23,499 nucleotides of DNA from Candidatus Zixiibacteriota bacterium (GTDB lineage: Bacteria > Zixibacteria > MSB-5A5 > GN15 > JAAZOE01): assembly GCA_043819555.1 (NCBI GenBank), contig JBDREQ010000037.1, positions 1-23,499 on the forward strand, read 5' to 3'. Every line of letters starts with the position of its first letter. Within the stretch, counting starts at the first letter, position 1. Positions 1 through 23,499 of the stretch are shown piece after piece. The translations under genes and the position numbers were made by a program. The notes under the pieces are model-generated. The model did no database searches and was not told the origin of the DNA. It saw nothing but the letters and a program-made list of their open reading frames with translations.

Positions 1-1
1 A

Positions 2-3000
2 ATCTGTTTTGACGTTACCGCGTCCGATCCTGATCCCAATGACAGTGTCACAATATTACTTTTAAGCGGTCCAGGGAATTTCAATTTGACCGGCAATGGA
101 ATCGGTACACAGTGCTTCCTTCCGGAAAATCTGGATTCCGCGCGTTATGTGTTTGGGTATTATGTTACCGATAATTGTTTGCGGGGCGAGCCGCCTTCAA
201 AATGTCCAACCGATTCGGTGGTCATAACCGTTATAATCGGGACGCCACCGTCGATAGAATGTCCGCCACTTTCAAATATCAATCTGTGTGCTCCCGATAA
301 TGTCTGTTTGCCGTTGAATATTCTTCCAGCCGATGCCGTTGTGACCATTGCCGAATCTAATGCGACTTACGAGAATGGCCAGATATGCTTCTATGCCGAC
401 CAGACCGGAGATTATACATTCAATGTCACCGTTTCGAATGATTGCGGCGAGTCCACCTGCCAGGTCGTTTTTGACGTCACGGTTGGGACACCGCCGTCGA
501 TAGAATGTCCGCCAACTCTGGCCGCCAAACTTTGCGAACCGGGTTATATTCAGGCTTATATAGGCCAGTTTGGACCCGATATACAAATTACAATCACCCC
601 CGATGTTGAGATAGTCAATGACTCCATAACATTTTTCGCCGAAGCGCCGGGCGATTATTGTTTTGGAATCAGGGGAGAGAATGATTGCGGATTTAATGTC
701 TGTAGCTTCTGCATTACTGTTGAGTTCGATTTGCCTCCTGTAATTTCTATTCCCGATACGACTATATCCCTATGTCAATCGGAAGAAATCTGTTTGCCGG
801 TCACGTTTAGCGACCCCGATGGGAATTTATCCGAAGTACGCGCGCTTGATCCATACATAATAGTAAATGACGCGGTATGTTTCATTCCCGCTGAACCGGG
901 AATATTTGAAATTATTGTTACTGCGATAGACGAATGCGGCAATGAAGCATTTGATACCGCGACTGTTATGGTCACAATAAACGAACTTCCGACAGTTTCA
1001 ATTGAGGATACAACGGTATTTAATTGCTATGCCTCTGAAATTTGTATTCCTGTGATATTTGGCGACATTGACGGCGAGATCGTCTTAATTGAAGCAGAAG
1101 CCCCGGCCTATTATGACGCCGATAATCAACAGGTTTGTCTATATGTAGAAGCTCCCGGAACTTTTGAAATCAATATATCCGTATATGATGATTGCGGCGC
1201 TATGGCCACCGATGTCGGAACCGTATCGGCTAAATTTAACTCGCATCCCAAACTTGCCTTGGGTTCATACCCCAGCACAGCCTGCGAACTTGAGGAAATC
1301 TGTGTTCCCGTGATGGTCACGGACATTGATGAAAATGTAATTTCTTTGAGTACCGTCAGCAGTTGCGGTGAGGAAATAACATTTAACGAAATTGACAGTA
1401 CTTTCTGCTGGACTCCAAATGCTTTTTCCGGCTGTGAACTGACTGTAACTGTGACGGATGAATGCGGCGGAACTGATGTTGTCACACTTGACATAGTGAT
1501 TGAACAAAAACCTCAGCCGCATCCGATATGCCCCAATGATACAATCATGTTTATTTGCGAGCCGGGACAGGTCTGTCTGGAACTTGAAGAGATTCCGGGA
1601 ATCAGCGTCAATATTGTTCCGGAAACCTTTATTTATTCTCCGGAAAATAATACAATTTGCTATTTTGCCGACGGAAATCGAACTGACACATTATTGATTA
1701 TTGATGCCAATGAATGTAGTGTAGATACCTGCAGTTTTGTAATAGAAACAAAATTAAACTCATCACCGACTTTCTCAGGCAATACAAAACCGTCCCAGAA
1801 ATCGTTCTGTGACAGTCTTTATTTGTGTATAAATATCGCCGTCGAAGATCCTGATAATAATCTAAGAGACATTTATGTCGAGGGGGGATGTCCGGGTGTT
1901 ACTTACAATGAAGCGACTGGTCAGATGTGCCTGATGATCCGCAAAGAAATTCATTGCCAGGTCGACTTAATCGCGGTCGACTCCTGTAATGCCTCGGCAA
2001 GAATTAGTATTCCAATCGATGCGGTTCCTAATAAATCTCCGGTTATAAGCTTTCCCAACATTGAAGGAATTGTTCGTTGTCCTACCGATGAGGAACCGAT
2101 CGTAATTTCAGATATCTGCGTTACTGATCCGGATTTTGGCGACGTTACTTTGGCGCTCGATTCGGGCATGGGTGAATTTGCTTTTGATCCAATCCTGGGA
2201 TGCGGAACCCTGACGTTTGTACCTCCAGCGAATGATTCGGTGGAATATTGTTTCAAATTCAAAGCCGCCGATGATTGTTCGGAAAGCTATAAAACATATT
2301 GTGTAAATGTCTATCCTGCGACGATATGTGAAACCTGCATCCACGTCTCAATCGAAGGTCCGCCCAAATGTGTCAACAATGGCGCGATTTCAACAGTCAA
2401 TGTTATCGTCGACGCCATTGAAAATATGGCCGCTTTCGATATTTTGCTATCCTATGATGCTACTGCAATAAACTTTTTGACCGCCGATTTGGGAACGGCC
2501 ATTAGTGGCTGGGAATATTTCACCTATCGGTATGGCAAAGATGGGAATTGTGAAGGCCAATGTCCATCAGGTTTACTGAGACTGGTGGCTATCGCCGATG
2601 TTAATAATGGATCCCTCCATCCACCCCAGGATCAGTATTATCCCGCAGGCGTATTGGCCTCGATGACATTCAAAGTGTCTTCCGATGTGAATATTGGCGG
2701 CCAGAATGTCCCCATCAGTTTCTTCTGGTTTGACTGCGGCGATAATACCATCTCTGATATTTCCGGGCAATATCTCTATCTGGACAAATTGGTAATCAGC
2801 CGTGAAGGGAATATCATCTGGGATGAAACCAACGATGATGTTTATCCTGAAAACCAGCGCATCTTCGGAGTAGGCGCTTCGGATGAATGTGTGACCGGAT
2901 TCAAAGACCCTCCGATTCGCTGCATTGATTTCAAAAATGGCGAGCTTTGCGTAATCCATCCCGATTCAATTGACGCTCGGGGAGATATTAATCTTAACGG

Positions 3001-3835
3001 CATCGCCTATGAAATAGCAGATGCTGTTTTATATACCAATTTCTTTATCTCCGGACTGAAAGCTTTCCATATATCGCCTCCTGCCCAAATCGCCGCATCC
3101 GATGTCAATGGCGACGGTCTCCCGTTGACAATCGCCGATCTGGTGCATCTGGTGAGGATAATCACTGGGGATATTTCGCCTATGCCGAAGCTTTCGGCCG
3201 TCGAAACGGAGGTACCGGTTACTCTCCGGAGAATAGAGAATAACTTCACCCTATCGATTGATTCTCCCGAGTCAATCGGAGCCATGTTATTGGTATTTTC
3301 TTATCAGGGAGATTTATTTGCTGGGCCGTTAGTTATAAATAAAACTGAAAGCATGAGCATGCTGACGGGATTTAATGATTACGGTGAATTTAGGATTCTG
3401 CTTTACAGTTTGCAGACGGGTCATAGGATTGAGGCTGGCGAATCGGAATTGGTAAGTATCGCCATACCGGAAGGCATTGAATTCAGGCTTATCGATGTTG
3501 ACATGGCTGATTATAATGCCAATACAATGACGGCAATAATAGAGAATCAAGCCCTGCCGAATAAGTTGGCTCTCTCGCAAAACTATCCCAATCCGTTTAA
3601 TCCGCGCACCTCGTTTAGGCTGACCCTGCCGGAAGCCTCCGATTATGTAGTGACAATTTACAACGTAACCGGACAGGCGATAAAAACATGGACTGGGTAT
3701 GGCCAGGCGGGACAACATCTGTTCGAATGGGATGGCACCGACGCGAACGGGATTTTGGTCTCGTCGGGAATATACTTTTACAAAGCTTCAGCTTCCGGAA
3801 ATCAAGCTATTCGCAAAATGGTGTTTCTAAAATAA
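2..3835 (+). CDS. Large secreted Cys-rich multidomain protein (5'-truncated by window): tandem Ig/cadherin-like repeats, cohesin-like domain, dockerin-like domain, C-terminal FlgD-Ig/T9SS type-A-like sorting domain
   Basis: The frame is open from base 2 (ICFDVTASDPDPNDSV...), so the true start lies upstream of the window. Repeats of about 80-95 aa end in (N/D)(D/E)CG-like motifs. A paired Ca-binding dockerin-like motif is present (RGDINLNG...IADAV / SDVNGDG..LTIADLVHL). The C-terminus reads LSQNYPNPFNP...WDGTD..G..VSSGIYFYK...RKMVFLK. Confidence 0.85.
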   Translation: MCFDVTASDPDPNDSVTILLLSGPGNFNLTGNGIGTQCFLPENLDSARYVFGYYVTDNCLRGEPPSKCPTDSVVITVIIGTPPSIECPPLSNINLCAPDNVCLPLNILPADAVVTIAESNATYENGQICFYADQTGDYTFNVTVSNDCGESTCQVVFDVTVGTPPSIECPPTLAAKLCEPGYIQAYIGQFGPDIQITITPDVEIVNDSITFFAEAPGDYCFGIRGENDCGFNVCSFCITVEFDLPPVISIPDTTISLCQSEEICLPVTFSDPDGNLSEVRALDPYIIVNDAVCFIPAEPGIFEIIVTAIDECGNEAFDTATVMVTINELPTVSIEDTTVFNCYASEICIPVIFGDIDGEIVLIEAEAPAYYDADNQQVCLYVEAPGTFEINISVYDDCGAMATDVGTVSAKFNSHPKLALGSYPSTACELEEICVPVMVTDIDENVISLSTVSSCGEEITFNEIDSTFCWTPNAFSGCELTVTVTDECGGTDVVTLDIVIEQKPQPHPICPNDTIMFICEPGQVCLELEEIPGISVNIVPETFIYSPENNTICYFADGNRTDTLLIIDANECSVDTCSFVIETKLNSSPTFSGNTKPSQKSFCDSLYLCINIAVEDPDNNLRDIYVEGGCPGVTYNEATGQMCLMIRKEIHCQVDLIAVDSCNASARISIPIDAVPNKSPVISFPNIEGIVRCPTDEEPIVISDICVTDPDFGDVTLALDSGMGEFAFDPILGCGTLTFVPPANDSVEYCFKFKAADDCSESYKTYCVNVYPATICETCIHVSIEGPPKCVNNGAISTVNVIVDAIENMAAFDILLSYDATAINFLTADLGTAISGWEYFTYRYGKDGNCEGQCPSGLLRLVAIADVNNGSLHPPQDQYYPAGVLASMTFKVSSDVNIGGQNVPISFFWFDCGDNTISDISGQYLYLDKLVISREGNIIWDETNDDVYPENQRIFGVGASDECVTGFKDPPIRCIDFKNGELCVIHPDSIDARGDINLNGIAYEIADAVLYTNFFISGLKAFHISPPAQIAASDVNGDGLPLTIADLVHLVRIITGDISPMPKLSAVETEVPVTLRRIENNFTLSIDSPESIGAMLLVFSYQGDLFAGPLVINKTESMSMLTGFNDYGEFRILLYSLQTGHRIEAGESELVSIAIPEGIEFRLIDVDMADYNANTMTAIIENQALPNKLALSQNYPNPFNPRTSFRLTLPEASDYVVTIYNVTGQAIKTWTGYGQAGQHLFEWDGTDANGILVSSGIYFYKASASGNQAIRKMVFLK
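239..513 (+). repeat. Intragenic near-identical direct repeat encoding GTPPSIECPP (copies at about 239-268 and 485-514)
   Basis: gggacgccaccgtcgatagaatgtccgcca versus gggacaccgccgtcgatagaatgtccgcca: 2 synonymous differences, marking domain-repeat boundaries 82 codons apart. Confidence 0.85.
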
Positions 3836-3859
3836 AGAATTAAAAAAATACCCCATCTC

Positions 3860-3897
3860 AAAGCGAAGCCCGTCTGTAAAGGCGGGCTTTGCGTTTA
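3860..3897. terminator. Probable bidirectional intrinsic terminator between convergent genes
   Basis: Stem aagcccgtc (3866-3874), loop tgtaaa, stem ggcgggctt (3881-3889), flanked by A-rich and T-rich sequence, between the stops at 3835 (+) and 3913 (-). Confidence 0.75.
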
Positions 3898-3912
3898 ATA
3901 GAATACTTTCGT

Positions 3913-4383
3913 TTATTTGTGATAACTGCCGCCGGCATTGATGTTCAGGACCCGGTATAATTGCTCAAGCAGCGCCAGTCGTATAATTTGATGAGACATC
4001 GTCAGGGATGACATATTCAGGATAAAATCGGCCTTGCGCACTATTTCATCCGAAAGTCCGAAAGGTCCCCCAATAATAAATTCAAGCGTCGAAATAGAAT
4101 GATTTTGCCAAAAAACAAATTTATCGGCCAACTCCACTGTGTTCAATGTTTGTCCTTTTAAATCGAGAGCGATAACATAGCCGTTCTTCAACCGCGATGT
4201 GGTGCGTTCGCCTTCATTGATTTTGGCTTTTACTATATCTGTCGCAGAATTGTACTTTTCTTCGGCAATAGTCGAAATTTCCAGGCGAGCGTATTTTTTT
4301 ATTAATTTTGCATAATGAATGACAGCATCATTGACCCAACTATGTTTATCTTTGCCAACCGTTATGATATGAATATTCAGCAT
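3913..4383 (-). CDS. rlmH: 23S rRNA (pseudouridine-1915-N3)-methyltransferase RlmH
   Basis: 156 aa SPOUT methyltransferase with I.IITVGK, ALD..G, FIIGGPFGL, LTMSHQ..RL.LLEQLYR and C-terminal GSYHK motifs. Confidence 0.96.
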   Translation of the reverse strand: MLNIHIITVGKDKHSWVNDAVIHYAKLIKKYARLEISTIAEEKYNSATDIVKAKINEGERTTSRLKNGYVIALDLKGQTLNTVELADKFVFWQNHSISTLEFIIGGPFGLSDEIVRKADFILNMSSLTMSHQIIRLALLEQLYRVLNINAGGSYHK

Positions 4384-4782
4384 CTAACCTTCGATGATCT
4401 TAACCCAAACTTTGCGTGTCCGGGGACCGTCAAATTCGCAAAAGTAAATATCCTGCCAGGCACCCAGCATTAATTTGCCATCGTTTATAATTACCGAAGC
4501 CGATGATCCCATCAGACTGGCCTTAATATGAGCCGGCGAATTCCCCTCAGCATGCCGATAATCTCCCGCCTGAGGAATTGTTTTATCAAGATGCGCCAAT
4601 ATATCGCGTTTGACATTAGGGTCGGCGTTTTCATTGATTGTAATTCCGGCAGTTGTGTGAGCCGCGTAAACGGTGACGATACCGCTTTTTATATTTGCTT
4701 CGGTGACGATGCTTTGAACCTGAGATGTTATATCTGTAAACTGGCAGACTGACGCGGTCGGTACCGAAAATGATTCCAGCAT
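4384..4782 (-). CDS. yjbQ: YjbQ/UPF0047 family protein (secondary thiamine-phosphate synthase-like)
   Basis: Motifs HTTAGITINENADP.V..D, Y.H.EGNSPAHIKASL.G and LG.WQ.IYFCEFDGPR.R. Start moved to the ATG at 4782, which has GGAG 8 nt upstream. Its TAG stop directly abuts the rlmH ATG. Confidence 0.93.
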   Translation of the reverse strand: MLESFSVPTASVCQFTDITSQVQSIVTEANIKSGIVTVYAAHTTAGITINENADPNVKRDILAHLDKTIPQAGDYRHAEGNSPAHIKASLMGSSASVIINDGKLMLGAWQDIYFCEFDGPRTRKVWVKIIEG

Positions 4783-4813
4783 AATTCTCACTCCATTAAT
4801 CAATTAATCCAAA

Positions 4814-4842
4814 AAGATAAGTGTTATAAATTCTTCGAACAA
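4814..4842 (-). promoter_or_regulatory. Possible sigma70 promoter for yjbQ-rlmH
   Basis: Minus strand TTGTTC-N17-TATCTT, about 30 nt upstream of the yjbQ start. This is a weak match in AT-rich DNA. Confidence 0.3.
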
Positions 4843-4948
4843 GATAAATCCTATTCATATTGAGATTTGTATTTTTAATGTCAAATCATATATTAGACTT
4901 TACATCTCGAAGTTGACTTTATTTACTTATTTTACTGAGGGACCTCGC

Positions 4949-5035
4949 ATGCACAATATATATACGAGCCGGGATTATAGCGAAGCTAAGATTTGTCTTC
5001 CGCCCGAAAGCGCAGAGGAGGATGGCTTATGTTAA
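4949..5035 (+). CDS. Putative 28-aa leader peptide/uORF (MHNIYTSRDYSEAKICLPPESAEEDGLC)
   Basis: GAGGG lies 7 nt upstream of ATG 4949. The TAA at 5033-5035 overlaps the start region of the next gene (ATGTTAA). No homology recognised. Confidence 0.3.
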   Translation: MHNIYTSRDYSEAKICLPPESAEEDGLC

Positions 5036-5583
5036 AAATTATTTATATACTTTGTACATCGATCATGTTATCATTAACGGGATCGGCACAGGCACAATTC
5101 ACATCGAGCTGTCTCGATAGCGTTCAAATGCTTATCTCCTCCGATGAACGGGTGAAGATATATACAAACGACAGCCTCGAACATTCCGGTCGCTTAATGT
5201 CGGTCAATTCTGAAAATTCACTTTTGACGATTTTTCAAACAGATGTAAACGAAGACACAACTCCATTTATTGATGCCCCTGCTAAAACAACTATTTCCAG
5301 TCAAATAATTGAAGGAGAACAGATTGTCAAAATTGAGTATTACCGGAAAGGGAAAACGCATCCGGCATATGTTATCATCGGTTTTTTCGTTGGCGGGGCG
5401 GCGGGCCAGGCAATTGAAATGGCCATCGATCCCAGTTATGATTATGCTCTGTTTCCCTTCAAAACGCCCAAAGCATATACGCATGGCCAATGGATTGGCG
5501 CGGCGGCGGGAACTCTGGCCGGATATTTTTTACCGAAATTATTTCACAGATCACGAACCATAGAATGCGAAAGTAAAAAGTAA
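5029..5583 (+). CDS. Hypothetical exported/membrane protein (signal peptide, small beta domain, two Gly-rich hydrophobic helices)
   Basis: Start moved to ATG 5029, which has a strong GAGGAGG SD. The N-terminus MLKIIYILCTSIMLSLTGSAQA looks like a signal peptide. C-terminal YVIIGFFVGGAAG and WIGAAAGTLAGY are glycine-zipper-like. Confidence 0.75.
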   Translation: MLKIIYILCTSIMLSLTGSAQAQFTSSCLDSVQMLISSDERVKIYTNDSLEHSGRLMSVNSENSLLTIFQTDVNEDTTPFIDAPAKTTISSQIIEGEQIVKIEYYRKGKTHPAYVIIGFFVGGAAGQAIEMAIDPSYDYALFPFKTPKAYTHGQWIGAAAGTLAGYFLPKLFHRSRTIECESKK

Positions 5584-5606
5584 CGGCAAACAAAGGGAGT
5601 ATATTC

Positions 5607-6368
5607 ATGCTTGCATTAATAAAAACATTATCAGCAATTGTGATAATAACCATCGCCTTAAATGGATGCAGTCTGATTGGATTGGGAGTCGGGGCGGCAA
5701 TTGATTCACACGCGCAACCGACAAAGATGATTCATCCCTGGGCAGTCAATACAATAAATCCAGGCGACAGCGTTACCGCCCATCTCATAGACGGCCGCCG
5801 TCTAAGCGGCACATATCAAGGCATAAGGCCATCGGATGAAAATAAATACCAGGAGAAATATGATAATTTTGTCGGCCAACTCAAGGATTCCTGCCGGATG
5901 CCGGTTTTTAATGAGAATGTTTCCATAACACTTAAGTCTGGAGCCAACATAGAAGAAAAATTCCTTGGGTTTGATATTCTGATTTCCGCACTAAATCCCC
6001 GCGATACCACCCGTATTATTTCCCACAACCCCGATCTTTATTGCTATGCAGTCGGCAAAAATCAAGAGGAAAGTCCGCAGAAATATTTTTTGTACGATAT
6101 AAAAAATTATAATGGAGAAGAAAGCGCCAGTATCAACCGCTCATGTATCTGGAAAATGGCGGTTGCAGGAAAATTGCCGCTGCGTTCATCCATATTTGTC
6201 AGAGATTCAATTGGGATTATGAATGCCGGAATTGATGAAATCTCAACCCTCGAAATATGTAATAAACGCAATGCCAAATGGTGGGGTCTTGGTTTGGGAT
6301 TGGCCGTAGATGCCACAATTATAATATTAATGGCGGCGACCATGGGCAGCATAAGCGGGGGATTTTGA
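5607..6368 (+). CDS. Hypothetical lipoprotein with C-terminal Gly-rich transmembrane helix
   Basis: GGGAG SD, lipobox LNGC followed by SLIGLGVGAAID, and C-terminal WWGLGLGLAVDATIIILMAAT. Confidence 0.78.
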   Translation: MLALIKTLSAIVIITIALNGCSLIGLGVGAAIDSHAQPTKMIHPWAVNTINPGDSVTAHLIDGRRLSGTYQGIRPSDENKYQEKYDNFVGQLKDSCRMPVFNENVSITLKSGANIEEKFLGFDILISALNPRDTTRIISHNPDLYCYAVGKNQEESPQKYFLYDIKNYNGEESASINRSCIWKMAVAGKLPLRSSIFVRDSIGIMNAGIDEISTLEICNKRNAKWWGLGLGLAVDATIIILMAATMGSISGGF

Positions 6369-6403
6369 TATTGATGGCAGAAGCGAAAAACAGTGATTAA
6401 GGT

Positions 6404-7321
6404 TTATTCAAATAAAGCCTCGACAAACGTTTCCGGATTAAAAGGTTTTAAATCATCGATTTGTTCACCAAGCCCGATAAAATCTATCGGAACCGACATC
6501 TCTTCAGCAATCGCAATGACCACTCCGCCTTTGGCCGTGCCATCGAGCTTGGTGACGATCAATCCATCACAGGATCCTGCCGCATCGGTGAACACTTTTA
6601 CCTGCGACAATGCGTTTTGTCCGGTTGTGCCGTCGAGGATTAATTTGGGTTTAATATTTTCTTCAGGGACGACTTTTAACAAAACACGCCTAATCTTTTT
6701 CAACTCTTCCATAAGATGGGTTTTGGTGTGCAATCTTCCAGCGGTATCGATCAGGAGGATATCAGTTCCCTTGGCCTTGGCCGATGAGGCGGCATCAAAG
6801 GCTACGGCGGCCGGGTCACTCCCGTCTTTAGCTCGGATAAAATCGACTCCCGAACGGTCAGCCCAAATCGCCAATTGATCGACGGCCGCGGCGCGAAAAG
6901 TATCGCAGGCGGCGATCATTACGCTTTTACCGTTTTGAGAAAAGAATCGGGCAAGTTTCCCAACCGATGTGGTTTTACCGGTGCCATTGACGCCCATTAT
7001 CAGCCATACCGTCGGATTGGTGCCGCATAACGCCAGCGGATCGCGATCGGTTTTAATTATTGCCGCGATTTCCGATTTCAAGGCGCCGAGAATTTCATCC
7101 GTCTCTTTAATATTCTTCCGGGCAACCTGTTCTTTCAGGTTTTCGATTATTTTCATGCTGGCCGAAACGCCGACGTCGCCCTGAAGGAGAATTTCCTCAA
7201 TTTTATCAAGAAGATCATCATCGACTTTGGCGGCCAAACCGACAACATGCCGAACTTTTCCGACAATGTTCTCTTTGGTTTTGGAAAGCCCTTGCTTAAA
7301 GTTCTTAAGGAAATTTCGCAT
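6404..7321 (-). CDS. ftsY: Signal recognition particle receptor FtsY (NG domain only)
   Basis: GVNGTGKTTS.GKLA, DTFRAAA, DTAGR, TKLDGTAKGG and GLGE.IDDL.PF motifs. The start overlaps the smc stop (TAATG). Confidence 0.97.
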   Translation of the reverse strand: MRNFLKNFKQGLSKTKENIVGKVRHVVGLAAKVDDDLLDKIEEILLQGDVGVSASMKIIENLKEQVARKNIKETDEILGALKSEIAAIIKTDRDPLALCGTNPTVWLIMGVNGTGKTTSVGKLARFFSQNGKSVMIAACDTFRAAAVDQLAIWADRSGVDFIRAKDGSDPAAVAFDAASSAKAKGTDILLIDTAGRLHTKTHLMEELKKIRRVLLKVVPEENIKPKLILDGTTGQNALSQVKVFTDAAGSCDGLIVTKLDGTAKGGVVIAIAEEMSVPIDFIGLGEQIDDLKPFNPETFVEALFE

Positions 7322-10300
7322 TAACCTGCCTGCGCTGATTCCTCATCGGCATAGTGGAGTTCAAGAAGAGTCTCATCATCCTCAGAATCTTTTTTGAATC
7401 GCACCGCGACCACTTTACTCACGCCCGGTTCTTCCATGGTTACCCCGTAAAGAGTATCAGCGGCTTCCATTGTTATTTTATTATGCGTAATAATGATAAA
7501 TTGGGTCTGGCGAGAGAATTTTTTGACAATCTTCAAAAACCGCCCAATATTGATGTCATCCAGGGGTGCGTCAATTTCATCGAGGAAACAGAATGGGGAT
7601 GGTTTGACCATATATAACGCGAACAGAAGCGAAATCGCGGTTAAAGCCCTTTCTCCGCCCGATAACTGGGAAATCGTCAATGATTTTTTTCCGCGCGGAC
7701 GCGACATAATCTCTATCCGGGATTCGAGAGGATCCGATTCATCCTCCAAAATAACATCGGCTTCACCGCCGGTAAATAATTCCTGATACATTTGTTTAAA
7801 ATTGTCGCGAGCCTTATCGATCGTTTCCAAAAACATTGCCTTCGCGGTCTGGTTTATCTTCTGGATTGTCGACCTGAGAATTGACTTGGCCGATATCAAA
7901 TCATCGAGCTGCCTGGTAAGAAATTCCTGACGCTGTCTCTGTTCATCATATTCTTCCAGAGCCAGCATGTTGACGATTCCCATCTTATGCAGTATATCTC
8001 TCAATTCATCGACGCGGCCGGCGGCATCATCCTCGCTTATTTCAGCGTTAGGCGATTCGATTTCCAATTGGCCGATATCAATTGAATATTCAGCGCGCAT
8101 CCGTTCTTCAATCTGCTCCAGCCGAGAGGCGAGTTCCGTTTCACTAATCTGCGCCGTGTGAATTTCATCCGAGAGCGAATCGCGTTCGGAACGAAGGGAT
8201 TTAATCGTCTTTTCAATATTATCGAGTTGACCGCTAAGTTCATCTCGTTCCAAACGCTTGGTCTGCTGCCTTTGGGTTTGTTCCTGCCGTTTCTCAAATG
8301 CTTCCTTGAGATTTATCTCGCCGTTGGCGAGTTCCGCCGCCAAGTCTTTAATTTCTTTTTCAGATTGCTCAATTAAATCTTCTTTTTGGGCAATGTTGCC
8401 GGAGATGTCCTTAATCATTTCCTCGTAATAATCAATCTGAGATAGTACATGAGCTCGCTTGCTCTCCAATTCAATCTTTGCCATCTGAATTCGGTTTACT
8501 TCAGCTTCCGCAGCGGAGGCGGCCTCTTCAAGTTCAGACAATTTTTGTTTTTTATCCTGGACCTGAGAGGTGATGTTTTCTTTTTCTTTGTCAAGCTGGT
8601 CATAATCGAGGGATAAAGTATATTGCCGATGTTTCAATTGATTGAGCTTTTCCGATATTTGATTAACCTGCTGATCAATGCTGGTAACTATTTCCTCAGC
8701 GGCGTTAATCTTGAATTGTTCTTCTTTTAGCCCCGTTATTAATTCGGAAAGATTATCTTTGTCATCCGCCAGCTTGTTATTAAGCCGAGAAATAGTCTGC
8801 CGCTTTTCACCGACGGACAGAGTTACTTCGGCCTGTTTATTGCGAATCTGGCGTGTGCGGATTTCCAATTCCTTCAGCTTCTTATCCAGAGCTTCAACTT
8901 CATCTTTTCTTCCTATGAGAGACATCTCTTCCGATACTCCGCCGGAAATATATCCGTCATTGGTAAATACCTGACCGCTCATCGTAACGATTCGGTATCC
9001 ATCGGGAATTTTATTCAATATCTCCCGCGCCTCGATTCCTTCTTCACAAATCAGGGTTCTGCCCAGAAGAGCTTTTGGGACTTCGCGATATCGTTCATCA
9101 CATTCCACAAGTTTGTCGGCCCAATCAATGATTTTATTATTCTGTGGCAATTCGGGACGCGGCCCAGGGGTTTTCAATCGCTGGGTCATCAGGAAGGTAG
9201 CCTTGCCAGCCTTTTTTTCGCGCAAATAAGAGATTGCTTCCTGAGCGGTTTCATAATCGGAGCAGAGAATATACTGAGCCATTTCTCCCAAAGCGGCGTC
9301 AATTGCCGCCTGGTATCGCGATTGAGAACGGATATAATCGGCGACCGTACCGGTGATATCAAACCACCGCCCGGCGACTTCAAAAATGGCTACAACGCCG
9401 CCGGCAAACCCCTCATAATGCTCGACCATTTCGGATAATAATTTTTTCCTGGCCTGAGTCGCTTCAAAGTTGGATGAGGCTTCTGCCAGTTGATCCCGCA
9501 GGCGGTCGGCCGAATCTATAATCTGCTCCAAAGATTTTTCATCACTCTCGATATTTTGCTCATCCGCTTCAATTTGGGTCCGCATCGCTTCTATTCTGCC
9601 CTGCATCGATATGATTTCTTCGCGGCGATGTTTTTTCTCAACGATAAGATTATTTTTCTTTTCGCTGTTTTTTTCGAGATCTTTGTTCAACTCATCGATT
9701 TGCTGTTCAATATTTGCCGAATCCGCTTTGCCCGATGACAGGCGCCCTTCGATATTTACGAGCATGGAATTGTCATCTTTAGAGCACGATCTATATCTTA
9801 AGTATTCCTCGTCGGCTTGCTTCTGGACGGCTTTTGCCTTCTCCAAATCAGAAGAAAGGGTATTTATTTCTTCATCTTGATTTTGAATATCGATTACGGC
9901 TTTTGCCTTTTCTTCGCGAATGACATCGCCCCTTTTTTGCAGGCCATCTATATCACCTCGGTTTTGAACGATAGATTTATCCAGGTTTTCTTTCTTCTCG
10001 CGTTTGACGGAGATATCAGTCTCCAATTGATGCGCCCGTTCCGACAGATTAAATACTTCTCCGCCGATTTCAGAGAGTTCCGAATCAATTTCGGTCAGCA
10101 GCGTACGCTGTAATTCAATATCAGCGAACTGGCCGTCAAGTTTTGCTTCTATCCCCATTTTCTTATCACTGAGCGTTTTGATGCGGATCGCCAGTTCTTT
10201 ATTTTTCCCGGTTAATTGATTAAATTTTGATTTGGCATTATAAAGGTCCCATCCTTTCAATTCCTCGGAAATTTCTTTATACCGTTGGGCTTTATTGACC

Positions 10301-10923
10301 TGTCGTTTTAACGAACGTACGCGAGTCGTAACTTCGGATAAAATATCCTGCAGTCGGACAAGGTCCTGTTCCGTTGCGGCCAGTTTTCGTTCAGCCGCCC
10401 TCTTGCGATGCTTGTACCTCGTGATTCCGGCCGCTTCCTCGAATAAAAAGCGGCGCTCCTCGGTTTTGTCAGACAAAATGGCATCGACCATTTCCTGTTG
10501 GATGATGGCATAAGCGTGAGCTCCAATACCCGTATCAGCGAATAGATCCGTTATATCTTTTAGACGGCAGGGCGTCTTGTTGATTAAATATTCCGATTCG
10601 CCCGATCGGAATAACCGACGGGTCACAAGTATTTCGCTGTATTCAGTCGGCAGCATGCCGTCTTTATTTTCAATTTGCAGCGATACTTCGGCCATCCCGA
10701 GCGGTTTCAAAGCGCGCGTACCCGCAAAAATAACTTCCTCCATTTTTGCCCCACGCAAAAGGGATGTCTTTTGCTCGCCCAAAACCCACCTCAGGGCATC
10801 AAGCAAATTCGATTTGCCGCATCCATTGGGGCCAACGATTGAAGTCATCCCCTGGTTAAATAAAAATTGTGTTTTTTCAGGAAATGATTTAAAACCGACT
10901 AATTCCAATTTCTTTAAATGCAC
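7321..10923 (-). CDS. smc: Chromosome segregation protein SMC
   Basis: GFKSF, Walker A GPNGCGKSN, long coiled coils around a hinge (G.....G...GG), signature LSGGE, Walker B LDEIDAPLD and ITH. GTG start with AGGAG SD. Confidence 0.98.
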   Translation of the reverse strand: MHLKKLELVGFKSFPEKTQFLFNQGMTSIVGPNGCGKSNLLDALRWVLGEQKTSLLRGAKMEEVIFAGTRALKPLGMAEVSLQIENKDGMLPTEYSEILVTRRLFRSGESEYLINKTPCRLKDITDLFADTGIGAHAYAIIQQEMVDAILSDKTEERRFLFEEAAGITRYKHRKRAAERKLAATEQDLVRLQDILSEVTTRVRSLKRQVNKAQRYKEISEELKGWDLYNAKSKFNQLTGKNKELAIRIKTLSDKKMGIEAKLDGQFADIELQRTLLTEIDSELSEIGGEVFNLSERAHQLETDISVKREKKENLDKSIVQNRGDIDGLQKRGDVIREEKAKAVIDIQNQDEEINTLSSDLEKAKAVQKQADEEYLRYRSCSKDDNSMLVNIEGRLSSGKADSANIEQQIDELNKDLEKNSEKKNNLIVEKKHRREEIISMQGRIEAMRTQIEADEQNIESDEKSLEQIIDSADRLRDQLAEASSNFEATQARKKLLSEMVEHYEGFAGGVVAIFEVAGRWFDITGTVADYIRSQSRYQAAIDAALGEMAQYILCSDYETAQEAISYLREKKAGKATFLMTQRLKTPGPRPELPQNNKIIDWADKLVECDERYREVPKALLGRTLICEEGIEAREILNKIPDGYRIVTMSGQVFTNDGYISGGVSEEMSLIGRKDEVEALDKKLKELEIRTRQIRNKQAEVTLSVGEKRQTISRLNNKLADDKDNLSELITGLKEEQFKINAAEEIVTSIDQQVNQISEKLNQLKHRQYTLSLDYDQLDKEKENITSQVQDKKQKLSELEEAASAAEAEVNRIQMAKIELESKRAHVLSQIDYYEEMIKDISGNIAQKEDLIEQSEKEIKDLAAELANGEINLKEAFEKRQEQTQRQQTKRLERDELSGQLDNIEKTIKSLRSERDSLSDEIHTAQISETELASRLEQIEERMRAEYSIDIGQLEIESPNAEISEDDAAGRVDELRDILHKMGIVNMLALEEYDEQRQRQEFLTRQLDDLISAKSILRSTIQKINQTAKAMFLETIDKARDNFKQMYQELFTGGEADVILEDESDPLESRIEIMSRPRGKKSLTISQLSGGERALTAISLLFALYMVKPSPFCFLDEIDAPLDDINIGRFLKIVKKFSRQTQFIIITHNKITMEAADTLYGVTMEEPGVSKVVAVRFKKDSEDDETLLELHYADEESAQAG

Positions 10924-10925
10924 AA

Positions 10926-11498
10926 TTACTCCTTACTGACTTTACTAATCGGCTTGGGTGTTTTGGTAAGGTTGGCGACGACTTCTAGAATAGAATGGTA
11001 TATTAAACGACGATCTCTCAAATACTTGGTCTTGACTTCCAAATTCAAATAAGGCAATCCCAGGCGCCCGTTGGCCCCAAACCTGATGGCCTGAGGAAAC
11101 CCGAGAAGAATCTTGGCCGCATAACGATTTTCCTCGAGATTAGTATCAAAGATGTAATCGAAATTATAACTTCGCAGCTTTTCAATAAAACTCGAAGAAG
11201 GCAGATCGCACCAATTTGTATCGGATTTTCCGGGCGAGAGAATATTAAATCCTTTGGAAGGGAATATAGACAGAACATTAGTATCAGGACTGGCCAGTAG
11301 AAAGACGTTACGATCCCCAAAATACGCTTGAATTTCGGGCAATACTTGTTTTACAATCATCAAATCGCGTTGAATCGAAGGCAACAAAACCAAAAGCGAT
11401 TTGTCCTGAATGTCAAGCGGTAACGATAGCGGACGCAGTATTGTATTGGACGAGGCGCGGGCCAGACTTATTTTTGAGGCTATGGATTTAATCCCCAT
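10926..11498 (-). CDS. Hypothetical protein resembling the N-terminal Rossmann domain of GT9 heptosyltransferases (DUF6913-like)
   Basis: 190 aa, overlapping rodZ and 2 nt from smc. Segment KLRSYNFDYIFDTN...AAKILL....AIRFG resembles the GT9 N-domain pattern. There is no second GT-B domain. Confidence 0.6.
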   Translation of the reverse strand: MGIKSIASKISLARASSNTILRPLSLPLDIQDKSLLVLLPSIQRDLMIVKQVLPEIQAYFGDRNVFLLASPDTNVLSIFPSKGFNILSPGKSDTNWCDLPSSSFIEKLRSYNFDYIFDTNLEENRYAAKILLGFPQAIRFGANGRLGLPYLNLEVKTKYLRDRRLIYHSILEVVANLTKTPKPISKVSKE

Positions 11499-12408
11499 CT
11501 AATTCCCCCGGCATCCCGCTATCAGCGGAATTGATAGTTGAAATTGAATTTGATGGGGGAGTATTCGAACTGGGCCGAATTGCATTTTGGGCTGCGTCTG
11601 TTGTTGACTCGTTGGCGAAAAAGTCCTTAAAATTCGTTTGATTAATTTCCAGATTGGATATCACACGAGATCCCGGAGACAATGGCGCCAACCGGTTACC
11701 ATTAATAGACATTTCAACGGCTGTCGAAATGCCCAAAGTCATCCGAAATCCGTATATAGCCTCCCAATTTCGAACCTCGCCGGCCTTCAATTCCCTGTTC
11801 AATACCGTATCGCCATCCATAATTACCAGCATCCAGACATCCTGAGTCGCACCTATTCGCAAATTTAGAGGCGGGGATTGAGACGGAGGCGTCGAGTCCA
11901 TATCACTGTCAATGGCTGATATTTCCGATTCCTGATCTTGGGCGCCGACAGCCGGCAGCTCCGGCATATTTGATTCACCCTCCGTTTCTGATGAATTTAC
12001 AAAAACGAAATTGTAGATTAAATAGATGATAAATGCGGAGATGATGATTGCCCCCAGCCGAATCAGCAAACGCACAAATTTCTTCATCTCAGTAGAGGTC
12101 GCATTTTCCAGGGGAATGCCATTTTGCATGATTACATTGTTATTCTGACTCGCCGCACTTGATCTTGTCAAATCAACATCCTGAATTTCATCTATAACTC
12201 CGGGATCAAGACCCAAGTTTTGGGCGTAACTGCGAGCGAACAAGGTAAAATACGCGGGGGAGGGAAGCGATTCAAAATTCCCTTCTTCGATAGCCCGCAG
12301 ATGCTTCTCCATTATTTTGGTCGCATCGGCGATATCTTCAAGCGTCTTGTTTTGTTCTTTGCGGGACGCTTTGAGAACTTCACCTATTTTCTTATAAGAC
12401 TCAGACAT
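11488..12408 (-). CDS. rodZ: RodZ-like cell-shape protein (HTH, TM, DUF4115)
   Basis: IGEVLKASR....TLEDIA..TKI...HL.AIEEG.F..LP...Y...FARSYA..LGLD, one TM helix, and periplasmic QDVWM.V..DG......LKAGE. Start moved to ATG 12408 (MSESY; GGAG upstream; overlaps the maf stop). Confidence 0.9.
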   Translation of the reverse strand: MSESYKKIGEVLKASRKEQNKTLEDIADATKIMEKHLRAIEEGNFESLPSPAYFTLFARSYAQNLGLDPGVIDEIQDVDLTRSSAASQNNNVIMQNGIPLENATSTEMKKFVRLLIRLGAIIISAFIIYLIYNFVFVNSSETEGESNMPELPAVGAQDQESEISAIDSDMDSTPPSQSPPLNLRIGATQDVWMLVIMDGDTVLNRELKAGEVRNWEAIYGFRMTLGISTAVEMSINGNRLAPLSPGSRVISNLEINQTNFKDFFANESTTDAAQNAIRPSSNTPPSNSISTINSADSGMPGELDGD

Positions 12409-13006
12409 GCGACTCCAAAAATCTTTTGGCCATTTTCTCAAGTGTGACCAGGGGCAGACCGATGACATTATCAATATTTCCATCAACCATGTCAACCAAA
12501 AAACGCCCCATCCCTTGTATTCCGTAGGCTCCGGCCTTGTCCATCGGTTCCCCGGTGGCGATATATTCGAGCAATTTACTTTCGTTCCAGTTGTTAAAAG
12601 TCACTCGGCTTTCTTCAACACCCTTCAGGCATTGTTCTGAATCGCTGTTATACAAAGCCAAACCCGTAAAAACCGAATGCATCTGGCCGGATAAAATTTT
12701 TAATATCCGGAGAGCATCGTTTTTATCTCTCGGTTTAGTGAGAATTTGATTCTGGTAAACCACAATCGTGTCGCAGCTTAAATAGGCGCCATTTGGTTTA
12801 TGTTCAAGAGAACAAACTTTCTGGCAGGCCAAATCAACCGCCAGCTTATCCGGCCGCAAAGCAGAATTAATCTTTTCCTCGATGTCTGGGTAAAGAACAG
12901 TAAATTTTATTCCCAATTTGGTCAGGATTTTTTTTCGCCGGGGGGAACCGGAGGCCAGGACTAAATCAACGGTTTTGCTTAATCTTCGCAGATCAGTGCA
13001 TATCAT
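12401..13006 (-). CDS. maf: Maf family nucleoside triphosphate pyrophosphatase (YhdE-type, dTTP/UTP)
   Basis: LVLASGSPRR, CDTIV, KP, LSG..H.V.TG, DKAGAYGIQG and NVIGLP motifs. Start most likely ATG 13006, overlapping the dtd end. Confidence 0.94.
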   Translation of the reverse strand: MICTDLRRLSKTVDLVLASGSPRRKKILTKLGIKFTVLYPDIEEKINSALRPDKLAVDLACQKVCSLEHKPNGAYLSCDTIVVYQNQILTKPRDKNDALRILKILSGQMHSVFTGLALYNSDSEQCLKGVEESRVTFNNWNESKLLEYIATGEPMDKAGAYGIQGMGRFLVDMVDGNIDNVIGLPLVTLEKMAKRFLESHV

Positions 13007-13457
13007 CTTCGAGAACGAAGGTAACCGGACCGTCATTGATAATCTCCACTTCCATTTTAGCCCCGAAACTCCCGGTTTCGACTTTTAATCCTGAGTTCGC
13101 CAGGAGCTCAACGAATCTTTGATACATTTTCCTTGCCTCTTCCGGCGGCATAGTTCCGGTAAAGCTGGGTCGGCGCCCCTTGTGTGTATCACCGTATAAA
13201 GTAAATTGCGAAATTACAAGAAACTCGCCTTCAATATCAAGGATTGATTTATTCATTCTTCCTAAATCATCTTCAAAAACCCGCAACTCACTTACCTTTT
13301 TTGCCAGCCGCGCTGCCGATTCGGTTTGGTCTCCGATTTTCAATCCCAATAGTATTACAAAACCGCGCTTGATCCGCCCCTTTTCAAATCCCTGCGGATG
13401 TTCCTCATCGAAAACCGTCACCGAGGCTCGGCCTACTCGCTGAATCACCAATCTCAT
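12993..13457 (-). CDS. dtd: D-aminoacyl-tRNA deacylase
   Basis: MR.VIQRV..ASV, SQFTL, KGRRPSF, FGA.M.V and NDGPVT motifs. Confidence 0.97.
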   Translation of the reverse strand: MRLVIQRVGRASVTVFDEEHPQGFEKGRIKRGFVILLGLKIGDQTESAARLAKKVSELRVFEDDLGRMNKSILDIEGEFLVISQFTLYGDTHKGRRPSFTGTMPPEEARKMYQRFVELLANSGLKVETGSFGAKMEVEIINDGPVTFVLEDDMH

Positions 13458-13466
13458 AATAGCACG

Positions 13467-13495
13467 AAGGTAGGCTATTGGATATTATCTGTCAA
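13467..13495 (-). promoter_or_regulatory. Sigma70 promoter for the dtd-maf-rodZ-smc-ftsY operon
   Basis: Minus strand TTGACA (13495-13490)-N17-TACCTT (13472-13467), ending 9 nt before the dtd ATG. Confidence 0.6.
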
Positions 13496-13502
13496 CTTGT
13501 GA

Positions 13503-13562
13503 TTTTACAGGCATTAAATAAAATCGGTATTGCGATTTACTGATTTTTATTCCCCTGTAAAA
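13503..13562. repeat. 60-bp imperfect inverted repeat in the divergent dtd/trxA intergenic region
   Basis: Outer arms ttttacagg / cctgtaaaa (perfect 9 bp). Inner arms aataaaatcggta / tactgatttttatt. Confidence 0.65.
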
Positions 13563-13637
13563 GTTTTATGATTGCGCCGCGTCGATTTAGTTATTTATTT
13601 TAATTTCCACAAGAGCTGAAAGATATTGTTTAACCCG

Positions 13638-13663
13638 GGAACAGACTGGTAATCCGTTTGTTA
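13638..13663 (+). promoter_or_regulatory. Possible ECF-sigma promoter upstream of trxA
   Basis: GGAAC (13638-13642)-N17-GTTA (13660-13663), 40 nt upstream of the trxA ATG. Confidence 0.35.
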
Positions 13664-13702
13664 AATGGTTTGAAATAACATAGAAAAAAGTAAGGAGGAA
13701 AT

Positions 13703-14026
13703 ATGTCTCAACCTGTTCATGTAACCGATGCCTCATTCGAAACCGAAGTTAAAAATTCTGATATTCCGGTGCTGGTCGATTTTTGGGCTGCCTGGTGCGG
13801 CCCCTGCAAAATGATTGCTCCGATTTTGGACGAATTGGCCGGCGAGTACGACGGTAAAATAAAAATCGCGAAAATTGACGTCGATTCGAACCCAAAGACT
13901 CCGGCTTCGTTTTCAATTATGTCGATACCGGCTCTGCTTTTTTTCAAAAACGGACAAGTCGTCGAATCAGTTATCGGGGCCGTACCGAAGGCGCAGTTAG
14001 TATCAAAAATTGATAAAGTCCTTTAA
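13703..14026 (+). CDS. trxA: Thioredoxin
   Basis: 107 aa, [17 protein letters not shown], cis-Pro motif SIP, strong TAAGGAGG SD. Confidence 0.98.
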
Positions 14027-14043
14027 CATAGGAAATTTTGAGC

Positions 14044-14481
14044 ATGAAAGATTCATCTCAAAGTGTTAATTGGGAAAATCCGAGCGCTGAAGAAATCAGA
14101 GATATTTTGACATCATCAAGAACGATCGCCGTTGTCGGATTATCTCCCAAACCGGAAAGGCCATCTTATGGAGTTGCCAATTATCTAATGGGTATGGGTT
14201 ACAGCGTTATACCGGTCAACCCTCGCGAAATAGAAATAATGGGGTGTAAATCATATCCGGATCTTACGGCGATTGGCAAAAAAGTAGATATTGTCGATGT
14301 TTTCCGGCGGGGGGAGGCAACTCCCCCGATAGTGGAAGAAGCCATAAAGACCGGGGCGGGCTGTATCTGGTTTCAGGAGGGAGTTATTTCCGAGGAATCT
14401 TATAAGCTGGCGAAAGATGCAGGGGTTACCATTGTTATGGATAGGTGTATTTTGAAAGAACATCAACTAATGGGAATCTAA
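14044..14481 (+). CDS. CoA-binding protein (YccU/CoA_binding_2 family)
   Basis: TIAVVGLS.KP.RPS..VA.YL...GY.VIPVNP, VDIVDVFR, WFQEG and VMDRC motifs. Start is ATG 14044 or TTG 14038. Confidence 0.92.
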   Translation: MKDSSQSVNWENPSAEEIRDILTSSRTIAVVGLSPKPERPSYGVANYLMGMGYSVIPVNPREIEIMGCKSYPDLTAIGKKVDIVDVFRRGEATPPIVEEAIKTGAGCIWFQEGVISEESYKLAKDAGVTIVMDRCILKEHQLMGI

Positions 14482-14482
14482 G

Positions 14483-14653
14483 ATGGATTTTACACAAGTA
14501 CTTCTTGTCGCAATTTTTATTGTGGTCTGGTTGGTTTTGGTCAAGTATGTTTTCCCCAAATTTGGAGTACCTACCTGACACATCCCTGCCGGTCATGATA
14601 AGACGGCATCGGTTCCGGAGGAGCCGAAAGAAAACAAATCGCTACCCGAATAA
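14483..14653 (+). CDS. Unannotated single-pass membrane microprotein; 31 aa to TGA, or 56 aa if TGA 14576-14578 is read as selenocysteine
   Basis: GGGA SD 7 nt upstream; ATG 1 nt after the upstream stop. Translation is MDFTQVLLVAIFIVVWLVLVKYVFPKFGVPT-(TGA)-HIPAGHDKTASVPEEPKENKSLPE-TAA. There is a clear hydrophobic helix, and hairpins follow the TGA. Confidence 0.7.
14587..14627 (+). promoter_or_regulatory. Candidate bacterial SECIS: two tandem stem-loops 3' of the in-frame TGA
   Basis: Hairpin 1 is tgcc-g-gtc-[atgataa]-gac-ggca (14587-14608), with its loop starting 16 nt after the TGA. Hairpin 2 is tcggttcc-[gga]-ggagccga (14609-14627). Confidence 0.5.
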
Positions 14654-14740
14654 AAAATTGATTCTTAAACAAATTCCTTAATTATACGGCATTGGCGTCA
14701 TTAAGTATCATTAAGTTAATTGCCGATAATAAGATAGATT

Positions 14741-15580
14741 ATGAGAGCATACGGAAACAAACCCGGATTTGGGAATATTCGTTTTGGCCCACAGCGAGGA
14801 TTATCGCGCGGAGTCAAAATCCTGCTCATTACGAATGTAGCTATCTACATTCTACAGATGCTGATAGGCCGGGAAATGATAATTCTACTGGGATTAACGC
14901 CGGTTCGGGTTCTGCAGGATTTATCATTTTATCAACTTTTTACCTATATGTTTTTGCACGGCGGATTTTTTCATATTCTGATGAATATGTTTATTCTCTG
15001 GATGTTCGGAACCGAAATTGAACTGACCTGGGGTACGAAAAGATTTTATAAATATTATTTCCTGTGCGGTATTGCCGGTGGAATTTTCACGGTAATGTTT
15101 ATGCCCAATTCCTCGATACCAACTATCGGAGCTTCCGGAGCTATCTACGGTCTTCTGGTTGCCTATGCCGTCATGTTTCCCAATCGTTTAATTTATTTGT
15201 ATTTTCTAATACCTGTAAAAGTTAAATGGGCGGTCATTGCTTTTGTTGGTCTTGAGTTTTTGGCGTCCTTTGACGCAACTTCCAGCGGCGTTGGCCATTT
15301 GGCTCATTTAGGCGGCGCGGTTATAGGATTTATTTATCTTAAACTTGACTGGCGCGTCGGGAATTTGTTTTATAAATTATCACCGAAGCGATTTTTGGCT
15401 AATTCGAGATTTAAGCGCAATTATCGTAAGTTAAATAAAAACCGGGAAAAAACCGAAGAAATAATGAAGAAAGTTGACCAAATTCTCGATAAAATTAATG
15501 AAGTAGGGATTGAAAACATATCGGAAGGGGAACGCCGATTCCTTGATAATGCCAGTGACCTTTTATCTAAAAAGGAATAA
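14741..15580 (+). CDS. Rhomboid family intramembrane serine protease with C-terminal DUF6576-like helical tail
   Basis: TYMFLHGG..HI..NM..LW.FG..IE, catalytic GASG and AHLGG motifs. Tail VDQILDKINEVG..NIS..ERRFL. Confidence 0.94.
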   Translation: MRAYGNKPGFGNIRFGPQRGLSRGVKILLITNVAIYILQMLIGREMIILLGLTPVRVLQDLSFYQLFTYMFLHGGFFHILMNMFILWMFGTEIELTWGTKRFYKYYFLCGIAGGIFTVMFMPNSSIPTIGASGAIYGLLVAYAVMFPNRLIYLYFLIPVKVKWAVIAFVGLEFLASFDATSSGVGHLAHLGGAVIGFIYLKLDWRVGNLFYKLSPKRFLANSRFKRNYRKLNKNREKTEEIMKKVDQILDKINEVGIENISEGERRFLDNASDLLSKKE

Positions 15581-15588
15581 CGCTGTTT

Positions 15589-16971
15589 ATGTCAAAGATA
15601 GTCCTTATAATTGAACCGTCGATAGCCGTCCGGGGCATAGCCGAGTCGCTGCTCCGGCAAGGCGGGCTGAATGTAATTTCAGTAGATACAGTTGAAGACG
15701 CCAAACAGATTTTGCAGGATAGTAAGATTGCGTTAATTTTGGTTTCTTCCGAAGTCTATGACGGTCAGGGGCAGCCCTTTTATGAGGTGGTTGGTTCAAT
15801 TCCGGGAGGTAATTCCGTACCCCTTTTGGTGCTGCATGATGCCTCGAGTGGACAAACTATTAATTTCCCCCAGGAAGTCATTATTAACAAGCCTTTCACT
15901 CCTCGTGAATTTATGTCTTCCGTAGCGGCTTTTACCGGCCAAAATACGCAAATCCCGGGACAGACTCCATTTGACGGAAATGATATCGAAGATGATATAA
16001 TCGACACCGCTTTGGGAATTGATAAAATAGAGGTTGATGGATCCGAGGTGATTGGTGGCGATACTGGCGTTTATCGGCTGCATAATAAGAGAAACGCCAA
16101 AGAATCAATGGTCGGTTATGATTACAAGGAACCGGTGGACGACCGTGCTATTGCTGCAAAAAAGAATGATAGCGCGAAAGTTCCGGAAATTAACGTTCGA
16201 CAACAACAAAAGACTAACCAGGCGCCTGAACAAAAAAAACAATTGGATGAAAAACCGATGGAGATATCCGAAGAAAACGGCGAATTCCTTGGAGCCGATA
16301 GCGCGAAACTTAGGCAGGCTTCCGCCAATCAACTTACTGAATCAAGTAAAATAGAAATTATTAGCGATCAATTCGGGATCATGTCTCCCGATGAACCTCT
16401 GGAAACCGACAGCGATGACCATGATTATGGCTGGTTTATAAATGAATTGAAAAAGGATGGCCGGGACGAACCAAAGGCGATTTCCGATGATAGTGGATCG
16501 CTTGAAGTCTCGAAAATGGAAGAATCTCTGAATCCGTCGGCACCTGCGCCGGCATCTCAACCCCCCCGGATTCAGTCGATTCCCGTCGAGTCGAACCCTG
16601 CCACTCATAAAGCATTTCAACCGAAAATAAAAAAGGAAATTCCCGGAAGTTCTCAAAGTCAGGCAATTGAAAAGTTTATTTCCGAATTTAAAAAAGAGAT
16701 GGAGAAGATATCTGTCGACGATGAACTGCATATTCAGGAAGCAAATATTCCTCCTCAGGATTCTGAATCCGATAAATCTCAGGATAATTTTCAATGGGAT
16801 GAAAACCTGGAAGACTTGCCTGAGCCAGAATTAAAAAACCTTTCCCACGAACTTATAAAAGCGATTTCGAGGCAGGTGGCAAGCAAAATGGTTGCCCTGT
16901 TGGATGAAGAAAGAATTTATCAATTGTTTAAAGAAGCTATTGCCGATTTCATAAGGCAAAAGGGTAAATAA
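15589..16971 (+). CDS. Atypical (pseudo-)receiver domain protein with long acidic low-complexity linker and C-terminal helical region; RomR-like architecture
   Basis: N-terminal CheY-like pattern (KIVLIIEP...LILVSS...PLLVL...KPF) with Ser at the phosphoacceptor position, about 290 aa D/E/Q/P/S-rich linker, an amphipathic helical C-terminus, and no DNA-binding domain recognised. Confidence 0.75.
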   Translation: MSKIVLIIEPSIAVRGIAESLLRQGGLNVISVDTVEDAKQILQDSKIALILVSSEVYDGQGQPFYEVVGSIPGGNSVPLLVLHDASSGQTINFPQEVIINKPFTPREFMSSVAAFTGQNTQIPGQTPFDGNDIEDDIIDTALGIDKIEVDGSEVIGGDTGVYRLHNKRNAKESMVGYDYKEPVDDRAIAAKKNDSAKVPEINVRQQQKTNQAPEQKKQLDEKPMEISEENGEFLGADSAKLRQASANQLTESSKIEIISDQFGIMSPDEPLETDSDDHDYGWFINELKKDGRDEPKAISDDSGSLEVSKMEESLNPSAPAPASQPPRIQSIPVESNPATHKAFQPKIKKEIPGSSQSQAIEKFISEFKKEMEKISVDDELHIQEANIPPQDSESDKSQDNFQWDENLEDLPEPELKNLSHELIKAISRQVASKMVALLDEERIYQLFKEAIADFIRQKGK

Positions 16972-17040
16972 ATTCTATTATTTCGAAAAGTTATCGCCTT
17001 TCCAGACTCTTTATCATCCAAATATATAATAAATTCGTAT

Positions 17041-17069
17041 TTGATATTGACCAATTATCTGTGTATAAT
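17041..17069 (+). promoter_or_regulatory. Sigma70 promoter for dsbD
   Basis: TTGATA (17041-17046)-N17-TATAAT (17064-17069), 20 nt upstream of ATG 17090. Confidence 0.7.
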
Positions 17070-17089
17070 TATCAGAGTCAAAAAAAATA

Positions 17090-19012
17090 ATGCGGAAAGA
17101 GATTATGAGTTTTATCGTGCCTGCAAATAAGAAATTCGAATTTGGACGGTGGTTTCTTCTACTGATGTTGCTGGGGGGCGCGTCAACTTTTGGAGCCATA
17201 ACCGATCTCGACCGGCCCTGGGAAGATGAAGGGAATGTCATTCAAATTTTCCCCATGCTGTCTTATACATCGGTTCAGCCCGGCAAAACTTATGCGGCCG
17301 CATTGGTTCTGGATATTGAGCCCGGATGGCATATAAATTCAGCCTTTCCCGAACAGGTTTATTATATTGGCGCCGAATTGAAATTTGATACAGTTCCCGG
17401 TTTGATACCGCGTGACATAAGGTATCCCGAAGCTCATACAATACTGCTCCTTGATGAGGATATGTCTGTCTATGATGGCAAGACCGCTATCTATTTTAAT
17501 ATTCGGGTTGCCGATGACGCCCCATCGGGCAATATTTCACTGCCCCTGAAATTTAGATATCAACCATGCGACAACAAAGTATGCCTGGCTCCCGAGACTA
17601 AAGAGATTGATTTTATTATCACTGTCGGGGAAGAGGGACAACCGATTGCGCCTGATAAATTCGCGGGAGCTGACTTTACCGGCGTACAACCGAATGAACA
17701 ATCCGATTCAAATCCACAGGATAGTTCTAAGTTGGCCGAAGTTATTGAAGAATATGGCTTCTGGGGATATTTCATGGCCCTGGGATTGGCATTTTTGGCC
17801 GGATTGCTTCTTTCATTTTCTCCCTGCACCTATCCAATGATCCCCATTACCGTTTCAATTTTTGCCGGTCAGGATCGAGGCGTCTTTCGTGGGTTTATAA
17901 TGTCTCTGTTTTACGTTGGATCGATGGCCGTTATGTATGGCATCATGGGATTGGTAGTTTCACTGGTTGGGGGAGTATTCGGGGCCTGGCTGGCCAATCC
18001 AGTCGTCGTGATCGCGATTGCCGTAGTTTTCGTCATCTTTTCTCTTTCCATGTTCGGCCTGTACGATCTTAATATACCATCATCAATTCGACAAAAACTT
18101 GGTACGTCTCAAAATAAGGGTGGAATCTTCGGGCCGATTATTCTTGGTATAATAGCCGCTCTGGTAGTATCACCGTGCGTCGGCCCCTTCGTTGCCGGGA
18201 TATTAATATATATCGCAACCTTTGGTTCCCCCATCTTCGGATTTTTAACTTTATTCGTATTTGCCATCGGGTTGGGAACGCTCTATATCATTATTGGGAC
18301 TTTTTCATCATCAATAAGCAAATTACCCGGAGCCGGGGAATGGATGGACCAGATAAAAAAGTTCTTCGGGTTTATTTTACTGCTAATGGCTCTTTATTTT
18401 CTCCGAACTGTTATATCACCTGGCGTATCGGCAGTTCTGGCCGGCCTGCTATTTCTTGCCCTGGCCGTCTTTGGGGGCGGGCTCGACCGTTTATCATCCG
18501 AAAGCGGATTTTTCCACAGGCTCAAAAAATTCATTGGCATTCTCGCCTTCATAGCCGGATTATATTTAATTATCGGCTCAATGCTCTCACAGGGTTTTGT
18601 TTTCCCGGCCGCTTCAGAATGGATGCGGTCTATAAATCTGGGTTCATCTTCTGAAAAAAACCTCATTCCCTGGGAAACGGATTTGCAGTTGGGACTCGAA
18701 CGCGCCAAAGCCGAAGGTAAACCGGTGCTGATAGATACCTGGGCAACATGGTGCGTAAACTGTAAAATCCTTGAAGAAAGGACATTCAATAATCCGCGAG
18801 TTGCCGCTGAAGCTAATAGATTTGCCGCTCTGAAAATTCAGCTGGAAAATTCTGATACTCCTATTACCAGGGATTTCATGGCTCGCTTTGAACTCAAGCA
18901 TTATTCCCTCCCGACCACATTACTGCTTGATTCTGATGGCAATGTCAGGCGAATCTTAAAGGGCGTTGTCGAGCCCGATGACATGATAGCCGAAATGAAA
19001 AAAATCCGCTAA
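17090..19012 (+). CDS. dsbD: Thiol:disulfide interchange protein DsbD (three-domain)
   Basis: Signal peptide; N-domain (PGWHI...YQPCDNKVCLAP); TM domain with SPCTYPMIP and SPCVGP plus LP..GEWM; C-terminal thioredoxin domain WCVNCK. The exact start is uncertain (17090 or 17105). Confidence 0.93.
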   Translation: MRKEIMSFIVPANKKFEFGRWFLLLMLLGGASTFGAITDLDRPWEDEGNVIQIFPMLSYTSVQPGKTYAAALVLDIEPGWHINSAFPEQVYYIGAELKFDTVPGLIPRDIRYPEAHTILLLDEDMSVYDGKTAIYFNIRVADDAPSGNISLPLKFRYQPCDNKVCLAPETKEIDFIITVGEEGQPIAPDKFAGADFTGVQPNEQSDSNPQDSSKLAEVIEEYGFWGYFMALGLAFLAGLLLSFSPCTYPMIPITVSIFAGQDRGVFRGFIMSLFYVGSMAVMYGIMGLVVSLVGGVFGAWLANPVVVIAIAVVFVIFSLSMFGLYDLNIPSSIRQKLGTSQNKGGIFGPIILGIIAALVVSPCVGPFVAGILIYIATFGSPIFGFLTLFVFAIGLGTLYIIIGTFSSSISKLPGAGEWMDQIKKFFGFILLLMALYFLRTVISPGVSAVLAGLLFLALAVFGGGLDRLSSESGFFHRLKKFIGILAFIAGLYLIIGSMLSQGFVFPAASEWMRSINLGSSSEKNLIPWETDLQLGLERAKAEGKPVLIDTWATWCVNCKILEERTFNNPRVAAEANRFAALKIQLENSDTPITRDFMARFELKHYSLPTTLLLDSDGNVRRILKGVVEPDDMIAEMKKIR

Positions 19013-19013
19013 A

Positions 19014-19031
19014 TAATCGTATTTACGATTA
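19014..19031. repeat. Perfect 8-2-8 palindrome just after the dsbD stop
   Basis: TAATCGTA-TT-TACGATTA. Confidence 0.6.
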
Positions 19032-19080
19032 AAACTCTCGATAAAACCGTTTATCATCATGACATATCCTTGTCTGTCTA

Positions 19081-19109
19081 TTGACATATTGCATGGATGC
19101 AATTATATT
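19081..19109 (+). promoter_or_regulatory. Sigma70 promoter with a palindromic operator filling the spacer
   Basis: TTGACA (19081-19086)-N17-TATATT (19104-19109). The spacer contains ATTGCAT-GG-ATGCAAT (19088-19103). Confidence 0.7.
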
Positions 19110-19144
19110 TACGCTACCTCACAGCTATATGGAGCTATTGATTT

Positions 19145-19897
19145 ATGATGTCAAAAACGAATAACGATACCGCCCATGTAATTTGCATCCAGGAAGTCCA
19201 GGAAGATGGTTCATCAATGAATCTGGGGAATCAGTTGACTCGTGATGAGATATCATTTTTGCACCAGGCTTTTATTGCCGACAGTATCAATAATGCCCTG
19301 ACGATTCCTGGAGTTGATATTAAGCTCTTTTATTCACCCAAAGCCAAAACCGAAAAATCGGTACAAACAATCATCCAGTACCTTAAGGGAAAATTGACCG
19401 GCGATAAAAAATCTATCCTTGTCGATGGCCGTATTGAAATTTCGGCTCTTAATCCCGGACGATGGGGTGTCAAGATGGATGAGTCATTTGAACGCTGTTT
19501 CCGGCAGGGCTATAAAAAAGTAGTCTTCATCGGCAGCCGTACTCCGACATTGACGAATAATATAATTGAAAAAGCTATGCGGATTCTCGATAGCTGTGAT
19601 GTTGTATTTGGTCCTACCGTTGAAGGCCGGTATTACATGGTTGGAGTGAAAGGCAGTTATCCGATACAGTTTCAATCGTTTGACTGGAAAGCTCTCGATA
19701 TCTTTTCTCAGGTGTCCATGCGTCTTGATGAACTCGGCGTTTCATGGCAGGAGTCCGAAATCTGGTATGCCGTTGAACACCCCGAAAATATCGAGTATTT
19801 GGCTCGCGACATCAATCAATATCGTCTTGTAGGCGACGAAGAAACGGCCCGGGAAACCGAAAAAGTCCTGGAACGCATTCTTGAACGCTTATCTTAG
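19145..19897 (+). CDS. DUF2064 / TIGR04282-like (CofC-like GT-A fold) protein with degenerate motifs
   Basis: G..M..SF...F..GYKKVVFIGS.TPTL and DVVFGPT.EG.YY.VG follow the family pattern. GGAG SD. Confidence 0.8.
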   Translation: MMSKTNNDTAHVICIQEVQEDGSSMNLGNQLTRDEISFLHQAFIADSINNALTIPGVDIKLFYSPKAKTEKSVQTIIQYLKGKLTGDKKSILVDGRIEISALNPGRWGVKMDESFERCFRQGYKKVVFIGSRTPTLTNNIIEKAMRILDSCDVVFGPTVEGRYYMVGVKGSYPIQFQSFDWKALDIFSQVSMRLDELGVSWQESEIWYAVEHPENIEYLARDINQYRLVGDEETARETEKVLERILERLS

Positions 19898-19915
19898 GTT
19901 TAATTAATAAATCCT

Positions 19916-19943
19916 GGCGGCCATTTTTGACCGCTTCTTTTTT
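19916..19943 (+). terminator. Possible intrinsic terminator between the DUF2064 and creatininase genes
   Basis: ggcgg-c-ca-tttt-tg-a-ccgct followed by tctttttt. The stem is short with one mismatch. Confidence 0.4.
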
Positions 19944-19954
19944 ATGAGGCAGAT

Positions 19955-20692
19955 ATGGAGTACGAATTACAAAAGTTGACATGGTTGCAGGTCAAAGCTC
20001 TTGTCCCTGAAAAAATAAATATCATTCTAATACCGGTTGGCACCGTTGAAGCGCATGGAGCCGCCGCATTGGGTACCGATAATTTTATTCCCGAAGCGAT
20101 AGCTCTGTCTCAAGCCGAAAAGCTAAATGCCTTAATCGCACCGACCCTCAATTACGGCATAACCAAATCATTATATCGCTATCCGGGTTCCTTAACCGTC
20201 AGGCCGGAGACTTACAAAAATCTTATTGGAGAAATTATCGATTCCCTGGCTGACCATGATTTCAAATATTTGATTTTTATAAACGGACACGGCGGCAATA
20301 ATACCATGCTCAAAGAAGCCGCCTATGAAAAACATGTAGAAAGAAAAGTCGGGATCGCTGTAATTCATTGGTGGGAACTTACCAATGAATTGAATCAGGA
20401 AATATTCGGAGAGGCCGGAGGGCATGCCGGTAATAATGAAACCGCCTGCGTTCAGGCAATCGATGAAGCTCTCGTCGCCAAAGAAGAATTTACGAAAGAT
20501 ATGGGTTTCCACATGAAACATGGAGCCGATATTTATCCTGTGCCTGGATCAATTCTGTTATATGAAGAGAATCAAGGATACCCAACTTTTGACGCCGCGC
20601 AATCCAAAGAATACCTTCAAAAAATGTCAGAAATCGTCGGCGATTATATTCTCGAAATTTTAAATCGCTGGAAAGGCATGAATATATTTTAG
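19955..20692 (+). CDS. Creatininase/creatinine amidohydrolase family protein (MftE-like fold)
   Basis: Metal-binding motifs PVGT.EAHG....GTD, NGHGGN and HAG..ET are all intact. GAGG SD. Substrate unknown. Confidence 0.92.
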   Translation: MEYELQKLTWLQVKALVPEKINIILIPVGTVEAHGAAALGTDNFIPEAIALSQAEKLNALIAPTLNYGITKSLYRYPGSLTVRPETYKNLIGEIIDSLADHDFKYLIFINGHGGNNTMLKEAAYEKHVERKVGIAVIHWWELTNELNQEIFGEAGGHAGNNETACVQAIDEALVAKEEFTKDMGFHMKHGADIYPVPGSILLYEENQGYPTFDAAQSKEYLQKMSEIVGDYILEILNRWKGMNIF

Positions 20693-20740
20693 TAAAATAA
20701 TTTTTAGGTAGTTGGTTTTCTCATAGCAGATTCTTGCAAG

Positions 20741-20847
20741 TGTCATACCAGCGAAAGATGAAATGATTGATTCTTGATTTATCGATAGCTCCGCATAGAT
20801 TCCCGATTCGCGTCACCCGGCAAGGGGCTCGACTCTCGGGAATGACA
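20741..20847. repeat. Degenerate palindromic intergenic element (GTCATTCCCG...CGGGAATGAC type)
   Basis: Termini tgtcatacc / ggaatgaca form an inverted repeat with 1 mismatch. The right arm hairpin attcccga (20799-20806) / tcgggaat (20836-20843) encloses gtc..ccc-ggcaa-ggg..gac. The left arm around gcgaaag is eroded. Confidence 0.65.
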
Positions 20848-20864
20848 AATATTTATGCCAGTAA

Positions 20865-22154
20865 CTAATTCCGATACGACAGCGTAAAGTATAATCTCTG
20901 AAAATTATCTTTAGCAATGGCGTTATTATTATCCATTAGCGTGTACTCAGCATTTGGCGCCGTGTAATTCCTCTCAAAATTCCCCCTCACATAGGCCGCT
21001 TCAAGAAGAAGCACTCTATCTAATAACCAGCCGAATCCAAGAGTAAATCCCTTCCGATCACTTTTAATAAAATCGTTTTCATACGCCAGGGGCAGTGAAA
21101 ACAGTCCCGCACGAAAAGATAAACCACGTTGAGGCAATTGATACTCGACTCCGCCCCGAAGATTGACAACATCGCGGTAATAAAAATTCAGGCTGTCGCT
21201 CTCGATTTCCATGCCTGGATTATCGTTATATGAAAGCTGGGACCAGTCGATATATTCAATCTCACCTGTTAATCTGAATCGATTCATTCGATACGAAATT
21301 CCTGATCCGAATATGAACGGCCTCGATAAGTCGTATTCAACAACATCGCGTGTTCCATCTTCATAGATATAAGTCTGCTCAACCTGCCATTCCAGAGGAG
21401 ATTCCACTACCAGTCCAAATGTAAAATCTTTATTCGGCCGAACAAGCAGGCCACCTTTCAAAGTCATGCCGATATAGCTATCCTCAAATCGGTTAACGAA
21501 TCCGCCGGATTCGCCGAGAGTCTCATCGACCCACGCATAATCATAAGTAAATTTATCTTCGCCGGAATAAACATTCAATGATGCCCCGGCCGACAAACGC
21601 GGTGTCAAATCAATCCCGATTCCGGCTGAATACAGGTATATTCCTCCGTCTTCATATTCTTCAGCTTTGTCTTCAATCAATGCATTATCGGCAATGCGAA
21701 CATCCCGGACATGAAAAAGGGCCGTCCGATCAAACGACATCACCCGATTAACGCCAAACGCGGCCACCATCGAGCCGCGATAAGTTGGTACCGGAATTGT
21801 CAAATTCACCGAACCGAATCGGGTCTTGGTCATATCGGCCGAAGCCTTATTTAAAGTTGAACGGAAGGCGGCCGGATCATATCGACCCGATTTCATCGAT
21901 GTCTCATTGGAAAATTTCTGATGAGTCAATCCCAGTTGAATTTCTATCCGTGGTATTCTTGCCAGAGCCGCAGGGTTATAATATAACGCCGGACCATCAA
22001 TCGTATTGGCAATCCCGGCTCCGCCCATCGCCATCTGTTTTGCCCCGTACCCAAAGAAATTCCCGGCCGTAACTTCTTCGAATATACCCAGATCCTGAGC
22101 CATCAGGGGAGAGGCAAAAACTAACAGAACGTACAAACTTAGTAGCTTTTTCAT
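20865..22154 (-). CDS. FadL/TodX/OmpP1-family outer-membrane beta-barrel transporter
   Basis: Signal peptide, hatch motif GAKQMAMGGA.IA....ALYYNPAAL, amphipathic beta strands, and C-terminal LYFTLSYRN. ATGA overlap with the upstream gene. Confidence 0.85.
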   Translation of the reverse strand: MKKLLSLYVLLVFASPLMAQDLGIFEEVTAGNFFGYGAKQMAMGGAGIANTIDGPALYYNPAALARIPRIEIQLGLTHQKFSNETSMKSGRYDPAAFRSTLNKASADMTKTRFGSVNLTIPVPTYRGSMVAAFGVNRVMSFDRTALFHVRDVRIADNALIEDKAEEYEDGGIYLYSAGIGIDLTPRLSAGASLNVYSGEDKFTYDYAWVDETLGESGGFVNRFEDSYIGMTLKGGLLVRPNKDFTFGLVVESPLEWQVEQTYIYEDGTRDVVEYDLSRPFIFGSGISYRMNRFRLTGEIEYIDWSQLSYNDNPGMEIESDSLNFYYRDVVNLRGGVEYQLPQRGLSFRAGLFSLPLAYENDFIKSDRKGFTLGFGWLLDRVLLLEAAYVRGNFERNYTAPNAEYTLMDNNNAIAKDNFQRLYFTLSYRN

Positions 22155-22795
22155 GGCTTGCCTCTCTTGGATTTTTTCTTAGTTGTCTCTTTTTTCTTAT
22201 CTTCAGCTTTTTTTGTATCATCTGACTTTTTATTGGGCTCTGGCTGAGGGGTGGTTCTCTCTTTGGTCGGGGGTTCCACTTTGCCTTCGGTCGGGCCTTC
22301 GCCATCTTTCGAACGCGTCTCCGTACCAGTCGCCGGGCGCGAAGTCGTACTACCGGTGCCATCAATTATCATCTGACCGCCTGATGTCCCGCCTGGATAA
22401 TATATCCCCGAACCATTAGTAGACATATATCCACCGCCGAATGCATGGGGAGGCGCCGCCGGAGCCGGATGAGCTTCCCGTTTATCATATTTTGAGCCCC
22501 GCGAACTTTCCGCGTATTCGCCATTTATATATGGATAATCATAAAAATCCCACCACCAGGGGTAAGCATAAAAATATCCGTATTTTTCATACTCCCACCA
22601 AAAATCAGGGTAGGGAGAATAATAATACCCATACGGATATTCCTGGTAATCGCCATGGCAGCGGGTACAGTCGGAAACTTGCGTGGCGGAGTATCCGCTC
22701 TCATCATTGGGATGCTTGAGAATCGTATAACATCCCGGAATGATTATCGCGGCCGCAACCGTGAGGAATACAAGGAGGCGCAAAAGCTGTCTCAT
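22151..22795 (-). CDS. Lipoprotein with one CxxCH motif, Tyr/Trp-rich segment and charged disordered tail
   Basis: GGAGG SD, lipobox IPGC (Cys22), CTRCH at aa 43-47 (nt 22655-22669), YPYGYYYSPYPDFWWEY...YPWWWDFY, and a P/K/E/T-rich C-terminus. Confidence 0.8.
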   Translation of the reverse strand: MRQLLRLLVFLTVAAAIIIPGCYTILKHPNDESGYSATQVSDCTRCHGDYQEYPYGYYYSPYPDFWWEYEKYGYFYAYPWWWDFYDYPYINGEYAESSRGSKYDKREAHPAPAAPPHAFGGGYMSTNGSGIYYPGGTSGGQMIIDGTGSTTSRPATGTETRSKDGEGPTEGKVEPPTKERTTPQPEPNKKSDDTKKAEDKKKETTKKKSKRGKP

Positions 22796-22824
22796 AAACC
22801 CTCCAGAAAAAATCTACTTCCCCT

Positions 22825-23499
22825 CTAAAAATGCTCTACATATGTTACGCGCAAACCTCGCCATATATCAGACGTACCTTTGCGGTTGTTGTTCAAATTC
22901 TTCAGTAAAAACTCCATGACCAGATTATCAGCATACAGCCATTGTAACGCCAGATTCAGATATCCTTTGCCTTTTCCAAAACTGATTAGATCCTTATCAT
23001 CATTGAATCCGAAATCATACTCCAACACGAGTCCGACATCTTTATTCAACCGCGTGTCCATGCCGACAAAGAAATCCATGTTTTCGTCGTCATCTTCTCG
23101 CTCCATCGTATAATTGACGCCCCCGTGAATGCCCATCTGCCATGTCTGCACCGGGTAGTTTTTGCTGGCCACGAGATAGAACCCCTTGGATTTGAATGCA
23201 TATCTTTGTAAATCTTCATCAAAAGACCCGAATCCCTGCGAAGTGAATCCGGCGGCTATTGCCGGATAAACCAAACCTTCATCAACCAGCGACAGCTTGA
23301 CATTGAATTCAATGCGGGGATTCCAGTTCGGTTCCGTTTCCGCCAGGATACCTTCCGCGCCGTAGCTGATTCCCAGCGTCAATCGGTTTGACAGGCCGAT
23401 ATTAGTTCCAGTCAGTATTCCGCCGTTGGGATATGCCCGCATGGATACATTAAATGAAGCCCGCCGGAGTGTTCCGGCGGTCGGGCAGTCAACCAGCAT
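22825..23499 (-). CDS. YjbH-like outer-membrane beta-barrel protein (5'-truncated by window)
   Basis: LVD.PTAG.L N-terminal motif, alternating beta-strand pattern, FYLVASK, LEYD, and C-terminal Phe (VTYVEHF). The signal peptide is presumably outside the window. Confidence 0.7.
   Translation of the reverse strand: MLVDCPTAGTLRRASFNVSMRAYPNGGILTGTNIGLSNRLTLGISYGAEGILAETEPNWNPRIEFNVKLSLVDEGLVYPAIAAGFTSQGFGSFDEDLQRYAFKSKGFYLVASKNYPVQTWQMGIHGGVNYTMEREDDDENMDFFVGMDTRLNKDVGLVLEYDFGFNDDKDLISFGKGKGYLNLALQWLYADNLVMEFLLKNLNNNRKGTSDIWRGLRVTYVEHF

Follow-up and report, generated by a model that had tools for sequence, protein, structure and literature searches.

The window analysed here is a stretch of 23,499 nucleotides from a Candidatus Zixiibacteriota bacterium (contig JBDREQ010000037.1). 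On its forward strand, a short open reading frame that is absent from the annotation track lies between a gene for a CoA_binding_2 protein and a gene of the rhomboid family. The CoA_binding_2 gene ends with a TAA at 14479-14481, and the ATG of the small frame follows one base on, at 14483. Codons 1-31 specify the hydrophobic peptide MDFTQVLLVAIFIVVWLVLVKYVFPKFGVPT and are followed by an in-frame TGA (14576-14578), after which the frame stays open for 24 codons, HIPAGHDKTASVPEEPKENKSLPE, up to a TAA at 14651-14653. The stretch leading into the proposed selenocysteine thus reads FPKFGVPT-U32. The G+C content is 0.48-0.52 between 14550 and 14639 but 0.28-0.35 between 14640 and 14759. The original prediction had pointed to precisely this arrangement, namely an unlisted frame one nucleotide behind the CoA-binding gene with a GGGA in front of it, a TGA followed by 24 open codons, and a GC-rich composition that ends with the TAA, and all of it was recovered. 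The features of the locus, all on the plus strand, are as follows.

13703-14026, plus strand: thioredoxin gene (PF00085, E = 5e-35; TIGR01068, 132 bits), a conserved upstream neighbour
14038-14481, plus strand: CoA_binding_2 gene (PF13380, E = 5.9e-40), directly upstream
14472-14475, plus strand: GGGA, a putative Shine-Dalgarno-like motif read from the sequence, 7 nt 5' of the ATG
14483-14653, plus strand: candidate selenoprotein gene, 56 codons plus TAA, Sec at codon 32 (translated with TGA = U)
14498-14554, plus strand: predicted single transmembrane helix (residues 6-24, VLLVAIFIVVWLVLVKYVF), where hydrophobicity averaged over 19 residues peaks (Kyte-Doolittle mean 2.89)
14576-14578, plus strand: in-frame TGA, proposed Sec codon U32 (TGA in 78/78 distinct loci, Cys in 94/117 homologues, see below)
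14587-14608, plus strand: hairpin 1, predicted by RNAfold with 7 pairs, a bulged G and the 7-nt loop AUGAUAA
14591-14593, plus strand: codon 37 (GGT, Gly), position U+5, at which most relatives carry Cys (U-x4-C)
14609-14627, plus strand: hairpin 2, proposed SECIS core, 8 pairs (UCGGUUCC / GGAGCCGA) and a GGA triloop at 14617-14619
14741-15580, plus strand: rhomboid-family gene (PF01694, E = 2.4e-34), directly downstream

We conclude that 14483-14653 is very probably (about 0.85) a real gene encoding a 56-residue selenoprotein, the UGA of which would be decoded as selenocysteine; this reading is strongly supported by sequence comparison with relatives. The A1 profile of the microprotein found matches in 151 of the 285 genomes of the phylum at E <= 0.001, the best with E = 2.7e-23. 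The TGA is present in 148 of the 150 matches listed; the remaining two (G104 and G121) are alignments that end earlier, and inspection of their loci revealed the TGA there as well. Without exception, the 78 distinct loci that were retrieved had TGA as the Sec codon and shared one layout, while the final stop codons of these 78 frames were TAA (34), TGA (26) and TAG (18). For reference, TGA terminates 26.2% of all ATG-initiated open reading frames of at least 200 aa in the genome. In alignment A1 the starts of seven loci were shifted to the conserved Met. Residues M1, L19, P25, G28 and U32 were invariant in the family alignment, and mean column identity was 62% for the 31-residue part (alignment A5) versus 37% for the whole protein (A1). 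In most genomes the profile match extended beyond the TGA and reached model positions 48-56; the far tail was poorly conserved.

Behind the TGA, 77 of the 78 loci had 15 or more open codons in frame. As frame +1 was open over the same distance in 57 of them, an open downstream frame alone is weak evidence. Coding-like conservation past the TGA was found in the form of a Cys at U+5 (47/78) or U+6 (8/78), that is in 55 of the 78 loci, with synonymous codon use (TGC 30, TGT 29). No Cys occurred within eight residues past U in 20 of the 78 loci. The window's own copy is one of these and has Gly37 in place of the partner Cys; a relative of the same genus reads UHTPAC.

Homologues with cysteine in place of selenocysteine, which the original prediction had named as expected support, were abundant in the databases. 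At E <= 0.001, 553 database proteins matched. Out of 169 database homologues, 52 end just before the Sec site and 117 span it; the repetitive 986-aa protein P0026 was left out of the residue tally. The residue at the Sec site was Cys in 94 of the spanning proteins, Trp in 17 (TGA read as Trp), and Gly, Ser and Arg in two each. A Cys at +5 was present in 111 of the 117, and 90 of the 94 Cys forms carry the motif C-x4-C. Residues T29, C30 and C35 were invariant in alignment A3. One database protein, P0049, is a fusion of the microprotein with thioredoxin. The Cys homologue P0029 fell into an unnamed cluster in a protein-atlas search (0.88), commonest in Planctomycetota. The 31-residue form exists in public collections as 'hypothetical protein'. 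Short proteins ending in P(K/R)xG(V/I)xT were found, and so were relatives that continue with Cys, in line with the lead given in the original prediction. A scan of genome contigs with a single protein as query gave four loci; the two that were translated, L051 and L054, were rejected as relatives, one being an unrelated membrane protein and the other a locus without open reading frame. As judged from these comparisons, the phylum is filled with Sec forms, whereas Cys forms are found in lineages elsewhere; the family is unnamed.

The genome that contains the window has the machinery for selenocysteine insertion, the presence of which the original prediction had named as a check. SelA (485.7 bits), selB (322.4 bits), selD (389.4 bits) and selC, the gene for tRNA-Sec (74.3 bits), all scored above the curated cut-offs, and selD itself carries one in-frame TGA. 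A search of this genome for FdhA gave nothing above the cut-off and hence no additional SECIS for comparison. As selA was found in 264 of the 285 genomes and is thus nearly universal in the phylum, its co-occurrence with the microprotein gene does not discriminate and is uninformative. Seven genomes with the microprotein gene gave no selA match; their completeness is 81-93%. A weak match in a further genome that lacks selA and is 100% complete (G273) lies inside a 270-aa open reading frame without a stop codon and is probably false.

The N-terminal part of the protein is a predicted membrane anchor. AlphaFold2 modelled the Cys homologue P0029 (alignment A3) as one helix (residues 2-24, pLDDT about 91) followed by a disordered tail (pLDDT 54-72). 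Across the family, net charge averaged -0.97 at residues 1-6 and +1.63 at residues 20-31 (n = 78). These charges fit an N-out, C-in topology and agree with the cytoplasmic tail that had been proposed from Lys21 and Lys26.

With regard to RNA structure, RNAfold agreed with the two hairpins of the original prediction: hairpin 1 begins 8 nt past the TGA and its loop 16 nt past it, and the GGA loop of hairpin 2 begins 38 nt after the UGA. The loop of hairpin 1, AUGAUAA, has no G in its first two positions. The fold of 14570-14670 had a z-score of -1.06, and 22 of 200 shuffles folded as well; by itself the structure in the window is not beyond chance, and its support comes from comparison with relatives. 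A scan of 13400-15200 for intrinsic terminators found 0 terminator-like sites; as predicted, no U-tract lies behind the hairpins, and the stretch that follows is A-rich. The only match in an Rfam search was a chance-level one to SAM-II (14.5 bits, gathering score 44).

Hairpin 2 is homologous to a hairpin present in all other families of the microprotein. The window's family (12 sequences) was excluded from alignment A2 and handled separately in A4. In this family, hairpin 2 was 83.3% paired and gave a covariation score of 0.203 versus 0.113 in shuffles, a value reached by 0 of 500. For the homologous hairpin in the 66 other sequences, covariation was 0.393 versus 0.153 +/- 0.014 in shuffles (again 0/500); with the partners slid, it was at most 0.245, and all eight pairs had changed on both sides. 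Compensatory changes are therefore present in both sets of sequences. Most of the 12 sequences in the window's family also form a hairpin at the stretch of hairpin 1, with different stem sequences. Because the register varies between sequences, its covariation is not countable on fixed columns. The comparison indicates that hairpin 1 is a lineage-specific insertion of five codons.

The loop of the shared hairpin starts at a fixed distance of +23 nt (or +21) after the UGA in the family, versus +38 in the window's family, and the apical loops are GGA, GGC, GUC, GGU or GUG. A hairpin of at least five pairs with a G-first tri- or tetraloop was found in 44 of 78 family loci versus 34 of 525 ordinary TGA stops. 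Two other Sec genes of the genome carry a hairpin, at +20 (selD, GGC triloop) and at +19 (Prx-like). In most bacterial SECIS elements the loop lies 16-37 nt from the UGA, according to a 2026 review (PMC13188914). The G-first loop of the window, at +38, is just beyond this range, and the loop at +16 is AUGAUAA; in the other families the G-first loop at +21 to +23 is inside the range and supported by covariation. With hairpin 1 inserted and the shared hairpin at +38, either of the two may be the SECIS element in the window.

Several genes recur around the microprotein gene. Of 78 Sec-form loci, 61 have a thioredoxin gene upstream on the same strand, as do 18 of 80 Cys-form loci; the CoA_binding_2 gene is placed between thioredoxin and microprotein gene in 37 of the 78. 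A rhomboid gene follows downstream in 48 of the 78 Sec-form loci; a Pfam test of 30 loci, restricted to same-strand open reading frames of at least 80 aa (L030 had none), gave 28 of 30. The catalytic Ser and His of the rhomboid are retained, S132 and H189 being invariant in alignment A6. No rhomboid was found beside any Cys form tested. Neighbours of Cys forms were DsbD_TM, rhodanese with metallo-beta-lactamase, TauE, YgaP-like_TM, DUF302 and Pyr_redox_2. In another family OsmC lies downstream, and in one family acyl-CoA dehydrogenase lies upstream in 7/7 loci. Since neighbourhoods vary by lineage and a rhomboid is missing beside the Cys forms, functional inference from them is loose.

Could the TGA be an ordinary stop that leaves a 31-residue membrane peptide, with the hairpin acting as a regulatory RNA, for example one that adjusts how the rhomboid mRNA is translated or how stable it is? 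The short 'hypothetical protein' of the databases would agree with this, as would the conservation of the hairpin as RNA, its place between two genes of one operon and the distance of 38 nt from the UGA to the GGA loop in the window. A true stop codon should vary, though, as the next in-frame stop does (TAA 34, TGA 26, TAG 18), yet TGA occupied the site in 78 of 78 loci. Moreover, in the 94 homologues with Cys at this site the frame runs on into the same x4-C motif, and the Cys at U+5 is retained through synonymous TGC/TGT changes. Tail and hairpin also persist although the rhomboid gene is missing downstream in 30 of 78 Sec-form loci and beside all Cys forms tested. We therefore regard termination as quite improbable. 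An even smaller chance is given to a selenium-dependent switch, in which a shortage of selenium or SelB would leave a 31-residue anchor, a sufficient supply would give the 56-residue selenoprotein, and the two products would differ in role. Because release factor 2 competes with selenocysteine insertion in bacteria, some ribosomes should terminate at the UGA, and the 31-residue part is the best conserved (62% versus 37%). Nothing in the data, however, calls for a separate role of a short form, and the Cys forms share the architecture although they are unable to make one.

The least credible alternative, that an intergenic spacer happens to be open in this frame and contains no gene at all, would suit a short frame that is off the annotation track and has no protein-family match. 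It is already refuted by the conservation data: matches in more than half of the genomes with E-values down to 2.7e-23, hundreds of database relatives, the five invariant residues including U32, and the conserved place in the operon. The preferred reading, a 56-residue protein with Sec32 just after the transmembrane helix as originally predicted, draws support from the conserved TGA of the relatives, the Cys homologues and the hairpin. Neither a loss of the downstream frame nor a loss of the hairpin among relatives was seen, the frame being open and the hairpin showing compensatory changes. That selenocysteine is actually inserted at the UGA is what we infer from gene conservation, the Sec/Cys pair, the hairpin and the Sec genes, all of which were observed.

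As a selenoprotein, the product would cross the membrane once, through the helix of residues 6-24, with its short acidic N-terminus outside the cell and a flexible tail in the cytoplasm. SelB and tRNA-Sec of this genome would decode the UGA at 14576-14578 as Sec under the direction of the stem-loop structure in the coding region just 3' of it (14587-14627), with a GC-rich hairpin bearing a G-first triloop as its putative conserved core. The apparent hallmark of the family is a single-pass microprotein with a (U/C)-x4-C motif immediately after the helix. In most members, the selenol and the Cys five residues on could join in a redox-active selenylsulfide on the cytoplasmic side of the membrane, which the thioredoxin encoded upstream would recycle, with a role in thiol, persulfide or peroxide chemistry near the membrane. 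We offer this mechanism tentatively, as one possibility with somewhat less than even odds; given the 20 of 78 loci without a nearby Cys, a selenylsulfide cannot be the general mechanism. In broader terms, the protein would present a membrane-tethered selenol/thiol motif to the cytoplasm, probably coupled to thioredoxin.

An hmmscan against Pfam-A and NCBIfam 20.0 with the 56-aa and 31-aa forms and nine Cys forms gave no match near the curated cut-offs; the best was F0F1 subunit B (10.5 bits, cut-off 156), and P0049 matched through its fused thioredoxin only. A search of sequencing runs listed no RNA run, one DNA run contained 0.11 of the words, and no proteome data were found. In the literature searched, including passages of PMC13188914 and PMC12013277, the family was not described; the groundwater-MAG candidates of Deng et al. 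(2026), a study cited in PMC13188914, could overlap with it. Should Sec insertion be confirmed, a family unlike the thioredoxin-fold and enzyme families that dominate the prokaryotic list would be added, one present in about half of the phylum's genomes and with Cys relatives elsewhere. It also illustrates a systematic failure of gene callers, which cut such genes short or miss them: 52 of 169 entries end at the TGA and 17 have Trp there. With a gene of 171 nt, a conserved hairpin of 19 nt and a SECIS apparently displaced by an inserted hairpin, it would provide a compact natural system for the study of bacterial Sec insertion. The genes that recur beside it (thioredoxin, DsbD/CcdA, persulfide dioxygenase-rhodanese, TauE, OsmC) suggest a so far unstudied thiol or sulfur function close to the membrane.

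Among known systems, the 119 prokaryotic selenoprotein families and subfamilies in Table 1 of PMC13188914, nearly all of which were covered, were discovered by the same criteria (truncated entries, conserved TGA, Cys homologues, SECIS). In the portion covered, no listed family fits, none was seen to be a single-pass membrane microprotein and none had Ux4C. Genes with the SECIS inside the reading frame, of the E. coli fdhF type and as captured by the bSECIS model of Zhang and Gladyshev (summarised in PMC13188914), likewise have an in-frame UGA and, just 3' of it, a coding-region stem-loop whose small apical loop carries a G among its first positions. The microprotein gene further resembles them in the loop distance of 21-23 nt in most members, the Sec/Cys pair and the accompanying selA, selB, selC and selD. 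It differs from them in encoding a 56-residue single-pass membrane peptide with no globular fold, in a U-x4-C motif instead of the usual UxxC or CxxU, and, in the window's family, in a conserved loop at +38 behind an extra inserted hairpin. YohP-type small membrane proteins are also described as single helices of less than 50 aa that gene callers easily miss; they differ in that neither a redox motif nor a recoded stop is known from them.

The eukaryotic proteins SELENOS and SELENOK likewise have one membrane anchor followed by a disordered cytosolic segment that bears Sec. In SELENOS, Sec and Cys form a selenylsulfide loop, and its partner derlin-1 belongs to the rhomboid family (PMC13524514), which parallels the rhomboid gene downstream of the microprotein in 48 of 78 loci. 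These proteins resemble the microprotein in architecture alone and show no sequence relation to it; a Pfam search with the window protein gave no family at E <= 10. SELENOS carries Sec as its penultimate residue and has a loop of 15 residues (PMC13524514), whereas in the microprotein Sec directly follows the helix (residue 32 of 56), 24 residues from the C-terminus and with a 4-residue spacer. By analogy, the microprotein might be a bacterial counterpart, in architecture and partnership, of the SELENOS/SELENOK-derlin pair: an anchored selenoprotein with a disordered redox tail would act as substrate, adaptor or redox gate of the rhomboid protease encoded downstream, the two serving membrane-protein surveillance, and thioredoxin would recycle it. 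Combined with a SECIS loop that an inserted self-folding spacer hairpin would have displaced by 15 nt, this proposal is speculative and unlikely. The rhomboid of the window, unlike derlins, retains its catalytic Ser and His.

The CoA_binding_2 gene ends, as read from the sequence, with TAA at 14479-81, and the next ATG, at 14483, has a GGGA 7 nt on its 5' side. The frame that opens here carries the following features.

14483-14653, forward strand: microprotein ORF, MDFTQVLLVAIFIVVWLVLVKYVFPKFGVPT, then TGA at 14576-78, 24 open codons and TAA at 14651-53
14587-14608, forward strand: hairpin 1, bulged in the RNAfold structure, loop starting 16 nt past the TGA
14609-14627, forward strand: hairpin 2, with 8 pairs and a GGA loop in the RNAfold structure

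The original prediction of a hidden 56-aa selenoprotein with the in-frame TGA at codon 32 had been made from the sequence alone. Its reading frame, TGA, open downstream frame and drop in G+C (~0.5 until about 14640, ~0.3 beyond) were all seen as described, RNAfold drew both hairpins, and neither a U-tract nor a terminator-like site lies downstream of them. Pfam and NCBIfam contained no family matching the reading, whether taken as 31 aa or as 56 aa.

Six-frame searching with the 56-aa reading as query recovered the gene across the order, with one in-frame TGA each time. The profile built from 30 orthologues matched 151 of the 285 genomes available for the phylum (E ≤ 0.001); the TGA lay inside 148 of the 150 matches listed, and the remaining two alignments ended at position 28. 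A further match, in genome G273, is probably false; it lies within an ORF of 270 aa. We fetched 95 loci, 55 from the searches and 40 chosen to include other families, low scorers and the two matches whose alignments ended at position 28, which together gave 78 distinct sequences. In every fetched locus, those two included, the TGA follows ...G(V/I)xT or ...GGGG. The main rival explanation is that this TGA is a real stop with a regulatory hairpin behind it. The gene's own terminator served as internal control: codon 32 is TGA in 78/78 loci, while the next in-frame stop is TAA in 34, TGA in 26 and TAG in 18. An invariant TGA next to a varying true terminator is hard to square with a real stop. 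The frame stays open for at least 15 codons past the TGA in 77/78 loci; since frame +1 does so in 57/78, this is weak evidence alone. A downstream Cys occupies the fifth residue after the Sec position (U+5) in 47 Sec-form loci, U+6 in 8 and another position within 8 residues in 4 (codons TGC 30, TGT 29), with none within 8 in 20. The window's copy has Gly at U+5 (UHIPAG), and a same-genus relative reads UHTPAC.

The existence of Cys forms is likewise hard to square with termination at the TGA. A word-indexed protein search returned 31-aa truncations, annotated at most as 'hypothetical protein', along with two entries of 60 aa that have W at the Sec position. An exhaustive profile search gave 553 proteins (E ≤ 0.001), the best 150 of which were used. 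Its best scorer, P0026, a 986-aa repeat protein with 11 matches on short …KLGVPSCAVGPAQ…, looks unrelated and was left out of the tally of 169 aligned database proteins. Fifty-two of these stop just before the Sec site and 117 span it, with Cys in 94, which bears out the Cys homologues anticipated at this position; the others carry W (17), G (2), S (2) or R (2). Cys stands five residues after the site in 111 of the 117, the Cys-form consensus being ...LPxxG(V/I)PTCMSGxC..., and T29, C30 and C35 are invariant in an alignment of 52 Cys forms. The public entries with Trp or Gly (P0002, P0003, P0027, P0056 and P0098 are among the entries concerned) presumably stem from a TGA-sense code used on short metagenome contigs, and the Ser and Arg entries may be real substitutions. 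No Pfam or NCBIfam family matched the Cys forms either; the closest Atlas cluster is unnamed and mainly from Planctomycetota.

By itself the fold in the window is unremarkable (z = -1.06), and Rfam returned no match. Across all 78 loci, folding and a simple hairpin scan revealed a GC-rich hairpin whose apical loop keeps a fixed distance from the UGA: the loop starts at +23 nt in three of the families and at +21 in a fourth, and the window's family (12 sequences) has it at +38. The loops are GGA, GGC, GUC, GGU or GUG, in some loci AGUU or CGGGA, and the stems vary (e.g. CUCUUCC/GGAAGAG, GUCUCCC/GGGAGAC, CAAUCUCC/GGAGAUUG, CCGUUCC/GGAACGG). In a MAFFT alignment of 66 sequences outside the window's family, an 8-pair helix was 73.4% paired vs 56.6 ± 1.3 in shuffles, a conservative count because the tetraloop sequences are out of register. 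Each of the 8 pairs has changes on both sides, and the four middle pairs have 16-24 such cells apiece. The covariation analysis proposed with the original prediction gave 0.393 vs 0.153 in shuffles (0/500 reach it) and at most 0.245 with partners slid; for this hairpin the window's family, with its 12 sequences, gave 83.3% pairing and covariation of 0.203 vs 0.113. A comparable G-first hairpin follows 34/525 ordinary TGA stops vs 44/78 family loci. Of the two SECIS-like hairpins proposed, the second (GGA) is the one conserved across the families. The bulged first belongs to the window's family, where five additional codons lie between the Cys position and hairpin 2 and, in most members, fold into their own hairpin, whose stem varies. 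In most bacterial SECIS elements, according to a 2026 review (PMC13188914), a small apical loop with G among its first positions lies 16-37 nt from the UGA, and the family as a whole fits this picture. The geometry in the window is borderline (G-first loop at +38; the loop at +16 is AUGAUAA), and either of its two hairpins may act as the SECIS.

The assembly to which the window belongs, as contig C37, measures 3.35 Mb (97% complete, 43.6% G+C). The Sec machinery had been named as a point to check, and selA, selB, selD and tRNA-Sec (74.3 bits) are all present, selA and selB adjoining each other on contig C33. Two further genes of this genome contain an in-frame TGA.

G000:C63:76059-76982, reverse strand: selD, TGA at the known Sec site (…VSGAGU-ASK…); hairpin of 7 pairs, its GGC triloop at +20 nt from the UGA
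G000:C21:51740-52105, reverse strand: Prx-like gene, AhpC/TSA family (…NNTPGU-NRQ…); hairpin of 5 pairs, loop start 19 nt after the UGA

The selD product is itself a predicted selenoprotein, and selenocysteine appears to be used by the whole phylum. TGA is otherwise a normal stop in this genome: ATG-ORFs of at least 200 aa end in TAA (52.7%), TGA (26.2%) or TAG (21.1%). A selA match was obtained in 264/285 genomes available for the phylum and in 193/198 high-quality ones.

The features by which bacterial selenoprotein genes are usually recognized in silico can all be found in this family: an in-frame TGA that is kept, conserved coding sequence on both sides of it, a Sec/Cys pair, a conserved stem-loop that is rightly placed in the family at large and borderline in the window, and the Sec machinery. 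We conclude that the UGA is very probably read through as Sec (probability about 0.85).

Residues 6-24 form the hydrophobic core of the microprotein. Over the 78 loci, the stretch before the helix has a net charge of -0.97 and the stretch behind it one of +1.63, so that by the positive-inside rule the tail is predicted to be cytoplasmic, in line with the original proposal. For one Cys form, AlphaFold2 predicts with confidence a single helix spanning residues 2-24 and models the tail as disordered.

Within the order, the gene is part of a closely packed run of same-strand genes: thioredoxin, (CoA_binding_2), microprotein, rhomboid and a response-regulator-like gene. By tblastn, 61 of the 78 Sec-form loci have thioredoxin upstream and 37 have CoA_binding_2 there; downstream, rhomboid is present in 48 and the response-regulator-like gene in 43. 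The window's downstream genes are as follows.

14741-15580, forward strand: rhomboid gene; GASG serine and AHLxHLGG histidine kept in 27/27 aligned orthologues
15589-16971, forward strand: 460-aa ORF, 3' of the rhomboid gene

Rhomboid orthologues have a conserved charged C-terminal extension, with a DUF6576 match in many. Orthologues of the 460-aa ORF weakly match Response_reg at the N-terminus in many loci; the remainder is long, acidic and of low complexity. In one family thioredoxin and CoA_binding_2 precede the gene, and OsmC follows it (2/2 loci tested). Another (loci L099-L108) has acyl-CoA dehydrogenase, not thioredoxin, directly upstream (7/7 tested); most of its members lack Cys at U+5. 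Among Cys forms, thioredoxin lies upstream in 18/80 metagenome loci fetched, and among 70 same-strand flanking ORFs Pfam recognized Thioredoxin (6), DsbD_TM (4, two fused to thioredoxin), Rhodanese (5, three with metallo-beta-lactamase), TauE (2), YgaP-like_TM (5), DUF302 (5), Usp (3), zf-HC2 (2) and Pyr_redox_2 (1), none being rhomboid. One database protein is a microprotein-thioredoxin fusion. The neighbours share a theme of thiol, sulfur and oxidative-stress chemistry involving thioredoxin, and the rhomboid association is specific to this lineage.

We infer a mechanism in which the selenol would lie at the inner face of the membrane, where in most members a Cys four residues away would be its partner. 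The pair would cycle via a selenylsulfide that the neighbouring thioredoxin could reduce; members without the Cys, the window's copy among them, would need an outside thiol.

The decoding mode is of the known bacterial type, and the microprotein is filed as a candidate new family of that type. It was not found among the 119 families of Table 1 in the 2026 review (PMC13188914), a table covered nearly in full, nor in the searched passages of the deep-Sep paper; a full-text literature search, with the groundwater-MAG study cited in that review outside its coverage, returned no description of the family. Nearest in architecture are the eukaryotic SELENOS and SELENOK, which differ in Sec position and share no sequence relation with it. 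Both are reported to carry a single membrane anchor followed by a disordered tail that bears Sec and a selenylsulfide loop, and the derlin partner of SELENOS belongs to the rhomboid family (PMC13524514).
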